Shown in pieces: positions 1 through 64,000 of a stretch of DNA of 64,000 nucleotides. Both the position numbers and the translations under genes were made by a program. The stretch lies in assembly GCF_988242995.1 (NCBI RefSeq), contig NZ_OZ547043.1; one strand, given 5' to 3'. The notes under the pieces are model-generated. The model was given only the letters and a program-made list of their open reading frames with translations. It ran no database searches and was not told the origin of the DNA. How positions within the stretch are numbered: the first letter of the stretch is position 1; every line of letters starts with the position of its first letter.

Positions 1-109
1 GAAAACGGTCAATACTGTTCTTCTTTAATACTGTTTCATCGGTAATTACGCGATCTGCACCAACAATTTCCTTTAGCTGGTCGACAATCGCTGCGCGAGA
101 TAAAGACAT
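1..109 (-). CDS. ygcU: N-terminal part of FAD-linked oxidoreductase (gene continues beyond window start)
   Basis: Minus-strand translation from ATG (complement of 107-109) reads MSLSRAAIVDQLKEIVGADRVITDE...; position upstream of ygcW matches K-12 order. Truncated by window edge. Confidence 0.45.
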   Translation of the reverse strand, partial: MSLSRAAIVDQLKEIVGADRVITDETVLKKNSIDRF

Positions 110-178
110 AGTAATTCCTTCCTGATAATAAAAATGGAATAATCATTAATAAGAGAAAACAGAAACCACCGTTATGGA

Positions 179-964
179 TTAGCGCACTAAATAACCGCCA
201 TCAACCACTAATAAATGTCCGTTGACATAATTCGATGCCGGACTTGCGAGGAATACGGCTGCGCCCATTAAATCCTGAGTATCGCCCCAACGGTTTGCCG
301 GAATATGATCAAGAACGCGCTGGTTAGTTTCTGGATTACTACGGGTCGCCAGAGTGATATCGGTAGCGTAATATCCCGGAGCAATACCATTTACCTGAAT
401 ATTATATTGACCTAGTTCATCACAATAAGCTTTGGTGAACCCGGCAAGAGCATGTTTAGTGGCAGAATATGCAGGTGACCATTGTCCACCTAAGTAAGAG
501 AATAATGAACAGATATTAATGATTTTACCGCTTTTCTGCGGGATCATAATTTTTGCAGCTTCATAGCTTAACTCGAATGCGGCGGTCAGGTTCACATCAA
601 TCATCGGGTCCCAGTCGGCACGACCGAAGTCCAGCACCTTATTCAGCTTACAAATACCGGCATTGTTAATCAGAATATCGACGGTACCGAAACGTTCGCA
701 ACAGGCGGCGATTATCTTCTGCGGCGCGCCTTCTGCGGTGATATCCACCTGCATGAAGTCCACCTCAACACCCTGTTTTTCAATCATTTCCTTTGTTTCG
801 CCGTTATCTTTAACGAAGCTTGGAATAAAGATATTTGCGCCTGCTTTGGCCAGCGCCATGGCAAATGCCTGGCCTAAACCGCTATTCCCGCCGGTAACAA
901 TTGCGGTTTTACCTTTCAGGGAGAAAAAATCCATTGAGAACGCATTGAGAGATTCGATTGACAT
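179..964 (-). CDS. ygcW: Short-chain dehydrogenase/reductase family oxidoreductase
   Basis: ORF track 179..1039; start moved to internal Met (MSIESLNAF...) preceded by GGAG; TGxxxGxxG Rossmann motif (IVTGGNSGLG) and SDR catalytic Y-x3-K (YSATK). The 5' extension in the track translates a hairpin. Confidence 0.85.
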   Translation of the reverse strand: MSIESLNAFSMDFFSLKGKTAIVTGGNSGLGQAFAMALAKAGANIFIPSFVKDNGETKEMIEKQGVEVDFMQVDITAEGAPQKIIAACCERFGTVDILINNAGICKLNKVLDFGRADWDPMIDVNLTAAFELSYEAAKIMIPQKSGKIINICSLFSYLGGQWSPAYSATKHALAGFTKAYCDELGQYNIQVNGIAPGYYATDITLATRSNPETNQRVLDHIPANRWGDTQDLMGAAVFLASPASNYVNGHLLVVDGGYLVR

Positions 965-988
965 AGTTAGCTCCAATTTCCGTAAGGC

Positions 989-1035
989 AAAAAAAAAGAA
1001 AGGTAACTTCCCCCGCGAGAGGGAAGTTACCTTTC
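989..1035 (-). terminator. Perfect 15-bp inverted repeat (gaaaggtaacttccc / gggaagttacctttc, 8-nt loop) followed on the minus strand by a 9-T run; attenuator-like element in the ygcW 5' leader
   Basis: Read directly: arms 998-1012 and 1021-1035 are exact reverse complements; A9 run at 989-997 on + strand is a T9 run on minus strand, about 25 nt upstream of the ygcW start codon. Confidence 0.4.
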
Positions 1036-1088
1036 TCATTATCTCTGGTAACTGGAGATAATTTTTATCATAAGGGCATAATCGCTAA

Positions 1089-1104
1089 TGTGATCGTAAT
1101 CACA
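1089..1104. promoter_or_regulatory. Candidate cAMP-CRP binding site, TGTGA-N6-TCACA
   Basis: Sequence tgtgatcgtaatcaca matches both CRP half-sites with the canonical 6-bp spacer; lies between divergent ygcW and yqcE. Confidence 0.5.
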
Positions 1105-1282
1105 GTGTGATATTCGAATTGTCAAATAATTTTAAAAAGCAGAAGCGTGATTACTCTCACACAACACCACTACTTTCCATGTTATTTCTTATTGCAATTA
1201 CTAGAGACCTGAGAAAAGTAATCCACCTGAAAGGGCGGCTTACTTTTCTCTTTTTTTTGTCTATTACAAATGGGAATACGAT

Positions 1283-2560
1283 ATGCAACACAACTCATAT
1301 CGCCGTTGGATAACCCTCGCGATAATTAGTTTTAGCGGCGGCGTTAGTTTCGACCTGGCTTATTTACGTTATATTTATCAAATTCCCATGGCGAAATTTA
1401 TGGGATTCAGCAATACCGAGATAGGTTTAATAATGAGTACCTTTGGTATTGCGGCTATTATTCTTTATGCCCCCAGCGGCGTTATTGCCGATAAATTTTC
1501 ACACCGCAAAATGATTACTTCCGCGATGATCATTACCGGATTACTGGGTCTGTTAATGGCAACATATCCACCGCTGTGGGTAATGCTCTGTATTCAGGTC
1601 GCCTTTGCGATAACGACGATTTTAATGCTGTGGTCGGTGTCGATTAAAGCCGCCTCGTTGCTGGGCGATCATAGCGAGCAAGGGAAAATTATGGGCTGGA
1701 TGGAAGGGCTGCGCGGCGTCGGTGTAATGTCGCTGGCGGTGTTTACCATGTGGGTCTTTTCTCGCTTTGCACCGGATGACAGCGCCAGCCTGAAAACGGT
1801 CATTATTATCTATAGTGTGGTTTACATTCTGCTGGGCATTTTGTGTTGGTTTTTTGTTAGCAATAACAACAACCTGCGCAATACCAATAACGAAGAAAAA
1901 CAGTCATTCCAGCTTAGCGACATCCTGGCCGTTTTGCGCATCAGCACCACCTGGTATTGCAGCATGGTGATTTTTGGTGTCTTCACCATCTACGCCATTC
2001 TGAGTTACTCCACCAACTATCTGACCGAAATGTACGGCATGTCGCTGGTGGCGGCGAGCTACATGGGGATTGTGATCAACAAAATCTTCCGCGCACTGTG
2101 CGGACCACTTGGTGGCATTATCACCACCTACAGCAAAGTGAAATCCCCTACCCGCGTGATCCAAATCCTTTCCGTACTCGGCTTACTGGCGTTAACTGCC
2201 CTGCTCGTCACGAACTCTAACCCGCAATCGGTCGCGATGGGGATTGGCCTGATTTTACTGCTGGGATTCACCTGTTACGCCTCACGCGGGCTGTACTGGG
2301 CCTGCCCTGGCGAAGCGAGAACACCGTCTTACATTATGGGCACCACGGTAGGTATTTGTTCGGTGATTGGATTCCTGCCGGATGTCTTCGTTTACCCGAT
2401 TATCGGCTACTGGCAAGACACCCTGCCCGCTGCAGAAGCCTACCGCAATATGTGGCTGATGGGCATGGCGGCGCTTGCCATGGTGATCGTCTTTACCTTT
2501 TTGCTGTTCCAAAAAATTCGTACTGCTGATAGCGCCCCTGCTATGGCTAGCAGCAAGTAA
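1283..2560 (+). CDS. yqcE: MFS-family transporter, 12 predicted TM segments
   Basis: 425-aa ORF, highly hydrophobic, MFS-like; divergent from ygcW and followed by sugar kinase ygcE. Confidence 0.85.
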   Translation: MQHNSYRRWITLAIISFSGGVSFDLAYLRYIYQIPMAKFMGFSNTEIGLIMSTFGIAAIILYAPSGVIADKFSHRKMITSAMIITGLLGLLMATYPPLWVMLCIQVAFAITTILMLWSVSIKAASLLGDHSEQGKIMGWMEGLRGVGVMSLAVFTMWVFSRFAPDDSASLKTVIIIYSVVYILLGILCWFFVSNNNNLRNTNNEEKQSFQLSDILAVLRISTTWYCSMVIFGVFTIYAILSYSTNYLTEMYGMSLVAASYMGIVINKIFRALCGPLGGIITTYSKVKSPTRVIQILSVLGLLALTALLVTNSNPQSVAMGIGLILLLGFTCYASRGLYWACPGEARTPSYIMGTTVGICSVIGFLPDVFVYPIIGYWQDTLPAAEAYRNMWLMGMAALAMVIVFTFLLFQKIRTADSAPAMASSK

Positions 2561-2586
2561 GTCCAGAAAATTACAGGAGAAAAATC

Positions 2587-4065
2587 ATGTCGAAAAAATA
2601 CATCATAGGGATTGATGGTGGAAGTCAGAGCACAAAAGTGGTGATGTACGATCTGGAAGGTAATGTGGTTTGCGAAGGCAAAGGCTTATTGCAGCCGATG
2701 CACACGCCAGATGCCGATACCGCAGAACATCCTGACGACGATTTATGGGCATCATTATGCTTTGCCGGTCACGATTTGATGAGTCAGTTTGCCGGAAATA
2801 AAGAAGATATTGTCGGTATTGGTCTGGGATCCATCCGTTGCTGCCGTGCGTTATTGAAAGCCGATGGCACGCCAGCTGCGCCGTTGATTAGCTGGCAGGA
2901 TGCACGCGTTACACGCCCTTACGAACATACGAATCCTGACGTGGCATATGTCACCTCTTTTTCAGGTTATCTGACGCATCGCTTAACCGGCGAGTTTAAA
3001 GACAATATCGCCAACTATTTTGGTCAGTGGCCGGTGGATTATAAGACCTGGGCATGGAGTGAAGATGCCGCAGTCATGGAGAAGTTTAATATCCCCCGTC
3101 ATATGCTGTTTGATGTGCAAATGCCGGGCACTGTTCTTGGGCATATCACTCCTCAAGCCGCGCTGGCGACACATTTCCCGGCTGGGCTGCCGGTTGTTTG
3201 TACCACCAGTGATAAACCGGTTGAAGCACTGGGAGCTGGGTTACTGGATGATGAAACGGCGGTAATTTCTCTTGGCACTTACATCGCGCTGATGATGAAC
3301 GGCAAAGCACTGCCGAAAGATCCGCTGGCGTACTGGCCGATTATGTCTTCTATTCCGCAAACATTGCTGTATGAAGGTTACGGTATCCGCAAAGGCATGT
3401 GGACGGTGAGCTGGCTACGCGACATGCTAGGCGAGTCGTTAATTCAGGATGCCAAAGCACAGGATCTTTCACCGGAAGATTTACTCAACAAAAAAGCGTC
3501 TTGTGTGCCGCCAGGCTGTAATGGTCTGATGACGGTGCTGGACTGGCTGACCAATCCGTGGGAACCGTACAAACGCGGGATTATGATCGGCTTTGATTCC
3601 AGCATGGATTACGCATGGATATATCGTTCGATACTGGAAAGCGTGGCGCTGACGCTGAAGAACAATTTCGACAATATGTGTAATGAAATGAATCACTTTG
3701 CAAAGCATGTGATCATTACTGGCGGCGGTTCGAACAGCGATCTGTTTATGCAGATTTTTGCCGACGTGTTCAACCTTCCGGCACGCCGTAACGCCATTAA
3801 TGGTTGTGCAAGCCTGGGGGCAGCGATTAATACGGCGGTAGGTCTGGGGCTATACCCGGATTACGCAACGGCTGTCGACAAAATGGTTCGCGTGAAAGAT
3901 ATCTTTATGCCTGTTGAGAACAATGCCAAACGCTACGACGCGATGAATAAAGGCATTTTCAAGGAGTTAACCAAACATACTGATGTAATCCTGAAAAAAT
4001 CGTATGAAGTGATGCATGGGGAATTGGGGAATGCGGATTCGATCCAGAGCTGGTCGAATGCGTAA
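2587..4065 (+). CDS. ygcE: FGGY-family carbohydrate kinase
   Basis: 492-aa ORF; N-terminal IGIDGGSQSTK sugar-kinase fold motif; RBS aggaga 7 nt upstream. Confidence 0.85.
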   Translation: MSKKYIIGIDGGSQSTKVVMYDLEGNVVCEGKGLLQPMHTPDADTAEHPDDDLWASLCFAGHDLMSQFAGNKEDIVGIGLGSIRCCRALLKADGTPAAPLISWQDARVTRPYEHTNPDVAYVTSFSGYLTHRLTGEFKDNIANYFGQWPVDYKTWAWSEDAAVMEKFNIPRHMLFDVQMPGTVLGHITPQAALATHFPAGLPVVCTTSDKPVEALGAGLLDDETAVISLGTYIALMMNGKALPKDPLAYWPIMSSIPQTLLYEGYGIRKGMWTVSWLRDMLGESLIQDAKAQDLSPEDLLNKKASCVPPGCNGLMTVLDWLTNPWEPYKRGIMIGFDSSMDYAWIYRSILESVALTLKNNFDNMCNEMNHFAKHVIITGGGSNSDLFMQIFADVFNLPARRNAINGCASLGAAINTAVGLGLYPDYATAVDKMVRVKDIFMPVENNAKRYDAMNKGIFKELTKHTDVILKKSYEVMHGELGNADSIQSWSNA

Positions 4066-4111
4066 GTGAGGAAGACCGGGCGGGAAACTGCCCGGCCTGA
4101 ACATACCTGAA

Positions 4112-4249
4112 TGGTTATCCCCGCTGGCGCGGGGAACATAAGTTCGACAACTTAAAAAATGATAACAAGTCCGGTTTATCCCCGCTGATGCAGGGAACAT
4201 AATAAAAACTTTAACTAGTTCGGTTTATCCCTGTTTTTACAAGGAATAT
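4112..4249 (-). CRISPR. Degenerate short CRISPR locus: three decayed type I-E-like repeats
   Basis: Repeat-like units at 4112-4139, 4172-4200 and 4221-4249 resemble cggtttatccccgctggcgcggggaactc with increasing divergence; first spacing about 32 bp, second only 20 bp. Confidence 0.6.
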
Positions 4250-4700
4250 TAACTACACTCGATGTATTTAGAATAAAAGACAATACGAATCGCACTTTAT
4301 CAATTTTCACTTAAAGTATGAACTGGATATCTTTATTCATAAGAACTATTCATCAACAGCGTATAGAGGCGATTATGTAAAACCACTCATTAGCCTCAAA
4401 ACAAAGACAAATTTCCAGATTTATTACTTAATCAATGAATAACAAGCTTAAAAAATACACTGTTATTCTAAAGAAAAAATTAACAGGCATTAATTAATAT
4501 TAAAAAAATAATATGTTAAAATTTCTTAACGGTTTAAGGATTATACAAATAACACTTTGATTAAATTTTATTTTTTGTATCGATAATTGTGAACTTGTCA
4601 TATATGGAGAGCTATTTTGAACATGAGGTGTTACGTGGATATGTTGCTTAATACGAGTACTGCTAATATAAAAACTTGAGAAAGAGATAACGGGTTATAT
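4250..4700 (-). promoter_or_regulatory. AT-rich tract between the two CRISPR loci; positionally the leader of the degenerate array
   Basis: Strongly AT-rich non-coding stretch on the same side of the repeats as the leader of the main array. Confidence 0.35.
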
Positions 4701-4702
4701 GG

Positions 4703-5219
4703 TGGTTTATTCCCGCTGGTGCGGGGAACTCATCAGTGATATCCAACATTGCGGAGCTAAACGCGGTTTATCCCCGCTGGCGCGGGGAACTCAATTAGCC
4801 CGCCTCGCGCGGGTTTTTTTGTGCCGGTTTATCCCCGCTGGCGCGGGGAACTCTTTACTTATCTGCAAATATTTTTTGTCAGCTGCGGTTTATCCCCGCT
4901 GGCGCGGGGAACTCACGAACGCGGCACACCAGGGCGTCTCATCGTCCGGTTTATCCCCGCTGGCGCGGGGAACTCGAACACGACAGGAGTGATAAATGTA
5001 CGCACATCGGTTTATCCCCGCTGGCGCGGGGAACTCGGCTGATAGTGCTTCTGATTATTCGGCGCAAGCGGTTTATCCCCGCTGGCGCGGGGAACTCTAG
5101 GACCCAATATAAAACCGACTGGTTATTTTCGGTTTATCCCCGCTGGCGCGGGGAACTCTTTCAGTCTGGAACACAACGGCGTTAAATAACCGGTTTATCC
5201 CCGCTGGCGCGGGGAACTC
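4703..5219 (-). CRISPR. Type I-E CRISPR array, 9 repeats of 29 bp and 8 spacers of 32 bp; terminal repeat at 4703-4731 is degenerate
   Basis: Repeats start at 4703, 4764, 4825, 4886, 4947, 5008, 5069, 5130, 5191 with an exact 61-bp period; minus-strand repeat is GAGTTCCCCGCGCCAGCGGGGATAAACCG, the canonical E. coli I-E repeat. Confidence 0.95.
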
Positions 5220-5420
5220 ACTAAACATAACCTATTATTAATTATTGATTTTTTAAGTCAGTCACAATCTACCAACTTAACAGAAACACACAAACAACAC
5301 ATCCATTATGTTAAAGAGCACTTAATTCATTGATTGAAAAGCCAAATATTTAAAGTAATTCTATACCGACTAAAATCCACCAAACTCCGACGTAATAATT
5401 TTCACTCCAACGAAAAATTA
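5220..5420 (-). promoter_or_regulatory. CRISPR leader (AT-rich, adjacent to the newest repeat)
   Basis: AT-rich sequence abutting the intact repeat at 5191-5219, opposite the degenerate end; typical leader position. Extent is approximate. Confidence 0.55.
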
Positions 5421-5558
5421 ACGCCACAGAATTTGTAGATAATGACAATGATTAGTCCGGAATGGGCAAAATGGATGAGTTTTCAGAGGCGACAAAAAAT
5501 ATAAATGAGTGGAAGTCTTTACAGGTTCCACCCATTTATAACGCTTATAAATGTTTAA

Positions 5559-6230
5559 TCAGGCAATATTTAAATATTTATGTGTTTGCATCGACAAACG
5601 CCAGTTGCGCGCAATGCACGTATCGATACATAAACGAGTAGCATCTTCCTTTTGGCTAATCGGCTGCAGCGCAATGACTCGCGGTTTATCATCGGTCAGT
5701 GTTGCCAGTAGTTCATCCAGTGCTTCAATATCACGCACGCGTCCCACTGGATGCTTGATTTCGTTGGCTCGCTCCAGTGCCTGTGACAACACTTCATAGC
5801 CGCCGCGCATGTTCAGCTTTGGCGATACGGTAACCCAGGTATTCGGTGTGCAGCGTACTTCATGAGTACCACTGGTTTCGATCTGGCAGCTAAAACCGTT
5901 CTTTTCGAGCAGGTCAGTCAGTGGCAGCAAATCATGAATGCAAGGCTCACCACCCGTAATCACCACATGCCGCGCGGTGTATCCCTGGCGACCAATGACA
6001 GCCAGCAAGTCTTCACTGCTCGCCGCCCCCCACTTATCACTCTCTTTGGTCTTCGCCAGAATGCTGAAAAGGGAGACTTCCCGATCCTCAAGCTTTTCCC
6101 AGGTGTGTTTGGTGTCGCACCAGGCACAGCCAACCGGGCATCCCTGTAAACGAATAAAAATGGCGGGGACGCCGGTAAAGTAACCCTCACCTTGCAGGGT
6201 CTGGAACATCTCGTTAATCGGGTACTGCAT
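5559..6230 (-). CDS. queE: 7-carboxy-7-deazaguanine synthase (radical SAM, queuosine biosynthesis)
   Basis: 223-aa ORF with CxxxCxxC-type cluster motif region (LQGCPVGCAWCDTKH). Confidence 0.9.
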   Translation of the reverse strand: MQYPINEMFQTLQGEGYFTGVPAIFIRLQGCPVGCAWCDTKHTWEKLEDREVSLFSILAKTKESDKWGAASSEDLLAVIGRQGYTARHVVITGGEPCIHDLLPLTDLLEKNGFSCQIETSGTHEVRCTPNTWVTVSPKLNMRGGYEVLSQALERANEIKHPVGRVRDIEALDELLATLTDDKPRVIALQPISQKEDATRLCIDTCIARNWRLSMQTHKYLNIA

Positions 6231-6523
6231 AGCATTCTCTGTGAAGTGGATAATTGTTAATTATTGCAGATCCTGCCGCAACAATCATGTCTTATTAACA
6301 TTCTGTTACAGGCAGGTTTAAAGAAAAATGAGAAACAGATCGTTAATAATAAAAGGGAGTAACGTATTATGTCAGAAATAAATAAAGCAAATGGATTTAA
6401 TCATGTCAAAAACATTCACCAAAATTATACTTATTTTTTCTGTGTTCGTTTTTAATTATAACGAATCTCAAATTACCGATGTCGCCGTCAATTTATTTAT
6501 CCAGCTTTAATGGGACATTTATA

Positions 6524-7396
6524 ATGCGCTATTTCATACTAATATTCACATTCGTGAGTTCCTTTGTTGCAGCCCAACCAACTATTATCCCACAATTACA
6601 GCAACAAGTTACGGATCTTACGAGTAGCTTAAACTCACAAGAAAAGAAAGAACTGACGCGGAAGTTAGAATCTATTTTCAATAATACCCAAGTACAAATT
6701 GCTGTATTAATTATTCCCACAACCAAAGACGAGACAATTGAACAATATGCTACAAGGGTTTTTAACAATTGGCGTTTAGGAGATGCCAAACGCAATGATG
6801 GGATACTGATCATTGTTGCCTGGTCGGATCGTACTGTCCGCATCCAGGTAGGTTATGGGCTGGAAGAAAAGGTAACCGATGCTCTGGCTGGAGATATCAT
6901 CCGTAGCAACATGATACCCGCATTTAAACAACAAAAATTAGCTAAGGGATTAGAGTTAGCTATAATCGCTTTGAATAACCAACTCACTTCACAACACCAA
7001 TATTCGGCTAATCCTTCAGAAAGTGAATCAGCGTCTTCCAGCGATCATTACTACTTTGCTATTTTTTGGGTATTTGCAGTGATGTTCTTCCCTTTCTGGT
7101 TTTTTCATCAAGGCAGTAATTTTTGTCGCGCATGTAAAAGCAGTGTCTGTATTTCAGCAATCTATCTTTTAGATTTATTCCTGTTCTCCGATAAAACTTT
7201 TTCCATTGCTGTATTTTTCTTCTTTTTTACTTTCACCACCATTATGGTCTTTACCTGTTTATGTGTACTTCAGAAAAAAGCATCTGGTAGAAGTTATCAT
7301 TCAGACAACAGCGGTTCCGGTGGCGGCTCAAGTGGCGGCGGATTTAGCGGCGGGGGCGGTTCTTCTGGCGGTGGCGGCGCGTCCGGTCGCTGGTAA
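6524..7396 (+). CDS. ygcG: TPM-domain membrane protein with Gly/Ser-rich C-terminal tail
   Basis: ORF track 6479..7396; start moved to Met of [13 protein letters not shown] (signal-like); C-terminus is [28 protein letters not shown]. Confidence 0.8.
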
Positions 7397-7404
7397 CTCA
7401 ACCA

Positions 7405-7436
7405 TAAAAAATGCCAGCCCGAAGGCTGGCATTTTT
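7405..7436. terminator. Bidirectional intrinsic terminator between convergent ygcG and eno
   Basis: aaaaatgccagcc-cgaa-ggctggcattttt: 13-bp stem flanked by A-run and T-run on both strands. Confidence 0.75.
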
Positions 7437-7455
7437 AAATCAGATAAAGTCAGAC

Positions 7456-8769
<1,314 letters not shown>

Positions 8770-8841
8770 TCACTAGTTAAACTGAAACTCCAGACAAACA
8801 ACGCGTACCCAGGGTACGCGTTGCCGTTCTAACTTTTTTAC

Positions 8842-10494
<1,653 letters not shown>

Positions 10495-10706
10495 TTAGGT
10501 TGAAAAGACGATGGAATAACCAGGACGGGAAAGCAGTATACCCGAACATGACCTGTGCCACAAACTTTCATTATCCCTCCTCTTCGCCAGCGCACTATTG
10601 AAATCAGGAGTGAGAAAATAGCCCCTTTGGGGTAAATGTTTTTGACGCAAATCAAGCGCTTGTCATTTAAAAAATGACACAAATCGCGCTTGACCACGTA
10701 ATTCCC

Positions 10707-11498
10707 TTAGAGATCAATTTCCTGCCGTTTTACCTGTTGCCAGACTTCTTCCATTGTTTCGAGGTCAACACCTGTCATTTCCAGTCCACGCGCGGCAACA
10801 ATACGCTCCACTTCGCGAAAACGACGCTCGAATTTTTCATTGGCTTTTTGCAATGCGATTTCCGCTTTTGTCCCTAAATGACGAGCCAGATTGACCGTGG
10901 CAAACAGCAGGTCGCCCATTTCCTCCTCCAGTTTAGCCTGGTCGATAACAGCCTGCCGTGCCTCGTACATCACCTCGTCGATCTCTTCGTAGACTTTATC
11001 GACTACCGGACCAAGCGTCGTCCAGTCAAAACCAACGTTGGCGCAACGTTTCTGGATTTTTTGTGCACGCATTAATGCCGGTAAACTACGAGGAATATCG
11101 TCCAGCGCCGAATGCTGCGCTTTCTGCGCGCGCTCTTCGGTTTTGATTTGCTCCCAACGGGCAAGCACTTCACTACTGTTTTCGGCAGAACTGTCAGCAA
11201 AAACATGCGGATGGCGACGTTCTAATTTATCGCTGATCGCGGCGCAAATATCATTAAAGTCAAAGCGCCCTTCTTCCTGGGCCATTTGTGCGTAAAACAC
11301 CACCTGGAACAGCAGATCGCCCAGTTCACCGCGCAGATCGTCAAAATCTTCACGGGCGATGGCGTCCAGCACCTCGTAGGTTTCTTCAAGGGTGTAAGGC
11401 GCAATGGTGGCAAATGTCTGCTCTTTATCCCACGGGCAGCCGTTTTCCGGGTCGCGCAGGCGCTGCATGATGGTGAGCAAACGGTCGATTTGATTCAT
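10707..11498 (-). CDS. mazG: Nucleoside triphosphate pyrophosphohydrolase
   Basis: 263-aa ORF with tandem MazG-type domains (EEXXE motifs). Confidence 0.9.
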   Translation of the reverse strand: MNQIDRLLTIMQRLRDPENGCPWDKEQTFATIAPYTLEETYEVLDAIAREDFDDLRGELGDLLFQVVFYAQMAQEEGRFDFNDICAAISDKLERRHPHVFADSSAENSSEVLARWEQIKTEERAQKAQHSALDDIPRSLPALMRAQKIQKRCANVGFDWTTLGPVVDKVYEEIDEVMYEARQAVIDQAKLEEEMGDLLFATVNLARHLGTKAEIALQKANEKFERRFREVERIVAARGLEMTGVDLETMEEVWQQVKRQEIDL

Positions 11499-11556
11499 TG
11501 AATTGTCCTGAAAATTGCGGGTCTGTCAGGTGTAATACCTTCGAGTAAAAGATATC

Positions 11557-11584
11557 GCTGGATACGGCTGACGCCATATCCAGC
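11557..11584 (-). terminator. Hairpin directly after relA stop (gctggata-N12-tatccagc); possible relA terminator or attenuator
   Basis: 8-bp perfect inverted repeat read from sequence; followed on minus strand by a weak T-tract (gatatctttt). Confidence 0.3.
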
Positions 11585-11593
11585 TATGTAAGA

Positions 11594-13828
11594 CTAACTC
11601 CCGTGCAACCGACGCGCGTCGATAACATCCGGCACCTGGTTGAGTTTACCCAGCACGCGGCCCAGCACTTGCAGGTTGTAAATCTCAATGGTCATGTCGA
11701 TGGTCGCCAGTTGCTGTTTGGTGTCGCTACGGCTGGCAACGCCAAGCACGTTCACCTTCTCGTTGGCGAGAATGGTCGTGATATCACGTAACAACCCACT
11801 ACGATCATTAGCCACCACGCGGACCACCAGCGAATATCCGGCGGAGTAGCTCTCGCCCCATACCGCGTCAACAATGCGTTCTGGCGCATGGGAGCGCAGT
11901 TCCGCCAGTTGCTCACAGTCTGCACGATGCACTGAAATACCGCGTCCCTGGGTAATGAAGCCGACAATCTCATCTCCAGGAATCGGCTGGCAGCAGCGCG
12001 CGATGTGGTGCATCAGGTTACCGACACCTTCAACCACCACACGACCGTTATCTTTACTGCGGTTTTGCGGCGTGTAGCTTTTTTGCTGAAGTTGCTTCAG
12101 CGCGGCGGCGTCCTGCTCTTCGGCACTCGGCTTATTAAATTGCGATTGCAGGAAGTTCACCATCTGATTGAGACGGATATCCCCGCCACCAATCGCCGCC
12201 AGCAACTCGTCGACATCATTGAAGTTGTAACGCGGCAGCAGATGTTTTTCTGCTTCTTTCAGGCTGATCCCCAGATGTTCCAGCTCGTCGTCAAGGATTT
12301 GCCGCCCAGCCAGAATGTTTTTGTCACGGTCCTGTTTACGGAACCAGGCGTGAATTTTCGAACGCCCACGGCTGGTTGTGACGTAACCGAGGTTTGGGTT
12401 TAACCAGTCACGGCTGGGGTTCGGCTGTTTCTGGGTGATAATTTCAATCTGGTCGCCCATCTGCAGCTGGTAGGTGAACGGCACAATGCGCCCGCCAATT
12501 TTTGCCCCGATGCAGCGGTGTCCGACATCACTGTGGATGTGGTAAGCGAAGTCCAGCGGTGTTGATCCCGCAGGCAAATCAACGACATCACCTTTCGGCG
12601 TAAAGACGTACACCCGGTCGTCAAAGACCTGGCTACGTACTTCGTCGAGCATTTCGCCGGAATCAGCCATCTCTTCCTGCCACGCAATCAGTTTACGCAG
12701 CCAGGCAATCCGGTCTTCATGTCCCGAACGTGCGCCGCCAGCTGCCGCGCCCTCTTTATATTTCCAGTGCGCAGCAACACCCAACTCTGCATCTTCATGC
12801 ATCTGTTTAGTGCGGATTTGGATCTCAACGGTTTTGCCACCTGGTCCCAGAACCACGGTATGAATAGACTGATAACCGTTTGGTTTCGGGTTAGCGACGT
12901 AATCGTCAAACTCATCCGGCAGGTGGCGATAGTGAGTGTGCACTATCCCCAGTGCGGCATAACAATCCTGTAAACGCTCGGCGACAATACGTACCGCACG
13001 CACATCAAACAGCTCATCGAAGGCGAGGTTCTTTTTCTGCATTTTGCGCCAGATGCTGTAGATGTGTTTCGGACGACCATACACTTCAGCTTTAACGCCT
13101 TCAGCTTTCATCTCAGCGCGCAGATGGCCGACAAACTCTTCGATATAGTGTTCGCGGTCGAGACGGCGTTCATGCAGCAGTTTTGCGATGCGTTTGTATT
13201 CGGTCGGGTGGAGATAACGGAAGCAGTAATCTTCCAGCTCCCATTTCAGTTGTCCAATCCCAAGACGGTTCGCCAACGGCGCGTAGATATTGGTGCACTC
13301 TTTTGCCGCCAGTACGCGTTCATCTTCCGGCGCGTCTTTTACTTCGCGCAGATGAGCAATACGCTCTGCCAGTTTGATGACCACGCAGCGAAAATCATCG
13401 ACCATCGCCAATAACATCCGGCGAACGTTATCGACCTGTTCGGAGGAAACAGAATCGGTATGCGTCGCTTTCAGCTGGCGGATCGCCGCCATATCACGCA
13501 CGCCGTGAATAAGGTTAACGACCGACTTACCGACGCTCTCACGCAGCACATCTTCGCTGACTACGTTGGCATCCGCCAGAGGGAACAGCAGCGCCGCCCG
13601 CAGCGTGTCAATGTCCATACTTAATGTCGAGAGGATCTCCACCATCTCAACACCACGCCACAATAACAGACTGGCATCCGGATGCCCCTGCGTCTGTTGC
13701 AGACAATACGCCCAGGTTTCGGCTAAGCACTCACACGACTTCTGGCTGGTAATACCCAGACTTGCGATCCATTTTTCCGGATCAAATTCACCAGCCTTAT
13801 TGATATGTGCACTTCTTACCGCAACCAT
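11594..13828 (-). CDS. relA: GTP pyrophosphokinase, (p)ppGpp synthetase I
   Basis: 744-aa ORF with RelA/SpoT synthetase domain, TGS and ACT regions. Confidence 0.95.
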   Translation of the reverse strand: MVAVRSAHINKAGEFDPEKWIASLGITSQKSCECLAETWAYCLQQTQGHPDASLLLWRGVEMVEILSTLSMDIDTLRAALLFPLADANVVSEDVLRESVGKSVVNLIHGVRDMAAIRQLKATHTDSVSSEQVDNVRRMLLAMVDDFRCVVIKLAERIAHLREVKDAPEDERVLAAKECTNIYAPLANRLGIGQLKWELEDYCFRYLHPTEYKRIAKLLHERRLDREHYIEEFVGHLRAEMKAEGVKAEVYGRPKHIYSIWRKMQKKNLAFDELFDVRAVRIVAERLQDCYAALGIVHTHYRHLPDEFDDYVANPKPNGYQSIHTVVLGPGGKTVEIQIRTKQMHEDAELGVAAHWKYKEGAAAGGARSGHEDRIAWLRKLIAWQEEMADSGEMLDEVRSQVFDDRVYVFTPKGDVVDLPAGSTPLDFAYHIHSDVGHRCIGAKIGGRIVPFTYQLQMGDQIEIITQKQPNPSRDWLNPNLGYVTTSRGRSKIHAWFRKQDRDKNILAGRQILDDELEHLGISLKEAEKHLLPRYNFNDVDELLAAIGGGDIRLNQMVNFLQSQFNKPSAEEQDAAALKQLQQKSYTPQNRSKDNGRVVVEGVGNLMHHIARCCQPIPGDEIVGFITQGRGISVHRADCEQLAELRSHAPERIVDAVWGESYSAGYSLVVRVVANDRSGLLRDITTILANEKVNVLGVASRSDTKQQLATIDMTIEIYNLQVLGRVLGKLNQVPDVIDARRLHGS

Positions 13829-13875
13829 CGTCCTCTCCTTTAGGGACCAGACCTGCCGAAATCGGCAAATCGTAA

Positions 13876-15177
13876 CTATTTAACGCGCGAGAAAAGTACC
13901 ATCGATTCCAGATGTCCCGTGTGTGGGAACATATCCAGCATCGCCAGTCGCGCAATGGTATATCCTGCTTTTAATAACGCTTCGCTATCCCGAGCCAGCG
14001 TTGCAGGGTTACAGGATACATAAACTATACGAATAGGTTCCAGTTTTATAATTTGCTGCATAACACCTGCGGCACCTGCTCGCGCGGGGTCCAGCAACAC
14101 TTTATCGAAGCCGTTTTTCGCCCACGGCTGCTTTGTGACATCTTCTTCAAGATTTTCGTGATAAAACGTCACATTGTGTAAGTCATTAAGACGCGCATTC
14201 TGCTGGCCTTTTTCCACCAGCGCCGGAACACCTTCTACACCCACCACACTGGCAGCTTGTGTCGCCAATGGCAGTGTAAAGTTGCCCATACCGCAGAACA
14301 GATCCAGTACGCGATCTTCAGGTTGCACATCCAGCCATTCCAACGCACACGCTACCATTTTTTGGTTCACACCCGCATTGACCTGAATAAAATCGCGCGG
14401 GCTAAAAGTTAAGCGCAACCCGTTTGAGTCATACCAGGGCATCTCACCAGCGACGGTTTCGAGTATCTCACTATCGGGGGCGAGATACAGATCCAGGCCT
14501 TCAGAATGCGAAAAGCGTTCCAGTTTTTCGCGATCAGCCGAACTTAGCGGTGCGGTATGGCGCAAAATCATCAGCGTGCCGCTGGTTGCCTGTACCAGTT
14601 CAACATGACCAAGATGGCGCATAGCTTGTAAGCTGCCCAGGCATGCCCTGACTTTGGGCAGCAATGCTTCAAGTTGGGGCACTAAAATGGGGCATTGTTT
14701 AACGTCGACAATGTCACTGGAGCCCGCTTTGCGAAAGCCCATCTGAAGTTGCTGTGTTTTCGGTAAGTAGTTCAAACTTAAACGCGCGCGACGGCGATAG
14801 CCCCAGGGAACATCGGCGATCACTTCAGAGACCTCGTGTTTCATTAATCGGGCGAGTGCCGCACTTTTGCTTCGCTGCTGTAAATCCTCGCTGGCGTGTT
14901 GTTGCTGACAGCCGCCGCATACGCCAAAATGAGGGCAGCGTGGCGTTTCGCGTTCCGGGCTATCGCTTAACCGGCGCACGACTTTAGCGCGGGCGTATTG
15001 TTTTTTATCTTCAGTAACAGTAACTTCCGCGTTTTCCTGTGGCAATAATCCAGGAATAAATAACGCTTTGCCGTTATGTCGTGCCACGCCCTGACCAAAA
15101 GAGTCGAGGTCGTTGACTGAAACAGTTATGATCTGACGCGTCGTCGTGCGTCGTTTTGCAGAGTAGAATTGCGCCAT
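13876..15177 (-). CDS. rlmD: 23S rRNA (uracil1939-C5)-methyltransferase
   Basis: 433-aa ORF with TRAM domain, Fe-S cysteine cluster ([14 protein letters not shown]) and SAM-binding motif. Confidence 0.9.
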
Positions 15178-15233
15178 TGGCGAGACTTTCTCAATTTAAC
15201 AGTGTGACCTTAATTGTCCCATAACGGAACTCC

Positions 15234-17990
15234 ATGACCAACTACAGCCTGCGCGCACGCATGATGATTCTGATCCTGGCACCGACCGTCCTTATTGGTT
15301 TATTGCTGAGTATCTTTTTCGTTGTGCATCGCTATAACGATTTGCAGCGTCAACTGGAAGATGCCGGAGCCAGCATTATTGAGCCGCTTGCAGTTTCTAC
15401 TGAATATGGCATGAGCCTGCAAAATCGCGAATCTATCGGTCAGTTAATAAGCGTACTGCATCGTCGCCATTCCGATATTGTTCGCGCGATTTCGGTTTAT
15501 GATGAAAATAACCGACTCTTTGTCACCTCCAATTTTCATCTTGATCCCTCATCAATGCAGCTCGGCAGCAACGTGCCGTTTCCTCGCCAGCTCACTGTCA
15601 CTCGTGACGGCGATATTATGATCCTCCGCACACCGATTATTTCTGAGAGTTACTCCCCCGACGAATCGCCCAGTAGCGATGCCAAAAATAGTCAAAATAT
15701 GTTGGGATATATTGCGCTTGAGCTGGATCTTAAATCGGTTCGCTTGCAGCAATATAAAGAGATCTTTATTTCCAGCGTGATGATGCTGTTTTGTATCGGT
15801 ATTGCGCTTATTTTTGGCTGGCGCTTAATGCGCGATGTAACCGGTCCGATTCGCAATATGGTGAATACCGTCGACCGCATCCGTCGCGGGCAACTCGACA
15901 GCCGGGTGGAAGGATTTATGCTCGGCGAGCTGGATATGCTGAAAAACGGTATCAACTCGATGGCAATGTCGCTGGCTGCTTATCACGAAGAGATGCAGCA
16001 CAATATCGACCAGGCGACGTCCGATCTGCGTGAAACGCTGGAGCAGATGGAAATTCAGAACGTTGAGTTGGATCTGGCGAAAAAGCGTGCCCAGGAAGCG
16101 GCGCGTATTAAATCCGAGTTTCTGGCAAATATGTCACACGAGCTGCGTACACCACTGAATGGTGTTATTGGCTTTACTCGCCTGACGCTGAAAACAGAAT
16201 TAACACCAACGCAGCGCGATCACCTGAATACGATTGAACGTTCGGCAAATAATTTGCTGGCAATTATTAATGATGTTCTCGACTTCTCGAAACTGGAAGC
16301 AGGTAAGCTGATTCTGGAAAGTATTCCATTCCCACTACGCAGCACGCTGGATGAAGTCGTTACCCTGCTGGCACATTCTTCTCACGATAAAGGGCTGGAA
16401 CTGACGCTCAATATTAAGAGCGACGTGCCCGATAACGTAATTGGCGACCCACTGCGATTACAGCAAATCATCACTAACCTGGTAGGGAATGCAATTAAAT
16501 TCACCGAGAATGGCAACATTGATATTCTGGTAGAAAAACGTGCGCTGAGTAATACCAAAGTGCAGATTGAAGTGCAGATTCGGGATACCGGCATTGGTAT
16601 TCCTGAACGCGATCAATCGCGCTTATTCCAGGCCTTCCGACAGGCTGATGCCAGTATTTCCCGCCGTCATGGTGGCACCGGGCTGGGGCTGGTGATTACA
16701 CAAAAACTGGTTAATGAAATGGGCGGCGATATTTCGTTCCATAGCCAGCCGAATCGCGGTTCAACTTTCTGGTTCCACATTAATCTCGATCTGAACCCGA
16801 ACATTATTATCGAAGGGCCATCCACCCAGTGCCTAGCCGGCAAGCGCCTGGCCTATGTCGAACCAAACTCCGCAGCAGCGCAATGCACGCTGGATATTTT
16901 AAGTGAAACGCCGCTGGAAGTGGTTTATAGCCCAACGTTCTCCGCGCTGCCTCCCGCGCATTACGACATGATGTTGTTAGGCATCGCGGTGACCTTCCGC
17001 GAGCCGCTAACAATGCAACATGAGCGATTAGCGAAAGCGGTATCGATGACCGATTTTCTGATGCTGGCACTTCCTTGCCATGCACAAGTCAATGCTGAAA
17101 AACTTAAGCAAGATGGTATCGGCGCGTGTCTGCTGAAACCATTAACACCTACGCGCCTGTTACCTGCCCTGACGGAATTTTGTCATCACAAACAAAACAC
17201 GCTTTTGCCTGTAACCGATGAAAGTAAGCTGGCAATGACAGTCATGGCGGTTGATGACAACCCCGCTAACCTGAAACTTATCGGCGCATTGCTGGAAGAT
17301 ATGGTGCAACATGTGGAACTTTGCGATAGCGGGCATCAGGCGGTTGAACGGGCGAAACAAATGCCGTTCGATTTGATCTTAATGGATATTCAAATGCCGG
17401 ACATGGACGGCATTCGGGCCTGCGAGCTCATCCACCAGCTCCCCCATCAGCAACAAACGCCAGTTATCGCGGTAACGGCGCATGCAATGGCCGGGCAAAA
17501 AGAGAAGCTGCTTGGCGCAGGGATGAGCGATTATCTGGCGAAACCGATTGAAGAAGAGCGATTGCATAATTTGTTGTTGCGCTACAAGCCTGGCAGCGGT
17601 ATTTCCTCTCGCGTCGTGACGCCCGAAGTCAACGAAATTGTGGTGAACCCGAATGCGACCCTCGACTGGCAACTGGCACTACGCCAGGCAGCAGGAAAAA
17701 CCGATTTAGCGCGCGATATGCTGCAAATGTTACTCGATTTCCTGCCTGAAGTTCGCAACAAAGTTGAGGAACAGCTGGTTGGAGAAAACCCGGAAGGCCT
17801 GGTTGATTTGATTCATAAACTGCATGGCAGTTGCGGCTATAGCGGTGTGCCGCGTATGAAGAATCTCTGCCAACTGATCGAACAACAGCTACGTAGCGGT
17901 ACTAAAGAAGAAGATTTGGAGCCGGAGCTGCTGGAACTGTTAGACGAGATGGATAATGTAGCGCGCGAAGCCAGCAAAATTCTCGGGTAA
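15234..17990 (+). CDS. barA: Hybrid sensor histidine kinase of the BarA/UvrY two-component system
   Basis: 918-aa ORF with HAMP, HisKA (H-box SHELRTPLN), HATPase, receiver and HPt domains. Confidence 0.95.
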
Positions 17991-18121
17991 CGGACGTCTT
18001 GTCGAGTCAAAATAGGTTCCGTCCAATGCCAATGCTGGGAGCAGCACAGACAGTCCCCTCGCCCCTCCGGGGAGAGGGCGAGGGGGAAAACCGGCCCCGT
18101 AAACCACTTCGTCAGTAATCT

Positions 18122-18160
18122 CAAACCGACTTCTTATGAAGCCGGTTTTGGTTTTCTGTC
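18122..18160 (+). terminator. Probable barA intrinsic terminator
   Basis: Imperfect hairpin (aaaccgacttc-ttat-gaagccggttt) followed by ttttggttttc. Confidence 0.4.
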
Positions 18161-19501
18161 TTAACGCACCATGCACGGGCGCTTGTTATCAAACGTCCAG
18201 CCAGGAATCAGATACTGCATTCCCATCGCATCGTCTCGCGCACCAAGCCCATGTTTCTGATACAGCTCGTGGGCTTTCATCACCTGATCCATATCGATTT
18301 CTACGCCCAATCCTGGTTTTTGCGGCACCTGTACCAGCCCGCCTTTGATCTCAAACGGTTCTTTGGTCAGACGCTGATTGCCTTCCTGCCAGATCCAGTG
18401 CGTATCAATAGCAGTAATTTTACCCGGTGCAGCAGCGGCTACATGAGTAAACATCGCCAGGGAAATATCGAAGTGGTTGTTAGAGTGTGAACCCCAGGTC
18501 AGGCCAAATTCATGGCACATTTGCGCCACACGTACCGAACCTTGCATCGTCCAGAAATGCGGATCCGCCAGCGGGATATCAACGGATTGTAACGAGAGCG
18601 TATGGCCCATCTGCCGCCAGTCGGTGGCGATCATATTGGTTGCGGTCGGCAGGCCAGTCGCGCGACGGAACTCTGCCATCACTTCACGCCCGGAGAAACC
18701 TTGCTCCGCACCACACGGATCTTCTGCATAAGCCAGCGAACCTTTCAGGTATTTACCAATTTTAATCGCTTCGTTCAGCGACCAGGCACCGTTAGGATCG
18801 AGGGTAATACGCGCCTGTGGGAAGCGTTGCGCCAGTGCCACAATAGATTCTGCTTCTTCTTCCCCGGCCAGTACACCGCCCTTCAGTTTGAAATCGTTGA
18901 AGCCATATTTTTCATATGCCGCTTCCGCCAGGCGCACCACCGCATCCGGCGTCATCGCTTCTTCGTGACGCAGGCGATACCAGTCACATTTATCATCCGG
19001 CTGGCTTTGATACGGCAGCGGTGTGGCTTTGCGATTACCGACGAAGAACAGATAACCGAGCATTTCGACTTCGCTACGCTGTTGACCATCGCCCAGCAGC
19101 GATGCCACGTTAACCCCCAGATGCTGCCCCAGCAGATCCAGCATTGCCGCTTCTATCCCGGTAACCACATGAATAGTGGTCCGCAGGTCAAATGTCTGCA
19201 AACCGCGCCCGCCGGCATCACGATCGGCAAATGTATTACGCACCAGCGTCAGAACGTTTTTGTATTCACCCAGCGTTTTACCCACCACCAGCGGAATCGC
19301 ATCTTCCAGCGTTTTACGGATTTTCTCGCCGCCGGGAATTTCCCCTACCCCGGTGTGACCAGAATTATCTTTGATAATCACAATATTACGCGTGAAGAAC
19401 GGTGCGTGTGCACCACTCAGATTCATCAGCATACTGTCATGGCCCGCCACCGGGATGACCTGCATTTCAGTAACAACAGGCGTCGAAAATTGAGAACTCA
19501 T
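18161..19501 (-). CDS. gudD: Glucarate dehydratase
   Basis: ORF track 18161..19525; start moved to [20 protein letters not shown]; enolase-superfamily fold, paralogous to the upstream gene. Confidence 0.9.
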
Positions 19502-19521
19502 CTTTATGTCCTTTTTCAAAA

Positions 19522-20862
19522 TCAATGACGGCCGAAAACGGGACGTTTACAGTCAAAGGTCCAGCCGGGGATCAGGTACTGCATCGGGCCCGCGTCGTTA
19601 CGCGCACCCCCAGGCAGACGTTTATAGGCCTCATGCGCCTTTTGTACCTGCTCCCAGTCCAGTCCCACGCCCAGACCGGGCGCATCAGGAACGGCAATTT
19701 TTCCGTTTTTAATCTCCAGCGGATTTTTGGTCAGGCGACAATCGCCCTCCTGCCAAATCCAGTGGGTATCGATAGCGGTAGGATTACCCGGTGCCGCCGC
19801 ACCCACATGGGTAAACATCGCCAGAGAGATATCAAAGTGGTTATTGGAATGGCAGCCCCAGGTCAGCCCCCAGTCGTCGCAAAGTTGCGCCACGCGGACT
19901 GCACCGGAAAGCGTCCAGAAGTGCGGATCGGCAAGTGGAATATCTACCGCATTGAGCATCACCGCATGGCCCATTTCGCGCCAGTTGGTGGCGATCATGT
20001 TAGTCGCGACGGGCAAGCCGGTCGCCCGTCGAAACTCCGCCATCACTTCACGTCCGGAGAACCCCTGTTCTGCTCCGCATGGATCTTCAGCATAGGTAAG
20101 AACATCATTCAGCCCTTTGCACAGAGAAATGGCTTCATCAAGCAGCCATGCACCGTTGGGATCAACGGTAATCCGCGCATCCGGGAAGCGTTTCTTCAAT
20201 GCACGAACAGTGTCGATTTCTTGCTCGCCAGGTAACACGCCGCCCTTAAGTTTGAAATCTTTAAAGCCGTAGCGATCCTGTGAGGCTTCCGCCAGACGCA
20301 CAACGGCTTCGCTGTTCATCGCTTTCTGATGGCGCAACTGATACCACTCATGGTTGCCCGGCGTATTTTCCAGATAAGGAAGATCGGTTTTGGTCCGATC
20401 ACCGATATAAAACAGATAACCGAGGACGGTAATAGCCTCGCGTTGCTTGCCTGGCCCCAACAGTTCGCAGACCGGAACATTCAGCGCCTTACCTAGCAGG
20501 TCAAGCAAGGCGGCTTCCAGCGCCGCCACGGCATTAACGCGCAATTCAAAAGTCCAGGCACCTTTGCCGAAGGTATCAAAATCGGCTGCCTGATTACCTT
20601 TATGCACCTGCTGAACCACTTTATTCAGGCGCGCAACTTCCTGGCCCAACACCATCGGAATAGCATCGACCAGTGTCTGATAAATCACCTCTCCGCCTGG
20701 CGCTTCACCAATGCCGGTATGCCCGGCGTTATCGGTGAGTACCACAATATTGCGAGTGAAATATGCGTTATGCGCCCCACCAATATTAAGCAACATGCTA
20801 TCGTGCCCGGCGACCGGAATGACTTTCATATCAGTAATAACAGGACTGGATTGTGTCGTCAT
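19522..20862 (-). CDS. gudX: Glucarate dehydratase-related protein
   Basis: 446-aa ORF, paralogous to gudD with long identical peptide blocks ([25 protein letters not shown]). Confidence 0.9.
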
Positions 20863-20863
20863 C

Positions 20864-22216
20864 TTATTGCCCCGCGACAGGTTTCAGCTCGATACGCTTG
20901 ATATCGCCCACCAGCACCAGGTAGCTCAGTACCGCGATTAAGGCATGAACACCAACATAAATCAGCGCCCCATTAAAGGAGCCAGTCGTGCCAACGATAT
21001 AACCAATTGCGATTGGCGTGACGATGCCAGAAATGTTACCGAACATGTTGAACAGGCCACCGGAAAGACCGCTGATCTCTTTTGGCGCGGTATCAGCCAT
21101 TACTGCCCAACCCAGCGCCCCGATGCCCTTACCGAAGAAGGCCAGCGCCATAAAGCCGATGATCATCCACTCAACGTTGACGTAGTTGCAGAACACCATC
21201 ACCATCGACAGCAACATGCCCATTACGATCGGTGTTTTACGCGCAATGTTCAGCGATCCCGTGCGGCGCATCAGCCAGTCGGAAATAATCCCACCCAGCA
21301 CACCGCCGATAAAACCGCAAACCGCCGGAACGGAAGCCACAAAGCCCGCTTTCAGAATCGACATCCCACGCGCCTGCACCAGATAAACCGGAAACCAGGT
21401 AATGAAAAAGTAAGTCAGGGCGTTGATACAGTACTGACCGATATAAACGCCGATCATCATCCGTGACCCGAGCAGCTGTTTGATCTGCCCCCACTTCACG
21501 CTGAACGGCACTTTAACTTTGGTATTTTGCTGATCCATATTGATCAGCGCGCCACCCGCGGCGATGTACTCCAGCTCTTTCTGATTTACACCCGGATGTT
21601 GATTTGGCTCGTGGATGACTTTCAACCAGATAAAGCTGATGACAATGCCCAGACCGCCCATAAAGAAGAAGACGTGTGACCAGCCCACTTCATGCGTCAG
21701 CCAGCCCATAATCGGCGCGAAGATCACCGTTGCGAAGTATTGAGCGGAGTTAAAAATCGACACCGCCGTTCCCCTTTCCTGCGCCGGAAACCAGGCCGCA
21801 ACAATGCGACTGTTGCCGGGGAAAGATGGCGCTTCAGCAAGCCCGACCAGGAAGCGCAGCGTAAACAGGGCAACGATAATGCCGAATCCACTAAAAATAT
21901 CGACGAAGCCTTGCAGCAAGGTAAACATCGACCAGATAAAGATCGACCAGAAGTAGACGCGTTTTGAACCAAAACGATCCAGCAACCAGCCACCAGGGAT
22001 CTGCCCGATAACATAAGCCCATGAGAAAGCAGAGAACACATAGCCCATTCCCACAGGATCAAGGCCGATATCTTTGGCCATTTCCGAACCGGCGATAGAG
22101 AGCGTAGCGCGGTCGCCGTAGTTGAAGGATGTGACGATAAACAACATCACCACTATCCAGTAACGAGCATTCGTGCGTTTTTCCACACTGCTCGCAGCCT
22201 GACTTAAAGAACTCAT
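20864..22216 (-). CDS. gudP: Glucarate/galactarate MFS transporter
   Basis: 450-aa hydrophobic MFS ORF immediately upstream of gudX in the same orientation. Confidence 0.9.
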
Positions 22217-22670
22217 TGTTGCACTCCTGAAAATTCGCGTTAGCCACGCTCACTCTGGACTGCGACATCGCCAGGAAATCAGAGGTGACGTAGGGTGTTT
22301 TTTGCCGTTTTTATAGGTCGTTCGCCGAATACGGCGCGTGTTTATATCTGGCAATAGCAGTATAAAAAGCGCGCCATAGCGGCTCACCGTGCAACAACAC
22401 AACATTAATGCGTTCAATGAGGCCCAATTTTGGCATTAGCCCTGGACGGTGGAATCCACTTCACGGAAATGAAAACAAGAACAAGAAAGGAAGGGTTAAA
22501 ACGAAGAAATAAAGAAGAGTATGAAATGGATCGCTTGACTCCAGGCAAACGCCAGTAAAAATCCGCGCTATGAAGCAGTTTTTACTGGCATTTGCCTGAA
22601 AAGATTCGATTCAGCACCGCTAAAACGGCATTTACACCGCTAAAACGGCATTTACCGCTCGCTGAACGTA

Positions 22671-23120
22671 TCAGGACAACAGCGTGCCCCAATGTTCGAC
22701 CCACGGATTTGATTCCGTTTCCGGTTCCGGGTTCTCACTGGCGTCAATCAACAGCATTTCGCCAACCCGCTGAGCGCTCTGTTCCTGCAACAAGGCATCG
22801 AACTGTTTGCCACCATTGCAGAAATTCACATAACTACTGTCGCCGAGCGCAATCACGCCATAACGCAGATTCGGCTGGAAGCCCAGGGTATCTTTAATTC
22901 CCTGAAAGAGCGGCACAATGCTATCAGGAAGGTCGCCCTGCCCGGTCGTGGACGTAACCACCAGAACATACTTATCCTGATAGGGCAGCCAGTCGCTTAA
23001 TTCAGGATCTTCAAATACCGTTGCTTTGTGGCCCTGCGCGGTCAGAATTGCTTCCGCTTCTTCCGCCACTAACAGCGAATTTCCGTACATAGTGCCGACA
23101 AAAATACCAATTTCCGCCAT
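22671..23120 (-). CDS. yqcA: Flavodoxin-like protein
   Basis: 149-aa ORF with flavodoxin signature ([22 protein letters not shown]). Confidence 0.85.
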
Positions 23121-23137
23121 ACCATTTTCTCCCTGGA

Positions 23138-23920
23138 TTAGGAACTTATCTCTCCATCCTGACCCGATGGCGCACTGAACTCAACCCTTTCATTTTCAGG
23201 AAGCAGACCCCGCCAGCCAAATTGTGATAACGCCTGCATCCAGGTGTCGTCCAGGCCCGCGTGAATAGTCAGCGGCTCGCCAGTAAAAGGATGCGTCAAT
23301 GACAACTGACTGGCATGCAGCATTAACCGCTGAAGGCCAAAATGTTCAGCACCGCTGCGATTCTGGCGTAAATCACCATGTTTGCTGTCGCCAATAATCG
23401 GGTGGCGCAAATGGGCAAGATGGCGACGGAGCTGGTGCTTGCGTCCGGTTTTCGGCTCCAGTTCCACCAGGCCGTAGCGCGTGGTCGGGTAACGTCCGGT
23501 CGCTACCGGCATTTCTACGGTCGCCAGACCGCGATAATGCGTCACTGCTGGCTGTGGGCCTTTATCTTCGCGGGCAAATTTATCAGCGATTTTGTCCAGT
23601 TCTTCCACCAGTGGATAATCCAGAACTGCTTCTTCCATCAACCAGCCGCGCACAATCGCATGGTAACGTTTCTGGATTTGGTGCTGTTCAAACTGTTGTG
23701 CCAGCAGCCGTCCGGCCTCGCTGGATAATCCCATCAACAACACACCAGAAGTTGGTCGGTCCAGACGATGAGCAGTAAACACATGCTGGCCTATCTGGTC
23801 ACGCACGGTTTGCATGACCACTACTTTCTCGTCGCGATCCAGCCAGCTACGGTGAACCAGCCAGCCGGAGGGTTTATTTACCGCAACCAGCCATTCATCC
23901 TGATAGAGTATTTCCAGCAT
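23138..23920 (-). CDS. truC: tRNA pseudouridine(65) synthase
   Basis: 260-aa ORF with RluA-family catalytic motif ([12 protein letters not shown]). Confidence 0.9.
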
Positions 23921-24249
23921 TAGCTCGCATCATCCGCAAAAAGAGCATCCAGTTTTTCCAGCTCAGCCAGAATAAGCGCGCGTTGCGGGTGGTCCGTCGC
24001 CAGCGCCATTTCATAATAGGGAGCAACGGCAAAAGCGCCCGGTAACGGCTGGTTGTTTTCTAACAAATCGTGCATTCGCGGGATCAGCACCCACTGCAAC
24101 CACTCCAGTGGTTCCATGGTGTCCATAAAGAACGGTTGGGTACTATTAAATTGATGCGGCTGGGGTTCATCGTTTCGCCAGTGCTGATGTTCACGCAGTA
24201 ACGCTTCAAGCGCCTGCAACTGGAAACGAACGCGGTCATGAGTGGTCAT
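23920..24249 (-). CDS. yqcC: DUF446-family protein
   Basis: 109-aa ORF with start overlapping the truC stop. Confidence 0.8.
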   Translation of the reverse strand: MTTHDRVRFQLQALEALLREHQHWRNDEPQPHQFNSTQPFFMDTMEPLEWLQWVLIPRMHDLLENNQPLPGAFAVAPYYEMALATDHPQRALILAELEKLDALFADDAS

Positions 24250-24293
24250 AAAGCAACCTCAATAAGAAAAACTGCCGCGAAGGATAGCAGGAA

Positions 24294-24660
24294 TAAAAAA
24301 AGGGAGCACTGTATTCACAGTGCTCCCGGTTCGTTTCGCAGCATTCCAGCTACTTTTGTTGCTCCCTGCTCATCCTTGACAACTTTTCCTCTGGCCTTGC
24401 GGCCAATCGTTCATCCTGAACTATTGCTTCCTGCTCACACCACCCCGATGTGATACTTCATCCTGAAGTGTCCCTGGCCTTCCTGACCCACCGAATCATC
24501 CTGACCGGTTCTCATTCTCCATCCTGGAGGTGTCCTTTAACGCGTCCTGCGTCATCCTCTTCGCTTCATCCAGAAGCCTTTCCCTGAAACACCATCCTGG
24601 TGTGTCCTTCAGAAGTGTCATCATCCTGATGTTCACTTCGTTGTCTGACTCCCTGTCGAC
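24294..24660 (-). ncRNA. csrB: CsrB small RNA (CsrA-sequestering), with 3' intrinsic terminator
   Basis: Minus strand begins gtcgacagggagtc and carries many CAGGA(U/A)G repeats (seen as catcctg on the + strand); ends in hairpin gggagcactgtgaatacagtgctccc plus U-run (24294-24327). Confidence 0.9.
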
Positions 24661-24833
24661 GAAGATAGAATCGTCTTTTTCGCGAAGTCTTACAAGGCGC
24701 TTACAGACAATGCCTTAAGGAAAATTTCATATGAAAGTTAAGGATTAACAAGCAATATATTGATTTTAAATGAAAATAACGATTCTTATCTTTTTAAGTA
24801 TTCGCTTATTTCCTGGCGATCTCCTACAGAGTC

Positions 24834-24851
24834 TGTAAGAGATCTCTCACA
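24834..24851. promoter_or_regulatory. UvrY/SirA binding box upstream of csrB
   Basis: tgtaagagatctctcaca is the exact reverse complement of TGTGAGAGATCTCTTACA, about 175-190 bp upstream of the csrB 5' end. Confidence 0.75.
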
Positions 24852-24870
24852 ACCAGATGGGGTATTTGGA

Positions 24871-25416
24871 TTACAGAAGAGGCTTAAGTTGATTAAGGAA
24901 TTCCGCAAGATTTGAGGCTAAATGCGCCCGTTTACGTGTTCCCAGCGTCTCTTTACACACTTCACCGGAGAGATTACACACCGAGATCACCTCTAACTCT
25001 TCTTCCAGCGTCGCGATAAATAGCGTGGGCGGCAATTTTAGCCTTTTCTGAGTCACCAGATGACCAATCAGATTTTCCTGCACCCGACGGAAGTCGTCTT
25101 CACTCCAGGTTTGCAGCAATGTCAGTTTAATATCGCCAAACTGCGCGTGCATATCCCCGGCAAACTGAGTCGTATAAAAGGTATGAATTGTGGGTTGTAT
25201 CACAATATCAAAAGCGCGTTCAACCGCGTTTACATTTTGTTCCCCGGTAAACGGCTGGGGTTGCCAGTATACGGCGTCTTCGGTGGTTGAAATAATGCAC
25301 GGTGAAGGAACGCCGTACAGTTCCTCACTCAACGGCCAGCTTTTATGCTCTTCATGCCACGCATCGCAGTAGCGTGCAGTAAAATCTTTCAGGGCTTGTG
25401 CGGTCAAATCGTCCAC
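24871..25416 (-). CDS. syd: SecY-interacting protein Syd
   Basis: 181-aa ORF in the K-12 position between csrB and queF. Confidence 0.85.
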
Positions 25417-25483
25417 TAATTTCTCTCTTCACTTAAACCAGATACACTTGTCGTTTAGTTTATCTGGTTTATGACGGTGAAAC

Positions 25484-26332
25484 ATGTCTTCTTATGCAAA
25501 CCATCAGGCACTTGCGGGCCTGACTCTTGGAAAATCAACCGATTACCGGGATACCTATGACGCCAGCCTACTGCAAGGCGTTCCGCGTAGTCTGAATCGC
25601 GATCCGCTGGGTCTGAAAGCGGATAACCTGCCTTTTCACGGTACGGATATCTGGACGCTATATGAACTTTCCTGGCTGAATGCGAAAGGTTTGCCGCAGG
25701 TCGCCGTCGGTCATGTTGAACTTGATTACACCAGCGCAAATCTGATTGAGTCGAAGAGTTTTAAGCTCTATCTCAACAGTTTTAACCAGACGCGTTTTAA
25801 TAACTGGGATGAGGTGCGCCAGACGCTGGAGCGCGACTTAAGCACTTGCGCTCAGGGTAAGGTTAGCGTGGCGTTATATCGTCTTGATGAACTGGAAGGC
25901 CAACCGATAGGTCATTTCAATGGCACTTGCATTGATGACCAGGATATCACTATCGATAACTATGAATTCACTACTGACTATCTGGAGAATGCCACCAGTG
26001 GAGAAAAAGTAGTAGAAGAGACGCTCGTCAGCCACCTGCTGAAATCAAATTGCCTGATCACCCATCAACCAGATTGGGGATCGATCCAAATTCAGTATCG
26101 TGGACGCCAAATTGACAGAGAAAAACTGCTGCGTTACCTGGTTTCTTTCCGTCATCACAACGAGTTCCACGAACAGTGCGTGGAACGCATCTTTAATGAC
26201 CTGTTACGCTTCTGCCAGCCAGAGAAATTGAGCGTTTACGCACGTTATACCCGTCGTGGCGGTCTGGACATTAACCCGTGGCGCAGTAATAGCGATTTTG
26301 TCCCATCGACCACAAGACTGGTTCGGCAATAA
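25484..26332 (+). CDS. queF: NADPH-dependent 7-cyano-7-deazaguanine reductase
   Basis: 282-aa two-domain QueF-type ORF. Confidence 0.9.
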
Positions 26333-26443
26333 ATTTTTTCTCAATTTTGCGTGCTGGATTCACGCAGAAGGTTGTGAAAGGTCATCAGGCAGGGCTATTG
26401 TAATCAAAGGGAATGACGATATTCGTCCCATAAGGAGTTTTTC

Positions 26444-27808
26444 TTGATTACACATATTAGCCCGCTTGGCTCCATGGATATGTTGTCGCAGCTGGAAGTG
26501 GATATGCTTAAACGCACCGCCAGCAGCGACCTCTATCAACTGTTTCGCAACTGTTCACTTGCCGTACTGAACTCCGGTAGTTTGACCGATAACAGCAAAG
26601 AATTGCTGTCTCGTTTTGAAAATTTCGATATTAACGTCCTGCGCCGTGAACGCGGCGTAAAGCTGGAACTGATTAATCCCCCGGAAGAGGCTTTTGTCGA
26701 TGGGCGAATTATTCGCGCTTTGCAGGCCAACTTGTTCGCGGTTCTGCGTGACATTCTCTTCGTTTACGGGCAAATCCATAACACCGTTCGTTTTCCCAAC
26801 CTGAATCTCGACAACTCCGTCCACATCACTAACCTGGTCTTTTCCATCTTGCGTAACGCTCGCGCGCTGCATGTTGGTGAAGCGCCAAATATGGTGGTCT
26901 GCTGGGGCGGGCACTCAATTAACGAAAACGAGTATTTGTATGCCCGTCGCGTAGGGAATCAGCTGGGCCTGCGTGAGCTGAATATCTGCACCGGCTGTGG
27001 TCCGGGAGCGATGGAAGCGCCGATGAAAGGCGCTGCGGTCGGACACGCACAGCAGCGTTACAAAGACAGTCGTTTTATTGGTATGACAGAGCCGTCGATT
27101 ATCGCCGCTGAACCGCCTAACCCGCTGGTCAACGAATTGATCATCATGCCGGATATCGAAAAACGTCTGGAAGCGTTTGTCCGTATCGCTCACGGTATCA
27201 TTATCTTCCCTGGCGGTGTGGGTACGGCAGAAGAGTTGCTGTATTTGCTGGGAATTTTAATGAACCCGGCCAACAAAGATCAGGTTTTACCATTGATCCT
27301 CACCGGCCCGAAAGAGAGCGCCGACTACTTCCGCGTACTGGACGAGTTTGTCGTGCATACGTTGGGTGAAAACGCGCGCCGCCATTACCGCATCATCATT
27401 GATGACGCCGCTGAAGTCGCTCGTCAGATGAAAAAATCGATGCCGCTGGTGAAAGAAAATCGCCGCGACACAGGCGATGCCTACAGCTTTAACTGGTCAA
27501 TGCGCATTGCGCCAGATTTGCAAATGCCGTTTGAGCCGTCTCACGAGAATATGGCTAATCTGAAGCTTTACCCGGATCAACCCGTTGAAGTGCTGGCTGC
27601 CGACCTGCGCCGTGCGTTCTCCGGTATTGTGGCGGGTAACGTAAAAGAAGTCGGTATTCGCGCCATTGAAGAGTTTGGTCCTTATAAAATCAACGGCGAT
27701 AAAGAGATTATGCGTCGTATGGATGACCTGCTACAGGGTTTTGTTGCCCAGCATCGTATGAAGTTGCCAGGCTCAGCCTACATCCCTTGCTACGAAATCT
27801 GCACGTAA
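26444..27808 (+). CDS. ppnN: LOG-family nucleotide 5'-monophosphate nucleosidase
   Basis: 454-aa ORF with LOG motif region ([10 protein letters not shown]). Confidence 0.85.
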
Positions 27809-28364
27809 TCTCCCCTCCCCCGGTGACGTTTGTTGCCGGGTTTTCTCGTTTTTGGTCACTTACTCATCAACTCATTTCATTTGTTATATGAATGTTTCTT
27901 ACCACCCTCACGCAACAAATATCATCACAGTTAATATGTCATACAATTTATATTGCAACGCAAACGTTTCCCTATTTTCATAAACCACATTTTATCGCTA
28001 TGAAAAAGAAATTATCGCCATGATTAACTAAAAGTATTGATTTTTTCAGTTCAACCTACATATATTGCGCGCCCCGGAAGAAGTCAGATGTCGTTTAATG
28101 GGCAAATATTGCCCTTAAATTCTCTTTTACTTTTGATTTACAGAGTAAAGCGTTGGGATAATCTATCTTCCAAGTAGATTATTGTATTTGGGATCAAGAT
28201 CACTGATAGATACATAACTTGTGTGTATCTTTCCGCCCTCAAATTATTACGGCGGTAAATGATTAAGCCATCGCCGATAGACAGATTTCATTTTTACGGT
28301 CAGGCACCTTCCCGGGCTGAACTGGCTAAAAGCTGAATTATTTGCATTCCTCCAGGAGAAATAG

Positions 28365-29654
28365 ATGGAAACGACTCAAACCAGCACGATTGCGTCGAAA
28401 GACTCTCGTAGTGCCTGGCGCAAGACAGACACCATGTGGATGCTGGGCCTTTACGGCACGGCAATCGGCGCGGGCGTGCTGTTCCTGCCAATCAACGCCG
28501 GTGTTGGCGGTATGATCCCGCTGATCATCATGGCTATCCTTGCGTTCCCGATGACATTTTTTGCTCACCGCGGTCTGACTCGCTTCGTACTGTCTGGTAA
28601 AAACCCGGGCGAAGACATCACCGAGGTTGTAGAAGAACACTTTGGTATTGGCGCAGGTAAACTGATTACCCTGCTCTACTTCTTCGCTATCTACCCGATC
28701 CTGCTGGTTTATAGCGTGGCAATCACCAATACAGTTGAAAGCTTCATGTCTCACCAGCTGGGTATGACACCACCGCCGCGTGCGATTCTGTCGCTGATCC
28801 TGATCGTGGGTATGATGACCATCGTTCGCTTCGGTGAGCAGATGATCGTTAAAGCGATGAGTATTCTGGTATTCCCGTTTGTTGGCGTACTGATGCTGCT
28901 GGCTCTGTACCTGATCCCGCAGTGGAACGGCGCAGCACTGGAAACGCTGTCTCTGGACACTGCATCGGCAACCGGAAACGGTCTGTGGATGACCCTGTGG
29001 CTGGCAATTCCGGTAATGGTGTTCTCGTTCAACCACTCTCCGATCATCTCTTCTTTCGCTGTTGCGAAGCGTGAAGAGTACGGCGATATGGCAGAACAGA
29101 AATGCTCGAAGATCCTGGCATTCGCACACATCATGATGGTGTTGACCGTAATGTTCTTCGTATTCAGCTGCGTACTGAGCCTGACTCCAGCAGACCTGGC
29201 TGCGGCTAAAGAGCAGAACATCTCAATTCTGTCTTACCTGGCTAACCACTTTAACGCACCGGTTATCGCGTGGATGGCTCCGATTATCGCGATTATCGCT
29301 ATCACCAAATCCTTCCTCGGCCACTACCTGGGCGCACGTGAAGGCTTCAACGGTATGGTGATTAAATCTCTGCGTGGTAAAGGTAAGTCTATCGAAATCA
29401 ACAAGCTGAACCGTATCACTGCGCTGTTCATGCTGGTAACGACCTGGATTGTTGCCACCCTGAACCCGAGCATCCTGGGTATGATTGAAACCCTGGGCGG
29501 CCCAATCATCGCGATGATCCTGTTCCTGATGCCGATGTACGCAATTCAGAAAGTACCGGCAATGCGTAAGTACAGCGGTCACATCAGCAACGTATTCGTT
29601 GTCGTGATGGGTCTGATTGCAATCTCCGCAATCTTCTACTCTCTGTTCAGCTAA
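28365..29654 (+). CDS. sdaC: Serine:H+ symporter
   Basis: 429-aa hydrophobic ORF followed by L-serine dehydratase. Confidence 0.9.
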
Positions 29655-29662
29655 GTCCTTTC

Positions 29663-29700
29663 GCGCCGCTTTCGGGCGGCGCTTCCTCCGTTTTAACGCG
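29663..29700 (+). terminator. Hairpin plus T-tract between sdaC and sdaB
   Basis: gcgccgc-tttcgg-gcggcgc followed by ttcctccgtttt. Confidence 0.4.
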
Positions 29701-29711
29701 ATGTATTTCCT

Positions 29712-31945
<2,234 letters not shown>

Positions 31946-31949
31946 CGGC

Positions 31950-32035
31950 GTGCCGGATGCAAACGATTATCAACACATTGAATTTAATGAACTTATACGC
32001 CGGATAAGACGCAGCTAGCGTCGCATCCGGCATTA
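31950..32035. repeat. REP (repetitive extragenic palindromic) elements between xni and fucO
   Basis: gccggataagacgcagctagcgtcgcatccggca and a second gccggatgc unit. Confidence 0.7.
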
Positions 32036-32049
32036 TCACATCAGCGCAT

Positions 32050-33198
32050 TTACCAGGCGGTATGGTAAAGCTCTACAATATCCTCAAGCGTTGCTTCACG
32101 CGGGTTGCCACCGGTACAAACATCATCCAGTGCCGCCTGCGCCAGTGCCGGAATGTCTTCCTTGCGTACCCCAACATCACGCAAATGTGGCGGAATACCG
32201 ACATCACGGTTGAGAGCAAACACCGCTTCAACAGCGGCATTACGCGCCTCTTCCAGGCTCATACCTTCCACTTTCACGCCCATAACGCGCGCGATATCGC
32301 GGTACTTCTCACCGGTAAAGTCAGCGTTATAGCGCATGACATGCGGTAACAGGATGGCGTTCGCAACACCGTGTGGAGTGTTATAAAACGCGCCCAGTGG
32401 ATGCGCCATACCATGCACCAACCCTAACCCAACATTCGAGAAGCCCATACCCGCAACATACTGCCCGAGCGCCATTTCTTCTCCGGCATCCTTATCACCA
32501 GCAACCGATCCTCGCAGCGCCCCAGCAATGATTTCAATCGCTTTAATGTGCAGTGCATCGGTTAGCGCCCACGCGCCACGGGTAATATACCCCTCAATAG
32601 CATGAGTGAGCGCATCGACACCCGTCGCAGCTTTCAGCGCTGGAGGCATACCATCCATCATGTCAGCGTCAATAAACGCCACCTGCGGGATATCATGCGG
32701 ATCAACGCAAACAAACTTGCGCCGTTTCTCTTCGTCAGTGATCACGTAGTTAATGGTCACTTCTGCCGCAGTGCCTGCTGTGGTGGGGATTGCCAGAATC
32801 GGTACACTGGGTTTATTGGTCGGGGAAAGCCCTTCCAGGCTACGCACATCGGCAAACTCCGGGTTGTTGCTGATAATGCCAATCGCTTTACAAGTATCCT
32901 GTGGAGAACCACCACCAATAGCGATCAGGTAATCCGCGCCGCTATTCTGGAATACACCGAGCCCTTCTTTGACGACAGTAATTGTTGGGTTGGGCACTAC
33001 GCCGTCGTAAATCGCCCATGCCAGCCCTGCAGCATCCATCTTATCGGTCACTTTCGCCACCACGCCGCATTGCACCAGCGTTTTATCGGTGACGATCAGC
33101 GCCTTCTGATAACCACGGCGTTTCACCTCATCGGTTAAAGCCCCAACAGCACCCCGACCAAACCATGCCGTTTCGTTCAGAATCATTCTGTTAGCCAT
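32050..33198 (-). CDS. fucO: L-1,2-propanediol oxidoreductase (lactaldehyde reductase)
   Basis: Iron-containing alcohol dehydrogenase family ORF; start taken at the second Met (MANRMILNE). Confidence 0.9.
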   Translation of the reverse strand: MANRMILNETAWFGRGAVGALTDEVKRRGYQKALIVTDKTLVQCGVVAKVTDKMDAAGLAWAIYDGVVPNPTITVVKEGLGVFQNSGADYLIAIGGGSPQDTCKAIGIISNNPEFADVRSLEGLSPTNKPSVPILAIPTTAGTAAEVTINYVITDEEKRRKFVCVDPHDIPQVAFIDADMMDGMPPALKAATGVDALTHAIEGYITRGAWALTDALHIKAIEIIAGALRGSVAGDKDAGEEMALGQYVAGMGFSNVGLGLVHGMAHPLGAFYNTPHGVANAILLPHVMRYNADFTGEKYRDIARVMGVKVEGMSLEEARNAAVEAVFALNRDVGIPPHLRDVGVRKEDIPALAQAALDDVCTGGNPREATLEDIVELYHTAW

Positions 33199-33225
33199 CA
33201 TCCTTCTCCTTGTTGCTTTACGAAA

Positions 33226-33873
33226 TTACTCTTCAATCCGTAACCCATAGGTTTTGAATTTCTCCAGCACTACGGCAATCTCTTCATCGCTCAGCACTGG
33301 CACCGGGTCCGTAATCGCCAGGGTCGTCAGGTAAAGTTGCGCCAGCACTTCAACTTCATGCGCCAGCCATAACGCTTTTTCCAGATTCACCTCACAAGCG
33401 ATAAGCCCATGATGTTGTAACAAAGTTGCCTTACGATTTTTGAGAGCCAGCGCAACATGTTCAGAAAGTTCGCGTGTTCCAAAGGTCGCATAAGGCGCGC
33501 AAGGAATAGAATTACCGCCAGCCGCCGCAATCATGTAGTGAATAGCGGGGATCGGTCGGTTAAGAATGGAAACTGCTGTGCAATGAACGGCATGATTGTG
33601 AACAACCGCGTTGGCATCCGGTCTGCTTTGATAGGCCGCCATATGGAAACGCCATTCGCTTGAGGGGAGCTTTCCTTCCTCATGTTTACCGTTGCCATCA
33701 ATAAAGACAATATGCGACTCCGTCAGTTTTTCATATGGAATACCTGTAGGCGTAATCAGCATCCCATCCTGATAACGTACACTGACGTTACCCGCTGTCC
33801 CCTGGTTCAGTCCCAGGCGGGTCATTTCCAGGCAAGTGTCAATAATCTGACGAGCAAGTTTATTTCGTTCCAT
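33226..33873 (-). CDS. fucA: L-fuculose-phosphate aldolase
   Basis: 215-aa class II aldolase ORF. Confidence 0.95.
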   Translation of the reverse strand: MERNKLARQIIDTCLEMTRLGLNQGTAGNVSVRYQDGMLITPTGIPYEKLTESHIVFIDGNGKHEEGKLPSSEWRFHMAAYQSRPDANAVVHNHAVHCTAVSILNRPIPAIHYMIAAAGGNSIPCAPYATFGTRELSEHVALALKNRKATLLQHHGLIACEVNLEKALWLAHEVEVLAQLYLTTLAITDPVPVLSDEEIAVVLEKFKTYGLRIEE

Positions 33874-34059
33874 TAGCTACCTCTCTCTGATTCAAAACAG
33901 GGCAATAATGTTGTTCCTTTCACACTATTGAATTAGCCGTTTAATTACCCACCATCTTCTTCCTGATTAACCAGAAAGAAATTCACAAGCTTATATTTTG
34001 TGACCTGGTTCAACTAATCATAGTAAATAACTGCAAGTTCTCTTTTTATAACCCTATTA

Positions 34060-34101
34060 AAAATGACCGCTCTTAAAAATATTTATCAAAACGGTCATTT
34101 T
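34060..34101. promoter_or_regulatory. 10-bp inverted repeat in the fucAO / fucPIKUR divergent control region
   Basis: aaaatgaccg-N22-cggtcatttt read from sequence; related cggtca / gaccg half-sites recur nearby. Candidate FucR operator. Confidence 0.3.
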
Positions 34102-34419
34102 TCCATTCCCCCTCGCCAGAAATGCCCGTTTTCGGCACAAACAATTAATACGGTCATCGGGTTTGTGTTTTTTATGATTTATTTTCTGAAACGGGCATGA
34201 AATTTCGATTATTAAAGTGATGGTAGTCACATAAAGTCACCTCCCAGCTAATAAGTGTGACCGCCGTCATATTACAGAGCGTTTTTTATTTGAAAATGAA
34301 TCCATGAGTTCATTTCTGACAGGCAAATATTCACTGATATGAAGCCCGAACTCGCTGGTTTTGCACTTTTGAAAACATAACCGATTACGTGCTTAAGCTT
34401 CTGAACCTAAGAGGATGCT

Positions 34420-35736
34420 ATGGGAAACACATCAATACAAACGCAGAGTTACCGTGCGGTAGATAAAGATGCAGGGCAAAGCAGAAGTTACATTATTCCA
34501 TTCGCGCTGCTGTGCTCACTGTTTTTTCTTTGGGCGGTAGCCAATAACCTTAACGACATTTTATTACCTCAATTCCAGCAGGCTTTTACGCTGACAAATT
34601 TCCAGGCTGGCCTGATCCAATCGGCCTTTTACTTTGGTTATTTCATTATCCCAATCCCTGCTGGGATATTGATGAAAAAACTCAGTTATAAAGCAGGGAT
34701 TATTACCGGATTATTTTTATATGCCTTGGGCGCTGCATTATTCTGGCCCGCTGCAGAAATAATGAACTACACCTTATTTTTAGTTGGCCTATTTATTATT
34801 GCAGCCGGATTAGGTTGTCTGGAAACTGCCGCAAACCCTTTTGTTACGGTATTAGGGCCGGAAAGCAGTGGTCACTTCCGCTTAAATCTTGCGCAAACAT
34901 TTAACTCGTTTGGCGCAATTATCGCGGTTGTCTTTGGGCAAAGTCTTATTTTGTCTAACGTGCCACATCAATCGCAAGACGTTCTCGATAAAATGTCTCC
35001 AGAGCAATTGAGTGCGTATAAACACAGCCTGGTATTATCGGTACAGACACCTTATATGATCATCGTGGCTATCGTGTTACTGGTCGCCCTGCTGATCATG
35101 CTGACGAAATTCCCGGCATTGCAGAGTGATAATCACAGTGACGCCAAACAAGGATCGTTCTCCGCATCGCTTTCTCGTCTGGCGCGTATTCGTCACTGGC
35201 GCTGGGCGGTATTAGCGCAATTCTGCTATGTCGGCGCACAAACGGCCTGCTGGAGCTATTTGATTCGCTACGCTGTAGAAGAAATTCCAGGTATGACTGC
35301 AGGCTTTGCCGCTAACTATTTAACCGGAACCATGGTGTGCTTCTTTATTGGTCGTTTCACCGGTACCTGGCTCGTCAGTCGCTTCGCACCACACAAAGTC
35401 CTGGCCGCCTACGCATTAATCGCTATGGCACTGTGCCTGATCTCAGCCTTCGCTGGCGGTCATGTGGGCTTAATAGCCCTGACTTTATGCAGTGCCTTTA
35501 TGTCGATTCAGTACCCAACAATCTTCTCGCTGGGCATTAAAAATCTCGGCCAGGACACCAAATACGGTTCGTCCTTCATCGTTATGACCATTATTGGCGG
35601 CGGTATTGTCACTCCGGTCATGGGTTTTGTCAGTGACGCTGCGGGCAACATCCCCACTGCCGAACTGATCCCGGCACTCTGCTTCGCAGTCATCTTTATC
35701 TTTGCCCGTTTCCGTTCTCAAACGGCAACTAACTGA
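34420..35736 (+). CDS. fucP: L-fucose:H+ symporter
   Basis: 438-aa MFS ORF. Confidence 0.95.
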   Translation: MGNTSIQTQSYRAVDKDAGQSRSYIIPFALLCSLFFLWAVANNLNDILLPQFQQAFTLTNFQAGLIQSAFYFGYFIIPIPAGILMKKLSYKAGIITGLFLYALGAALFWPAAEIMNYTLFLVGLFIIAAGLGCLETAANPFVTVLGPESSGHFRLNLAQTFNSFGAIIAVVFGQSLILSNVPHQSQDVLDKMSPEQLSAYKHSLVLSVQTPYMIIVAIVLLVALLIMLTKFPALQSDNHSDAKQGSFSASLSRLARIRHWRWAVLAQFCYVGAQTACWSYLIRYAVEEIPGMTAGFAANYLTGTMVCFFIGRFTGTWLVSRFAPHKVLAAYALIAMALCLISAFAGGHVGLIALTLCSAFMSIQYPTIFSLGIKNLGQDTKYGSSFIVMTIIGGGIVTPVMGFVSDAAGNIPTAELIPALCFAVIFIFARFRSQTATN

Positions 35737-35768
35737 ACATATTTTCCGAATAAAGTGAGGAATCAGTA

Positions 35769-37544
35769 ATGAAAAAAATCAGCTTACCGAAAATTGGTAT
35801 CCGCCCGGTTATTGACGGTCGTCGCATGGGTGTTCGTGAGTCGCTTGAAGAACAAACAATGAATATGGCGAAAGCTACGGCCGCACTGCTGACCGAGAAA
35901 CTGCGCCATGCCTGCGGAGCTGCCGTCGAGTGTGTCATTTCCGATACCTGTATCGCGGGTATGGCTGAAGCCGCTGCTTGCGAAGAAAAATTCAGCAGCC
36001 AGAATGTAGGCCTCACCATTACGGTAACGCCTTGCTGGTGCTATGGCAGTGAAACCATCGACATGGATCCAACCCGCCCGAAAGCCATTTGGGGCTTTAA
36101 CGGCACTGAACGCCCCGGCGCTGTTTACCTGGCTGCGGCTCTGGCAGCTCACAGCCAGAAAGGCATCCCGGCATTCTCCATTTACGGTCATGACGTTCAG
36201 GATGCCGATGACACATCGATTCCTGCTGATGTTGAAGAAAAACTGCTGCGCTTTGCCCGCGCCGGTTTGGCCGTCGCCAGCATGAAAGGTAAAAGCTATC
36301 TGTCGCTGGGCGGCGTTTCGATGGGTATCGCCGGTTCCATTGTTGATCACAACTTCTTTGAATCCTGGCTGGGAATGAAAGTCCAGGCGGTGGATATGAC
36401 CGAACTGCGTCGCCGTATCGATCAGAAGATTTACGACGAAGCCGAACTGGAAATGGCGCTGGCCTGGGCTGATAAAAACTTCCGCTATGGCGAAGATGAA
36501 AATAACAAACAGTATCAACGTAATGCCGAGCAAAGCCGCGCTGTTCTGCGCGAAAGTTTACTGATGGCGATGTGTATCCGCGACATGATGCAAGGCAACA
36601 GCAAACTGGCCGATATTGGTCGCGTGGAAGAATCACTTGGCTACAACGCCATCGCTGCGGGCTTCCAGGGGCAACGTCACTGGACCGATCAATATCCCAA
36701 TGGCGACACCGCCGAAGCGATCCTTAACAGTTCATTTGACTGGAATGGCGTGCGCGAACCCTTTGTCGTGGCGACCGAAAACGACAGTCTTAACGGCGTG
36801 GCAATGCTAATGGGTCACCAGCTCACTGGTACCGCTCAGGTATTTGCCGATGTGCGTACCTACTGGTCACCAGAAGCAATTGAGCGTGTAACGGGGCATA
36901 AACTGGACGGACTGGCAGAACACGGCATCATCCATTTGATCAACTCCGGTTCTGCTGCGCTGGACGGTTCCTGTAAACAACGCGACAGCGAAGGTAACCC
37001 GACGATGAAGCCGCACTGGGAAATCTCTCAGCAAGAGGCTGACGCTTGCCTCGCCGCTACCGAATGGTGCCCGGCGATCCACGAATACTTCCGTGGCGGC
37101 GGTTACTCTTCTCGCTTCCTTACCGAAGGCGGCGTCCCGTTCACTATGACTCGAGTCAACATCATCAAAGGCCTGGGACCGGTACTGCAAATCGCGGAAG
37201 GCTGGAGCGTGGAATTGCCGAAGGATGTGCATGACATCCTCAACAAACGCACCAACTCAACCTGGCCAACCACCTGGTTTGCACCGCGCCTCACCGGTAA
37301 AGGGCCGTTTACGGATGTGTACTCGGTAATGGCGAACTGGGGCGCTAACCACGGGGTTCTGACCATCGGCCACGTTGGCGCAGACTTTATCACTCTTGCC
37401 TCCATGCTGCGTATCCCGGTATGTATGCACAACGTTGAAGAGACCAAAGTGTATCGTCCTTCTGCCTGGGCCGCGCACGGCATGGATATTGAAGGCCAGG
37501 ATTACCGCGCTTGCCAGAACTACGGCCCGTTGTACAAGCGTTAA
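35769..37544 (+). CDS. fucI: L-fucose isomerase
   Basis: 591-aa ORF. Confidence 0.95.
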
Positions 37545-37652
37545 TACATTACTCCCTGATGTGATGCCCGGTCGCTCCGGCTACCGGGCCTGAACAAGCA
37601 AGAGTGGTTAGCCGGATAAACAATGTTATCCGGCTATATTGCAGGAGCGATT

Positions 37653-39071
37653 ATGAAACAAGAAGTTATCCTGGTACTCGACTGTGGCGCGACCAATGTC
37701 AGGGCCATCGCGGTTAATCGGCAGGGAAAAATTGTTGCCCGCGCCTCAACGCCTAATGCCAGCGATATCGCGATGGAAAACAACACCTGGCACCAGTGGT
37801 CTTTAGACGCCATTTTGCAACGCTTTGCTGATTGCTGTCGGCAAATCAATAGTGAACTGACTGATTGCCACATCCGCGGTATCGCCGTCACCACCTTTGG
37901 TGTGGATGGCGCTCTGGTAGATAAGCAAGGCAATCTGCTCTATCCGATCATTAGCTGGAAATGTCCGCGAACAGCAGCGGTAATGGACAATATTGAACGG
38001 TTGATCTCCGCACAGCAGTTGCAGGCTATTTCTGGCGTCGGAGCCTTTAGTTTCAATACGTTATATAAGTTGGTATGGTTGAAAGAAAATCATCCACAAC
38101 TGCTGGAACGCGCGCACGCCTGGCTCTTTATTTCGTCGCTGATTAACCACCGTTTAACCGGCGAATTCACTACTGATATCACGATGGCCGGAACCAGCCA
38201 GATGCTGGATATCCAGCAACGCGATTTCAGTCCGCAAATTTTACAAGCCACCGGTATTCCACGCCGACTCTTCCCTCGTCTGGTGGAAGCGGGTGAACAG
38301 ATTGGTACGTTACAGAACAGCGCCGCAGCAATGCTCGGCTTACCCGTTGGCATACCGGTGATTTCCGCAGGTCACGATACCCAGTTCGCCCTTTTTGGCG
38401 CTGGTGCCGAACAAAATGAACCCGTGCTCTCTTCCGGTACATGGGAAATTTTAATGGTCCGTAGCGCCCAGGTTGATACTTCGCTGTTAAGTCAGTATGC
38501 CGGTTCCACCTGCGAACTGGATAGTCAGGCAGGGTTGTATAACCCAGGTATGCAATGGCTGGCATCCGGCGTGCTGGAGTGGGTGAGAAAACTGTTCTGG
38601 ACGGCAGAAACTCCCTGGCAAATGTTGATTGAAGAGGCTCGTCTGATCGCGCCTGGCGCGGATGGCGTGAAAATGCAGTGTGATTTATTGTCGTGTCAGA
38701 ACGCTGGCTGGCAAGGAGTGACGCTTAATACCACGCGGGGGCATTTCTATCGCGCGGCGCTGGAAGGGTTAACCGCGCAATTACAGCGCAATCTACAGAT
38801 GCTGGAAAAAATCGGGCACTTTAAAGCCTCTGAATTATTGTTAGTCGGCGGAGGAAGTCGCAACACATTGTGGAATCAGATTAAAGCCAATATGCTTGAT
38901 ATTCCGGTAAAAGTTCTCGACGACGCAGAAACGACCGTCGCAGGAGCTGCGCTGTTCGGTTGGTATGGCGTAGGGGAATTTAACAGCCCGGAAGAAGCCC
39001 GCGCACAGATTCATTATCAGTACCGTTATTTCTACCCGCAAACTGAACCTGAATTTATAGAGGAAGTGTGA
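37653..39071 (+). CDS. fucK: L-fuculokinase
   Basis: FGGY kinase; start taken at [15 protein letters not shown] with AGGAG 7 nt upstream (ORF track starts 30 nt earlier). Confidence 0.9.
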
Positions 39072-39072
39072 A

Positions 39073-39495
39073 ATGCTGAAAACAATTTCGCCGTTAATTT
39101 CTCCCGAACTATTGAAAGTGCTGGCAGAGATGGGGCATGGAGATGAAATTATTTTTTCCGATGCTCACTTTCCCGCCCATTCGATGGGACCGCAGGTGAT
39201 CCGCGCTGATGGCCTGTTGGTGAGCGACTTGCTCCAGGCGATTATCCCGTTATTTGAACTGGACAGTTATGCACCGCCGCTGGTGATGATGGCGGCGGTA
39301 GAAGGTGACACTCTCGATCCTGAAGTAGAACGACGTTATCGTAATGCGCTTTCACTACAAGCCCCCTGTCCTGACATCATCCGCATCAATCGTTTTGCGT
39401 TTTATGAACGGGCGCAAAAAGCCTTTGCGATCGTTATCACAGGCGAACGAGCGAAGTACGGGAATATTCTTTTAAAAAAAGGGGTAACACCGTAA
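39073..39495 (+). CDS. fucU: L-fucose mutarotase
   Basis: 140-aa RbsD/FucU-family ORF. Confidence 0.9.
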
Positions 39496-39552
39496 TCTCA
39501 TACCGGTACGCCCGCATGACGCGGGCGGTTATCGAATGATGGGGTGAAAAAT

Positions 39553-40284
39553 ATGAAAGCGGCACGCCAGCAAGCGATAGTCGACCTGCTGCTGAACCAT
39601 ACCAGCCTGACCACGGAAGCTCTCTCTGAACAGCTAAAGGTCAGTAAAGAAACCATTCGTCGCGATCTCAATGAATTACAGACGCAGGGTAAAATTCTGC
39701 GCAATCATGGGCGCGCTAAATATATCCACCGTCAAAATCAAGACAGTGGCGATCCCTTTCACATCCGGCTGAAAAGCCATTATGCGCATAAAGCAGATAT
39801 CGCGCGCGAGGCGCTCGCGTGGATTGAAGAAGGGATGGTAATAGCCTTAGACGCAAGTTCAACCTGCTGGTATCTGGCACGCCAGTTGCCTGACATCAAC
39901 ATCCAGGTCTTCACCAATAGCCATCCGATTTGCCATGAACTCGGTAAACGCGAACGCATTCAACTAATCAGTTCCGGCGGCACACTTGAGCGCAAATATG
40001 GCTGTTACGTCAATCCCTCGCTGATTTCCCAACTTAAATCGCTGGAAATCGATCTGTTTATTTTTTCTTGTGAAGGGATCGATAGCAGCGGCGCACTGTG
40101 GGACTCCAATGCCATCAACGCTGATTACAAATCAATGCTATTAAAACGTGCCGCGCAATCGTTGTTATTGATTGATAAAAGTAAATTTAATCGTTCAGGG
40201 GAAGCCCGCATCGGGCATCTGGATGAGGTAACGCACATTATTTCTGATGAGCGCCAGGTTGCAACTTCTTTGGTAACAGCCTGA
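39553..40284 (+). CDS. fucR: DeoR-family activator of the fucose regulon
   Basis: HTH plus sugar-binding domain; start taken at MKAARQQAIV. Confidence 0.9.
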   Translation: MKAARQQAIVDLLLNHTSLTTEALSEQLKVSKETIRRDLNELQTQGKILRNHGRAKYIHRQNQDSGDPFHIRLKSHYAHKADIAREALAWIEEGMVIALDASSTCWYLARQLPDINIQVFTNSHPICHELGKRERIQLISSGGTLERKYGCYVNPSLISQLKSLEIDLFIFSCEGIDSSGALWDSNAINADYKSMLLKRAAQSLLLIDKSKFNRSGEARIGHLDEVTHIISDERQVATSLVTA

Positions 40285-40327
40285 CGGAAAGGGTAGCAGG
40301 CCGGAGACGACGCCCCGGCCTTGCCTG

Positions 40328-41428
40328 TTATCGCTCGTCGCGACGACCACCCACCGCAGCCCAGATACGGCGGACGTGCACCGTCACTTCTTCGCGATCG
40401 TGATACAACTGCCGCGCCTGAATCTGAGCATTTATGCCATGTTCATCAAGCTGTGCCTGAATATACGCCAGATTGTGTGACACTTCTTCGTAGCGTTTTT
40501 TCATCGGCAGTTTGAGGTTGAAAATGGTTTCACGGCACCAGCCATTAACCAGCCACTGCGCCATCAATGCCGCAACTTTCGCCGGTTTTTCAACCATATC
40601 GCATACCATCCAGGAGATATTGCTGCGTGTCGGACGGAATTTGAAACCGTCTTCCCGCAGCCACGTCACCTGTCCGGTATCCATCAGACTTTGCGCCATC
40701 GGGCCGTTGTCGACGGAATAAACCCACATGTTGCGCTTCACCAGTTGGTAGGTCCAGCCGCCTGGGCAAGCGCCTAAATCCACCGCCCACATCCCGTTCG
40801 CCAGGCGTTCATCCCACTCATCCGCAGGAATAAACACATGAAATGCCTCTTCCAGTTTGAGCGTGGAACGACTCGGCGCATCTGCCGGAAATTTCAGGCG
40901 CGGAATGCCCATATAGAACGGCGAATTATTGTTGCTGTATGAGTAACCGGTATAGCAGCAGCCTGGTGCAATAAAGAATACATGCACAACCGGACGCTTC
41001 GGCGTTTCATAGTTCGCCAGCACACCCGCATCGCGCAAGGCAGCGCGTAGCGGCACGGTGAATTTACGGCAGAATTTCAGCAACTCTTTGCTTTCGTTGG
41101 TATCGGCAACTTCAACACGCAGTTCACCGCCCTTCTCTACTACACCCTGTAACATGCCGACAATGGGGGTAATACGATCTTCTGGCGGCAAATGCTGCAG
41201 GAGTTCCCCCACCACAAACCACTGGCGGGCAAAAATTAATGAACTGAACGGCAGCTCACGGATTAACTTATCGCCATCATCAGGTTGATAACATTCATAA
41301 ATGACATAACCCGCATTCTCTTTCACGCGGGCAAAACCGAAAATTTCCCGCTGGCCGGCTTTATCGGTAATTTCTGCGGCGCACTCTTTTTCAAAGCCCG
41401 GACGGCACAGCAATACAACCTTATTCAT
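40328..41428 (-). CDS. rlmM: 23S rRNA 2'-O-ribose C2498 methyltransferase
   Basis: 366-aa ORF. Confidence 0.85.
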
Positions 41429-41816
41429 GACTTACGCCCTTGCGCTTTAAACGGATAGCACCAACTAACATTAACGCCCAGCCCGCGAGGAAGCTCACGC
41501 CGCCAACCGGTGTGACAAATGCCCACAAACGCAGATGGGACAGCGCCAGGCAATAAAGGCTGCCGCTGAACAGCACCGTGCCTAACGCGAGGAAAACGCT
41601 ACTCCAGTAAAACCAGATACTGATGCGACGCTGCATTGCCACCGCCAGACCTAAGATCGCCAGCGTATGGAACGCCTGATATTCGAGACCGGTCTGGATC
41701 CAGCCCATCTCAACGGCCCCCATGGTTTTACTTAACACATGCGCGCCAAAAGCGCCCAGAGCCACAAAAATGAAGCCGCTAATGGCGGCGAAAATCAGCA
41801 TAAAACGGCTGGTCAT
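41421..41816 (-). CDS. ygdD: DUF423 inner-membrane protein
   Basis: 131-aa hydrophobic ORF overlapping the rlmM start by 8 nt. Confidence 0.8.
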
Positions 41817-41834
41817 GGTCGTACCCTACGTAAA

Positions 41835-42752
41835 TTATTGTTCATAACGAAAGCGGAATTTTTCTTGTTCAGCAGCGGCTTTCGCCAGGATCCATTGGCG
41901 AAAGGCGGCTATTTTACCCAGTTCTGCCTGGCTGTCATGACAAACCAGATAAAAAGCGTTTTTACTGACCAGTACATCATTAAACGGGCAAACAAGACGT
42001 CCGGCCTCAATTTCAGATTGCGCCATCACGTTATTTGCCAGCGCCACTCCCTGCCCGTGGATAGCCGCTTGCAGCACCATGGCGCTATGGCTAAAAATTG
42101 GCCCTTGCTGAACGTTGATATGATTTAACCCCAACTGTCGGGTATATGTCTGCCAGTCACGGCGCGACGCATCATGTAATAACGTATGTTTAGCCAGATC
42201 TTCCGGGGTCTTCAAGGGTTTTTCGCCAGTCAGTAGTAACGGCGAACACACCGGCAATAAATACTCGGCGTACAGTTTTTCCACCCGTAGCCCCGGCCAG
42301 TTGCCCCGACCATAAAATATCGCCACATCAACATCATCCGCCAGCTTATCTTCCTGACGATCAACCGCCTGGATTCGAACGTCAATTCCCGGATAAGCTG
42401 AATTAAAGCTGGAAAGTCGCGGAACCAACCAATGAATGGCGAAACTGGGGAGTAAACTGACCGTCAACGCCCCCTTGGCGCTACGGGCCTGGAGTTTACG
42501 CGTCGCTTCGGTTAATTGCGAAAATATCTCTTTGATATCGAGGAAATAGCTTTGACCTTCCTCGGTCAGCAGGAGTGAACGATTACGGCGGCGGAACAGT
42601 TTTAGCCCCAGAAAATCCTCAAGAGACTTGATTTGATGACTTACTGCGGCCTGGGTCACAAAAAGCTCTTCTGCTGCGCGAGTGAAACTTAAATGGCGTG
42701 CTGCGGCATCAAAAACTCGTAAGGCATTTAGCGGTGGTAATCGTTTAGACAT
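41835..42752 (-). CDS. gcvA: LysR-family regulator of the glycine cleavage system
   Basis: 305-aa LysR-type ORF, divergent from gcvB. Confidence 0.9.
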   Translation of the reverse strand: MSKRLPPLNALRVFDAAARHLSFTRAAEELFVTQAAVSHQIKSLEDFLGLKLFRRRNRSLLLTEEGQSYFLDIKEIFSQLTEATRKLQARSAKGALTVSLLPSFAIHWLVPRLSSFNSAYPGIDVRIQAVDRQEDKLADDVDVAIFYGRGNWPGLRVEKLYAEYLLPVCSPLLLTGEKPLKTPEDLAKHTLLHDASRRDWQTYTRQLGLNHINVQQGPIFSHSAMVLQAAIHGQGVALANNVMAQSEIEAGRLVCPFNDVLVSKNAFYLVCHDSQAELGKIAAFRQWILAKAAAEQEKFRFRYEQ

Positions 42753-42880
42753 GGCTTTTAAACTTTGATGTTAAATGAATTTAACAATTAGATCACACTG
42801 TGTAACCTATTAGTTTTTTTAATCTGAGCCATTATAAATTGTCCGTTGAGCTTCTACCAGCAAATACCTATAGTGGCGGC

Positions 42881-43086
42881 ACTTCCTGAGCCGGAACGAA
42901 AAGTTTTATCGGAATGCGTGTTCTGGTGAACTTTTGGCTTACGGTTGTGATGTTGTGTTGTTGTGTTTGCAATTGGTCTGCGATTCAGACCATGGTAGCA
43001 AAGCTACCTTTTTTCACTTCCTGTACATTTACCCTGTCTGTCCATAGTGATTAATGTAGCACCGCCTAATTGCGGTGCTTTTTTTT
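42881..43086 (+). ncRNA. gcvB: GcvB small RNA (Hfq-dependent)
   Basis: Begins acttcctgagccggaacgaaaag, contains the GU-rich gttgtgatgttgtgttgttgtgtttg region and ends in gcaccgcctaattgcggtgc plus U-run. Confidence 0.9.
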
Positions 43087-43102
43087 ACCTTGCGATCGCG
43101 AA

Positions 43103-43330
43103 TTACTGATCCAGTTCGACCATCTCTTTCACGTCAGTACGGTTGATCTGCTGTTTGTTGCCATTAGCGTCTTTATACGAAATCATACCGGTATCGTTAT
43201 CAGTCTGTGGTTTGCCGTCAGAGACGATGGTACGTCCGTCATTGGTGTGCATCACATAGTTCGAACCGGAACAGGCGCTCAGGGCAAAAGTCAGCATACA
43301 GGCAGAAATAATTGCGGCAGTCTTTTTCAT
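43103..43330 (-). CDS. ygdI: Small lipoprotein (DUF903)
   Basis: 75-aa ORF with lipobox LSACSG. Confidence 0.8.
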
Positions 43331-43521
43331 CATCTTCTCCTTAAAGCGATTAATAAATCTTAATAGTATTGATTAACAGGCTAAAATTAACGCCTAACAC
43401 TATTCAGCATATGTTACTGACGCGGCTTCGCCAGGATATCCAGATAATTCTGATGGTTAGCACTCTCCTTGTATCAAAGTGAATTTTGCGTCACGATCGG
43501 TGCATCAAGCCGAGGAGTACC

Positions 43522-44727
43522 ATGAACGTTTTTAATCCCGCGCAGTTTCGCGCCCAGTTTCCCGCGCTACAGGATGCGGGCGTCTATCTCGACAGCGCCG
43601 CGACCGCGCTTAAACCTGAAGCCGTGGTTGAAGCCACTCGACAGTTTTACAGCCTGAGCGCCGGAAACGTCCATCGCAGCCAGTTTGCCGAAGCCCAACG
43701 CCTGACCGCGCGTTATGAAGCTGCACGAGAGAAAGTGGCGCAATTACTGAATGCACCGGATGATAAAACTATCGTCTGGACGCGCGGCACCACTGAATCC
43801 ATCAACATGGTGGCACAATGCTATGCGCGTCCGCGTCTGCAACCGGGCGATGAGATTATTGTCAGCGTGGCAGAACACCACGCTAACCTCGTCCCCTGGC
43901 TGATGGTCGCCCAACAAACGGGAGCCAAAGTGGTGAAATTGCCGCTTAATGCGCAGCGATTGCCGGATGTCGATTTGTTGCCAGAACTGATCACACCTCG
44001 TAGTCGAATTCTTGCTCTGGGACAAATGTCGAACGTCACTGGCGGTTGCCCGGATCTGGCGCGAGCGATTACCTTTGCTCATTCAGCCGGGATGGTGGTG
44101 ATGGTTGATGGTGCTCAGGGGGCGGTGCATTTCCCTGCGGATGTTCAGCAACTGGATATTGATTTCTATGCTTTTTCAGGTCACAAACTGTATGGCCCGA
44201 CAGGTATCGGCGTGCTGTATGGCAAATCAGAACTGCTGGAAGCGATGTCACCCTGGCTGGGTGGCGGCAAAATGATTCACGAAGTGAGTTTTGACGGCTT
44301 CACGACTCAATCTGCGCCGTGGAAACTGGAAGCCGGAACGCCAAATGTCGCTGGTGTCATAGGATTAAGCGCGGCGCTGGAATGGCTGGCAGATTACGAT
44401 ATCAACCAGGCCGAAAACTGGAGCCGTAGCTTAGCAACGCTGGCGGAAGATGCGCTGGCGAAACGTCCAGGCTTTCGTTCATTCCGCTGCCAGGATTCCA
44501 GCCTGCTGGCCTTCGATTTTGCTGGCGTTCATCACAGCGATATGGTGACGCTGCTGGCGGAGTACGGTATTGCCCTGCGGGCCGGGCAACATTGCGCTCA
44601 GCCGCTACTGGCAGAATTAGGCGTAACCGGCACACTGCGCGCCTCTTTTGCGCCATATAATACAAAGAGTGATGTGGATGCGCTGGTGAATGCCGTTGAC
44701 CGCGCGCTGGAATTATTGGTGGATTAA
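43522..44727 (+). CDS. csdA: Cysteine sulfinate desulfinase / cysteine desulfurase
   Basis: Class V aminotransferase ORF; start taken at [10 protein letters not shown]. Confidence 0.9.
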
Positions 44728-45170
44728 TGACGAACCCGCAATTCGCCGGACATCCGTTCGGCACAACCGTAACCGCAGAAACGTTACGCAATACCTTCGC
44801 ACCGTTGACGCAATGGGAAGATAAATATCGCCAGTTGATCATGCTGGGGAAACAGCTTCCGGCTTTGCCAGACGAGTTAAAAGCGCAGGCTAAAGAGATT
44901 GCCGGATGCGAAAACCGCGTCTGGCTGGGATATACCGTGGCTGAAAACGGCAAGATGCATTTCTTTGGCGACAGCGAAGGACGCATTGTGCGCGGCCTGC
45001 TTGCGGTGTTGTTGACTGCCGTTGAGGGCAAAACCGCCGCCGAATTGCAGGCACAGTCGCCGCTGGCATTGTTTGATGAGCTGGGATTGCGTGCGCAACT
45101 TAGCGCCTCACGCAGCCAGGGGTTGAATGCGTTAAGCGAGGCGATTATCGCTGTGGCGAAGCAGGTTTAA
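44727..45170 (+). CDS. csdE: Sulfur acceptor protein (SufE-like)
   Basis: 147-aa ORF whose start overlaps the csdA stop. Confidence 0.85.
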
Positions 45171-45184
45171 GCACAGAACCAGGT

Positions 45185-45215
45185 CGGATAAGACGTTCGC
45201 GTCGCATCCGACCTG
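45185..45215. repeat. REP element between csdE and tcdA
   Basis: gtcggataagacgttcgcgtcgcatccgac palindromic unit. Confidence 0.6.
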
Positions 45216-45220
45216 ATTGT

Positions 45221-46027
45221 TTACCCCTGACGGGCCGCTTTCGCCATCATCTTCTTCAGCGCATGAGAAACCGCAACAAAACCAAAGGTGGCGGTCACCA
45301 TCGTCGCGGCACCAAATCCAGATGCACAATCCATCCGCTTTGGCCCTTCCGCCGTAGCTTTCATTGCACAGACCGTGCCATCTGACTGCGGGTACACCAG
45401 CGCTTCGGTAGAGAACACGCAATCCACGCCGAGCTTACCTTTGCTGTTTTTCACTACGCCAAAATCGCTTTTCAGGCGCTCGCGCAACTTCGCCGCCAGC
45501 GGGTCCTGAATCGTTTTCGCCAGATCGGTAACCTGAATCTGCGTCGGGTCAATCTGCCCACCCGCGCCACCGGTTGTGACCAGTGGAATTTTATTGCGCC
45601 GACAATAAGCAATCAGCGCCGCTTTGGGCCGTACACTATCAATGGCATCAATCACGTACGAATAACCCACGCTCATATACTGCGCTACGTTATCCGGCGT
45701 CACGAAATCATCCACCACCGTTACACGGCACTCCGGGTTAATCTGGCGAATACGCTCCGCCATAACTTCCGCTTTTGCCAGCCCAACGTTATCGCGCAGG
45801 GCATGAATTTGCCGATTGGTATTGGTGACGCACACATCATCCATATCGATAAGCGTGATTGCGCCAATCCCCGTGCGCGCCAGCGCTTCCGCCGCCCAGG
45901 AACCGACCCCCCCAATACCCACCACACAAATATGTGCATCGGCAAACAGTTGCAGCGCTTTTTCACCATACAGACGCGCAGTACCACCAAAACGCTGACG
46001 CCATGCATCACTAATTACCACAGACAT
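45221..46027 (-). CDS. tcdA: tRNA threonylcarbamoyladenosine dehydratase (E1-like)
   Basis: 268-aa ThiF/MoeB-family ORF with GxGxxG nucleotide-binding motif. Confidence 0.85.
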   Translation of the reverse strand: MSVVISDAWRQRFGGTARLYGEKALQLFADAHICVVGIGGVGSWAAEALARTGIGAITLIDMDDVCVTNTNRQIHALRDNVGLAKAEVMAERIRQINPECRVTVVDDFVTPDNVAQYMSVGYSYVIDAIDSVRPKAALIAYCRRNKIPLVTTGGAGGQIDPTQIQVTDLAKTIQDPLAAKLRERLKSDFGVVKNSKGKLGVDCVFSTEALVYPQSDGTVCAMKATAEGPKRMDCASGFGAATMVTATFGFVAVSHALKKMMAKAARQG

Positions 46028-46039
46028 AGCACCTCAGAA

Positions 46040-46250
46040 TTAAAAAGGGCGAGGTTATCCCTCACCCTAAACGCATAAATGCCTGATGCGCTACGCTTAT
46101 CAGGCCTACATAACTCCTGCAATATTTTGGATTTGCATGATTTGTAGGCCGGATAAGGCGTTCACGCCGCATCCGGCATGAACAACGCGCACTTAGTCAA
46201 TAATCAGGATGTGAGGTTACCCCTCACCCTGTCATATCCGTAAAAACGGC
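46040..46250. repeat. Composite REP cluster flanked by near-identical GGTGAGGG-type hairpin units
   Basis: REP units gcctgatgcgctacgcttatcaggcctaca and gtaggccggataaggcgttcacgccgcatccggca; flanking repeats gaggttatccctcaccct (46052-46069) and gaggttacccctcaccct (46215-46232). Confidence 0.7.
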
Positions 46251-46265
46251 ATACAGAATATCACA

Positions 46266-47363
46266 TCAGCCGCTAAAGACGTTACCTGCGCCCGGAGCCG
46301 TTTTCAGCACCCAGACACGTCCATAGTGGTTGTACCAACCTGCGCGGTGCCCGGCTTCCGGCCCGATCCCTTGATAGATATCGAAGTGTTGGCCTTTGAT
46401 TGCGCCACCGACATCCAGCGCCACCATCAGACGCAATTCGTACTGACCGTTAAATTTGCCGTTATTATCCAGCAGCGGCACTTCTGCCAGCAAGGTAGTA
46501 CCTGGCGGAATAATTGAACGATCGGAGGCAACAGAAGCACGGCCAACCAGCGGCACCGCACTTGCCCCTTTCACCGGTGCAAAAGATTGCGGTTTAAAGA
46601 AGACGAAAGACGGGTTCTGTTCCAGCAGCTCGCGAACCTCGGCTTCACTGTGTGTTTCGCCCCAGTGACGAATCGCCTGCATCGACATATCTTCTTTTTT
46701 CACTTCGCCACGGTCGATCAGCACCTTACCAATGCTGCGATAGGCATGACCGTTTTTCCCTGCATAGCTGAAAAAGTTAAGCGGACTGCCATCACCAAAG
46801 TCGATATACCCACTACCCTGCACATCCATAATGAAGTTATCCATCAGGGAGTTACTGTAAGCGAGAATATATTTATCACTCAATGCCCCCGCGTAGATCT
46901 CCGCACGAGACGGCAGACGACCACGTTTTGGCGGCATACGGTAAATCGGATACTGGAACTCGCCCTGGCGGGTATGGCGCGCCTGAATTACCGGCGTGTA
47001 ATAGCCTGTAAACTGCACGTTACCATAGTTGTCGGCACCTTCCATCTGCCAGGCATCAATGCCGAACTGGCGCATATTGCGGGTATCACCGCCTGCGCGC
47101 AGCCACTCTTGCACCGCGTTATAAACATTACTCTGGTTGCCATACAGACGCGGTGACGAATTACGGATATGGTTAATTTGCTCGGCAAAATCACCGGCGT
47201 TAATCGGCGCGCCAACGGCATCTGGCTGGTTCACCAGAGAGAAAGGCTGGGTAAATTTCCCGTCTTTATATTGCTGTCCGCGATCGGTTGGTTTGGAAGA
47301 GCAGGCGGCAAGCATTGCCACAACCGTGCCCATAAGAAGGTACTTTACCCAACGTCCTTTCAT
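46266..47363 (-). CDS. mltA: Membrane-bound lytic murein transglycosylase A
   Basis: ORF track extends to 47645 across the tRNA genes; start moved to MKGRWVKYLLMGTVVAMLAACSS (lipoprotein signal), 365 aa. Confidence 0.9.
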   Translation of the reverse strand: MKGRWVKYLLMGTVVAMLAACSSKPTDRGQQYKDGKFTQPFSLVNQPDAVGAPINAGDFAEQINHIRNSSPRLYGNQSNVYNAVQEWLRAGGDTRNMRQFGIDAWQMEGADNYGNVQFTGYYTPVIQARHTRQGEFQYPIYRMPPKRGRLPSRAEIYAGALSDKYILAYSNSLMDNFIMDVQGSGYIDFGDGSPLNFFSYAGKNGHAYRSIGKVLIDRGEVKKEDMSMQAIRHWGETHSEAEVRELLEQNPSFVFFKPQSFAPVKGASAVPLVGRASVASDRSIIPPGTTLLAEVPLLDNNGKFNGQYELRLMVALDVGGAIKGQHFDIYQGIGPEAGHRAGWYNHYGRVWVLKTAPGAGNVFSG

Positions 47364-47530
47364 TGTTCTCTTCTTCAGGTTAAAAAATAAGGCGCAACGA
47401 AGATAACAAACCGCCGCGTTTAATGAAATGAGCAGCCTCTCCCTGACGCAAATTTTGCACAAAAAATAGGCTTTAGTGATTTGTTTTTGTTCAAAATCAT
47501 GCCAGATCCGTGATCGGGGTAAAAAAAAGG

Positions 47531-47559
47531 TTGCATGAAAACGCGAGCGGAGTATAGTG
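47531..47559 (+). promoter_or_regulatory. Sigma-70 promoter of the initiator tRNA cluster
   Basis: TTGCAT -35, 16-bp spacer, TATAGT -10, then GC-rich discriminator, just upstream of the first tRNA. Confidence 0.6.
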
Positions 47560-47571
47560 CGCATCCACGGA

Positions 47572-47648
<77 letters not shown>

Positions 47649-47681
47649 ATTAAAATTTGATGAAGTAAAGCAGTACGGTGA

Positions 47682-47758
<77 letters not shown>

Positions 47759-47792
47759 ATCAAAATTTGATGAAGTAATAGCAGTACGGTGA

Positions 47793-47869
<77 letters not shown>

Positions 47870-47877
47870 ATTATTGA

Positions 47878-47900
47878 ACACCCTAACGGGTGTTTTTTTG
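47878..47900 (+). terminator. Intrinsic terminator of the tRNA-fMet operon
   Basis: acaccc-taac-gggtgt hairpin followed by a T-run. Confidence 0.7.
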
Positions 47901-47943
47901 TTTCTGCTCTCCCATAAAAAAAGCGCCATTCAGCGCCTTTTTA

Positions 47944-49197
47944 TCATCCCCTTCTCGCCAGCGTCGCCCCATCGGCAAAATACGCTTTAATCCCCGCAAG
48001 AATAGACTCCGCAACTTCCTGCTGGAAGGTCGCCGTTTTCAGTTTACGCTCTTCCTCAACGTTACTGATAAACGCCGTTTCGACCAGAATGGAGGGAATA
48101 TCAGGCGCTTTCAGCACGGCAAACCCGGCCTGTTCAACCTGATTTTTATGCAGCTTGTTGATTTTACCGAGCTTATTCAGCACCGCTTTACCAAACTTAA
48201 GGCTGTCGGCAATGGTCAGCGACTGCACCATATCGAACATGGTGTGGTCGACATAGCGGTCACCGCTTTTGCTCACGCCACCAATCAAGTCCGAGGCGTT
48301 CTGGGTTTGTGCCAGATATTTTGCCGCAGTACTGGTTGCACCTTTGGTTGAGAGCGCAAACACAGAGGAACCGCTCGGCTGACGACTGGTAAAGGCGTCG
48401 GCATGGATAGAGACAAACAGGTCAGCACGCTGTTTCTGGGCTTTTGCTACGCGCACTTGCAACGGAATGAAGATGTCTTCATTGCGCGTCATGTACACCT
48501 TCATATTGCCCTCTTTCTCGATCAGAGAGCGCAAACGGCGAGCTATTTGCAATACCACGTCTTTTTCGCGCGTTTTGTATTTCCCCACCGCACCGGAGTC
48601 TTCGCCACCGTGGCCAGGGTCAAGCATAATGACAATCGGACGATCGCGCCCTGCTTTACCTGGTTGTGGACCACTTTGCGCTGGCGGCACCTGCTTTTCG
48701 AGGTCGCCTTTGTTGTAATCCTCCAGCAGCGCCAGCAGCGGGTCCTGCATATCCTGTGCATTGGCCGGATAGAGGTCCATCACCAGACGCTCTTTAAACC
48801 CGGCGACCGGCGCAAGGGCAAACAGCTGCGGTTTTACGTTTTGCTTTAATTCAAAAACCATGCGTACGGTTTGCGGGTCAAATTGCCCGACGCGCGCCGA
48901 CTTGATGAACGGGTCGTCTGCACGAATTTGTGCCGCCATCCCCTTGAGTACCGAGTTCAGGTTTACATCTTCGATATCCACCACCACGCGTTCCGGGTTA
49001 CTCAACGCGAACTGCTTATATTTCAGCTGACGATTTGATTCTACCGTCACGCGGGTGTAGCTGGACGCAGGCCAGACGCGCACCGCCACGACCTGGCTGA
49101 CCGCAGCCAGACTGACCTGACTTACGCTCAATAGCCACATGGCACCCGCGCCTTGCAGTAAACGACGACGGCTGATTGCAGTGTTGGATCCTGACAT
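47944..49197 (-). CDS. amiC: N-acetylmuramoyl-L-alanine amidase (Tat-exported)
   Basis: Start taken at [19 protein letters not shown] (twin-arginine signal); AMIN and amidase_3 domains; 417 aa. Confidence 0.9.
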
Positions 49198-49429
49198 GCC
49201 TCTCCCGAGCAAAAGAAATCTAAGCTGTGTAACAAGTAAACGACTAATTTGACCGGAAACTTTAGCGAAAGACGCATAATCTGTCATCTAATAAACGGTA
49301 AACATTCTTTTTATATTCACGGCATTACTGATAAAAAAAGTCGCTCTCGCATAAAATTTACACTTGCACCCTGCGAAAAAACAGAATAAAAATACACTAA
49401 TTTCGAATAATCATGCAAAGAGGTGTGCC

Positions 49430-50761
49430 GTGGTAAAGGAACGTAAAACCGAGCTGGTCGAGGGATTCCGCCATTCGGTTCCCTATATCAATACCCACCG
49501 GGGAAAAACGTTTGTCATCATGCTCGGCGGTGAAGCCATTGAGCATGAGAATTTCTCCAGTATCGTTAATGATATCGGGTTGTTGCACAGCCTCGGCATC
49601 CGTCTGGTGGTAGTCTATGGCGCACGTCCGCAGATCGACGCAAATCTGGCTGCGCATCACCACGAACCGCTGTATCACAAGAATATACGTGTGACCGACG
49701 CCAAAACATTGGAACTGGTGAAGCAGGCTGCGGGAACATTGCAACTGGATATTACTGCTCGCCTGTCGATGAGTCTCAATAACACGCCGCTGCAGGGCGC
49801 GCATATCAACGTCGTTAGTGGCAATTTTATTATTGCCCAGCCGCTGGGCGTCGATGACGGCGTGGATTACTGCCATAGCGGGCGTATCCGGCGGATTGAT
49901 GAAGACGCGATCCATCGTCAACTGGACAGCGGTGCAATAGTGCTAATGGGGCCGGTCGCTGTTTCAGTCACTGGCGAGAGCTTTAATCTGACCTCGGAAG
50001 AGATTGCCACTCAACTGGCCATCAAACTGAAAGCTGAAAAGATGATTGGTTTTTGCTCTTCCCAGGGCGTCACTAATGACGACGGTGATATTGTCTCCGA
50101 ACTTTTCCCTAACGAAGCGCAAGCACGGGTAGAAGCCCAGGAAGAGAAAGGTGATTACAACTCCGGTACGGTGCGCTTTTTGCGTGGCGCAGTGAAAGCC
50201 TGCCGCAGCGGCGTGCGTCGCTGTCATTTAATCAGTTATCAGGAAGATGGCTCGCTGTTGCAAGAGTTGTTCTCACGCGACGGTATCGGTACGCAGATTG
50301 TGATGGAAAGCGCCGAGCAGATTCGTCGCGCAACAATCAATGATATTGGCGGTATTCTGGAGTTGATTCGCCCGCTGGAGCAGCAAGGTATTCTGGTGCG
50401 CCGTTCTCGCGAGCAGCTGGAGATGGAAATCGACAAATTCACCATTATTCAGCGCGATAACACGACTATTGCCTGCGCCGCGCTCTATCCGTTCCCGGAA
50501 GAGAAGATTGGGGAAATGGCCTGTGTGGCAGTTCACCCGGATTACCGCAGTTCATCACGGGGCGAGGTTCTGCTGGAACGCATTGCCGCTCAGGCGAAGC
50601 AGAGCGGCTTAAGCAAATTATTTGTGCTGACCACGCGCAGTATTCACTGGTTCCAGGAACGTGGATTTACCCCAGTGGATATTGATTTACTGCCCGAGAG
50701 CAAAAAGCAGTTGTACAACTACCAGCGTAAATCCAAAGTGTTGATGGCGGATTTGGGGTAA
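49430..50761 (+). CDS. argA: N-acetylglutamate synthase, GTG start
   Basis: Start taken at GTG ([26 protein letters not shown]), 443 aa; ORF track begins at an upstream ATG. Confidence 0.85.
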
Positions 50762-50769
50762 GCGATGAA

Positions 50770-50815
50770 AATCGCCGGATGCGACATGCGTAACACCCGT
50801 GCGTCGCATCCGGCA
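50770..50815. repeat. REP element between convergent argA and recD
   Basis: gccggatgcgacatgcgtaacacccgtgcgtcgcatccggca palindrome. Confidence 0.7.
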
Positions 50816-50822
50816 ATTACGT

Positions 50823-52649
50823 TTATTCCCGCGAACTAAACAATGCCGCCAGACCACTGCGCCGCTCAGTACGCGTGGCGATTGCCGCACTCAAAATACG
50901 CTCATCGGCATACAGCGACAAACGTCGACGCGCGCGGGTTACCGCAGTGTAAACCAGCTCTCGTGTTACTACCGGCGTGCGTTGGCTCGGTAAAATCAAC
51001 GCCGCATGGTCGAACTCCGATCCCTGCGATTTATGTACCGTCATCGCCCACGTAGTTTCGTGCTCTGGCAAGCGACTCGGTTGCACAGACTTAATATTGC
51101 CGTCCGGCATCGCAAACCAGACGCGCGTCCCCTGCCCACGATCCAGAGCGATACCGATATCGCCATTAAACAACCCAAGCGCGCTGTCATTACGGGCAAT
51201 CATCACCGGTCGGCCTTCGTACCAACGAGAGTGCGGATTACGATGAATTTTGCGCTTCTGTTGCATAAACTGCTCAATTCGCTCATTCAGTCCAGCCACG
51301 CCAAACGGCCCTTCCCGCAGGGCGCACAAAAGTTGGTACTCATTGAACGCCTGAATGATTAAATCCGGCTCGGCACGCGCTTGCAGCAGATCCAGATAAC
51401 GTCCATAACCCGCAAGAGCTTCCTCAAGCATCGCAATATAATCTTCGCCGCTCTGTAAAAGCCGTTTTTCGATATCAGAAAAATCCTGCTGAAAAACGGT
51501 TTTCACTGCCGTTTTATCACCACGGTTGATCGCCGCAGCTAACTGACCAATGCCAGAATCGCTGCCGAAACGATAGCTTTTTTGCAGCAGGCAGAGACTG
51601 TCGCGCAAAGATGCCGCTTCTGTGCCAGTTCCTGCCGGAACGTGAGTTCCCGTCAGGCGGCTTAGCTGCCCGGCACGCTCGGCGGTAAAGCCGGCATTGG
51701 CATAAGCACAAATATCGCCCAGCACAGCCCCAGCCTCAACCGAGGCCAGTTGATCACGATCGCCGAGAAAGATCACTCGCGCATGATCGGGCAAGGCGTC
51801 GATCAGTCTCGACATCATAGGCAGATCGATCATTGACGCTTCATCTACCACCAGCACATCAAGATGCAGCGGGTTACCGGCATGATGACGTAAACGCTGG
51901 CTACCCGGCTGTGCACCCAGCAATCGATGCAAAGTACTGGCATCTTCCGGAATGCGTTCCTTTTGTTCATCGGTCAGCGGTAACTGTCGCAAAGCCTTGC
52001 CGAGAGATTCGGTTAAGCGCGCGGCAGCTTTACCCGTTGGTGCAGCCAAACGGATACGGCAGCGTTCGCCGTCGGCCATTTGAATTAACGCTGCCAGCAA
52101 CTTCGCTACGGTGGTCGTTTTACCGGTGCCAGGGCCGCCGGAAATCACCGAGATCCGCCGCGTCAGCGCCACTGCCGCCGCAACTTTTTGCCAGTTAATT
52201 TCATCGCTTACTGGAAAAAGTTTGTCCAGGGTTTGCGCCAGTAGAGCTTCATCAACCTCAATGGCATGATTCACTTCGTTGAAAAAGCGTGCCACTGTGC
52301 GCTCGTTACACCACATGCGATTCAAATAAAGACGATCGCCACAGAGGATCATCGGCGTTGGTTCATCTCCCCGGCTGACCGCTTGTGAAGCCAGCAAGCA
52401 TTCTTCCCAATTTTGTAGCTCACCGATTTCACTGACACAGGTCGCCAACAGCGGATGCGATGCCTCGTTATTTTCCAGTCGTGAAAGCGGCAAACAAACG
52501 TGTCCCTCTCCGGCATCATGACTTAACAGTGCCGCCGCGAGGGTGACGGCAGGATGTTCATCTCCCGCCACGGTCAGGGCAAACTGCACGTCCAGCGGGC
52601 GTAGCTGTTTGTGCTCCACAGCTTCCAGTAATTGCTTTTGCAATTTCAT
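50823..52649 (-). CDS. recD: RecBCD helicase/nuclease subunit RecD
   Basis: 608-aa ORF with Walker A (GGPGTGKTT). Confidence 0.95.
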
Positions 52650-55600
52650 TACGCCTCCTCCAGGGTCATACCGGCAAACATCTCATCCATCAGGTCAATC
52701 AACCCGGCGTTGGGTCGGGTTGTGTAAATCCCTTGTTGCGGTTGTTCTTTATCAACGCCACGCAGGAACAGATAGATAACGCCGCCAAAGTGACGATCAT
52801 AGTCGTAATCAGCAATGCGATGGCGCAGATAACGGTGCAGCGCCAGGGTATAAAGCTGATATTGCAGATCATAGCGGTGTGCCTGCATCGCCGCTGCCAT
52901 AGCCTGTTGGGTGTAAGCCGAACTGTCTTCACCCAGCCAGTTGGATTTATAGTCGAGCAGGTAATAACGCCCTTCGTGGCGGAATACCAGGTCGATAAAG
53001 CCTTTTAACATGCCGCGTACCTGCATGAACTCCAGCGGCGGGCAGCCAGCGGATAGCGGATCAAACTGGCGAATTAGTGCATCAAGCTGGCTGGCGATGA
53101 GCGGTTCACTAATCGGCAGGTAAAACTCCATCTCCACCTGTTTATCGCGGTCGGAAAGCTGACTCAGGCTAACACCCGTTTCATTGAGAGGTGCCTGGAG
53201 GACTGCCGTGATCCACTCGGTCAACACCGGTTCCCACTGCGATTCAAAGCCGCCGAGTTCCAGTTTTTCCTGTACCCAGTTCGGGTCAACCGGCTGGGTA
53301 AAATCGAGGTCTTCAAACAAACTGTGCAAGAATGTCCCCGGTGACGCACCGCGCGGGAACTGATGCGGTGTTAACGTCGGTTCTTCAACGACGCTGACCA
53401 CGCCTGCGGCATCAACATCCAGCCGTGGCATCAGATCCTGAGCGATACCGTGACCACGCTGCTGCAAACCGGAGTAGCTGGTGACACGCCAGTTATCGCC
53501 GGGCAATCGTTGTAGTGTCCTCGCATTCAGTTCTGCAGTTATAGCATCATTAACCTGCCAGGGCTGGTTATCACCCGTTTGTGCCGTTTGCCAGGCAATA
53601 TCATCATCGCATAACGCTTCAATACAGGTGCGAAGCCCTGCCGCATCTTGCGGTTCCCCTTTTTGCAGCAAACGCCCGAGCGCACTTTGGTGGACGTCGG
53701 TGTCACCTTTTTTATCGCCACGACGGCGCACCAGCGGTGCAACGCCGAGACTGCAATGCCAAACCGAACGCGTCAGCGCCACGTAAAGCAAACGCAGATC
53801 TTCCGCCAGACGTTCGGCCTCCGCGAGATCGACACTTTCTGGCGCAGCGTTAAGATCCAGAACAGCCTCAAACGAGTGGCGATCGTGATAGAACGCCTGA
53901 TCCTGGACGCGGAAATTGGTAATAAATGGCAACCAAACCAGCGGATATTCCAGCCCTTTTGATTTATGGATCGTGACAATCTGCACCAGATGTTTATCAC
54001 TTTCGAGGCGCATTTGTTGGCTGGAGGCATTACTGTCTGGCTCGAGGATATGTTGCGATAACCAGCGTACCAGCGCATGTTCACTTTCCAGCTGCGTTCC
54101 GGCTTCTTGTAGCAGTTCGCTGATATGCAAGATATCGGTAAGACGCCGCTCACCGCCTGCCGTTGCCAGCAAGTTTTCTGCAATCTTACGCGCCGACATC
54201 AGCGCCCGCAGCATCGGCATAACGCCACGTTTGCGCCAGATTTGCCGATAACCATCGAACTCTTCGACTACCGCATCCCACGCATGTTCGTCATTGTTCA
54301 GCGTTTCGATATCCAGCGCGTTCAGCCCCATCATTGACGTTGCCAGCGCACTACGCAGGGTGTTCTCACGTTCGGGCGTCATCACCGCCTGCAACAACCA
54401 AAGCATTTCCTGCGCTTCCAGAGTTTCAAAAACACTGTCGCGGTTCGAAAGGTAAACGGAAGGGATTTCCAGCAACGTTAAGGCGTCGCGCACCTGGGCG
54501 GCCTCCTGGCGGCTGCGCACCAGCACACTGATGTCCGAAGCACGCACCGGACGCACGTCGTCGCCGTTCATCAGCAACGCTTCGCCCCGCTGTCCGGCTT
54601 GTAGCCAGTCGCGGATTTGCGCAGCACATACCTGCGCCATGGTACTTTGATAGTCGCCAACGCCGCAGCTTTCGCCTTCCATCAGCCACATTTTCATCGC
54701 AGGCTGCGTTTCACCTTTAAACACAAAACGTAACGCCTGATTTTTCCCGGCTGATTTCACTGGAATAAAAGGAATTTCGCGAAACATGAACGCGTCATCA
54801 GTCTGACTGAAAAGCTTATTCACGCTGTTCACCATTCCTGGTGCGGAGCGCCAGTTGGTATCTAAAGTGTAGTGGGCGTGAACTTCGCTACGCGCCTTCA
54901 TATAAGTGAAGATATCCGCACCCCGGAATGCATATATGGCCTGTTTCGGGTCGCCAATCAGCAACAATGCGGTTTCCGGCTGATGGTGCCAGATACGGCG
55001 AAAAATTCGGTACTGCTGGGGGTCGGTATCCTGAAATTCATCGATCATTGCCACCGGGAATCGCGTACGGATCGCCGCTGCCAACACCTCGCCGCTTTCG
55101 CTACGCAGCGCGGAATCGAGCCGACTTAACATGTCATCAAAACCCAATTCGCCACGGCGGCGTTTTTCACGCGCTACTGTTTCGCGGATCTCAGCCAATG
55201 CGCGGGTGATCACCAGATCGCGGATCGACAATGGTTCTGCAAGCAGTTGATCGATCGCCTCAAACAGTGGATGTCGCGGGGTTTCCCCCCCGGCTTTCGT
55301 GCGATCTTCTAAGAAACGCTGAGAGAATTTTTCCAGCGACTCTGGCAACTGATAACTGTTGGTCTCTTCTTCTGCCCAGGCGCTGATCTTGTCGATCCAT
55401 TTAGCCTGATTGCTACGGTTAAACTTGCGTCGATCAATACCAGAAGATTCGATCAGCGCATCCAGTTCACCCACTGCGTCGCGCCACTGCTGTTTTACGG
55501 CGTCGATACGCGCCACAATTTGCGCGTGGCGGGAAGCCAGCGTTTCATCATCGGGCGGCGGTGCTTTGATAACCGGTGCTTCGCCTTGCAGATAACGATT

Positions 55601-56191
55601 AATATCGCGCAGCAACGCCTGCGGCCCTTTCCAGGTTTCAAAGACCACCTGGGCAATTTCACGCGGCAGCGGGTAGCAGTGGCGACGCCAGAAATCGGCG
55701 CAGGCCTGGTAGCGTAGCAGAGACTCATCTTCAATCAGCTGCTGCTCAAACAGCATGCCGGATTCAAAGGCATTCAGGTTGAGCATGCGCTGGCAAAAAC
55801 CGTGAATAGTAAAGACTGCCGCTTCATCCATCTGCCGTTCGGCTAACAACAACCACTGCGCGGCTTGCGCTTTATCGTCGATCTCTTCCAGCAGGCGTTC
55901 GTACAGTGGATTGTCGGTGGTTTCACGCAGACAGGCGATGCGCAACTCATGGATATTGCTACGGATACGACCGCGCAATTCTGCCGTGGCAGCCTCGGTA
56001 AAGGTGACCACCAGCAGTTCTTCAACGGTCAGCGGGCGGGGAAAGGCGGCAGAACCGCCTAGTCCAAGTAACAGGCGCAAATAGAGCGCCGCAATCGTAA
56101 AGGTTTTGCCTGTGCCGGCAGAGGCTTCAATCAGGCGCTCGCCCTGTAAGGGCAAGCGCAAAGGATCTAGTGTCTCGGCGACATCACTCAT
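52649..56191 (-). CDS. recB: RecBCD helicase/nuclease subunit RecB
   Basis: Start taken at [15 protein letters not shown] (1180 aa); UvrD-type helicase motifs and C-terminal nuclease domain; stop overlaps the recD start. Confidence 0.95.
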
Positions 56192-59072
56192 TCTTTTCAC
56201 TCATCAGGGGCATTGTTTGCTGCAACGCGCTGACGTTCTCCCACACTTTCCAGCCTTCAGGATGCACATATTCGGCTTTCCCGTTCTGGCTGCCGGAAAT
56301 CTGCGACAGAATAGCCATGCCTTGCGGCTCGACCACCGCCTGATGGAAGAAATCAGCAAGTTTTTGCGGCGTCAGCAGTTTTATCTGGGCCACGATTTTA
56401 TCACGCGAATCGAAGCGCATATTGCCGCGATCGAAATCTTTACTTAACTTCGATGCTTCTTCGCCGAGCGTTTGCGGTGCCTGCAGCATCTGGGTAATTA
56501 CCGCCTGCTGGATTTGCGCAAACTCTTCTGGCTTCATCGTCCGCAATTTTGCCTCTGCGGTTGGGAAAAACGCCTTGTAACGCTCCCACAAGAATGAAGG
56601 CTGTTTATCATTGCTTTGCAACAGGAAGCCCATGCCCCACTGACGTCCCACGCTCATTGGAAACGCAAACACGGCATAGCCCAACTGTTCTTCGGTACGC
56701 AACTGATTGTAGAACCACGGCTGTACGATCTGCCCCAACAGAGAGCTATAGGCTGAGCTGGTGTATTCATCGTAGCCAGTCGGTACAAATACCGCTGCCA
56801 GGGCGGAGTCGGTGCTGTTACCGGCTTTTTCAAAGATGACAGATTGTTTTTTATCAACCACGACATCTTTGTTACGACACCACTCCGAACCATCAGCGCC
56901 CAACTGTTTTTGCACATCGCGTGCCAGCGTTGTTGCCTGGGCTTCGGTCATGTTGCCAATAACCATAAACTCTGGTCGAGCCCCTGATTTTAAGGCGTCG
57001 CGATAGGCCAGCACCTCTTTCAAAGTGATTGAAGGCAAAATTTTGCGCCGTTCATCTCGCGAGAAGTACGGCACTTGCGAGAGCATCTGCGCGGGCATAA
57101 TCGCCTGCTCGAACGCTTTGCCCTTTTCTGCGGAATCCATCATCTGGTTATACCAGGACTTCGCCTGCTCAAGCTGATCTTCCGTAGCGGTATAGCTAAA
57201 GTAGCCCTCCAGCAGAGCCTGGAACAGCTGCGGCAGGCGCTGGGTGTAACCATTGGCATTAACCATAAGGCCGTTGTTAGCATTGGTGGAAAAACTTATG
57301 CCACCAACCGACGCCTGGTTGCTTAACTGATCAAGCGCCAGCCCTGCGAGATAATCATTGAGCGCAAACATCACCTGATTGCGGGCGCTATCCATGGCTT
57401 TCGGATTACGCAAAATCAGGCTGACATCAGCTTTGGGTTCGCTGGAAAAATAACGGCTTGGCGCATAGACCACACGCAGATTCGACTCATCAACAATAAG
57501 CTCTGGATGGTCATATTTCTTCTCTGACTTAATCAGCGAGAAATCGTCAGGAATATAGGGGTTAAGCTCTGGCAAAGAGAGCGCAATGTCGGCGGCTTTT
57601 TTCTGCCAGTCAGCGAAAGTTTGTGCGCTAATTTTATCGACCTGATACGGCGCATCGACAAAGTAAGCCGTTTTGTTGTGCGGCTCTTTCGGGCTGATAT
57701 ACCAGATACGCGCATTCTGCGGCGTCATCATCGCCAGGCGTTCTTTTACTGCTTTAGCGTCGTACCGATCGGCAATATTGACTGCATCCAGCGTATGCTC
57801 AACAGGAACGCGAATCATGGTATCTGCCAGCCATTCGACGTAATCCATATCACGGGTGATTGACGGATAACGAAAGTCGATATCCAGCACATTCGCCAGT
57901 TCATCGAAGTATTGTTTATCAATCCCTTTTTCGCGTAACAGATTGAGGTAGCTAAAAATGGCCGCCACAACCTGATCGCGATTCGCCAGACCTTTATCGG
58001 TTAAAGACGCAGAGATCGCTAATACGCCGCTGTTGCCGTTGACGATAGGATCGGAATTGGCGCTAATGCCCTCAACTAATCCCTGCTTTTGCAGCCAGTC
58101 AGAAAGTGTACCTGGGCTGCGATTACCGATCAGATAGGTAATCAATTCATCCGTTTTACTACGGAACTTCGCTGAATTGTTATCGATGCGAAACTCAACG
58201 CGCAGAACTTTACGCGGCAGCGCCGGGACGTAATGAATGATAATGCCCTTTTGCGCGTCGGTGACTACCGGCACGGTGATTTCCGGTTTTTTGCTCTCTT
58301 TGTTCGGCACGCGACCAAAGGTGTCCGCCGCCATTTTTGCCAACTCCGGCAGCGGTTTATTGCTGTAAATAACCGCCTTCATCAGATTGGCGGAATAGTA
58401 CTTCTCGTGGAAATCTTTCAGCGCCTGCTGTACCGGATTTCCGGGTTTGTCGCTTAAAGTTTCGAGGTTACCACCAGAAAACTTTGAACCGGGGTGTGCC
58501 GGGTTAATGGTTTCTGCGCTGACCTGTGCCATGCGCATCCCGTCACGCGTACGCGCCATGGTTAATTCGGCATTCACTGCATTACGTTCACGTTCGGCGT
58601 ATTTCTTGTCGAGCAAGGGTTCTGCAATAGCGTCCGCCAGGCGGTCTACCGCACCGGGCAAGGCGTCGTTCTCAACTTCCAGATAGAAAGCCGTGCGATA
58701 CGGTGCCGTGCTGGCATTGTGACTGCCGCCGTGCATTTTGAGATATTCGGCCAGACTGTCAGCCTGCGGGTACTTTTTCGACCCCATCAGACTCATATGT
58801 TCAAGGTAATGTGCCAGCCCCTGGTACGCCTCGGGATCTTCCAGCGACCCAACGGGCACCACCAGCGCCGAGAGCGATTTAACCGCCTGCGGATCAGAAA
58901 CCAGCAAGACCACCATACCGTTATCCAGACGTATAGCCTGATACTGGCGGTTATCTTTATCACTTTTACGGATGGTTTCCTGAATCGGCTGCCATCCCGT
59001 TTCTGCCTGACTTAAGGGTGCCCAAAGGGCAACAAACAACAATAATGCTTTGAACCAGGTGCTGCGGGGCAT
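56184..59072 (-). CDS. ptrA: Protease III (pitrilysin), periplasmic M16 metalloprotease
   Basis: 962-aa ORF with signal peptide and inverted zinc motif HYLEH; stop overlaps the recB start by 8 nt. Confidence 0.95.
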   Translation of the reverse strand: MPRSTWFKALLLFVALWAPLSQAETGWQPIQETIRKSDKDNRQYQAIRLDNGMVVLLVSDPQAVKSLSALVVPVGSLEDPEAYQGLAHYLEHMSLMGSKKYPQADSLAEYLKMHGGSHNASTAPYRTAFYLEVENDALPGAVDRLADAIAEPLLDKKYAERERNAVNAELTMARTRDGMRMAQVSAETINPAHPGSKFSGGNLETLSDKPGNPVQQALKDFHEKYYSANLMKAVIYSNKPLPELAKMAADTFGRVPNKESKKPEITVPVVTDAQKGIIIHYVPALPRKVLRVEFRIDNNSAKFRSKTDELITYLIGNRSPGTLSDWLQKQGLVEGISANSDPIVNGNSGVLAISASLTDKGLANRDQVVAAIFSYLNLLREKGIDKQYFDELANVLDIDFRYPSITRDMDYVEWLADTMIRVPVEHTLDAVNIADRYDAKAVKERLAMMTPQNARIWYISPKEPHNKTAYFVDAPYQVDKISAQTFADWQKKAADIALSLPELNPYIPDDFSLIKSEKKYDHPELIVDESNLRVVYAPSRYFSSEPKADVSLILRNPKAMDSARNQVMFALNDYLAGLALDQLSNQASVGGISFSTNANNGLMVNANGYTQRLPQLFQALLEGYFSYTATEDQLEQAKSWYNQMMDSAEKGKAFEQAIMPAQMLSQVPYFSRDERRKILPSITLKEVLAYRDALKSGARPEFMVIGNMTEAQATTLARDVQKQLGADGSEWCRNKDVVVDKKQSVIFEKAGNSTDSALAAVFVPTGYDEYTSSAYSSLLGQIVQPWFYNQLRTEEQLGYAVFAFPMSVGRQWGMGFLLQSNDKQPSFLWERYKAFFPTAEAKLRTMKPEEFAQIQQAVITQMLQAPQTLGEEASKLSKDFDRGNMRFDSRDKIVAQIKLLTPQKLADFFHQAVVEPQGMAILSQISGSQNGKAEYVHPEGWKVWENVSALQQTMPLMSEKNE

Positions 59073-59247
59073 TCACGGACCTCATAATCAACTTTATTTT
59101 CTGGCCAGATTCAACAGGTTAACGCAAATCATCTGCCAGAATTTAATCTTGTGCTGCACGAGTCAGCCTATGTCTATATATCCATCAGTCCGTGACTGGT
59201 GCGCATCATAAAGCAAGCAGATATATTGCGCAATTTTTATACAGCAC

Positions 59248-62200
59248 TCATGACTGATTAAAGCGAAACAGCGGTAACAGGAAACGTTGCGACTGTTCAA
59301 CGATGGCCTCCATTGTCTCTGGTGTTAATTGCCGCCAGAGCCGTTGATACCAGACATCATCACCTTCGCCACGCACCATCATGTTGCCTTCGTAAGCCTG
59401 AAGGAATTTCGTACGGGCTTTTTGTAACGTGGAATCGTCATCCAGCATGGCATCGTTTTGCGCGTCGTAACAGGTTTTTAGCCACGCGCCGCCACTTTCA
59501 GGTAACACCAGCAATGGCGCGGACATTCCTTCACGATACCCCTCAATCAGTTGTGAGAGGTAATGCAAAGCCTGTTCGGCTGCAAGCGGCGGAAAACGCC
59601 ACTCGCCGTCTTTGCGTAGAAAAAGGCGACTTTCACCATTACCACCGCTGGCACAGTAGACAAGGTGTTCCAGCCAAAGTTGCATTCCCTGCGCCACACT
59701 TAATAAAGAGGGACGCCAGCGCAACAGGCCATCCGGCTGCACCTGCGGCAACCAGCCAGTTATCTGCACACCGTTGCAGGCGAGATCAATTTCCATACTC
59801 TGCCCCGGCTGGCGACAGGCAATGACTCTGTCGGCAAGCTGCTGCATCTCCTGGCACTGTGTTTCCCAGAAAATTTCACCAAAAGCGCCATACGGTAAAT
59901 CCCCTGCCGCCCGGAAGCGGCGGAACAAGCGTTCGGCATCATCCTGCTCAACCAGTGCATTCAATAACTGCTGATTGATTTGATAACGGCTAAGCCCTTC
60001 CAGAATAAATGGCTCGGTGTCGGGGATTTCGCTGTCTTCAGTACGGAAGTTCACCTGCAAACGCATCTGGAAGAACGCCCGTACCGGATGTGCCCAGAAT
60101 CGTTGTAGCGTTTCCAGCGGCACGGTTTCCGGTAAGGTAAACGGCAGCGGCTGAACAAATTCAGAATGTGCTTTACCAGCCTGGCTGGCCGCAGGTAGCC
60201 ATTCACGAGCATAGCTTTGTCGTTCGCCTGGCTGGTAGTTTTGCGGATCAAACGGCATCCGGGTATGGAGGCAAGTAAGATGCGCTTTTACCCTTGCCTC
60301 GCTTTCATCACAGTTGAGCGCTTCATCGCCCGGTAGATAATGGCTTTGCCCGATGTAGTCGATCAGTTCCTGCACCAGTACCGACGGGAAACGTTCACTG
60401 TTATCCTGAATAGAACGCCCGATATAGCTGATATAGAGTTTTTGCTGCGCGGAAATTAACGCTTCCAGGAACAGATAGCGGTCGTCATCGCGACGGCTAC
60501 GGTCGCCACGCTTCGGTTTCTGGCTCATCAGGTCAAAGCCCAATGGCGCAAGCTGGCGTGGATAAACGCCGTCGTTCATTCCCAGCAGGCAAACCACTTT
60601 GAATGGGATGGAACGCATTGGCATCAGAGTACAAATGTTGACCGGGCCTGCGAGAAAACGCTGGCTGATACGTTCCTGATCCAGGCGCTGTGCCAGTTCA
60701 TCACGCAATAGTGACAGCGGCACCGCGTCGCCATACTGCGCACCTAAACCTTCGGCGATAATCGCCTGCCATTGTTGTTCGATCAGCGTCATCGCCGCTT
60801 CGGTTTCCGCATCCGGCAGGAAGAAGGCGTTGAGCATATCGCGACAAACCGGCAACCACTCTTCCAGCGGACGCTCCTGCGCCAGCCCGCGACGCCAGAT
60901 GTTTAGCTGCATTAGCAGTGAAGCCAGATGCCCCACCAGTTCTGCAATTAAGCCGCTCGATTCATCATAAGGTAGAACCGATTGCCACTCGCCCTGCGCG
61001 CTCTCCATCGCGTAGCCCAGCAACATACGCGTCAGGCCAAATCGCCAGGTGTGTTGTCCGGTGGCGGGGAGTTCCAGCTCGCGAACGTTGTCGTCATCTA
61101 TCCCCCAACGAATGCCGGATTCGTTGACCCACTGGCGTAAATAACGCAGCCCTTCTTCGGTGATGTCAAACCGCGCCGCCAGCACCGGCACATCCAGCAG
61201 CGCCAGCACATCCTCTGACACAAAGCGACTGTCAGGCAGTGATAACAGGCTGATAAACGCTTCCAATACCGGATGTGACTGCCGCGCCCGACGGTCGGAA
61301 ATGGCGTAAGGTAGGTAACGATCCGCAGGTGCGCTACCAAACACTGCCTGAATAAACGGACTGTAGCTGTCGATATCAGCCACCATCACGATGATGTCGC
61401 GCGGAGTCAGTGTCGGGTCTTCCTCCAGCATTGCCAGCAGGCGATCGTGTAAAACTTCAACTTCGCGCTGCGGGCTATGGCAAACGTGGAAGGTGATACT
61501 GCTATCCAGTGGATCAAGCGGGCGTTTGTTATCGCTACGGGAAAACTCTTCGATGTTTACACCAGCAACGGCGCGGTTTTCCAGTTCCAGAATGTCAGAC
61601 TGAATGTTATGCAGCAGGTTATCTGGCGTAACATCGACAAAAGCATCCAGCTCCTGGCTGCTCTCCAGATCAGAAAGGAGATAAATGTAGTCGCGCCCAA
61701 GCTTGCCCCATGAGGCCAGCAGCGGGTTGCCGACATCCTGTTCACCATCGCTGTTAAAGAGCTGCCCGGCATTTTCGCTGTCGCGAAATAGCGGTAATTC
61801 TCGATCTTCAAAACTGTGTCGGCGCTGGCGAGTCAGTAGTTTCGCCAGATAAGCAGGATCTTTAATGTCGCCCCAGTAATAACGGCAGGGGTTGGTAAAC
61901 AGGAGATGGATTTCAATATGTTTACCCAGCGCCTGGAGTGCCTGGAGATAAACAGGCGGTAACGCGGAAATACCGCATATAAAGACGCGCGAAGGTAACC
62001 CCGGCGGGCAGGTCGTCGCGGACTCCAGCGTTTCGATAAAGCGCTGATAGAGATTGGCGCGGTGCCAGCGCGGTTGCCCGAGTTCATGGGTATATTCCAC
62101 CAGCGCCTTCCACAATGGCGCTTGCCAGGCCTGCGCCTCTCCAAGTCCTTCTACCAGATTCCCGGCTTCCCACTGTGCCAGCCAGTCCGGGCGATAGACC

Positions 62201-62616
62201 AGATACTGGTCAAACAGGTCCGCCGCTTTTGAGGAAAGCTGGAACAGTTTTCGCTTGTCGCTATCGTCAGTCAGATAATGCCGCAACAGGGTAAAGTCTT
62301 CGCGATCCAGCAATTGCGGCAACAGAGTCATCAGTTTCCAGCTCATGCTCTGTTTGTTAAAGGCGCTCTCTTTGGGGATCTCCGGTAACACCCGGACGAA
62401 CATATCCCAGATAAAGCTCGCAGGCAGCGGAAAATCAATGTTTGCCGCAATACCAAACTTTTGCGACAGGGTCATTTGCAGCCACTGCGCCATACCGGTA
62501 CTTTGCACCAGAATCATTTCTGGTTCGAAAGGATCGTCCAGCCGTTCGCGTTCGACGATAAACTCCATCAACGCTTCCAGCACGTCCAGACGATTGGAAT
62601 GGTAGACCCTTAACAT
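59248..62616 (-). CDS. recC: RecBCD subunit RecC
   Basis: 1122-aa ORF beginning MLRVYHSNRLDVLEAL. Confidence 0.95.
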   Translation of the reverse strand: MLRVYHSNRLDVLEALMEFIVERERLDDPFEPEMILVQSTGMAQWLQMTLSQKFGIAANIDFPLPASFIWDMFVRVLPEIPKESAFNKQSMSWKLMTLLPQLLDREDFTLLRHYLTDDSDKRKLFQLSSKAADLFDQYLVYRPDWLAQWEAGNLVEGLGEAQAWQAPLWKALVEYTHELGQPRWHRANLYQRFIETLESATTCPPGLPSRVFICGISALPPVYLQALQALGKHIEIHLLFTNPCRYYWGDIKDPAYLAKLLTRQRRHSFEDRELPLFRDSENAGQLFNSDGEQDVGNPLLASWGKLGRDYIYLLSDLESSQELDAFVDVTPDNLLHNIQSDILELENRAVAGVNIEEFSRSDNKRPLDPLDSSITFHVCHSPQREVEVLHDRLLAMLEEDPTLTPRDIIVMVADIDSYSPFIQAVFGSAPADRYLPYAISDRRARQSHPVLEAFISLLSLPDSRFVSEDVLALLDVPVLAARFDITEEGLRYLRQWVNESGIRWGIDDDNVRELELPATGQHTWRFGLTRMLLGYAMESAQGEWQSVLPYDESSGLIAELVGHLASLLMQLNIWRRGLAQERPLEEWLPVCRDMLNAFFLPDAETEAAMTLIEQQWQAIIAEGLGAQYGDAVPLSLLRDELAQRLDQERISQRFLAGPVNICTLMPMRSIPFKVVCLLGMNDGVYPRQLAPLGFDLMSQKPKRGDRSRRDDDRYLFLEALISAQQKLYISYIGRSIQDNSERFPSVLVQELIDYIGQSHYLPGDEALNCDESEARVKAHLTCLHTRMPFDPQNYQPGERQSYAREWLPAASQAGKAHSEFVQPLPFTLPETVPLETLQRFWAHPVRAFFQMRLQVNFRTEDSEIPDTEPFILEGLSRYQINQQLLNALVEQDDAERLFRRFRAAGDLPYGAFGEIFWETQCQEMQQLADRVIACRQPGQSMEIDLACNGVQITGWLPQVQPDGLLRWRPSLLSVAQGMQLWLEHLVYCASGGNGESRLFLRKDGEWRFPPLAAEQALHYLSQLIEGYREGMSAPLLVLPESGGAWLKTCYDAQNDAMLDDDSTLQKARTKFLQAYEGNMMVRGEGDDVWYQRLWRQLTPETMEAIVEQSQRFLLPLFRFNQS

Positions 62617-62628
62617 AGCGGCTCCTGA

Positions 62629-62952
62629 CTACTGACGATTCGGGCAATGCAGGCGGGTCATCTCGCCTTCTCTGCCCCCGGGTGAAACTAGCGTAACGCT
62701 GATGCTGACACATCCCGCCTGCGATGTCTGCATTCGGTTGACCTGCCAGTTAGCAGGTGGCGAAATCGCGTGCAGTTGCGTTTGCTGCCAGCCATGCCGC
62801 CAGAGCTGTTGGTACTGGTTTCTGCTGGCAAGACTGTTCATTAATGTTCGCTGGAAACCCGATAACGCAGTGACAATCATCACCATCAACACCATCGCCA
62901 ACATTACCTCCGGCAGACTAAAGCCTTGTTGATTCTTCAGGGAAGCTGACAT
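62629..62952 (-). CDS. ppdC: Prepilin-like protein (cryptic type IV pseudopilin operon)
   Basis: Start taken at [25 protein letters not shown] (prepilin leader plus hydrophobic helix). Confidence 0.7.
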
Positions 62953-63344
62953 AACGCCCTCTCTTTCAGCGGACAAAAATCGCTCCAGCCGCGTGGCGAA
63001 AAAACAATGTTTCCATCGATGACTTCGCCTGTTCGCCACAACGAAACGCCTTCATAACCGGCAATCAATAAGGCTTCATTATCTGCCAATAAACGCAGAC
63101 AAACCCGGGCACCGGTGGCAGCGTACAGTAAGCACTGAACTGCGGGCTGCGTCTGCCAGGAGTGCATTTTTCCCCACTCCAGCGCCGACTGAACGATGGC
63201 CTGGCGGCGCAATGACTGACTTTCCATGCTCACGCGAGAGGCAAAACTGCGATCCTGTTGGCTCATTCCTTGTAATAGCAAGCTACCCAAAACCAGCAGC
63301 ATAAGGACCAGAGCCAGTGACGAAACACCCTTTTCGCGGTTCAC
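62937..63344 (-). CDS. ygdB: Uncharacterised protein of the ppd cluster
   Basis: 135-aa ORF with N-terminal hydrophobic segment. Confidence 0.7.
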
Positions 63345-63904
63345 AGGTTGGATCCTGCCACGCTATAGCTGGCATCCACCACGGTTTGCGGATCAGCCTT
63401 GCTGGCAGCGTGCATATTAACCGTCAACACCGGCGAGAAACCGCTGACCTCCTGTCGGGTAACCTGAAAAGTGTCGATAATGATGGCATCCGGATTAGTG
63501 ACTTTATCCCAGCCCTTACCTTCACAGGATGTCGCACCGCGTAGCGTTTCCAGCACATGCTCCTTCAGACGAAATCCAATCTGGTCGGACTCTTTTACCG
63601 GTTCGCGATCCCAGATACCGTTACTGTTCGCATCCCACTGCACAATGATACAGTCACCCTGTCCGACAATTTCCAGCCCTTCGCCGGTACAGATGCCATG
63701 ACAATAACCCGCCCTCTGGAGATGCTTCGCGACGGTAAATACCCGCAGCCAGATTTCATCTTCCAGCGCTAGCTTACGGGTGCTCGTTAAACTGTCACGC
63801 TGTAACGCAGGCAGAAAGCGTGCAGCCCCCAGCAACAATACGCTACTGATCGCCATAGCAATCAACACTTCCAGCAGAGAAAAACCTTGCTCTTTTACAG
63901 GCAT
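63341..63904 (-). CDS. ppdB: Prepilin-like protein
   Basis: Start taken at [26 protein letters not shown] (prepilin peptidase-type N-terminus). Confidence 0.75.
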
Positions 63905-64000
63905 CCTTCTGTTTCTCCTTGCTGACAAAGCCGGAGTCTTCCCCACGGCGAAACCACCAGCCACCACTCGCCCGTTGAGTTTTTGAAGCGAATATGCCCG
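63895..64000 (-). CDS. ppdA: C-terminal fragment of a prepilin-like gene running off the window end
   Basis: Inferred from K-12 gene order only; an open minus-strand frame reaches the window edge, but frame and stop position are uncertain. Confidence 0.3.

What the first reader, a model, noticed from the sequence alone, without database searches (positions are those of the whole stretch)
10621..10679. Palindromes between mazG and pyrG
tgtcatttaaaaaatgaca (10661-10679) is a perfect AT-rich palindrome and cccctttgggg (10621-10631) is a short GC hairpin; on the coding (minus) strand they lie just after the mazG stop and about 180 bp before pyrG. They may be the mazG terminator and/or part of pyrG promoter control.
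Basis: seen in the sequence. Interest (0 to 1): 0.2.

Follow-up and report, generated by a model that had tools for sequence, protein, structure and literature searches.

The report
Conserved promoter-like module upstream of pyrG
The two small palindromes between mazG and pyrG in E. coli are real, but they most likely are not RNA hairpins: they sit inside a deeply conserved DNA module that looks like a second, activator-dependent promoter for the CTP-synthase/enolase operon, and no record examined here annotates it.

Summary
The window is E. coli chromosome (eno-pyrG-mazG-relA on the minus strand). Both repeats exist. The AT-rich one has 8-bp arms around a 3-nt centre, so it is not a perfect palindrome. 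The GC one lies at 10622-10632, off by one.

The terminator reading is poorly supported. Neither hairpin has a U-tract, covariation is absent, and published K-12 Term-seq tables list no 3' end in the interval.

Comparison of about 190 Enterobacterales loci shows what is conserved. A CRP/FNR-type dyad, TTGA-N6-TCAA (10655-10642), is followed 22 nt later by TATTTT (10620-10615). In the Erwinia/Pantoea-like class the dyad spacer and the middle of the hexamer vary freely, while TGA, TCA and T-A-n-n-n-T stay fixed in 31 of 31 distinct sequences. The dyad centre falls at -40.5/-41.5, as in a Class II activator-dependent promoter pointing at pyrG.

On that reading the GC "hairpin" is the promoter spacer and the AT palindrome lies at -71 to -53. 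No experimental start site or factor binding could be found, so activity in E. coli is inferred. Modest interest: a likely unannotated member of a known kind.

The parts
10707..11498 (-). mazG coding sequence (263 aa), the upstream gene; stop codon at 10709-10707
   Evidence: ORF list; annotated mazG in matching E. coli records
10652..10693 (.).
   Evidence: the repeat finder; folds; kept by sequence conservation, not covariation; a natural E. coli isolate has a 5-nt deletion that makes it a perfect 17-bp-arm palindrome
10661..10679 (.). Perfect only in E. coli/E. albertii; most relatives have TGTGATTT...AAATAACA with a mismatch
10642..10655 (-). Dyad TTGATTTGCGTCAA (TGA-N6-TCA core), a CRP/FNR-family type site matching the FNR consensus at 9 of 10 positions; centre at -40.5 of the predicted start. 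Overlaps the 3' arm of the outer repeat
   Evidence: Invariant in 49 Enterobacteriaceae sequences; kept as TGTGA-N6-TCAAC with a free N6 in Erwiniaceae-like lineages; perfect FNR consensus in L056/L057
10634..10662 (-). Invariant block CAAGCGnTTGATTTrCGTCAAAAnCATTT that contains the dyad
   Evidence: alignment A1
10622..10632 (.). Fixed length, variable sequence; its last G is the nearly fixed G at -14
10615..10620 (-). -10-like hexamer TATTTT, 22 nt after the dyad
   Evidence: TATTTT in 66 of 67 distinct class-A sequences (TAATTT in the other); T-A-n-n-n-T in 31 of 31 class-B sequences, information profile 9,9,1,1,1,9
10607..10608 (-). Predicted start of the upstream promoter ('P2'); equals K-12 about 2909794-2909795 (-). 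Not experimentally mapped
   Evidence: Inference from hexamer position
10564..10614 (-). Variable segment between the P2 hexamer and the pyrG -35. Hexamer-to-(-35) length is fixed at 62-63 nt in Enterobacteriaceae with no conserved RNA structure; it is the site of ERIC-like insertions in other genera
10535..10563 (-). Known pyrG core promoter (P1): -35 TTGTGG 10563-10558, 17-nt spacer, -10 TATACT 10540-10535; start about 10529-10527
   Evidence: Invariant across Enterobacterales; the pyrG 5'-UTR clone of Adams et al. 2021 begins CCCGTC...
10476..10571 (-). Candidate 31-codon upstream ORF (ATG 10571-10569, SD-like GAGGAGG upstream) whose TGA overlaps the pyrG ATG (ATGA). It starts upstream of P1, so only longer transcripts could translate it
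   Evidence: coding status unproven
8842..10479 (-). pyrG (CTP synthase), the downstream gene

Best explanation
The two palindromes are sub-features of a conserved DNA-level module, about 95 bp long, that begins just after mazG and has the anatomy of a Class II activator-dependent sigma-70 promoter reading towards pyrG-eno ('P2'). Shown by comparison: a two-fold symmetric TGA-N6-TCA site (TTGATTTGCGTCAA, 10655-10642) lies at a fixed 22-23 nt from a T-A-n-n-n-T hexamer (TATTTT, 10620-10615) with G at -14 and no -35 element. Inferred: a CRP/FNR-family dimer binds the dyad centred at -40.5, recruits RNA polymerase, and transcription starts near 10608. It would run through the known pyrG promoter about 80 bp downstream. 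On this reading the CCCC-AAA-GGGG 'hairpin' is only the -24 to -14 spacer. The AT-rich palindrome (-71 to -53) sits where the polymerase alpha C-terminal domain, or a second factor, docks upstream of a Class II activator. The large inverted repeat may persist because its right arm is the constrained dyad and the left arm mirrors it (a quasi-palindrome), not because an RNA hairpin is selected. Which factor binds, and whether P2 fires in E. coli, is not shown.
For: (1) In 49 distinct Enterobacteriaceae sequences the invariant parts are the dyad block and (GC)TATTTTC. The 5' arm of the big hairpin, the inner repeat and the GC hairpin vary. (2) Dyad and hexamer keep a fixed spacing even where roughly 55-125-bp ERIC-like insertions push them away from P1. 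(3) Erwiniaceae keep TGTGA-N6-TCAAC, then 23 nt, then TAnnnT, though the surrounding sequence is unalignable. The composite occurs in only 0.1-0.4% of shuffles of any one interval. (4) With 120 further metagenomic loci, anchoring on the dyad alone gives 31 of 31 distinct class-B sequences with T, A and T fixed and the three middle bases random. N6 is random, and one variant has perfect CRP half-sites, TGTGA-N6-TCACA. (5) Across families the dyad is anchored to the pyrG promoter (94-110 nt) and not to the mazG stop (24-166 nt). (6) Folding z-scores of the repeat region are equal on both strands (-2.14 and -2.04), as expected for DNA symmetry. (7) A natural 5-nt deletion in E. coli 8479 perfects the quasi-palindrome by changing the left arm only.
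Against: No experimental start site near K-12 2909795(-) could be retrieved, and the accessible TSS supplements were uninformative. The only start used in the literature found here is P1. The main texts of the E. coli FNR ChIP-seq and CRP SELEX papers do not mention pyrG, mazG or eno. A 9-of-10 FNR match is not above chance in the window (4 found, 2.6 expected). In Enterobacteriaceae the dyad spacer and its 3' flank are invariant too, which is more than a CRP/FNR site needs, so another constraint overlaps. The predicted start is a pyrimidine, and the hexamer TATTTT matches TATAAT at only 4 of 6 positions.
Confidence: 0.55

Rival explanations
1. RNA-level element of the mazG transcript: the compound hairpin, and/or the GC mini-hairpin followed by CUAUUUUCU, terminates the relA-(mazEF)-mazG transcript or protects its 3' end from exonucleases.
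For: The hairpin starts 14 nt after the mazG stop and is stable (-21.1 kcal/mol, z -3.6). The outer helix can pair in 89% of cells across 49 sequences. The region folds better than shuffles in 63% of relatives. The small hairpin shows a few real compensatory variants such as CCCG/CGGG, and more G-U than A-C substitutions (16 vs 6). mazG is weakly expressed, so Term-seq could miss its 3' end.
Against: There is no U-tract after either stem and no minus-strand terminator-like site in the scan. No 3' end is listed in K-12 2909700-2909999 in the Term-seq tables, while neighbouring entries are present. Covariation is at shuffle level. The inner helix shows the opposite wobble bias (7 vs 17). The flanks stay invariant where the small hairpin is lost (Cedecea, Mangrovibacter). 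The large hairpin is absent in Erwiniaceae, while the dyad and hexamer are kept.
Confidence: 0.15
2. A distal protein-binding site that modulates the known pyrG promoter P1 (at about -120) without a start site of its own, for example a nucleoid-associated protein such as IHF, or a repressor or activator acting by looping.
For: The plus strand reads AATCAAGCGCTTG, an exact match to the IHF core WATCAANNNNTTR, with an upstream A/T tract. In Enterobacteriaceae the substitutions seen fall in the NNNN positions. The distance from dyad to P1 is similar in two families (94-110 nt).
Against: The IHF core occurs 7 times in the window against 2.8 expected, which is weak, and it is not kept in Erwiniaceae, where the dyad is. 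A distal site does not explain an invariant T-A-n-n-n-T at a fixed 22-23 nt. The distance to P1 shifts by roughly 55-125 bp with ERIC-like insertions, and by about 4-5 bp between families, so there is no strict phasing.
Confidence: 0.15
3. In E. coli the repeats have no present function: they are a quasi-palindrome kept by template-switch mutation next to a relic site, and the GC stem is chance.
For: Each repeat alone is not improbable (8% and 10% of shuffles). A natural isolate shows a template-switch-like 5-nt deletion that perfects the palindrome. The perfect inner repeat is specific to E. coli and E. albertii.
Against: About 30 invariant non-coding positions persist across genera whose MazG proteins differ by up to about 25%. 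The segment is near-invariant in 5425 E. coli genomes. The footprint is kept across two families.
Confidence: 0.1

Closest known systems
Class II CRP- or FNR-dependent sigma-70 promoters (activator dimer centred near -41.5, overlapping a missing -35; established knowledge, e.g. the Busby and Ebright model)
   Same: A two-fold TGA-N6-TCA site sits 22-23 nt upstream of a TAnnnT hexamer, which puts the centre at -40.5/-41.5. There is no -35 hexamer and an A/T-rich tract lies upstream of the site. Half-sites are TTGA/TCAA (FNR type) in Enterobacteriaceae and GTGA/TCAA or TCAC (CRP type) in Erwiniaceae-like lineages.
   Different: No start site, factor binding or regulation has been shown. The dyad spacer and its 3' flank are invariant in Enterobacteriaceae, beyond what such sites need. 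It lies in tandem about 80 bp upstream of a strong constitutive-looking promoter.
Intrinsic (Rho-independent) terminator
   Same: A stable stem-loop lies shortly after a stop codon, and a small GC stem is followed by a T-rich stretch (CTATTTTCT).
   Different: No contiguous U-tract abuts either stem, no mapped 3' end exists, there is no covariation, and the GC stem is only 4 bp.
Quasi-palindromes subject to template-switch mutation in E. coli (known mutational mechanism; recalled from memory)
   Same: It is an imperfect inverted repeat with an asymmetric internal loop. A natural variant carries a multi-base change that makes the palindrome perfect in one step.
   Different: Here one arm coincides with a deeply conserved site, so the repeat is probably not neutral.
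Known pyrG promoter of E. coli (major 5' end about 48 nt upstream of the ATG; Weng et al. 1986, recalled from memory)
   Same: Same operon and same direction; its -35/-10 and leader are invariant across Enterobacterales.

Membership tests
Intrinsic terminator | Stable G+C-rich stem-loop on the transcribed strand | tested here: met
   The compound hairpin folds at -21.1 kcal/mol with z -3.6. The small stem is only 4 bp, -5.6 kcal/mol.
Intrinsic terminator | Run of U immediately 3' of the stem | tested here: not met
   The tails are UUUGCGUC (partly inside the extended stem) and CUAUUUUCU. The scan found no minus-strand terminator-like site.
Intrinsic terminator | RNA 3' end mapped at the tail | tested here: not met
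   The Term-seq tables of Adams et al. 2021 hold no entry in K-12 2909700-2909999 and none labelled mazG. Low mazG expression could hide one.
Intrinsic terminator | Stem maintained by compensatory change in relatives | tested here: not met
   78.2% of cells are paired against 76.7% in shuffles, and the covariation score is 0.097 against 0.083.
Class II CRP/FNR-type promoter | Two-fold symmetric TGA-N6-TCA site | tested here: met
   TTGATTTGCGTCAA at 10655-10642. It is conserved in 67 class-A and 31 class-B distinct sequences, with a free N6 in class B.
Class II CRP/FNR-type promoter | -10 hexamer with T-12, A-11, T-7 at the spacing that puts the site centre near -41.5 | tested here: met
   TATTTT lies 22 nt after the dyad (centre -40.5). 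Class B has TAnnnT at 23 nt (centre -41.5) in 31 of 31 sequences, information 9,9,1,1,1,9.
Class II CRP/FNR-type promoter | Weak or absent -35 hexamer | tested here: met
   No sigma-70 -35/-10 pair was found by the scan. The sequence at -35 is AAAAAC.
Class II CRP/FNR-type promoter | Mapped transcription start | not testable with these tools
   The accessible TSS supplements did not contain even the known pyrG start.
Class II CRP/FNR-type promoter | Binding of, and dependence on, CRP, FNR or a relative | not testable with these tools
FNR site (TTGAT-N4-ATCAA) | Match to the consensus above chance | tested here: inconclusive
   The match is 9 of 10, but such matches occur 4 times in the window against 2.6 expected. 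The consensus is perfect in two divergent lineages, L056 and L057.
IHF site (WATCAANNNNTTR) | Core match and conservation | tested here: inconclusive
   There is an exact core at 10650-10662 (+), with 7 in the window against 2.8 expected. It is kept in Enterobacteriaceae but not in Erwiniaceae.
Dispersed repeat (REP/ERIC type) | Multiple copies per genome | tested here: not met
   There is one place per genome in 5425 genomes, even in the sensitive mode.
Any Rfam RNA family | Covariance-model match | tested here: not met
   The only hit is a chance one: E = 5.3, 15.7 bits against a gathering score of 39.

The most novel reading that the evidence does not exclude
P2 is a real, condition-specific (carbon- or oxygen-responsive, CRP/FNR-family dependent) promoter. 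Its long-leader mRNA carries a translated 31-codon upstream ORF that ends in ATGA on the pyrG start codon. Coupled translation would then let these transcripts escape the Rho-dependent premature termination that Adams et al. found 36 nt inside pyrG on P1 transcripts. That would give E. coli a second, physiologically gated route to CTP synthase and enolase.
Probability: 0.12. Interest if true: 0.55.

Novelty: new member of a known kind. Interest (0 to 1): 0.3.

Why it matters
pyrG (CTP synthase) is essential and is co-transcribed with enolase. Its transcriptional control in enterobacteria is usually described as a single promoter, with no regulator found in the sources examined here. A deeply conserved activator-type promoter upstream would link CTP and glycolytic enzyme supply to a global regulator. 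It would also explain why about 30 non-coding bases after mazG are frozen across genera. It is directly testable in K-12 with standard tools. More generally, it shows that small palindromes between genes can be by-products of protein-binding symmetry rather than RNA hairpins.

Tried and rejected
1. Rfam scan of the interval: nothing real.
2. Consensus promoter/terminator scan: the only call was a terminator-like site on the plus (non-coding) strand at 10621-10633. No plus-strand 3' end appears in the Term-seq tables.
3. Covariation and wobble-asymmetry tests for the three helices: no support.
4. A conserved RNA hairpin between the P2 hexamer and the P1 -35, which looked promising by eye in Buttiauxella and Cedecea: RNAalifold finds none and the mean z is -0.45.
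5. Dispersed-repeat membership: single copy.
6. IHF and FNR consensus matches as stand-alone evidence: not above chance.
7. Cra/FruR box: a 13-of-14 match upstream of the dyad in Erwinia is not significant alone, and the E. coli interval has none.
8. Small ORFs over the conserved block on either strand: broken in relatives, judged by eye on alignment A1.
9. Literature: no paper links mazG and pyrG transcription. TSS and 3'-end supplements of seven genome-wide studies were absent or uninformative. Olvera et al. 2009 map only eno promoters inside pyrG. FNR/CRP searches found nothing. The Cra SELEX paper is not held.

Full report
**Context**

The window is E. coli chromosome. On the minus strand lie eno (7456-8754), pyrG (8842-10479), mazG (10707-11498), relA (11594-13828) and rlmD. 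The 227-bp mazG-pyrG interval (10480-10706) is present once in 5425 of 5426 complete E. coli genomes at 95% identity or more, and no listed record annotates any feature in it. K-12 MG1655 has the same interval with three substitutions (window 10696, 10685, 10523), none in the features discussed. The conversion is K-12 coordinate = window + 2899187. K-12 experiments therefore transfer directly.

**Observation**

Both repeats exist.
- The AT-rich one (10661-10679) has 8-nt arms around a 3-nt centre. It is not a perfect palindrome.
- The GC one is at 10622-10632, one base off the stated coordinates, with a 4-bp stem.

On the mazG-sense strand the whole region folds into a compound hairpin that begins 14 nt after the stop codon, at -21.1 kcal/mol and z = -3.6. 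By chance, one 8-bp repeat appears in 8% of shuffles of the interval, two appear in 2%, and an all-GC 4-bp stem in 10%. The individual repeats are unremarkable, and the nested pair is mildly unusual.

**Is it a terminator?**

- Neither stem is followed by a U-tract. The tails are UUUGCGUC and CUAUUUUCU, and the consensus scan finds no terminator-like site on the minus strand.
- The supplementary Term-seq tables of Adams et al. 2021 (three growth conditions, K-12) hold no 3' end between 2909700 and 2909999 and none labelled mazG. Neighbouring entries (2909630 in pyrG, 2910995 in mazF) are present, so the lists are intact there.
- Across 49 distinct Enterobacteriaceae sequences the three helices are paired in 78.2% of cells against 76.7% in column shuffles, with essentially no covariation. 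The central C-G pair that makes the AT repeat perfect is kept in 5 of 49.
- G-U versus A-C substitutions give no consistent strand signal: 16 vs 6, 7 vs 17 and 16 vs 6.
- Folding z-scores of the repeat region are the same on both strands, -2.14 and -2.04.

The small GC stem shows a few true compensatory variants, but it is lost in Cedecea and Mangrovibacter while its flanks stay invariant. The terminator reading is therefore weak, although low mazG expression could hide a 3' end.

**What is conserved**

I fetched 80 mazG loci from Enterobacterales genomes. The interval is 223-227 bp long in most of them. Two things are frozen.
- The known pyrG promoter and its leader: -35 TTGTGG 10563-10558, -10 TATACT 10540-10535. 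The 5'-UTR clone of Adams et al. begins at CCCGTC, window about 10529.
- Within Enterobacteriaceae, a block CAAGCGnTTGATTTrCGTCAAAAnCATTT, then 13 variable bases, then (GC)TATTTTC.

The block covers only the 3' arm of the large hairpin. The dyad TTGATTT[AG]CGTCAA and GCTATTTTC keep a fixed 33-nt start-to-start offset even in genera where ERIC-like insertions (about 125 bp, shorter in two genera) separate them from the pyrG promoter.

**The cross-family footprint**

Erwinia and Pantoea have an otherwise unalignable interval. They nonetheless carry TGTGA-N6-TCAAC followed 23 nt later by TAnnnT. The composite (dyad plus hexamer at that spacing) occurs in 0.1-0.4% of dinucleotide shuffles of any one interval.

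A metagenome scan with the invariant pyrG promoter/leader core added 120 loci, and 71 of 83 distinct upstream regions have the composite. To avoid selecting on the hexamer, I anchored only on the dyad and its distance to the pyrG -10.
- All 31 distinct class-B sequences have T, A and T fixed at hexamer positions 1, 2 and 6. The middle three bases are random (information 9,9,1,1,1,9).
- G is nearly fixed at -14, and the N6 spacer is random.
- The half-sites range from GCTGA/TATGA/TGTGA on the left to TCAAC/TCAAA/TCACA on the right.
- One variant, TGTGA-CTGTAA-TCACA, has perfect CRP half-sites.
- Two divergent Enterobacteriaceae lineages have a perfect FNR consensus, TTGAT-N4-ATCAA.

With the hexamer as -12 to -7, the dyad centre is at -40.5 (Enterobacteriaceae) or -41.5 (class B). 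Across families the dyad stays 94-110 nt from the pyrG -10, while its distance from the mazG stop ranges from 24 to 166 nt. It belongs to pyrG, not to mazG.

**Interpretation**

This is the anatomy of a Class II CRP/FNR-type activator-dependent promoter ('P2') about 80 bp upstream of the known start, with a predicted start near window 10608 (K-12 about 2909795).
- The GC 'hairpin' is its -24 to -14 spacer, and its last G is the conserved G at -14.
- The AT repeat lies at -71 to -53, where an alpha-subunit C-terminal domain or a second factor would sit. Erwiniaceae have a second dyad 21 bp upstream at the equivalent place.
- The large inverted repeat has the constrained dyad as its right arm. 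A natural isolate (E. coli 8479) carries a 5-nt deletion plus one substitution in the left arm only, and this turns the quasi-palindrome into a perfect one with 17-bp arms. That is the signature of template-switch mutation, which could keep the arms alike without selection for an RNA hairpin (inference).

**Limits**

- No experimental start site or factor occupancy could be retrieved. The TSS supplements I could open did not contain even the known pyrG start.
- The FNR ChIP-seq and CRP SELEX main texts do not mention the locus.
- FNR-like and IHF-like matches are not above chance on their own.
- The invariance of the dyad spacer and its 3' flank in Enterobacteriaceae exceeds what a CRP/FNR site needs, so some further constraint overlaps.

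I put 0.55 on the promoter-module reading, 0.15 on an RNA element of the mazG 3' UTR, 0.15 on a distal site for the known promoter, and 0.10 on no present function. These readings are not mutually exclusive.

**Verdict**

If real, P2 is an unannotated member of a well-known kind of promoter in a very well-studied genome. Interest is modest, and it rises if the upstream ORF and the link to Rho-dependent termination hold.

Noticed in passing
window 10476-10571 (minus strand): A 31-codon upstream ORF ([31 protein letters not shown]) has an SD-like GAGGAGG, and its TGA overlaps the pyrG ATG (ATGA). It is open with the same overlap in most Enterobacteriaceae, and the 3-nt leader indel is in frame. 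It is broken in Buttiauxella and Cedecea and absent outside the family. It starts upstream of the known pyrG promoter. Its openness may simply follow from the invariant promoter and leader. Adams et al. flag the pyrG 3' end with 'uORF' without naming it.
   Followed up: partly
window 11499-11593: This strain has no mazE-mazF between relA and mazG (a 95-bp gap), unlike K-12, which carries mazEF and the antisense aMEF RNA there. Strain SK1144, identical in the intergenic region, also lacks them and has a frameshifted mazG.
   Followed up: partly
window about 10443 (K-12 2909630/2909628, minus strand): Published Term-seq shows a strong Rho-dependent 3' end 36 nt inside pyrG, and a pyrG fusion is more than 2-fold higher in a rho mutant (Adams et al. 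2021). pyrG is therefore subject to premature termination just after its start codon.
   Followed up: partly
L014, L019, L025, L029, L038 (about 125 bp), L020, L027 (shorter); L071, L072: ERIC-like elements are inserted between the P2 hexamer and the pyrG -35 in Citrobacter, Kosakonia, Pseudocitrobacter, Klebsiella pneumoniae and an Enterobacter. A separate ERIC copy (matching the ERIC2 primer) lies inside the pyrG leader in Serratia and Symbiopectobacterium. ERIC elements are usually said to lie in transcribed regions, which would fit transcription across this spacer.
   Followed up: partly
L203 (E. coli strain 8479), equivalent to window 10680-10685: A 5-nt deletion plus one substitution removes the internal loop and turns the quasi-palindrome into a perfect palindrome with 17-bp arms (TCAAGCGCTTGTCATTT / AAATGACAAGCGCTTGA). 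It looks like a template-switch event.
   Followed up: partly
L052 3418-3431 and equivalents in L050, L054, L063: In Erwinia and some Pantoea a second dyad, GCTGAC(T/A)CGATTCA, lies 21 bp upstream of the CRP-like site. It matches the Cra/FruR operator consensus (recalled from memory) at 13 of 14 positions, which is not significant alone. It hints at carbon-flux control of pyrG-eno there.
   Followed up: partly
window 10558-10620: The distance from the P2 hexamer to the pyrG -35 is fixed at 62-63 nt in 35 distinct Enterobacteriaceae sequences, although the middle about 35 nt vary freely and have no conserved RNA structure. The reason for the length constraint is unexplained.
   Followed up: partly
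window 10621-10633 (plus strand): The only terminator-like call of the consensus scan is on the plus strand: GCCCCTTTGGGGT followed by AAATGTTTTT, facing away from any plus-strand gene. No plus-strand 3' end is listed there in the Term-seq tables.
   Followed up: partly

Follow-up and report, generated by a model that had tools for sequence, protein, structure and literature searches.

A mazEF-less relA–mazG junction in Escherichia coli, probably the ancestral-type allele of a presence/absence polymorphism

The relA–mazG locus and its spacer

The stretch of DNA analyzed here (the window, 64,000 nucleotides of contig NZ_OZ547043.1, assembly GCF_988242995.1) is from Escherichia coli, and its best matches over 12 kb (8000..20000), which are 99.1–99.6% identical, are found in the genomes Z1323HEC0462, XJ6.1, JNEC-KY178, and MEI003. 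The features of the locus are listed in Table 1. The identities of relA and mazG are backed by the RefSeq annotation of near-identical genomes, including that of MEI003, which has zero differences from the window over positions 9700..11498, a stretch that takes in all of mazG, and in which the gene is named mazG.

Table 1. Genes and features around the relA–mazG junction, in window coordinates
Feature	Coordinates	Strand	Basis
pyrG	8842..10479	−	ORF listing
mazG (nucleoside triphosphate pyrophosphohydrolase), 263 aa	10707..11498	−	ORF listing and RefSeq annotation of MEI003
mazG leader CACCUGACAGACCCGCAAUUUUCAGGACAAUUCA, including the mazG ribosome-binding region, common to both alleles	11499..11540	−	blastn against the K-12 mazEF region
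relA–mazG spacer, 95 bp, unoccupied (mazEF-less) allele	11499..11593	−	ORF listing, alignment
Empty-allele-specific segment, absent from the K-12/mazEF allele	11548..11593	−	K-12 junction alignment; 46-nt query
REP-like stem-loop	11557..11584	−	Fold, terminator-like scan, cross-genus alignment
relA (GTP diphosphokinase / (p)ppGpp synthetase I), 744 aa	11594..13828	−	ORF listing and RefSeq annotation of homologous loci
rlmD	13876..15177	−	ORF listing

An earlier note on this DNA had placed 95 bp between relA and mazG and had found no gene there, and the ORF listing agrees on both points (11499..11593). The only overlapping ORF of at least 30 aa is a 50-aa frame (11425..11577, minus strand) that runs into mazG and is implausible as a gene. 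In the direction of transcription, the spacer reads UAG-UCUUACAUA-(GCUGGAUAUGGC-GUCA-GCCGUAUCCAGC)-GAUAUCUUUUACUCGAAGGUAUUA-CACCUGACAGACCCGCAAUUUUCAGGACAAUUCA-AUG, with the stem-loop in parentheses.

The mazEF genes are absent from their K-12 position in the window strain. The K-12 order of relA-mazE-mazF-mazG, as given in the same note, is that of the RefSeq annotation of a K-12 derivative. The claim that MazE and MazF are lacking throughout the window was also borne out, given that tblastn searches of the whole 64 kb with the K-12 proteins recovered no homologue of either MazE (best E = 1.0) or MazF (best E = 0.37), and no ORF suitable for MazF is found in the spacer. These searches cover the 64 kb of the window, and other MazF-family paralogues may be encoded elsewhere in the genome. 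When the K-12 mazEF DNA is compared with the whole window by blastn, it matches only the 42 nt located immediately upstream of mazG (11499..11540), which are common to both alleles of the site. The palindrome of the mazEF promoter/operator was not found after the relA stop codon, where the corresponding alignment columns present an identity of 2/45.

The hairpin that had been proposed at 11557..11584 is real, with a 12-bp stem, which includes seven G-C pairs, a 4-nt loop, and a folding energy of −23.3 kcal/mol (GCUGGAUAUGGC-GUCA-GCCGUAUCCAGC, followed by GAUAUCUUUU), and it is flagged by a simple terminator-like scan. The U-tract is weak, with four consecutive U beginning 6 nt past the stem. 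The fold of the whole spacer reaches −35.5 kcal/mol (z = −5.7 against shuffles), and no Rfam family matches 10400..14000 at E ≤ 1. In L003, a species representative labelled E. coli, the stem differs from that of the window by one compensatory change, from U-A to C-G, and three wobble-compatible changes. Over 79 species, the minimum free energy of the 60 nt that follow the relA stop has a median of −21.1 kcal/mol, against −18.1 kcal/mol for 60-mers of the relA coding sequence, a comparison that is not discriminating. An argument for a conserved terminator based on these cross-species energies was dropped, as there is no clear excess over the coding-sequence controls.

Two alleles of the junction and their polarity

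The relA–mazG site is a two-allele presence/absence polymorphism in E. coli. A search of 5426 complete E. coli genomes with a 151-bp junction query (coverage of at least 80%) recovered the empty junction in 1006, or approximately 18.5%, while the coding DNA of the K-12 mazEF is present in 4419 (about 81%), always in the chromosome and never in a plasmid; the two sets together account for 5425 of the 5426 genomes. The 46 nt specific to the empty allele (11548..11593) occur as one copy in exactly 1006 genomes, in 988 of them at an identity of at least 99%, and both this segment and the spacer are 100% identical between the window and MEI003. The loss of mazEF through a collapse in the assembly, in favor of which nothing was counted, is refuted by the occurrence of the identical junction in these 1006 independently finished genomes, which include the reference strains CFT073, JJ1886, and 042.

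Direct checks found the 95-bp spacer in CFT073, JJ1886, and 042, and mazEF in K-12, O157:H7, and UTI89. We take CFT073 (ST73) and JJ1886 (ST131) to be members of phylogroup B2, 042 of D, K-12 of A, O157:H7 of E, and UTI89 (ST95) of B2. The comparison of the junction across phylogroups, which the earlier note had proposed, rests here on these individual reference strains, and places the empty site in B2 (CFT073 and JJ1886) and D (042), and mazEF in A, E, and B2 (UTI89), with B2 holding both states. The mazEF-less strains share the spacer length of 95 bp, the hairpin segment, and the flanking genes with the window, but differ from it by point changes only, with the B2-type spacer being off at approximately three of the 151 junction positions.

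The K-12 derivative has 637 bp more than the window between relA and mazG. The coding end of relA is identical through the stop, and in the alignment the homology ends 1–3 nt past this codon; a weakly similar stretch of 22 nt (13/22) precedes its full restoration, approximately 45 nt upstream of the mazG ATG. The last alignment block is identical to K-12 at 36/36 positions, and is formed by 33 nt of the leader and the mazG start codon. The K-12 operon thus has relA, mazG, and the mazG leader in common with the window, but it lacks a hairpin after relA and, as in the occupied genomes in general, has approximately 690 bp (the mazEF promoters/operator, mazE, and mazF) in the place of the hairpin segment, which in the window is roughly 56 nt in length. 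This alignment, another of the checks proposed for the locus, reveals a segment of the spacer that is absent from the occupied allele, and no remnants of mazEF. Nothing in the occupied allele corresponds to some 46–56 nt of the empty spacer, in which the entire hairpin lies, and the simple excision of mazEF, therefore, cannot yield this spacer.

The outgroup scan, with one genome per species, covered 80 Enterobacterales loci, a set that does not include E. fergusonii, E. marmotae, or E. ruysiae. The relA gene adjoins mazG in 79 of these 80 species representatives, with a median spacer of 106 bp (150 bp or less in 60), and a MazE or MazF homologue lies between the two genes in none of the 80 loci. 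The 95-bp spacer of the window is also that of L003 and L004, two other species representatives that bear the label E. coli.

The type strain of E. albertii, NBRC 107761, resembles the window in the lack of mazE and mazF. In its 261-bp relA–mazG spacer (L005 2739..3001), however, the mazEF promoter/operator region is still represented by 32/45 nt and the sequence 3' of mazF by 40/47 nt, on the two sides of a BIME, whereas the window has none of these. The number of places occupied by this BIME in an E. coli genome has a median of 31, while the E. albertii spacer allele itself is present in no E. coli genome. To judge from the retained ends of the cassette, the E. albertii spacer is a genuine mazEF deletion scar, which implies that mazEF was once present at the site there, outside E. 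coli sensu stricto. Given this scar, the insertion of mazEF may be either old or exchanged between species.

The earlier note had left the choice between a lineage that never had mazEF at this site and a clean deletion. The second option is rejected and an ancestral-type empty site is favored, on the basis of the extra sequence, the lack of remnants, and the outgroup layout. We consider it probable (approximately 0.85) that the presence/absence polymorphism of mazEF is long-standing, and that the 95-bp spacer represents its unoccupied, ancestral-type allele, because this spacer has a sequence of its own that is absent from the occupied allele, it carries no mazEF remnants, and its layout matches that of the outgroups. 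The term "ancestral-type" describes the allele, and not necessarily an unbroken history in the lineage of the window. The derivation of the spacer by excision from an ancestor with relA-mazEF-mazG would agree with mazEF being the majority state in E. coli, with its presence in the closest 12-kb relative of the window, and with the evidence from E. albertii that mazEF loss does occur at this site. It is nevertheless highly improbable, in the face of the 46–56 nt, hairpin included, that do not exist in the occupied allele, the minimal identity to the mazEF promoter region, the near invariance of the spacer in 1006 genomes (which come from phylogroups B2 and D, at the least) and in two other species representatives of Escherichia, and the match between the outgroup layout and the empty site.

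The stem-loop downstream of relA and the cassettes found at the site

The REP/BIME elements stabilize the upstream mRNA against 3' exonucleases, and contribute to the partial attenuation of transcription. The window has a similar imperfect palindrome of approximately 30 nt, GC(Y)GGATA(W)GGCG…, which is intergenic and in a 3' position, but differs from these elements in having GCTGG/CCAGC for GCCGG/CCGGC, and in being single-copy in E. coli at blastn sensitivity. The core of the hairpin is degenerate, GCTGGATATGGCG, against the GCC(G/T)GATG/AAGGCG-type core of the REP, and the 46-nt segment never exceeds one copy per genome, unlike the dispersed REP elements and the BIME of the E. albertii spacer. 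Being both degenerate and single-copy, the palindrome would therefore be a relic, rather than an active member of the REP family.

The spacers of Citrobacter, Klebsiella, and Enterobacter open with a canonical REP, GTAGGCCGGATAAGGCG…CGCCATCCGGCA, a few nt past the relA stop, with a T-run coming next in several species, and the window hairpin aligns by position with these canonical palindromes, as a degenerate copy. This positional alignment is suggestive of the orthology of the hairpin with the REPs of the other genera, and falls short of proof, because the REP elements form a family whose members are alike. Elsewhere in the window, two canonical REP cores (GCCGGATAAGRCG) are located at 31999..32011 and 46148..46160.

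Other genera have different sequences at the relA–mazG site. In Superficieibacter sp. 1612_C1 (L018 2065..3001), for example, parDE is found between the two genes (ParD, TIGR02606, E = 9e-25; ParE, PF05016, E = 1.5e-11), which parallels the presence of parDE at this site in Salmonella, according to the literature. Buttiauxella agrestis ATCC 33320 (L042 1212..2998) has a 1.8-kb insert that encodes Hcp/TssD (TIGR03344, E = 3e-56), a 261-aa DUF4225 protein, and a 109-aa multi-pass membrane protein, and that, by its content, looks like a T6SS effector–immunity cassette. A 112-aa membrane ORF, weakly similar to that of Buttiauxella (29% identity, E = 0.003), is located at the site in Superficieibacter electus (L016 2566..2904).

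The site thus holds mazEF in Escherichia, parDE in Superficieibacter, and an hcp–DUF4225–membrane-protein cassette in Buttiauxella. The stem-loop downstream of relA might, in principle, be a point where small toxin–antidote cassettes preferentially land or are exchanged throughout the Enterobacterales, with recombination directed by REP/BIME elements or hairpins mediating both gain and loss, although we consider this doubtful. The gain would be represented by mazEF replacing the REP hairpin, and the loss by the BIME replacing mazEF in E. albertii. REP-targeted insertion was rejected as a general rule, since both REP core half-motifs are present in only 15 of the 79 spacers, and the hairpins that precede the parDE and hcp inserts are not REPs. 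If true, the idea of an exchange point would provide a concrete handle on how chromosomal toxin–antitoxin modules integrate.

Allele history, mazG expression, and biological meaning

Z1323HEC0462, the closest 12-kb match of the window (99.6%), is a mazEF-positive genome whose relA does not differ from that of the window over its final 966 bp, to the stop (11594..12559), and whose mazG differs at eight positions. The MazG and RelA proteins of the genome 2012C-4221, which also has mazEF, are the same as those of the empty MEI003, and this genome differs from the window mainly on the mazG side of the junction, within approximately 700 bp of it. A sliding divergence profile of the window against six genomes presents mosaic blocks along the flanks, and no peak at the junction, and there is, therefore, no signal of an unusually deep divergence of haplotypes tied to the indel. 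In the C-terminal region of relA, the window has five third-codon-position substitutions within 19 nt (11912..11930) in comparison with six other E. coli genomes, a cluster that it has in common with Z1323HEC0462. This cluster is probably a short recombination patch, in which RelA appears to be unchanged.

Given that both alleles are found among the close relatives of the window strain, the data fit a process in which the two alleles would be moved and shuffled among E. coli backgrounds by homologous recombination in the conserved flanks, relA and mazG. As close relatives have mazEF, the empty allele may also have come by recombination, and the lineage of the window was not necessarily always mazEF-free. 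A lineage that was once mazEF-positive would, in this case, have turned empty by homologous recombination with an empty-site donor, and the ancestral-type allele would have been acquired secondarily. We regard this replacement as possible, at somewhat less than even odds. It would account for the mazEF-positive Z1323HEC0462 being identical up to the relA stop and so similar over 12 kb, for the same MazG and RelA proteins being found with mazEF in 2012C-4221 and without it in MEI003, for the mosaic divergence of the flanks, and for the polymorphism of phylogroup B2, but the same pattern arises if it was the relatives that gained mazEF by recombination, and the data give no direction.

Whichever route brought it to the window lineage, the ancestral-type allele would be organized as relA, a single-copy REP-derived stem-loop, and the mazG leader, forming a two-gene relA–mazG unit as in most Enterobacterales. 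In the other allele, approximately 690 bp with the mazEF promoter, mazE, and mazF replace the hairpin segment, from 1–3 nt past the relA stop to approximately 45 nt before the mazG ATG. The hairpin may function as a leaky terminator or as a stabilizer of the 3' end of the relA mRNA, with part of the transcripts reading through; most likely, to argue from the REP/BIME elements, it marks or stabilizes the 3' end of the relA transcript while letting a fraction continue into mazG. With the mazEF promoters, from which mazG is driven in K-12, missing here, the expression of mazG would probably depend on this read-through by transcripts that start at the relA promoters. The only promoter-like match in the spacer, a weak one in the mazG leader (11529..11502), was rejected as a mazG promoter, since the end of its −10 hexamer lies 3 nt before the ATG and such sites are fewer than the shuffles predict.

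The read-through model agrees with the review of Fraikin, Goormaghtigh and Van Melderen (J Bacteriol 2020; PMC7167474), in which many strains are described as lacking mazEF, with relA–mazG being an undisturbed bicistronic operon, and the insertion loci of the toxin–antitoxin systems as plastic. One strain that this review names as being without mazEF, UTI89, is contradicted as an example by RefSeq, which annotates mazF and mazE between its relA and mazG genes (NC_007946.1 3065213..3065796); CFT073, JJ1886, and 042 are valid examples instead. A genome comparison, also from 2020, records the "classic mazEF close to relA" (mazF-2) in AIEC NRG857c, and its absence from CFT073 (PMC7232551).

The mazEF-less layout of relA and mazG is already known, common, and ordinary in E. 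coli. What is new here is its current frequency (1006/5426), the anatomy of the junction, in which the REP-like hairpin is replaced, and not merely interrupted, and the polarity argument from the 80 species and the E. albertii scar. [quoted passage not shown] 2015).

The earlier note had linked the locus to claims on mazEF-dependent cell death, and this link is sound, as the window strain has no relA-linked mazEF, and cannot show phenotypes that depend on the relA-linked MazEF. The MazF-dependent phenotypes of K-12, that is, programmed cell death, stress-induced mRNA cleavage, and defence against RNA phages, should not be extrapolated to this strain, and the same limit applies to approximately 18.5% of the finished E. 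coli genomes, including those of ST131 and ST73. Without the mazEF promoters, mazG must be expressed differently. A functional relA–mazG unit that lacks mazEF is widely distributed, which supports the view, already published, of mazEF as an accessory insertion that need not be tied to the adjacent genes of the stringent response.

Follow-up and report, generated by a model that had tools for sequence, protein, structure and literature searches.

The tandem paralogues gudX and gudD of Escherichia coli: an old duplication, identical peptide blocks and natural gudX::gudD hybrid genes

In E. coli, D-glucarate catabolism is served by the operon gudP-gudX-gudD, which is under CdaR control and ends with the genes gudX and gudD. 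The pair is already known, and both proteins have been crystallised (in E. coli K-12, GudD as PDB 1EC7 and GudX as PDB 4IL0; operon gudPXD). The activity of GudX, a glucarate dehydratase-related protein (GlucDRP), is low. Glucarate is converted by GudD to 5-dehydro-4-deoxy-glucarate, and GarL, GarR and GarK act next (PMC11077982). In Salmonella, gudT-ygcY-gudD are controlled by CdaR and share a single promoter (PgudTYD operon), and S. Typhi requires a functional GudD for growth on glucarate even though its ygcY coding sequence is apparently intact (PMC11077982).

The window studied here is a stretch of 64,000 nucleotides of contig NZ_OZ547043.1 (assembly GCF_988242995.1). It shares the genes, their order and the RefSeq annotation with the K-12 operon, and its version of the pair represents allelic variation only.

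The gudX-gudD pair in the window

Two minus-strand ORFs were found exactly where the initial annotation had placed adjacent same-strand genes for proteins of about 446 aa. The locus is composed as follows:

18161..19501, minus strand: gudD, D-glucarate dehydratase (GlucD), 446 aa (ORF; TIGR03247; PDB 1EC7; RefSeq annotation of an identical locus)
19502..19521, minus strand: gudX-gudD spacer of 20 nt, TTTTGAAAAAGGACATAAAG, with a Shine-Dalgarno-like AAGGA inside (sequence reading)
19522..20862, minus strand: gudX, glucarate dehydratase-related protein (GlucDRP), 446 aa (ORF; PDB 4IL0 and 4GYP chain C; RefSeq gudX)
20864..22216, minus strand: gudP, MFS glucarate/galactarate transporter, the first gene of the operon (ORF; TIGR00893, 538.6 bits; annotation)

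According to the junction sequence, the gudX ATG starts 1 nt past the gudP stop codon. For gudD we used the annotated ATG, which gives 446 aa; the ORF listing runs on to a TTG at 19525. The locus of E. coli Z1323HEC0462 is 100% identical, and in its RefSeq annotation gudD, gudX and gudP sit between barA and yqcA. Compared with K-12-like strains, the window alleles show about 96% nucleotide identity, and two substitutions, E400G and R438C, are private to the window GudX. A promoter and terminator consensus scan of positions 17900-22750 found fewer sites than in shuffled controls.

Membership in the enolase superfamily, also proposed by the initial annotation, is confirmed by the Pfam MR_MLE_N/MR_MLE_C domains on homologues, by TIGR03247 and by near-identity to PDB 1EC7, 4IL0 and 4GYP. 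GudD matches 1EC7 over its full length (residues 1-446, 1028.8 bits) and scores 899.1 bits with the TIGR03247 equivalog (EC 4.2.1.40), above the cutoff of 828.7; judging from its sequence, it is predicted to carry out the glucarate dehydratase reaction that yields 5-dehydro-4-deoxy-glucarate. GudX matches 4IL0 (1033.6 bits) and chain C of 4GYP (1032 bits), an entry which holds both chains, GudX having been co-crystallised with GudD as a heterotetramer. The TIGR03247 score of GudX (745.1 bits) lies under the cutoff, and the protein is therefore not counted among the glucarate dehydratases.

In the alignment to GudD, 15 active-site positions were checked, and GudX has the same residue at every one of them. 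They include K205/K207 (KxK), D235, E260, N289, D313, H339 and N341; in GlucD, H339-D313 form the His-Asp dyad, and D235, E260 and N289 are the metal ligands. With the KxK motif, the dyad and the three carboxylate/amide metal ligands at the ends of the barrel strands present in GudD and in the aligned GudX, both proteins belong to the mandelate racemase subgroup of the superfamily. Identity between them is the highest (76%) in GudD residues 201-380, which hold the catalytic residues, and the lowest (49%) in residues 51-200. GudX is a long-diverged GudD paralogue which has kept every catalytic residue but is not covered by the curated GlucD equivalog.

Age of the duplication and the identical peptide blocks

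Orthologous loci of Escherichia, Salmonella, Enterobacter, Buttiauxella and Erwinia (Erwinia persicina) were compared, giving a set of ten proteins. The gudP-gudX-gudD tandem is found in the GudX-encoding loci from E. persicina, Enterobacter, Buttiauxella and Salmonella. The ten proteins fall into two clean clades, GudX and GudD, with orthologues being about 85-97% identical; every X-D pair, taken from the same genome or from different genomes, has 63-66% identity. The window GudX is 84-96% identical to GudX of the four other genera versus 63-65% to GudD, and its gene sits between gudP and gudD, as expected of a member of the GudX orthologue group. PDB scores suggest an even deeper divergence: GudD matches PDB 1BQG (756 bits) better than its own neighbour GudX (646 bits), and GudX matches PDB 3N6H at 784 bits versus 646-654 bits to GlucDs.

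Synonymous sites of gudX and gudD are saturated (pS 0.69, dS about 1.9), with third-position identity of about 43%. Among E. coli strains dN/dS is 0.033 for gudD and 0.044 for gudX, indicating strong constraint on both genes. An old tandem duplication, as the initial annotation had it, agrees well with the clean clades in five genera, the constant identity of the paralogues and the dS value. The duplication is older than the split between Enterobacteriaceae and Erwiniaceae, with the copies evolving independently afterwards.

BLASTP aligns GudX and GudD with 284 identities over 448 positions (63%; 569 bits, E = 0). The longest run of identical residues is 28 aa, the others being 16, 12, 12, 11 and 11 aa long. 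The 25-aa peptide quoted in the initial annotation is present in both proteins, within the 28-aa run, which aligns at these positions:

18647..18730, minus strand: 28-aa identical block, gudD copy, with the metal ligand E260 inside
20011..20094, minus strand: 28-aa identical block, gudX copy

At the DNA level 68 of the 84 nt of this block are the same in gudD and gudX, with pS of 0.77 and pN of 0. As the block is kept in 10 out of 10 GudX and GudD orthologues and is encoded by divergent codons, identity of the peptides reflects purifying selection and not recent conversion. As part of an explanation which we hold with high confidence as a whole, the identical blocks are active-site and barrel segments under purifying selection in both copies, and not traces of recent DNA exchange.

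Alternatively, the blocks (28, 16 and 12 residues) could be maintained by ongoing gene conversion between the tandem copies, that is, by concerted evolution, and the initial annotation supposed that the nucleotide similarity could still support such conversion. However, synonymous sites are saturated even within the 28-aa block, so that neither gene conversion nor concerted evolution has left a visible trace. The paralogues are not closer to each other than orthologues are, their identity being equal within and between genomes of five genera, and no tract of low synonymous divergence was found in the pair.

Conversion was also looked for in polymorphism data from ten normal E. coli loci, where the number of minor alleles carrying the base of the paralogue was compared with the expectation from transition/transversion bias. 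No significant excess was registered: gudD is slightly above expectation, with 25 such changes versus 19.4 (n=45), but gudX shows 24 versus 22.3 (n=56). In a megablast search of 5,422 E. coli genomes with the whole locus, at most 4 had any extra paralogous match. Since a conversion tract of about 40 nt or more would give a second matching place, this number bounds the frequency of such tracts. A gudD-like tract inside gudX was suspected in H79, the one suspicious BLAST extension, and rejected: this is an ordinary gudX with an alignment extension artefact. In two strains gudD has the gudX base at a small cluster of 3-4 synonymous sites (nt 1290/1296/1299), and this cluster could represent a conversion patch of at most 28 nt. 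Taken together, these data make ongoing conversion a very improbable source of the identical blocks, and we retain purifying selection as their explanation. Identical peptide blocks in old paralogues need not signal DNA exchange; it is the synonymous sites that decide.

gudX::gudD hybrid genes and other deletions

The minimal efficient processing segment of RecA/RecBC recombination is 23-27 bp (PMC12074656). Codon-aligned nucleotide identity of gudX and gudD is about 65%, and the longest in-register perfect run measures 14 nt in the window; K-12-like strains reach 20 nt, and only the N53/20Ec-P-124 lineage reaches 26 nt. The pairwise alignment proposed by the initial annotation has thus found in the window what that annotation named as the refuting outcome: at about 65% identity and with a longest run of 14 nt versus 23-27 bp, the two copies are formally too dissimilar for homologous recombination. 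Three islands of identity, named here after the peptides they encode, are relevant for what follows:

20810..20817, minus strand: VIPVAG island, gudX side, junction of type-1 hybrids (ST540 group); CCGGTGGC in K-12-like strains and CCGGTCGC in the window
19446..19453, minus strand: VIPVAG island, gudD side
19805..19824, minus strand: SLAMFTHV island, gudX side, junction of the type-2 hybrid (2018-01-1CC); 20 nt are the same as in gudD in K-12-like strains, 14 nt in the window
18441..18460, minus strand: SLAMFTHV island, gudD side; ACT in place of ACC interrupts the run in the window
19559..19584, minus strand: MQYLIPGWT island, gudX side, junction of type-3 hybrids; perfect over 26 nt in the N53/20Ec-P-124 lineage, 3 mismatches in the window
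18195..18220, minus strand: MQYLIPGWT island, gudD side

Compared with K-12-like gudX and gudD, substitutions in the window cut the shared islands to 14 nt or less. All three sites are broken by SNPs, therefore the window allele pair is less deletion-prone than K-12-like pairs.

Chimeric alleles in other genomes, which the initial annotation suggested looking for, do exist. To find deletion alleles, 1,500 nt of barA were abutted to 1,500 nt of gudP and compared with 5,426 complete E. coli genomes; the two halves join only if a genome lacks 873 nt or more of the intervening sequence. A deletion was found in 20 genomes (17 joined at 80% coverage or more, 3 joined partially). In 13 of the 5,426 records, corresponding to 12 strains, both genes are replaced by a hybrid, and hundreds of draft contigs carry hybrids as well. 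Each hybrid is a single gene of 445 aa with the 5' end of gudX and the 3' end of gudD. Mosaics of diagnostic sites show one X-to-D switch, which corresponds to an in-register deletion of 1,364 nt. Three types were distinguished:

Type 1: AZ147, three ST540 genomes, 22F46, 23CRST022, B18271 and CM148361 (8 genomes); 8-nt run CCGGTGGC at codons 16-18; differs from a K-12-like parent by 1 mismatch; 467 contigs encode exactly this protein
Type 2: strain 2018-01-1CC, represented by two records; 20-nt run CTGGCGATGTTTACCCATGT, the longest in K-12-like strains; exact protein on 1 contig
Type 3: GmF052, MS20654 and 1442 (3 genomes); 26-nt run ATGCAGTACCTGATCCCCGGCTGGAC, the longest of the parental lineage; proteins on 37 and 14 contigs

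The type-1 product is essentially GudD with 16 GudX residues. The halves of the hybrids differ from contemporary parental alleles by 0-6 mismatches (0-1 for L005 and L007), and GmF052 shows 0 mismatches to the gudX and gudD of strain N53. No mention of the hybrids was found in the searchable literature; gudX/ygcY came up there only incidentally, and nothing was found under GlucDRP or "glucarate dehydratase-related protein".

Could these genes be assembly or annotation artefacts? Some aberrant proteins in the database do look like errors (see below), and the type-2 hybrid is known from a single strain. However, the type-1 junction is found in 8 independent complete genomes and the type-3 junction in 3, both recur on the numerous contigs listed above, the mosaics are nearly perfect copies of parental alleles in L005 and L007, and the flanking gudP and barA are intact and collinear. 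Besides, assemblers cannot collapse gudX and gudD, as the copies have only 65% identity. We find an artefactual origin scarcely credible and treat the hybrids as real genes.

In the respective parental lineages, no other in-register run is as long as the 20- and 26-nt junction runs, which make up just 1.5% and 1.9% of the gene. Location of two out of three junction classes at the longest island argues for dependence on homology length. The type-1 junction is only 8 nt, and many off-register repeats are at least as long, so that homology length can be only part of the explanation. The observed set of hybrids may be biased by selection for products that stay in frame. We lean towards the view that the conserved active-site blocks serve as recurrent in-register deletion hot spots which have given rise in E. 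coli to three or more natural GudX::GudD hybrid enzymes fixed in their lineages, the crossover points being codons ~17, ~350 and ~433. The reciprocal gudD::gudX product, expected in a triplicated locus, was not found at the 20- or 26-nt islands. Deletion between the copies, another possibility raised by the initial annotation, is thus supported by the hybrids of 13 complete-genome records with junctions of 8, 20 and 26 nt, while the 14-nt run of the window is below the RecA/RecBC minimum.

Relatives of unusual length were collected by a protein-database search with GudX. Among proteins longer than 446 aa only P0007, P0013, P0004 and P0005 are clean out-of-register fusions, with microhomologies of 3-9 nt at the junctions. 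These and one further deletion are as follows:

P0007: out-of-register fusion of 583 aa on at least 24 contigs; 950-nt deletion at the 3-nt TGC
P0013: out-of-register fusion of 462 aa; 1,312-nt deletion at a microhomology of about 9 nt
P0004 and P0005: out-of-register fusions of 679 aa from Salmonella; 662-nt deletion at the 8-nt GCGGCGCG, mapped at the DNA level for P0004
gudP'-'gudD deletion: loss of 1,828 nt at TGGC; seen in three complete genomes

P0002 and P0003 were rejected as true fusions, being read-through products of frameshifts, and so were P0001 and P0010, which are scrambled duplications and probably errors. Strain 2452, which has the weakest whole-locus match, was considered as a possible chimera of the paralogues; it has lost 2.2 kb at a junction that contains REP, an event which has nothing to do with paralogy.

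Hybrids, pseudogenes and deletions might merely reflect the loss of gudX, if this gene is a redundant, decaying duplicate. Several observations fit such a scenario: GudX is under the GlucD equivalog cutoff, gudX of O157:H7 SS17 carries an internal stop, a hybrid that is nearly gudD is spread over 467 contigs, and S. Typhi depends on GudD in spite of its ygcY. On the other hand, dN/dS of gudX in E. coli is as low as that of gudD, its orthologues (84-96% identity) are retained beside gudD in five genera, and all of the checked catalytic residues are intact. The whole locus is kept in 5,403 of 5,422 genomes, and type-3 hybrids remove gudD rather than gudX. Decay of gudX is therefore an improbable account of these alleles.

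If the conserved blocks are indeed deletion hot spots, type 1 would roughly amount to a gudX deletion (467 contigs), and another hybrid, type 3, to the loss of gudD with the body of GudX retained (37 and 14 contigs). As such, the hybrids are natural experiments on GudX function and on the dependence of deletion on homology length in the wild. Hybrid strains could be used to ask if GudX can sustain growth on glucarate by itself, and what it adds when present. The hybrids are a modest by-product of the present analysis, and their main interest lies in what they may reveal about the function of GudX.

Deletion mechanism and comparison with known systems

We infer both the deletion pathway and the hybrid phenotype. 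The conserved blocks leave, as a side effect, perfect nucleotide islands of 8-26 nt depending on the strain (14 nt at most in the window). Occasionally, these islands act as in-register deletion junctions, with one 1,364-nt unit lost and one 445-aa hybrid left. Most of the events were probably deletions at short homologies that did not require RecA, the direct repeats lying about 1.36 kb from each other. As the likely pathway we prefer template switching, or annealing of short homologies, involving sister strands. RecA could be involved only at the 20-26-nt islands, of which the 26-nt junction would be long enough for RecA/RecBC. The surrounding similarity of 75-80% probably aids in-register pairing. 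It appears that, at 65% overall identity, islands of 8-26 nt maintained by selection suffice for in-frame hybrid genes to form and to survive in natural clones of E. coli. With respect to the initial annotation as a whole, the old tandem duplication stands and so does deletion, in other strains, while gene conversion and identity sufficient for classical homologous recombination in the window do not.

The two tuf genes, tufA and tufB, are nearly identical in nucleotide sequence through gene conversion (concerted evolution). Like them, gudX and gudD are two paralogues per genome with long identical peptides; unlike them, they have saturated synonymous divergence and form separate orthologue clades.

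Human delta-beta globin genes of the Lepore type are hybrids that arose by meiotic unequal crossing-over between tandem paralogues about 90% identical. The gud hybrids likewise consist of a 5' segment from the upstream gene fused in register to a 3' segment from the downstream gene, with the loss of exactly one repeat unit. They differ in the identity of the parental genes (65%), and searches at the 20- and 26-nt sites gave no triplication comparable to anti-Lepore.

In E. coli, DNA between short direct repeats can be deleted independently of RecA, through template switching or exchange between sister strands (Lovett et al., 1993, cited by PMC12074656; PMC5426353). As in this system, the gud hybrids have lost DNA between direct repeats about 1.3 kb apart, and the gud junctions of 3-26 nt are mostly below 23-27 bp, although the 26-nt junction could be RecA-dependent. 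The distinguishing feature of the gud locus is that its repeats are homologous positions of diverged paralogues, and the product of deletion is therefore an in-frame hybrid enzyme gene.

Clustered substitutions and rearranged alleles

Between nt 1290 and 1323, gudD of two E. coli strains (loci L013 and L018) carries a cluster of synonymous changes, every one of which is identical to the gudX base. This cluster creates the 26-nt identity run of the type-3 hybrids, the in-register gudX::gudD deletion genes whose junction lies in the island encoding MQYLIPGWT. Its origin could be parallel transitions or a micro-conversion that spanned no more than 28 nt.

Other changes concern gudX. Among the relatives found by the protein-database search, P0012 is a GudX variant with a 33-aa internal tandem duplication, while P0024, P0026 and P0045 are variants with in-frame internal deletions of roughly 29–42 aa. 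These four proteins suggest more short-repeat rearrangements inside a single gudX copy. In one strain, E. coli O157:H7 SS17, a stop at codon 74 interrupts gudX (L014, 1504–2844), which the annotation treats as a pseudogene; gudD is intact. GudX of the window carries two substitutions, E400G and R438C, both of which are missing from nine other E. coli alleles. Position 438 was also inspected in GudX orthologues of four other genera, and the residue is arginine in them.

The barA–gudD spacer and additional matching places

The spacer between barA and gudD (window 17991–18160) is polymorphic among E. coli, being 170 nt long in the window versus 231 nt in the K-12-like locus L010. A GC-rich palindrome, CCCCTCGCCCCTCCGGGGAGAGGGCGAGGGG, is located inside the spacer of the window at about 18055–18085. 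REP-like elements are found at the junction of the 2.2-kb gud locus deletion of strain 2452, which is unrelated to the gudX/gudD paralogy. In the whole-locus megablast, the first aligned base of most E. coli matches was query base 20 or 41.

Searches of E. coli genomes with gud/barA queries found one or two matching places in plasmid-labelled records and up to three in some genomes. The gud/barA region is therefore also present somewhere in further, incomplete copies.

RNA genes elsewhere in the window

Rfam scanning at the gathering threshold located the last three of the following features; CsrB matches RF00018 with 382.9 bits.

RNA features of the window
24292–24651, minus strand, CsrB sRNA
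42881–43086, plus strand, GcvB sRNA
46102–46144, minus strand, ES036 sRNA match
47572–47866, plus strand, tandem array of three equally scoring tRNA genes

The CsrB gene is flanked by yqcC and syd and lies about 6 kb from barA. The sensor kinase BarA controls csrB via UvrY.

Gene order around gud in other genera

Neighbouring genes in Erwinia persicina (L019), Enterobacter (L020) and Salmonella (L022) were assigned by Pfam families and gene order. The context of the gud locus varies among these genera. A glycerate kinase gene separates gudD from barA in both Salmonella and Enterobacter. In Erwinia persicina, gudPXD is preceded by a garD-like gene and directly followed by genes matching garL, garR and garK.

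What the first reader, a model, noticed from the sequence alone, without database searches (positions are those of the whole stretch)
22615..22660. Perfect 20-bp tandem duplication just downstream of yqcA, upstream of the gud operon
caccgctaaaacggcattta occurs twice back-to-back (22615-22634 and 22635-22654), followed by a partial third copy (ccgctc). Perfect tandem repeats this long are unusual in E. coli intergenic DNA; it may be a slippage-generated polymorphism or a duplicated regulator binding site in the gudPXD upstream region.
Basis: seen in the sequence. Interest (0 to 1): 0.4.

Follow-up and report, generated by a model that had tools for sequence, protein, structure and literature searches.

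The report
Variable 20-bp tandem repeat after yqcA
The perfect 20-bp duplication is real, but it is one allele of an ordinary copy-number-variable repeat (1 to 6 copies among E. coli strains) lying in poorly conserved DNA just after the yqcA gene, with no sign that it is a regulator binding site.

Summary
CACCGCTAAAACGGCATTTA occurs twice, perfectly, at 22615-22634 and 22635-22654, starting 16 nt after the yqcA stop codon and about 400 bp upstream of the gudP start codon. All these genes are on the minus strand.

Among 5,426 complete E. coli genomes the same locus carries 1 copy in about 5,255, 2 in 67, 3 in 84, 4 in 15, 5 in 3 and 6 in 1. Copies are always perfect and in the same register.

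Eight strains whose 6.2-kb flanks differ by 0-1 SNP carry 2, 3, 3, 4, 4, 4, 5 and 6 copies. Copy number therefore changes much faster than point mutation, which marks a slippage-driven VNTR. It is not an assembly artefact.

All sampled multi-copy alleles sit on related local haplotypes that include 042 and ST69. K-12 has one copy with a SNP.

The unit is not conserved outside Escherichia. The conserved gudP upstream region begins more than 75 bp further on, and the co-regulated garP-garD region has no related motif. The regulator-site idea is therefore not supported.

On the yqcA-sense RNA the units pair with one another inside a hairpin whose base is followed by UUUU. Each extra copy lengthens that hairpin by about -10 kcal/mol. 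An effect on yqcA 3'-end formation is possible but untested.

Verdict: an ordinary, previously undescribed VNTR locus of low interest.

The parts
22615..22634 (.). Tandem repeat copy 1, CACCGCTAAAACGGCATTTA
22635..22654 (.). Tandem repeat copy 2, identical to copy 1. This copy is absent from about 97% of E. coli genomes, including K-12.
22654..22659 (.). ACCGCT hexamer that follows the array, 2 nt out of register with the repeat. It is already present in the single-copy allele, 18 nt from the ACCGCT inside the unit.
22603..22672 (-). Predicted RNA hairpin 1 on the yqcA-sense strand. The basal stem GAU.ACGUUCAGC / GCUGAAU.CG.AUC brackets the array, and the units pair with each other through G.U pairs. 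The predicted hairpin grows from -17.6 kcal/mol (1 copy) to -68.2 kcal/mol (6 copies).
   Evidence: the ssDNA fold is asymmetric between strands
22599..22602 (-). UUUU run directly after hairpin 1 on the minus-strand RNA. It may be a weak terminator tail, and it can also pair into the base of hairpin 2.
   Evidence: not flagged by the terminator scan
22539..22601 (-). Long hairpin 2, with arms of about 23 bp (CAGGCAAAUGCCAGUAAAAA / UUUUUACUGGCGUUUGCCUG). It is conserved in Escherichia and Citrobacter with compensatory changes. It neighbours the array but is not part of the repeat.
   Evidence: (inverted repeat I1)
22671..23120 (-). yqcA (flavodoxin) coding sequence. Its stop codon lies at 22671-22673, 16 nt before the array on the minus strand.
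20864..22216 (-). gudP coding sequence, the first gene of gudPXD. Its start codon is 399 nt beyond the near end of the array.
22217..22537 (-). gudP upstream region conserved across Enterobacteriaceae and the likely seat of gudP promoter and regulator sites. It does not include the array.

Best explanation
The duplication is the two-copy allele of a lineage-restricted variable-number tandem repeat (VNTR) with a 20-bp unit. It lies in the non-conserved DNA between the yqcA stop codon and the conserved gudP control region.

Shown here:
- The ancestral and overwhelmingly common state is one copy.
- Multi-copy alleles range from 2 to 6 perfect copies.

Inferred:
- A 20-bp tandem duplication with only 1 bp of junction microhomology arose on a haplotype group that includes strains 042 and ST69.
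- Once two perfect copies existed, slipped-strand mispairing during replication, or unequal sister-strand exchange, expanded and contracted the array. Local recombination then moved it between related haplotypes.
- The array is most likely selectively neutral or nearly so.
- It is transcribed, if at all, as part of the yqcA 3' untranslated region. There the copies pair with each other and lengthen the apical part of a hairpin while leaving its basal stem and the following UUUU unchanged. That would explain why copy-number change is tolerated.
For: Copy-number spectrum in 5,426 complete genomes:
- 170 genomes have 2 or more copies, 103 have 3 or more, and 19 have 4 or more.
- Exactly 67 have 2 copies in a single alignment piece.
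- The other genomes span 331 bp instead of 351 bp, which is one copy; these include MG1655.

Array structure: all arrays read directly have identical units and the same register.

Rate of change: eight strains with 0-1 SNP across 6.2 kb of flanks carry 2, 3, 3, 4, 4, 4, 5 and 6 copies.

Phylogenetic distribution:
- Multi-copy haplotypes cluster together, 126-138 SNPs from MG1655.
- Flank distances are mosaic. For example, GN06156 shares the window's right flank (1 SNP) but differs by 26 SNPs on the left, which indicates recombination.
- A synthetic two-copy query built from the K-12 form of the unit and its K-12 flanks found no genome at 99% identity or more.

Lack of conservation:
- Column identity to E. 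coli is 0-0.3 across 70 Enterobacteriaceae yqcA-gudP spacers, against 0.7-0.99 for most of 22217-22475.
- In the other genera whose sequence or fold was inspected, yqcA is followed in most by a GC-rich or REP-like hairpin instead of this unit.

Folding: the predicted fold gains about -10 kcal/mol per copy while the basal stem stays the same.
Against: - No expression data were available, so neutrality is inferred and not shown.
- The first duplication has only 1 bp of junction microhomology and is 2 nt longer than the spacing of the pre-existing ACCGCT repeats. Simple slippage between those repeats therefore does not explain its origin.
- A single origin is not proven. A one-copy strain (98205) nests among multi-copy haplotypes in the local tree. 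That could mean contraction back to one copy, recombination, or several independent origins.
- The array end resembles a locally repeated 10-mer, which leaves a small chance of protein binding.
Confidence: 0.85

Rival explanations
1. The unit is a binding site for a regulator of gudPXD (CdaR or another protein), and the duplication adds operator copies that change induction.
For: - The array lies in the yqcA-gudP intergenic region.
- A published CdaR glucarate biosensor cloned this whole region, running from inside yqcA to the gudP start, as its promoter (PMC4551912, Supplementary Table S1).
- The yqcA-proximal end of the array reads GGTAAATGCC, one mismatch from GGCAAATGCC. That 10-mer occurs 4 times within 22432-22656 at 1 mismatch or fewer, against 13 in the whole 64-kb window.
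- One of those copies (22432-22441) lies in a cross-species conserved block.
- The 20-bp period is close to two helical turns, so added copies would roughly keep helical phase (inference).
Against: - The unit region is the least conserved part of the spacer and is missing outside Escherichia.
- The internal unit-unit junction reads TGTAAATGCC, 2 mismatches from the 10-mer, so added copies do not recreate the better site.
- The garP-garD control region shares no 9-mer with the spacer and has only a 2-mismatch match.
- About 97% of strains have a single copy, and copy number drifts among otherwise identical haplotypes.
- The array is about 400 bp from the gudP start codon and abuts the yqcA stop codon.
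Confidence: 0.05
2. The array is a functional tuning element for RNA. It sits in the yqcA terminator or 3'-UTR hairpin, and copy number sets the strength of termination or mRNA stability, and so the read-through into gudPXD.
For: - Hairpin 1 brackets the array and is followed by UUUU.
- Predicted stability rises from -17.6 to -68.2 kcal/mol between 1 and 6 copies.
- Pairing relies on G.U pairs and is therefore specific to the yqcA-sense strand.
- In Salmonella and Citrobacter a canonical GC-rich hairpin occupies the same position after yqcA.
Against: - The terminator scan did not flag this site.
- The U run is only 4 nt long and can pair into hairpin 2.
- The basal stem is not well kept even in other Escherichia species. 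L021 has an A-C mismatch there, and L018 and L022 have a different 5' arm.
- No 3'-end data were found: the eLife 2021 3'-end mapping supplements held as text contain no yqcA entry.
- Related strains showed no consistent preferred copy number.
Confidence: 0.08
3. The second copy is an assembly or sequencing artefact.
For: None found.
Against: - 170 independent complete genomes from many laboratories and platforms carry 2 to 6 perfect copies at this locus.
- Two genomes match the window's own 351-bp stretch at 100% and 99.7%.
Confidence: 0.01

Closest known systems
Bacterial VNTR / MLVA loci, such as the intergenic VNTRs used for E. coli MLVA typing (recalled from my own knowledge of the field, not retrieved here)
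   Same: - Head-to-tail perfect copies of a short unit at one unique chromosomal locus.
- Copy number differs among strains while the flanks stay constant.
- Copy number changes faster than flanking substitutions.
   Different: - This locus appears in none of the papers searched.
- It is monomorphic, with one copy, in about 97% of E. coli.
- It varies only within one group of related haplotypes, so as a typing marker it would be informative only there.
Short tandem duplications and their RecA-independent expansion and contraction by replication slippage (established E. coli genetics, for example the work of Lovett and colleagues; cited from memory)
   Same: - Perfect adjacent direct repeats of 20 bp.
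- A size ladder in exact multiples of the unit.
- No variant units within arrays.
   Different: - The founding duplication has only 1 bp of junction microhomology. It does not coincide with the pre-existing ACCGCT...ACCGCT 18-nt repeat, so its own origin is not explained by simple slippage.
- Mutation rate and recA dependence were not measured.
Contingency (phase-variable) repeat loci of pathogens
   Same: A hypermutable repeat tract whose length differs among close relatives.
   Different: - The tract lies neither inside a reading frame nor between -35 and -10 promoter elements.
- The unit is 20 bp, whereas contingency loci use units of 1-7 bp.
- No switchable phenotype is known.
Intrinsic (Rho-independent) terminators at gene ends
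   Same: It lies immediately after a stop codon, forms a predicted stem-loop on the sense RNA, and is followed by a run of U.
   Different: - The stem is AU- and G.U-rich.
- The loop region is long and composite.
- There are only 4 U residues.
- The site did not meet the consensus scan.

Membership tests
VNTR (variable-number tandem repeat) locus | Two or more head-to-tail copies of a unit longer than a few bases | tested here: met
   Two perfect 20-bp copies are present. Other strains carry up to six.
VNTR (variable-number tandem repeat) locus | Copy number differs among strains at the same locus, with conserved unique flanks | tested here: met
   The copy-number classes 1, 2, 3, 4, 5 and 6 hold about 5,255, 67, 84, 15, 3 and 1 genomes. 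There is one matching place per genome at the median.
VNTR (variable-number tandem repeat) locus | Copy number changes faster than point substitutions in the flanks | tested here: met
   Eight strains with 0-1 SNP in 6.2 kb of flanks carry 2 to 6 copies.
Transcription-factor operator (CdaR site of the gud/gar regulon) | Conserved in species that keep the regulator's target promoter | tested here: not met
   Column identity is 0-0.3 across 70 yqcA-gudP spacers. The unit is absent outside Escherichia.
Transcription-factor operator (CdaR site of the gud/gar regulon) | Related motif upstream of co-regulated operons (garPLRK, garD) | tested here: not met
   The MG1655 garP-garD intergenic region shares no 9-mer with the spacer, and its only match to the 10-mer has 2 mismatches. 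That these operons are CdaR-regulated is from memory of the literature.
Transcription-factor operator (CdaR site of the gud/gar regulon) | Direct binding by the protein | not testable with these tools
   No footprint or ChIP data were found. The biosensor paper used the whole spacer without dissecting it.
Intrinsic terminator | GC-rich stem-loop immediately followed by a U-tract on the sense RNA | tested here: inconclusive
   The fold gives a bracketing stem followed by UUUU, but the consensus scan found no terminator here.
Intrinsic terminator | A mapped RNA 3' end at the U-tract | not testable with these tools
   Neither yqcA nor gudP appears in the 3'-end mapping supplements held as text. 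The other paper tried has no supplements held.
Dispersed intergenic repeats (REP/BIME and similar) | Many copies scattered around the genome | tested here: not met
   The unit occurs only here in the window. The 351-bp region has one place per genome.
Described RNA families (Rfam 15) | Match to a covariance model | tested here: not met
   Between 20000 and 26000, at E-value 1 or below, only CsrB was found, at 24292-24651.
Phase-variable contingency locus | Repeat tract inside a reading frame or a promoter spacer, so that length switches expression | tested here: not met
   The array lies 16 nt after the yqcA stop codon and 399 nt before the gudP start codon. No promoter-like site overlaps it.

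The most novel reading that the evidence does not exclude
The array could be a lineage-specific tuning element. By lengthening the hairpin at the end of yqcA in steps of about -10 kcal/mol, copy number would set how much transcription reads through into gudPXD, or how stable the yqcA message is. Strains of the ST69/042 group would then have heritable but quickly adjustable basal levels of glucarate uptake and catabolism in the gut or urinary tract.
Probability: 0.05. Interest if true: 0.45.

Novelty: new member of a known kind. Interest (0 to 1): 0.15.

Why it matters
Mostly it does not. The finding is a routine slippage polymorphism in non-conserved spacer DNA.

Its practical value is modest. 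It is a clean, perfect-unit VNTR that varies from 2 to 6 copies within otherwise identical haplotypes of a clinically important group, which includes ST69 and 042-like strains. It could therefore add resolution to typing within that group.

It also marks the boundary between the dispensable tail of yqcA and the conserved gudP control region. That boundary is useful for anyone trimming the gudP promoter used in glucarate biosensors.

Tried and rejected
- **Rfam scan** of 20000-26000 at E-value 1 or below: only CsrB was found, and nothing at the array or the hairpins.
- **Promoter and terminator consensus scan** of 22100-22800: nothing on the array.
- **Literature.** No paper holds yqcA together with gudP and intergenic, or yqcA together with tandem repeat. 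None of the 14 papers holding yqcA has a title or abstract that concerns this locus. No paper contains the unit sequence or its K-12 variant on either strand.
- **CdaR site.** No mapped site was found. The biosensor papers used the whole spacer.
- **3'-end mapping.** One paper's held supplements have no yqcA or gudP entry, and the other has no supplements held.
- **Independent duplication of the K-12 unit variant** (ACGAC form): no genome reaches 99% identity to a synthetic two-copy K-12 query.
- **Shared motif with the garP-garD control region:** none found.
- **Identity bands from flank-plus-array queries as a copy counter:** abandoned, because megablast splits alignments at larger gaps. I replaced this with a pure 10-unit query at stepped E-value cut-offs.
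- **An apparent 13-genome discrepancy** between searches is most simply explained by multi-piece alignments. Exactly 67 genomes have a one-piece two-copy match.

Full report
**1. Observation**

The window reads ...TTCAG CACCGCTAAAACGGCATTTA CACCGCTAAAACGGCATTTA CCGCTCGCTG... with the two units at 22615-22634 and 22635-22654. Tandem Repeats Finder reports period 20, 2.0 copies, 100% matches and score 82. Allowing up to 3 mismatches, the unit occurs nowhere else in the 64-kb window, and shuffles give 0.01 matches on average. It is the strongest short-period tandem repeat in the window.

In register only one more base matches. What recurs is the hexamer ACCGCT at 22616, 22636 and 22654, and the last occurrence is 18 nt from its predecessor, not 20.

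**2. Context**

All neighbouring genes are on the minus strand. In order they are csrB (24292-24651; Rfam score 383 bits), yqcC, truC, yqcA (22671-23120), a 454-bp spacer, then gudP (20864-22216), gudX and gudD. On that strand the array begins 16 nt after the yqcA stop codon and ends 399 nt before the gudP start codon.

**3. Population survey**

A 351-bp query centred on the array hits 5,425 of 5,426 complete E. coli genomes, nearly always once. In almost all of them the match spans 331 bp, which is one copy. MG1655 has one copy with a SNP, CACCGCTAAAACGACATTTA.

I then used a query of ten units at stepped E-value limits:
- 170 genomes have 2 or more copies.
- 103 genomes have 3 or more copies.
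- 19 genomes have 4 or more copies.
- Exactly 67 genomes have a one-piece two-copy match.

The resulting spectrum is:

| Copies | Genomes |
|---|---|
| 1 | about 5,255 |
| 2 | 67 |
| 3 | 84 |
| 4 | 15 |
| 5 | 3 |
| 6 | 1 |

Direct reading of the fetched E. coli loci (L001-L017) shows identical units in the same register in every multi-copy genome. This excludes an assembly artefact.

**4. Tempo and descent**

After removing the array, eight strains have 6.2-kb flanks that differ by 0-1 SNP. They are FDAARGOS_1288, FDAARGOS_1290, UPEC69, O15:H18 ST69, CB6886, 51489, 2017C-4173W12 and SCU-313. They carry 4, 2, 4, 3, 3, 6, 4 and 5 copies respectively. Copy number therefore changes far faster than point mutation.

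Sets of isolates that look like close relatives by name or record share the same number, so the array is stable over short spans. Examples are the DG34x chicken isolates, HR5-1 and HR12-1, B1.H1.1 and B1.H1.18, and the laboratory capsule mutants.

All sampled multi-copy haplotypes cluster together, 126-138 SNPs from MG1655. From my own knowledge, 042 and ST69 belong to phylogroup D.

The window itself is 2 SNPs from strain Z1323HEC0462. Its right flank is 1 SNP from GN06156 while its left flank differs by 26 SNPs. WP8-S18 and M7424 share the ST69 right flank but not the left. Recombination has therefore shuffled the flanks around the array.

The multi-copy state marks only part of the haplotype group:
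- 484 genomes are at least 99% identical to the ST69 right flank, but only 170 of all the genomes surveyed have 2 or more copies.
- One-copy relatives exist (Br167, GPEC856, 98205), and 98205 nests among multi-copy haplotypes.
- No duplication of the K-12 unit variant exists.

The simplest reading is one founding duplication followed by slippage, occasional contraction to one copy, and recombination. Several origins cannot be excluded.

**5. Is it a regulator site?**

I aligned the yqcA-gudP spacers of 70 Enterobacteriaceae, obtained with the one genome-contig scan.
- Strong conservation is confined to the gudP-proximal part. Most of 22217-22475 is conserved, with a further block around GTCAAGCGA at 22528-22536.
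- The array columns score 0-0.3.
- The unit, or a recognisable part of it, is present only in Escherichia species.
- In Salmonella, Citrobacter and most of the other genera whose folds I inspected, yqcA is followed by a GC-rich or REP-like hairpin instead.

The garP-garD control region of MG1655 shares no 9-mer with the spacer and has no good copy of the local 10-mer.

There is one residual hint. The 10-mer GGCAAATGCC occurs four times within 22432-22656 at 1 mismatch or fewer, against 13 times in the whole window. The yqcA-proximal end of the array is one of these, GGTAAATGCC. However, the unit-unit junction created by duplication is a worse match, TGTAAATGCC.

No mapped CdaR site could be found in the literature. 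The published CdaR biosensor cloned the whole spacer, starting inside yqcA, without dissecting it (PMC4551912).

**6. RNA and DNA structure**

On the yqcA-sense RNA the array lies inside a hairpin spanning 22603-22672. Its basal stem, GAU.ACGUUCAGC pairing with GCUGAAU.CG.AUC, is followed by UUUU.
- The units pair with each other through GCGGU/GCCGU, which needs G.U pairs. The sense strand therefore folds well and the other strand poorly. The ssDNA fold gives -14.1 kcal/mol (z = -3.0) against -8.6 kcal/mol (z = -1.0).
- Predicted stability runs -17.6, -26.4, -37.5, -47.3, -58.4 and -68.2 kcal/mol for 1 to 6 copies, with the base of the hairpin unchanged.
- This fits a weak terminator or 3'-UTR hairpin whose apical part can grow freely.
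- The evidence for function is thin, however. The consensus scan does not call a terminator here, the basal stem is poorly kept in other Escherichia species, and no 3'-end data were found.

Immediately downstream lies a much stronger hairpin with an approximately 23-bp stem, at 22539-22601. It is conserved in Escherichia and Citrobacter with compensatory changes.

**7. Mechanism**

Shown:
- The locus is a tandem array.
- Its copy number is polymorphic in exact multiples of 20 bp.
- All copies are perfect.
- Copy number changes quickly relative to flank substitutions.
- Sequence conservation is lacking.

Inferred:
- Expansion and contraction occur by replication slippage or unequal sister-strand exchange. 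This is established behaviour of short perfect direct repeats in E. coli, cited from memory.
- The predicted hairpin-forming tendency of the minus strand may contribute.
- The array is near-neutral.

The founding event is not explained by the ACCGCT microhomology, which would give an 18-bp duplication.

**8. Comparison and verdict**

The locus meets every defining feature of a VNTR that I tested. It fails the tested features of an operator, a dispersed repeat, an Rfam family and a contingency locus. Its status as a terminator is inconclusive.

I found no description of this locus in the searchable literature. It is therefore a new member of a well-known kind. Interest is low.

Noticed in passing
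window 22539-22601 (minus strand): A very stable hairpin lies beside the array, with arms of about 23 bp: CAGGCAAAUGCCAGUAAAAA / UUUUUACUGGCGUUUGCCUG. The whole 171-nt region folds at -73 kcal/mol (z = -6.9). The hairpin is kept in Escherichia and Citrobacter, and partly in Salmonella, with compensatory changes (CCAGUAAAA/UUUUACUGG becomes CCUGUAAAA/UUUUACAGG in L024 and L039). In Citrobacter it is followed by UUUUCAU, like a terminator, about 70 nt beyond the first yqcA hairpin. No Rfam family matches it. Its function is unknown.
   Followed up: partly
window 22432-22441, 22544-22553, 22587-22596, 22647-22656: Four copies of the 10-mer GGCAAATGCC (1 mismatch or fewer) cluster within 225 bp of the yqcA-gudP spacer, against 13 in the whole 64-kb window (8.2 expected). 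Two form the arms of the long hairpin, and one (GGCTAATGCC) sits in a block conserved across Enterobacteriaceae. This may be a protein-binding motif. It is not found in the garP-garD control region.
   Followed up: partly
window 22217-22537: Strongly conserved blocks upstream of gudP appear across 70 Enterobacteriaceae. Examples are TTTCCGTGAAGTGGATTCCACC (22470-22449, containing the palindrome GTGGAATCCAC), TTAATGTTGTGTTGTTGCACGGTGAGCC (22408-22381) and GTCAAGCGA (22536-22528). These are candidate gudP promoter and CdaR elements. No mapped sites were found in the literature searched.
   Followed up: partly
loci L023, L024, L037-L040 and others, first 40 nt after yqcA: In most of the other genera inspected (including Salmonella, many Citrobacter, Kosakonia, Phytobacter, Raoultella and Leclercia), yqcA ends with a GC-rich hairpin, usually CCCUCCC...GGGAGGG. 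Enterobacter has a REP-like palindrome instead. E. coli and its closest relatives lack this hairpin and have the AU-rich hairpin that contains the repeat unit.
   Followed up: partly
loci L101 (PK12) and L102 (CUVET19-970); L002 (MG1655): Single-copy alleles carry unit variants: CACTGCTAAAACGGCATTTA in PK12 and CUVET19-970, and CACCGCTAAAACGACATTTA in K-12. On the sense RNA the K-12 change turns a G-C pair of the small internal hairpin into a G.U pair.
   Followed up: no
window 47570-47871: A tandem array with a 110-nt period (2.7 copies, 98% matches) corresponds to three tandem tRNA-Met (CAT) genes at 47572-47648, 47682-47758 and 47793-47869.
   Followed up: yes
window 21922-21951: An imperfect 15-bp x 2 tandem repeat (TAAACATCGACCAGA, 93% matches, score 53) lies inside the gudP coding sequence. 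It keeps the reading frame and was not examined further.
   Followed up: no
H426, NZ_CP069627.1 (strain ESM1.4): In one genome the yqcA-queF flank is interrupted by an IS3-family element (ISEc52); the match is split into two pieces spanning 4.25 kb.
   Followed up: no

What the first reader, a model, noticed from the sequence alone, without database searches (positions are those of the whole stretch)
22544..22596. 18-bp inverted repeat and adjacent polypurine tract in the gudP-yqcA intergenic region
ggcaaacgccagtaaaaa (22544-22561) and tttttactggcatttgcc (22579-22596) form a long near-perfect palindrome with one mismatch and a 17-nt loop. Just upstream, 22465-22530 is an almost pure purine run on the + strand (gaaaacaagaacaagaaaggaagggttaaaacgaagaaataaagaagag). 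Together with the tandem repeat this 400-bp spacer is unusually structured for a simple promoter region and could hold an operator, a terminator for yqcA, or an unannotated small RNA.
Basis: seen in the sequence. Interest (0 to 1): 0.35.

Follow-up and report, generated by a model that had tools for sequence, protein, structure and literature searches.

The report
Hairpin ending the yqcA operon transcript
The long palindrome between yqcA and gudP in E. coli folds in RNA into the stem-loop where transcripts of the upstream yqcA operon end, and the adjacent purine-rich tract looks like a Rho loading zone, so this is an ordinary transcript-end signal.

Summary
The inverted repeat is real. It is the longest in the 64-kb window, and on the minus (gene) strand it folds into a roughly 26-bp RNA hairpin (-46 kcal/mol, z = -6.6).

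Published 3'-end maps of E. coli K-12 place minus-strand RNA 3' ends 1-7 nt after the hairpin base. These are listed as the "distant primary" 3' terminus of yqcA, including a 5-nt RNase II trimming event.

The hairpin has no U-tract. What follows it on the minus strand is the finding's "polypurine" tract, which there reads as a C/U-rich, G-poor, unstructured stretch. A bicyclomycin study lists a Rho termination region in this spacer.

Best reading: Rho-dependent termination of the yqcA operon, followed by exonuclease trimming back to a protective hairpin, which also shields the gudP promoter from read-through.

In other genera the homologous hairpin is a canonical intrinsic terminator. Escherichia lost the GC-rich inner stem and lengthened the outer stem.

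Not supported:
- a small RNA
- a small ORF
- a repeat-family element

Still open: the hairpin arm carries a GGCAWWTGCC motif that also occurs in the conserved gudP promoter core, at a rigidly conserved spacing. A second, DNA-level role cannot be excluded.

Ordinary feature, low novelty.

The parts
22540..22600 (-). RNA hairpin at the 3' end of the yqcA operon transcript. About 26 bp including G-U pairs, with an 8-nt apical loop (22567-22574) and one bulged A. It contains the finding's 18-nt arms (22544-22561 and 22579-22596).
   Evidence: Fold of the minus strand gives -46.3 kcal/mol, z = -6.6. Inverted repeat I1. The stem is conserved with compensatory changes across Escherichia, Citrobacter, Salmonella and Superficieibacter: one pair occurs as AU:7, CG:6, UA:3, and 75.7% of cells pair against 30-51% when the partner is slid. 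Among 6 Escherichia lineages, 7 of 44 stem columns vary against 12 of 17 apical columns (Fisher p = 9e-5).
22533..22539 (-). Experimentally mapped RNA 3' ends, 1-7 nt after the hairpin base (MG1655 2922417-2922423).
   Evidence: TRS re-analysis of term-seq and RNAtag-seq gives peaks at 2922417, 2922418 and 2922420, classed 'Distant primary, yqcA' (PMC10687069 Supplementary Data 2-4). The RNase II sheet lists a 3' rnb stop at 2922422 and start at 2922417, 5 nt of trimming; transcription unit 2922421..2925313 covers csrB, syd, truC, yqcA and yqcC (PMC10667835 Tables S3, S4, S7). Coordinates were mapped onto the window from the MG1655 sequence.
22465..22530 (-). The finding's purine tract, read on the transcribed strand: a C/U-rich, G-poor, unstructured stretch directly 3' of the hairpin. 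It is a candidate Rho utilisation (rut) region. It is also the length-constrained spacer between two conserved DNA blocks.
   Evidence: Minus-strand composition is C18, G3, U38, A7 (C/G = 6, 16 YC dimers). It is the most strand-biased 66-nt stretch in the window, and its G content is in the lowest 0.1-0.3% of windows. The 79-nt fold is only -3.6 kcal/mol, z = -0.6. C exceeds G in the homologous spacer of 35 loci, mean C/G 2.3.
22533..22670 (-). The yqcA 3' untranslated region: 138 nt here, 118 nt in MG1655.
   Evidence: yqcA stop at 22671. 3' ends as listed above. TRS Supplementary Data 4 gives a 118-nt 3'UTR for MG1655.
22615..22655 (-). Polymorphic 20-nt tandem repeat inside the yqcA 3'UTR (unit CACCGCTAAAACGGCATTTA on the + strand).
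   Evidence: 2.0 copies in the window, one copy in MG1655, and 4.1 copies in strain WP7-S17-ESBL-01.
22234..22234 (-). Reported peak coordinate of a Rho termination region (MG1655 2922118, minus strand, 'orphan'). Resolution is low because the method uses 800-nt windows.
   Evidence: PMC7815308 Supplementary file 2. Reads upstream/downstream are 114/23 untreated and 112/90 with bicyclomycin; Rho score 3.98, p = 9e-8.
22514..22539 (-). Conserved block GTCAAGCGAYC-N-TTTCAYACTC immediately 3' of the hairpin. Function unknown.
   Evidence: It is present in about 35 loci from many genera, including some that lack the hairpin. Its distance to the CGTGAA block is 75-76 nt in nearly all loci, and 65 nt in two. 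It gives only a weak CRP-like score: 7-8.5 bits in other genera and 3.9 bits in E. coli.
22581..22599 (-). Motif S1 (TCAGGCAAATGCCAGTAAA) in the 5' arm of the hairpin. It resembles the conserved gudP core block S4 at 22426-22444.
   Evidence: A matrix built only from S4 sites of 58 loci ranks this arm second among 128,000 positions of the window (11.9 bits). The other arm (22541, + strand) ranks tenth. S1-to-S4 spacing is 154-156 nt in 20 loci and 146 nt in both Salmonella.

Best explanation
The inverted repeat acts as RNA on the minus strand. It is the terminal stem-loop of transcripts coming from the upstream yqcC-truC-yqcA genes; one published transcription-unit table extends that unit back to syd and csrB.

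Proposed mechanism:
1. RNA polymerase transcribes through the hairpin because no U-tract follows it.
2. The next roughly 70 nt of untranslated RNA are C/U-rich, almost free of G and unstructured. Rho loads there and stops transcription before or around the gudP promoter.
3. 3'-to-5' exonucleases then chew back until the very stable hairpin blocks them, leaving ends 1-7 nt from its base. RNase II removes the last 5 nt.

The result is a stabilised yqcA mRNA 3' end and a gudP promoter shielded from read-through.

Shown: the hairpin, its conservation, the mapped 3' ends, the RNase II trimming, and the base composition.
Inferred: that Rho, rather than the hairpin itself, stops the polymerase, and that the tract is the rut site.

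In evolutionary terms the element descends from a canonical intrinsic terminator that is still present at the same position in other Enterobacteriaceae.
For: Structure
- Strong hairpin on the minus strand, where the only mismatch becomes a G-U pair.
- Across 20 species, G-U pairs on the minus strand (63) outnumber A-C mismatches (24), the combination that would be G-U on the plus strand.

Mapped 3' ends
- Minus-strand 3' ends lie at MG1655 2922417-2922423, the hairpin base, in two independent published analyses. They are assigned to yqcA.
- One analysis records RNase II trimming from 2922417 to 2922422.

Not a classical terminator
- The consensus scan finds no intrinsic terminator on this strand.
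- My own scan finds none in any of 6 Escherichia spacers.
- The TRS table records only 3 U residues after the end.

Rho
- A Rho termination region is listed in this spacer. Bicyclomycin raises downstream reads about 4-fold relative to upstream reads.
- The tract after the hairpin has C/G = 6 and 4.5% G, and folds at only -3.6 kcal/mol over 79 nt.

Evolution
- At the homologous position, 20-26 nt before the conserved GTCAAG block, Citrobacter, Superficieibacter, Raoultella and Enterobacter sp. 10-1 have a stem followed by T5-6 on the same strand.
Against: - Adams et al. list no Term-seq 3' end here in three conditions.
- Their Rho coordinate lies about 300 nt downstream of the hairpin, inside the predicted gudP leader, and has 800-nt resolution. 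It could equally reflect premature termination of gudP-promoter transcripts or an indirect effect of bicyclomycin.
- The tract is U-rich (58%) more than C-rich (27%).
- An end 6-7 nt after a stem is also the distance expected for hairpin-driven termination.
- The rigid spacing of the hairpin arm and neighbouring blocks to the gudP core promoter is not explained by an RNA-only role.
Confidence: 0.62

Rival explanations
1. Non-canonical intrinsic terminator. The unusually long and stable hairpin alone makes RNA polymerase release the transcript about 7 nt downstream, without a U-tract and without Rho. RNase II then nibbles 5 nt.
For: The longest mapped end (2922417) lies 6-7 nt after the stem base, the classic release distance. 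The element is homologous to canonical terminators in other genera. The stem is very stable at -46 kcal/mol.
Against: The 12 nt after the stem (GAGUCAAGCGAU) contain only 2 U. Consensus scans do not call it a terminator. With bicyclomycin, downstream read density rises to about 80% of upstream, against about 20% untreated, which argues that the hairpin alone stops little. The inner stem next to the internal U5 run is only 4 bp, CUGC/GCGG.
Confidence: 0.18
2. DNA-level regulatory element, possibly in addition to the RNA role. The hairpin arms and the neighbouring conserved blocks would form a distal, helically phased upstream module of the CdaR-dependent gudP promoter. In this reading the arms are binding sites for a dimeric regulator (CdaR or another) that also binds the similar S4 block near -84.
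For: - The arm is the second-best match in 64 kb to a matrix built from S4 alone. The chance that the best non-self hit falls in this spacer is about 0.007. S1 sites of other genera score 8-19 bits.
- The GGC and GCC of GGCAWWTGCC are invariant even in genera where the long stem does not form.
- Spacings are rigid although the sequence between the blocks is scrambled: S1-to-S4 154-156 nt, and GTCAAG-to-CGTGAA 75-76 nt. The exceptions differ by about 10 nt, one helical turn.
- The same matrix places its top hits of the 16-kb garP-garD locus inside that intergenic region, and its second-best hit of the 8-kb cdaR locus upstream of cdaR.
Against: - A matrix from the well-conserved -42 box (TGTG-N4-TGCAC) shared by gudP, cdaR and garP/garD does not hit S1 or S4.
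- The variable position inside the arms changes on both sides so that pairing is kept, which is expected for a stem and not for a protein site.
- Short spacers (Enterobacter, the Citrobacter freundii group) lack the whole module yet keep the core promoter.
- No binding data exist for this region. My CRP matrix gives only 3.9 bits in E. coli.
Confidence: 0.22
3. A small regulatory RNA derived from the yqcA 3'UTR, or an independent small RNA gene, that ends at the hairpin.
For: A conserved block (CTGAATCGWGTTAGC) lies just 5' of the hairpin across genera. Other genera have a proper terminator with a U-tail. A stable 3' end exists.
Against: No Rfam match even at permissive thresholds. E. coli has no U-tail for Hfq. 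The RIL-seq-based sRNA prediction table contains only 'yqcA CDS', with probability 0.0002, and no 3'UTR or IGR node. No 5' processing site for this region appears in the RNase tables that were searched.
Confidence: 0.05
4. A plus-strand feature. Either a 29-codon ORF (ATG at 22470 to TAA at 22556-22558) that ends in the hairpin, or a plus-strand promoter (TTGACT at 22535, AAAAAT at 22557) firing antisense to yqcA.
For: The ORF exists in E. coli. The consensus scan finds the promoter-like site with 9 of 12 matches. TTGACY is conserved.
Against: The ORF is not conserved. It runs 2-29 codons in nearly all of the 34 loci where it could be traced, its frame differs between Salmonella, Citrobacter and E. 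coli, and it is cut to 10 codons in an E. coli strain. The GGAA abuts the ATG, leaving no usable Shine-Dalgarno spacing. Other genera have TAAAAA without the final T as the -10. One promoter-like hit is what the shuffles give (mean 0.6). No plus-strand 3' end was listed at the searched coordinates.
Confidence: 0.03

Closest known systems
Rho-dependent terminators whose transcripts are trimmed back to a protective stem-loop (the model of Dar and Sorek 2018, as summarised in PMC7815308)
   Same: A stable hairpin without a U-tract. Mapped 3' ends a few nucleotides after its base. A G-poor, C/U-rich unstructured untranslated tract downstream. Bicyclomycin-sensitive read-through in the spacer. Documented exonuclease (RNase II) trimming.
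   Different: Rho action has not been mapped to this tract at nucleotide resolution. The tract is more U-rich than C-rich. The hairpin is unusually long (about 26 bp) and descends from an intrinsic terminator.
Canonical (often bidirectional) intrinsic terminators with an A-tract, stem and U-tract
   Same: Orthologous elements in Citrobacter, Superficieibacter, Raoultella and others are exactly this: GTAAAA, a GC-containing stem, then TTTTTAC. The E. coli arms still contain the A5 and U5 runs.
   Different: In Escherichia the GC-rich inner stem has decayed to 4 bp. The A and U runs pair with each other inside a longer stem, and nothing U-rich follows the complete hairpin.
REP/BIME and ERIC extragenic palindromes
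   Same: An intergenic, imperfect palindrome at the 3' end of an operon that can protect mRNA from exonucleases.
   Different: This element is single-copy (median one place per genome in 5,425 E. coli genomes). From my own knowledge of those families, it bears no sequence resemblance to REP or ERIC consensus sequences. Enterobacter and some Citrobacter have REP-like GCCGGGTAAGGCG elements in its place.
Palindromic operators and upstream activator sites of sugar-acid regulons (CdaR/SdaR regulon: gudPXD, garD, garPLRK, cdaR)
   Same: It lies upstream of a CdaR-dependent promoter. The arm motif GGCAWWTGCC resembles a block of the conserved promoter core, and its spacing to that core is fixed.
   Different: 18-nt arms 17 nt apart are far larger than a usual operator. 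The arms covary to keep pairing. They do not match the -42 box shared by the regulon's promoters. No binding data exist.

Membership tests
Intrinsic (Rho-independent) terminator | Stable stem-loop in the nascent RNA | tested here: met
   -46.3 kcal/mol, z = -6.6 on the minus strand.
Intrinsic (Rho-independent) terminator | U-tract (about 5 or more U within 8 nt) directly after the stem | tested here: not met
   The tail GAGUCAAGCGAU has 2 U. No call by the consensus scan or by my scan in 6 Escherichia spacers. The TRS table gives U counts of 3/3.
Intrinsic (Rho-independent) terminator | RNA 3' ends 7-9 nt after the stem base | tested here: inconclusive
   Published ends lie at +1 to +7. This is also what exonuclease stalling would give.
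Intrinsic (Rho-independent) terminator | Termination independent of Rho | tested here: inconclusive
   A published bicyclomycin experiment lists a Rho region in this spacer (score 3.98, p = 9e-8), but at 800-nt resolution.
Rho-dependent terminator with protective 3' hairpin | Untranslated, unstructured, G-poor and C-rich tract of about 70 nt or more on the nascent RNA | tested here: met
   C18, G3, U38, A7 over 66 nt, in the lowest 0.1-0.3% of windows for G content. The fold is -3.6 kcal/mol over 79 nt. Caveat: the tract is more U-rich than C-rich.
Rho-dependent terminator with protective 3' hairpin | Read-through increases when Rho is inhibited | tested here: inconclusive
   Literature table only: downstream/upstream reads are 23/114 untreated and 90/112 with bicyclomycin at MG1655 2922118. 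The source of the downstream reads is not resolved.
Rho-dependent terminator with protective 3' hairpin | Mature 3' ends produced by 3'-to-5' exonuclease trimming up to the hairpin | tested here: met
   RNase II start 2922417 and stop 2922422, 5 nt. Literature data, with coordinates checked against the sequence.
Rho-dependent terminator with protective 3' hairpin | Direct Rho binding or termination on this template in vitro | not testable with these tools
   Needs in vitro transcription with and without Rho and NusG.
Hfq-dependent small RNA derived from a 3'UTR | Terminator hairpin with a U-tail for Hfq | tested here: not met
   No U-tail in E. coli.
Hfq-dependent small RNA derived from a 3'UTR | Recovered as an Hfq-bound partner in RNA-RNA interactome data | tested here: not met
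   Only 'yqcA CDS' appears, with sRNA probability 0.0002. No 3'UTR or IGR node is present in the table of PMC8175672. The original RIL-seq tables were not available.
Hfq-dependent small RNA derived from a 3'UTR | Membership of a described RNA family | tested here: not met
   A permissive Rfam scan of 21900-25200 returned only chance-level hits here (E at least 1.7). csrB was found as expected.
Repetitive extragenic palindromes (REP/BIME, ERIC) | Many dispersed copies per genome | tested here: not met
   Median one place per genome, maximum 3, in 5,425 E. coli genomes.
Transcription-factor operator or upstream site of the gudP promoter | The same motif recurs in the promoter core and in co-regulated promoters | tested here: inconclusive
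   The S4-derived matrix ranks the arm second in 64 kb and hits the garP-garD and cdaR upstream regions. The matrix from the shared -42 box does not hit the arm.
Transcription-factor operator or upstream site of the gudP promoter | Fixed, helically phased distance to the promoter | tested here: met
   S1-to-S4 is 154-156 nt in 20 loci and 146 nt in Salmonella. GTCAAG-to-CGTGAA is 75-76 nt, or 65 nt.
Transcription-factor operator or upstream site of the gudP promoter | Protein footprint or ChIP signal | not testable with these tools
   No binding data were found. The supplements of the CRP Footprint-seq preprint are not held.
Small protein-coding gene (plus strand, 22470-22558) | Reading frame and length conserved in relatives | tested here: not met
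   Lengths run 2-29 codons in nearly all loci, with frame shifts between genera and a 10-codon truncation in an E. coli strain.

The most novel reading that the evidence does not exclude
The hairpin is a dual-use element. As RNA it ends and protects the yqcA operon transcript. As DNA, its arm (motif S1, GGCAWWTGCC) and the adjacent conserved block form a distal, helically phased module about 175-240 bp upstream of the CdaR-dependent gudP promoter. This module would cooperate with the similar S4 block near -84, for example through a DNA loop held by CdaR or another regulator. That would explain why spacer lengths stay fixed to within 1 nt, or change by about 10 nt, while the spacer sequence itself has been scrambled.
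Probability: 0.2. Interest if true: 0.45.

Novelty: new member of a known kind. Interest (0 to 1): 0.2.

Why it matters
For annotation, this gives the yqcC-truC-yqcA operon a defined 3' end and a plausible termination mechanism. It also explains how the tightly inducible gudPXD promoter is shielded from upstream transcription.

The cross-genus comparison is a small, clean example of an intrinsic terminator that lost its U-tract logic in one lineage (Escherichia) and appears to have been replaced by Rho plus a protective hairpin.

The side observations are the more useful leads:
- rigid promoter architecture
- a -42 palindromic box shared by gudP, cdaR and garP/garD
- the S1/S4 motif pair

To my knowledge the DNA site recognised by CdaR has not been defined, and gudP-promoter/CdaR cassettes are used as glucarate biosensors. 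Knowing which upstream parts matter would help their design.

Tried and rejected
- **Rfam.** A permissive scan of 21900-25200 found nothing real in the spacer.
- **Repeat family.** The spacer is single-copy in E. coli genomes.
- **Plus-strand ORF.** The 29-codon ORF ending in the hairpin is not conserved.
- **Consensus folding.** RNAalifold on all 20 species does not recover the long stem, because distant genera keep only an inner terminator stem. Covariation support is therefore modest: 6-16 of 500 shuffles reach the observed values.
- **CRP.** A matrix built from 40 published high-affinity sites gives no hit above 4 bits in the E. coli spacer. The conserved GTCAAGCGA...TCACA block scores 7-8.5 bits in other genera, below the weakest training site at 10.1. 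I do not call it a CRP site.
- **The -42 box matrix.** The matrix from the shared -42 box does not match the hairpin arm or S4.
- **Literature.** No paper mentions yqcA together with gudP, and no CdaR binding motif turned up. The paper that mapped the gudP promoter (PubMed 10762278) is not held.
- **Supplements not held.** Dar and Sorek 2018, the RNase III targetome, RIL-seq 2016 and Footprint-seq. RNase III cleavage of the 26-bp stem could therefore not be checked.
- **Adams et al.** Their Term-seq tables list no 3' end in the spacer.

Full report
**Locus.** The window is Escherichia coli. gudP lies at 20864-22216 and yqcA at 22671-23120, both on the minus strand. They are followed by truC, yqcC and csrB, as in MG1655. 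The 454-nt spacer (22217-22670) therefore holds the yqcA 3' end and the gudP promoter. No feature is annotated there in MG1655 or in the other RefSeq records sampled. The spacer is present in 5,425 of 5,426 complete E. coli genomes, essentially single-copy and mostly at least 99% identical.

**Checking the observation.**
- The two 18-nt arms are exactly where stated, with one mismatch and 17 nt between them.
- The repeat is the longest of only eight inverted repeats of this class in the 64 kb.
- The mismatch is C/A on the plus strand but G-U on the minus strand.
- Minus-strand RNA folds into a roughly 26-bp stem (22540-22600) at -46.3 kcal/mol (z = -6.6). The plus strand gives -38.3 kcal/mol.
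- The purine tract is 85% purine over 66 nt rather than nearly pure. It is nevertheless the most strand-biased stretch of that length in the window.
- Relative to the genes, the tract lies downstream of the hairpin.

**Comparative evidence.** I fetched yqcA loci from 80 species of Enterobacteriaceae; 70 keep the yqcA-gudP arrangement.
- The hairpin is present in Escherichia, Citrobacter (koseri, amalonaticus and sedlakii groups), Salmonella and Superficieibacter.
- Compensatory changes occur: GCCAG/CTGGC, GCCTG/CAGGC and GCCCG/CGGGC. One pair is seen as AU:7, CG:6, UA:3.
- 75.7% of cells pair, against 30-51% when the partner is slid. Shuffles rarely reach the observed values (6-16 of 500), which is modest support given how related the sequences are.
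- G-U pairs on the minus strand (63) outnumber A-C mismatches (24), which favours the minus strand as the functional RNA.
- Among six Escherichia lineages the apical 17 nt are almost rewritten (12 variable columns) while the 44 stem columns are kept (7 variable, mostly G-U changes; p = 9e-5).
- In Citrobacter, Superficieibacter, Raoultella and Enterobacter sp. 10-1, the same position holds a textbook intrinsic terminator on the same strand: a stem followed by T5-6. Most non-Escherichia species also have a second GC-rich hairpin right after the yqcA stop codon.
- No Escherichia spacer contains a canonical terminator anywhere between yqcA and the conserved GTCAAG block. In Escherichia the inner GC stem has decayed to CUGC/GCGG, the outer stem gained about 7 bp, and the stop-proximal hairpin is replaced by a 20-nt tandem repeat.

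**Experimental evidence from the literature.**
- A re-analysis of term-seq and RNAtag-seq data (PMC10687069) lists minus-strand 3' termini at MG1655 2922415-2922428, with peaks at 2922417, 2922418 and 2922420. They are classed as the "distant primary" terminus of yqcA (3'UTR 118 nt). The upstream sequence ends ...GCCUGGAGUCAAGC, and only 3 U residues are counted.
- An RNase targetome study (PMC10667835) lists 3' ends at 2922422 and 2922423, and an RNase II trimming event from 2922417 to 2922422. It also lists a transcription unit 2922421..2925313 containing csrB, syd, truC, yqcA and yqcC.
- Mapping these coordinates onto the sequence puts all the ends 1-7 nt after the last base pair of the hairpin, at window 22533-22539.
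- Adams et al. (PMC7815308) list no Term-seq end here. They do list a Rho termination region at 2922118 on the minus strand. Reads upstream/downstream are 114/23 untreated and 112/90 with bicyclomycin (score 3.98, p = 9e-8), computed with 800-nt windows.

**Mechanism.** The hairpin has no U-tract. The RNA that follows it is C18, G3, U38, A7 over 66 nt and folds at only -3.6 kcal/mol over 79 nt. It is G-poor, pyrimidine-rich, untranslated and unstructured, which is what Rho needs. C exceeds G in the homologous spacer of 35 loci, with a mean ratio of 2.3.

The most economical reading has three steps:
1. Polymerase passes the hairpin.
2. Rho loads on the C/U tract and terminates before or around the gudP promoter.
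3. Exonucleases trim back to the hairpin, and RNase II takes the last 5 nt.

The mapped ends and the trimming are shown. Rho acting on this particular tract is inferred. The main rival is that the hairpin alone releases polymerase about 7 nt downstream.

**What it is not.**
- No Rfam family matches.
- It is not a dispersed repeat.
- The plus-strand 29-codon ORF that ends in the hairpin is not conserved.
- A small RNA is unlikely in E. coli. There is no U-tail, and no 3'UTR or IGR node for this locus appears in a RIL-seq-based prediction table.

**A loose end that keeps the operator idea alive.**
- The 5' arm of the hairpin contains GGCAAATGCC. Its G and C positions are invariant even in genera where the long stem cannot form.
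- A weight matrix built only from the universally conserved gudP core block S4 (YTGGGCTTATGCCMYAAAC, window 22426-22444) ranks this arm second among 128,000 positions in the window.
- The same matrix places its top hits of the 16-kb garP-garD locus inside that intergenic region, and its second-best hit of the 8-kb cdaR locus just upstream of cdaR.
- Distances are rigid across genera although the intervening sequence is scrambled:
  - S1-to-S4: 154-156 nt (146 in Salmonella)
  - GTCAAG-to-CGTGAA: 75-76 nt (65 in two genera)
  - CGTGAA-to-S4: 26 nt
  - S4 to the TGCAC box: 48 nt
- Against this, a matrix from the -42 box shared by gudP, cdaR and garP/garD does not match the arm. Species with short spacers also lack the whole upstream module.
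- I therefore keep a DNA-level second role as a minority, non-exclusive reading.

**Verdict.** The element is an ordinary transcript-end hairpin, most likely part of a Rho-dependent terminator that evolved from an intrinsic one. It is unannotated in the genome records sampled but already visible in published 3'-end tables. Interest is low. The promoter-architecture leads are the part worth an experiment.

Noticed in passing
window 22615-22655: The 20-nt tandem repeat in the yqcA 3'UTR varies in copy number between E. coli strains: 1 copy in MG1655, 2 in the window, and 4.1 in strain WP7-S17-ESBL-01. In other genera a GC-rich hairpin (CCCTCCC..GGGAGGG) sits at this position instead.
   Followed up: yes
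window 22388-22402 (-), with the -10 TATACT at 22360-22365; L083 2397-2411; L082 9036-9050 and 9077-9091: A palindromic box TGTG-N4-TGCAC lies 24 nt upstream of the -10 in gudP. The same box sits at the same 24-nt distance in the cdaR promoter, where TTGCACAATG is invariant from E. coli to Dickeya and Pantoea. It also occurs twice in the garP-garD spacer. This is a candidate CdaR binding site at about -42.
   Followed up: partly
window 22426-22466 (-): The core gudP upstream blocks TTTCCGTGAAG..CTTCCA and GGGCTWWTGCCAYAAAC are conserved in all 70 loci with invariant spacing (26 nt and 48 nt to their neighbours). Their function is unknown. The first has a CRP-like layout but scores -0.4 bits with my CRP matrix.
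   Followed up: partly
window 22514-22539 (-): The block GTCAAGCGAYC-N-TTTCAYACTC is conserved across many genera, including some without the hairpin. It sits 75-76 nt (65 in two genera) from the CGTGAA block. It is weakly CRP-like in other genera (7-8.5 bits) and scores 3.9 bits in E. coli.
   Followed up: partly
window about 22225-22290 (-), the gudP leader: A conserved hairpin (TCATTCTGA..TCAGAATGA; CACCTCTGA..CCAGAGTGA in E. coli) has compensatory changes in 3 of 6 predicted pairs. A second small stem lies just before the Shine-Dalgarno sequence. The published Rho-region coordinate (MG1655 2922118, window 22234) falls here, so the gudP leader may itself be subject to premature termination.
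   Followed up: partly
window 22601-22614 (-) and the homologous position in L007, L022, L046, L062: The block CTGAATCG(W)GTTAGC is conserved just 5' of the hairpin (GCTGAATCGAATC in E. coli). From memory it resembles a Cra/FruR half-site. This was not tested.
   Followed up: no
L013 (Citrobacter sp. FP75); hit H20 (E. coli EC6563): L013 has a 1,962-nt yqcA-gudP spacer, indicating an insertion. In E. coli EC6563 only 31% of the spacer is matched. Both suggest local rearrangements.
   Followed up: no
L010, L012, L017, L025-L045 (Citrobacter freundii group, Enterobacter): In these species the whole upstream module (hairpin, GTCAAG block, spacer) is replaced by REP-like GCCGGGTAAGGCG elements. 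The core promoter from CGTGAA onwards is kept.
   Followed up: partly
window 997-1036, 1211-1250, 34059-34102: Other notable inverted repeats in the window: a perfect 16-nt pair with an 8-nt loop at 997-1036, a 17-nt pair at 1211-1250, and a 22-nt pair with no loop at 34059-34102. My CRP matrix gives strong hits nearby at 1087, 1144, 33997, 34214 and 34254.
   Followed up: no

What the first reader, a model, noticed from the sequence alone, without database searches (positions are those of the whole stretch)
24294..24851. csrB sRNA with intact UvrY box: the BarA-UvrY-CsrB circuit is in one window
The minus strand carries a roughly 367-nt RNA with at least nine CAGGA(U/A)G units and a strong 3' terminator, and the 18-bp palindrome matching the UvrY box lies about 180 bp upstream. 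The sensor kinase barA is 7 kb away in the same window. This is known biology, noted because the sRNA is missed by ORF-based annotation and the track reports only spurious small ORFs here.
Basis: partly seen in the sequence, partly recalled or inferred. Interest (0 to 1): 0.3.

Follow-up and report, generated by a model that had tools for sequence, protein, structure and literature searches.

The report
E. coli csrB small RNA gene
This is the textbook E. coli csrB gene, a 369-nt non-coding RNA that soaks up the regulator protein CsrA, with its published UvrY activator site upstream; it is ordinary, known biology that automatic annotation simply leaves unlabelled.

Summary
The finding is real, correctly interpreted and already known. 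Rfam scores window 24292-24651 (-) as CsrB at 382.9 bits (gathering 71, E 2e-111, full model). The window is collinear with E. coli K-12. The stretch equivalent to the curated csrB gene (b4408, 369 nt, between syd and yqcC) is 24660->24292 (-) and differs from K-12 at 2 of 369 bases. It carries 22 GGA triplets, the densest cluster in the window, mostly unpaired or in hairpin loops, and ends in an 11-bp, -21 kcal/mol terminator plus U7. The footprinted UvrY site TGTGAGAGATCTCTTACA is present exactly at 24851-24834, centred at -183/-182 as published. The TGTAGGAGA half-site and an IHF consensus lie between it and the promoter. barA (15234-17990, +) is 100% identical in protein to K-12. Corrections: strict CAGGA(U/A)G units number 8, not at least 9 (a ninth is CAGGACG). 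The RNA is 369 nt, not 367. uvrY is not in the window, so only the sensor, the UvrY DNA target and the sRNA are present, not the whole circuit. csrB is present in 5425 of 5426 complete E. coli genomes and carried no annotated feature in any non-K-12 RefSeq record inspected.

The parts
24292..24660 (-). csrB, 369-nt CsrA-sequestering sRNA (5' end GUCGACAGGGAGUC..., 3' end ...CCCUUUUUUUAUU)
   Evidence: Rfam RF00018 at 382.9 bits over 24651-24292. 367/369 identical to K-12 b4408, with the same length and the same neighbours. 22 GGA triplets. The 5' end is transferred from the K-12 annotation, not mapped here.
24292..24327 (-). intrinsic terminator: 11-bp stem GGGAGCACUGU/ACAGUGCUCCC (24327-24302), GAAU loop, U7 tail
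   Evidence: Terminator scan. Fold of -21.3 kcal/mol, z = -7.5. Matches the terminal helix of the Rfam model.
24834..24851 (-). UvrY-P binding site, the 18-bp inverted repeat TGTGAGAGATCTCTTACA, -191 to -174 (centre -183/-182)
   Evidence: Exact match, 0.02 expected by chance. Position computed. Same sequence and same centre as the DNase I-footprinted site in PMC4682653.
24820..24828 (-). additional partially conserved half-site TGTAGGAGA, 5 bp downstream of the inverted repeat (-168 to -160)
   Evidence: Described with the same sequence and spacing in PMC4682653.
24753..24765 (-). IHF consensus match AATCAATATATTG (WATCAANNNNTTR), -105 to -93, in the AT-rich spacer
   Evidence: Pattern match. 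It lies between the two UvrY crosslinking regions, where PMC4682653 places a putative IHF site. Whether it is the same site as in their figure is inferred. Two of the window's SNPs against K-12 (24759, 24756) fall on N positions of the consensus.
24636..24716 (-). promoter-proximal region (-56 to +25), where UvrY crosslinks in vivo but does not footprint in vitro; contains the core promoter
   Evidence: Coordinates transferred from PMC4682653. This stretch is identical to K-12 apart from none of the listed SNPs. A simple sigma-70 consensus scan finds no strong promoter here, which fits dependence on an activator.
15234..17990 (+). barA, the tripartite sensor kinase that phosphorylates UvrY
   Evidence: NCBIfam NF008318 BarA equivalog at 1623.9 bits, cut-off 890. 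918/918 aa identical to K-12 BarA, with His302, Asp718 and His861 present.
24871..25416 (-). syd (SecY-interacting protein), upstream neighbour; its stop codon lies 19 bp from the UvrY site
   Evidence: NF003439 at 285.8 bits. RefSeq annotation.
23920..24249 (-). yqcC (DUF446), downstream neighbour, starting 42 bp after the csrB 3' end
   Evidence: Pfam PF04287 at 118.8 bits. RefSeq annotation.

Best explanation
The region is the csrB gene of Escherichia coli with its complete upstream control region. BarA, encoded 6-9 kb away in the window, senses short-chain carboxylates and phosphorylates UvrY, which is encoded elsewhere on the chromosome. UvrY-P binds the 18-bp inverted repeat centred at -183/-182. 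IHF bends the AT-rich spacer so that the distant activator can act on a weak sigma-70 promoter. Transcription from 24660 to the intrinsic terminator at about 24292 gives a 369-nt RNA that displays about 20 GGA motifs, mostly in hairpin loops or single-stranded linkers. [quoted passage not shown] This relieves CsrA-dependent control of glycogen synthesis, biofilm, motility and central carbon metabolism. CsrB is removed by CsrD-dependent RNase E cleavage. Shown here: sequence identity to the characterised gene, Rfam family membership, the motif array, the predicted presentation of the motifs, the terminator, the UvrY site, the IHF consensus, and an intact barA. Inferred from published work on K-12, not tested here: transcription, CsrA binding, UvrY and IHF dependence, and turnover.
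For: Rfam CsrB at 382.9 bits against a gathering score of 71, E 2.2e-111, model 1-356 of 356, all helices matched. 367/369 identity and identical syd-csrB-yqcC synteny with K-12 b4408. The whole window is collinear with K-12 2,899,500-2,963,812 at 95-98% identity. 22 GGA triplets, the window maximum. In the minimum-free-energy fold, 17 of the 22 are fully unpaired and 9 sit in hairpin loops; mean P(unpaired) over GGA is 0.81 against 0.44 for the whole RNA. The fold has z = -4.3. Terminator of -21.3 kcal/mol plus U7. Exact UvrY inverted repeat at the published position, plus the TGTAGGAGA half-site and an IHF consensus. BarA is identical to K-12 and its phosphorelay residues are intact. The locus is conserved in 5425 of 5426 complete E. 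coli genomes, at >=99% identity in 5176.
Against: Nothing substantive. The simple sigma-70 scan finds no consensus-like promoter upstream of 24660. This is expected for an activator-dependent promoter, but it means the start site rests on the K-12 annotation and on the literature coordinates rather than on the sequence alone. Expression and CsrA binding were not, and cannot be, tested with these tools.
Confidence: 0.99

Rival explanations
1. It is the paralogous sRNA CsrC, or another member of the CsrB/RsmB clan, rather than csrB proper.
For: CsrC belongs to the same Rfam clan (CL00106), carries the same GGA motifs, and also has a UvrY site upstream.
Against: cmscan keeps the best family of the clan for each place, and that is CsrB with a full-length match. 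The stretch is 367/369 identical to K-12 csrB and lies in csrB's position between syd and yqcC. The upstream repeat is the near-perfect csrB version TGTGAGAGATCTCTTACA, not the csrC version TGTGAGACATTGCCGATA.
Confidence: 0.003
2. The region encodes one or more small proteins (ORFs of 26-71 aa overlap it on both strands), and the GGA repeats are a by-product of coding.
For: Mechanical ORFs exist at 24238-24453 (+, 71 aa), 24530-24718 (+, 62 aa), 24496-24636 (-, 46 aa) and 24450-24587 (+, 45 aa).
Against: None has a Pfam match even at E <= 1. None is annotated in the curated K-12 record or in PGAP records. The covariance-model match, which scores structure as well as sequence, accounts for the whole stretch.
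Confidence: 0.005
3. The gene is present but functionally altered in this lineage. The two RNA SNPs and the four promoter-spacer SNPs against K-12 change CsrA capacity or UvrY/IHF-dependent expression.
For: SNPs against K-12 lie at RNA position 52 (C>A, turning CAGGAC into AAGGAC), at position 340 (G>A, in the terminator loop), and at -99, -96, -92 and -83 in or next to the IHF consensus.
Against: The A at position 52 is the Rfam consensus base. Position 340 is in a loop and the terminator remains at -21.3 kcal/mol. The two SNPs inside the IHF match fall on N positions, so both alleles fit WATCAANNNNTTR. The exact RNA allele was 100% identical in 6 of 25 evenly sampled genomes, so it is a common natural allele. 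The UvrY site, the half-site and the -56 to +25 region are unchanged.
Confidence: 0.05

Closest known systems
E. coli K-12 MG1655 csrB (b4408; NC_000913.3 2,924,156-2,924,524, minus strand)
   Same: Same length (369 nt), same neighbours (syd upstream, yqcC downstream), 367/369 identical, and identical UvrY inverted repeat, half-site and core promoter region.
   Different: Two base substitutions in the RNA (position 52 C>A, position 340 G>A) and four in the AT-rich spacer at -99 to -83. None touches a defined functional element.
Salmonella enterica csrB with its SirA site
   Same: Same 18-bp inverted repeat TGTGAGAGATCTCTTACA, centred at -182/-181, the same downstream half-site and an IHF site between it and the promoter (PMC4682653).
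   Different: It is an orthologue in another genus. It was not aligned here.
E. coli CsrC (Rfam clan CL00106)
   Same: A GGA-rich CsrA sponge activated by BarA-UvrY through a far-upstream site.
   Different: Its inverted repeat has weaker symmetry (TGTGAGACATTGCCGATA) and no IHF dependence. From background knowledge, not tested here, it is also shorter with fewer GGA sites and lies at a different locus. The window's RNA is not CsrC.
RsmB / RsmX / RsmY / RsmZ sRNAs of Pectobacterium and Pseudomonas (GacS-GacA controlled)
   Same: Same logic: a two-component system activates a multi-GGA decoy RNA that titrates a CsrA/RsmA protein. RsmB shares the Rfam family (RF00018, 'CsrB/RsmB RNA family').
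   Different: Different genera, sizes and upstream activating sequences. This comparison rests on background knowledge and was not tested here.

Membership tests
CsrB/RsmB RNA family (Rfam RF00018) | Covariance-model score at or above the curated gathering threshold over the full model | tested here: met
   382.9 bits against 71, E 2.2e-111, model 1-356 of 356, not truncated.
CsrB/RsmB RNA family (Rfam RF00018) | Many GGA motifs (about 18-22; CAGGA(U/A/C)G-type repeats) presented in hairpin loops or single-stranded linkers | tested here: met
   22 GGA, 9 CAGGA and 8 CAGGA[AU]G. 17 of the 22 GGA are fully unpaired and 9 sit in hairpin loops of the minimum-free-energy fold; P(unpaired) 0.81 against 0.44 overall.
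CsrB/RsmB RNA family (Rfam RF00018) | Rho-independent terminator at the 3' end | tested here: met
   11-bp stem plus U7, -21.3 kcal/mol.
CsrB/RsmB RNA family (Rfam RF00018) | High-affinity binding and sequestration of multiple CsrA dimers | not testable with these tools
   Established for the K-12 RNA, which differs at 2 of 369 positions. Inferred by identity.
E. coli csrB orthologue (b4408) | Position between syd and yqcC on the same strand, with near-identity to the curated gene | tested here: met
BarA-UvrY regulon (direct UvrY target) | 18-bp inverted repeat TGTGAGAGATCTCTTACA far upstream of the promoter (centre -183/-182) | tested here: met
   Exact match at 24851-24834, centre -183/-182. 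Published site.
BarA-UvrY regulon (direct UvrY target) | BarA- and UvrY-dependent transcription, with IHF needed for optimal activation | not testable with these tools
   An IHF consensus is present at -105 to -93. The dependence is known from K-12.
   NF008318 at 1623.9 bits. 918/918 identical to K-12, with H302, D718 and H861 present.
   tblastn of K-12 UvrY against the window finds only the BarA receiver domain, at 28.6% identity and E 8e-7. In K-12, uvrY lies at 1,994,703-1,995,359.

The most novel reading that the evidence does not exclude
The lineage-specific haplotype of this window quantitatively retunes CsrB output or CsrA capacity relative to K-12, giving natural variation in Csr set-point between E. 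coli lineages. The haplotype consists of four substitutions clustered at -99 to -83 in and around the IHF-bent spacer, plus C52A, which changes one CAGGAC site to AAGGAC.
Probability: 0.07. Interest if true: 0.12.

Novelty: already known. Interest (0 to 1): 0.07.

Why it matters
It matters little as biology: csrB, its UvrY site and barA are among the best-characterised post-transcriptional control elements in E. coli. The practical points are modest. First, the scan correctly recognised a non-coding gene from raw sequence, so this is a useful positive control. Second, RefSeq/PGAP annotation shows no csrB feature in the window's twin genome or in any of 25 evenly sampled records, although the gene is present in 5425 of 5426 complete E. 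coli genomes. The curated K-12 record does annotate it. ORF-centred pipelines therefore see an 'empty' 620-bp intergenic region here. Third, barA and csrB are linked within 10 kb, but the response regulator is not, so the window does not contain the full circuit.

Tried and rejected
(1) A sigma-70 consensus scan of 24100-25100 found no promoter-like site, so I could not define the -10 and -35 hexamers from sequence. The start site is taken from the K-12 annotation and agrees with the published -183/-182 centre of the UvrY site. (2) I searched the window for uvrY by tblastn and found only the BarA receiver domain, so the 'whole circuit in one window' reading is rejected. (3) I scanned six small ORFs over and beside csrB against Pfam at E <= 1 and found nothing, so the coding reading is rejected. 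(4) I considered CsrC and rejected it on synteny, identity and the form of the upstream repeat. (5) I asked whether the SNPs against K-12 damage a functional element. None does: consensus base, terminator loop, N positions of the IHF motif.

Full report
1. Observation.

Reading the minus strand of 24100-25100 shows a GGA-rich stretch ending in a G+C-rich hairpin and a U-run, with TGTGAGAGATCTCTTACA further upstream.

Motif counts. The strict motif CAGGA[AT]G occurs 8 times on the minus strand between 24418 and 24628. Looser definitions give 11 GGA[AT]G and 22 GGA. Twenty-two GGA in 369 nt is the highest density anywhere in the window on either strand (minus-strand mean 4.95, sd 2.45).

Terminator. 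The stem spans 24327-24302, with 11 pairs of which 7 are G-C, followed by U7. It folds at -21.3 kcal/mol with z = -7.5.

Palindrome. TGTGAGAGATCTCTTACA is an exact match at 24851-24834, with 0.02 matches expected by chance at up to 3 mismatches.

ORFs. The region holds only mechanical ORFs of 26-71 aa, and none has a Pfam match at E <= 1.

2. Identity.

Rfam.

Organism and synteny. Megablast against 5,426 complete E. coli genomes shows that the window is E. coli. The 751-bp query is 100% identical to three genomes and lies between syd and yqcC. The curated K-12 record annotates csrB (b4408) as a 369-nt ncRNA in exactly that position and orientation.

Comparison with K-12. The window equivalent, 24660->24292, is 367/369 identical. 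The differences are C>A at RNA position 52 (24609) and G>A at position 340 (24321, in the terminator loop). The 621-bp intergenic region has only four more differences, at 24759, 24756, 24752 and 24743. The whole window is collinear with K-12 2,899,500-2,963,812 at 95-98% identity.

3. Control region.

Zere et al. 2015 (PMC4682653) mapped UvrY by ChIP-exo and DNase I footprinting. In E. coli csrB they found the 18-nt inverted repeat TGTGAGAGATCTCTTACA centred at -183/-182. A partially conserved TGTAGGAGA lies 5 bp downstream of it. A putative IHF site sits between this upstream region and a promoter-proximal crosslinking region (-56 to +25).

With +1 at 24660, the window gives these positions:
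- the inverted repeat at -191 to -174, centred at -183/-182;
- TGTAGGAGA at -168 to -160, 5 bp downstream of the repeat;
- a perfect WATCAANNNNTTR match (AATCAATATATTG) at -105 to -93.

Two of the spacer SNPs fall on N positions of that IHF consensus, so the K-12 allele (AATCAAAATGTTG) fits it equally well. A simple sigma-70 scan finds no consensus-like promoter. That fits an activator-dependent promoter, but it means the start site is taken from the annotation and the literature rather than derived from the sequence.

4. The RNA.

The 369-nt transcript folds at -119.9 kcal/mol (z = -4.3) into a series of short hairpins. In that fold, 17 of the 22 GGA triplets are fully unpaired and 9 sit in hairpin loops. 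In the ensemble, the mean unpaired probability over GGA is 0.81, against 0.44 for the whole molecule. This is the architecture expected for a multi-site CsrA decoy.

5. The rest of the circuit.

barA is the 918-aa ORF at 15234-17990 (+). It matches the BarA equivalog model at 1623.9 bits against a cut-off of 890. It is 918/918 identical to K-12 BarA, with His302, Asp718 and His861 in place (residues named). Its end lies 6.3 kb from the csrB 3' end.

uvrY is not in the window. tblastn with K-12 UvrY (taken) finds only the BarA receiver domain, at 28.6% identity. The K-12 annotation of the collinear stretch also lists no csrA, csrC or csrD. The title's 'circuit in one window' is therefore overstated: the sensor, the sRNA and the regulator's DNA target are present, but the regulator is not.

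6. Mechanism.

The steps shown here are the sequence features above. The mechanism itself is inferred from published work on K-12 (and the literature it cites). BarA senses carboxylates and phosphorylates UvrY. UvrY-P binds the far-upstream inverted repeat and, with IHF-mediated bending, activates csrB transcription. CsrB's multiple GGA sites sequester CsrA dimers away from lower-affinity mRNAs. CsrD targets CsrB to RNase E for turnover.

7. Rivals.
- CsrC: excluded by synteny, identity and the form of the upstream repeat.
- Small-protein coding: there is no supporting evidence.
- A lineage-specific functional change: unlikely, because no defined element is altered and the RNA allele is common. 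Six of 25 evenly sampled genomes are 100% identical to it.

8. Population context.

csrB is found in 5425 of 5426 complete E. coli genomes, at >=99% identity in 5176. Outside the curated K-12 record it carries no feature in RefSeq: 'none' under the match in all 25 sampled records, and nothing between syd and yqcC in the window's twin genome.

9. Verdict.

The biology is already known, so interest is low.

Noticed in passing
window 4703-5219 (+), between ygcE (2587-4065) and queE (5559-6230): A CRISPR array of 9 repeats at exactly 61-bp spacing: CGGTTTATCCCCGCTGGCGCGGGGAACTC, with 8 perfect copies and 1 degenerate terminal copy at 4703. From memory this is the E. coli type I-E repeat, here in reverse complement. 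The window has 155 bp (5035-5189) where K-12 has 33 bp, which is two extra repeat-spacer units. I did not look for cas genes in the window.
   Followed up: partly
window 11541-11593 (between mazG 10707-11498 and relA 11594-13828): The mazEF toxin-antitoxin module is absent. A 53-bp stretch containing a hairpin of -19.9 kcal/mol replaces 690 bp of K-12 that carry most of mazF and all of mazE.
   Followed up: partly
window 42881-43086 (+): GcvB sRNA, Rfam RF00022 at 199 bits with the full model, divergent from gcvA (41835-42752, -). This is a second well-known sRNA that ORF-based annotation would miss.
   Followed up: partly
window 46102-46144 (-), within 46090-46160: A match to Rfam ES036 (CssrF) at 46.5 bits against a gathering score of 37.6, between tcdA and mltA. 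It lies inside an inverted pair of sequences that look like REP elements (GCTTATCAGGCCTACA...TGTAGGCCGGATAAGGCG) and fold at -27.9 kcal/mol. The hit may reflect a REP hairpin rather than a dedicated sRNA. It is not annotated in K-12.
   Followed up: partly
window 47572-47866 (+): Three tandem, near-identical tRNA genes with anticodon CAU and an unpaired C1/A72. They correspond to the metZ-metW-metV initiator tRNA cluster of K-12.
   Followed up: partly
window 18008-18118 (between barA and gudD) and 31959-32008 (between xni/ygdG and fucO): Small indels relative to K-12. The first is 111 bp against 172 bp and contains a very G+C-rich hairpin (CCCCTCGCCCCTCCGGGGAGAGGGCGAGGGGG). The second is a 50-bp insertion next to REP-like cores (GCCGGATG, GCCGGATA).
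   Followed up: no
L006 (E. coli MARGA_3, NZ_CM170101.1) 1815-2992: In this human isolate an IS3-family transposase sits between syd and yqcC, and the csrB match is split, with only nt 92-369 contiguous. This is a natural insertional disruption of csrB. In addition, one of the 5426 genomes has no csrB match at all, and one csrB match lies on a record labelled as a plasmid.
   Followed up: partly
window-wide: CAGGAWG occurs 40 times outside csrB, against about 13 expected for the whole window from dinucleotide shuffles. This is probably an effect of codon and amino-acid usage in coding sequence and was not examined.
   Followed up: no
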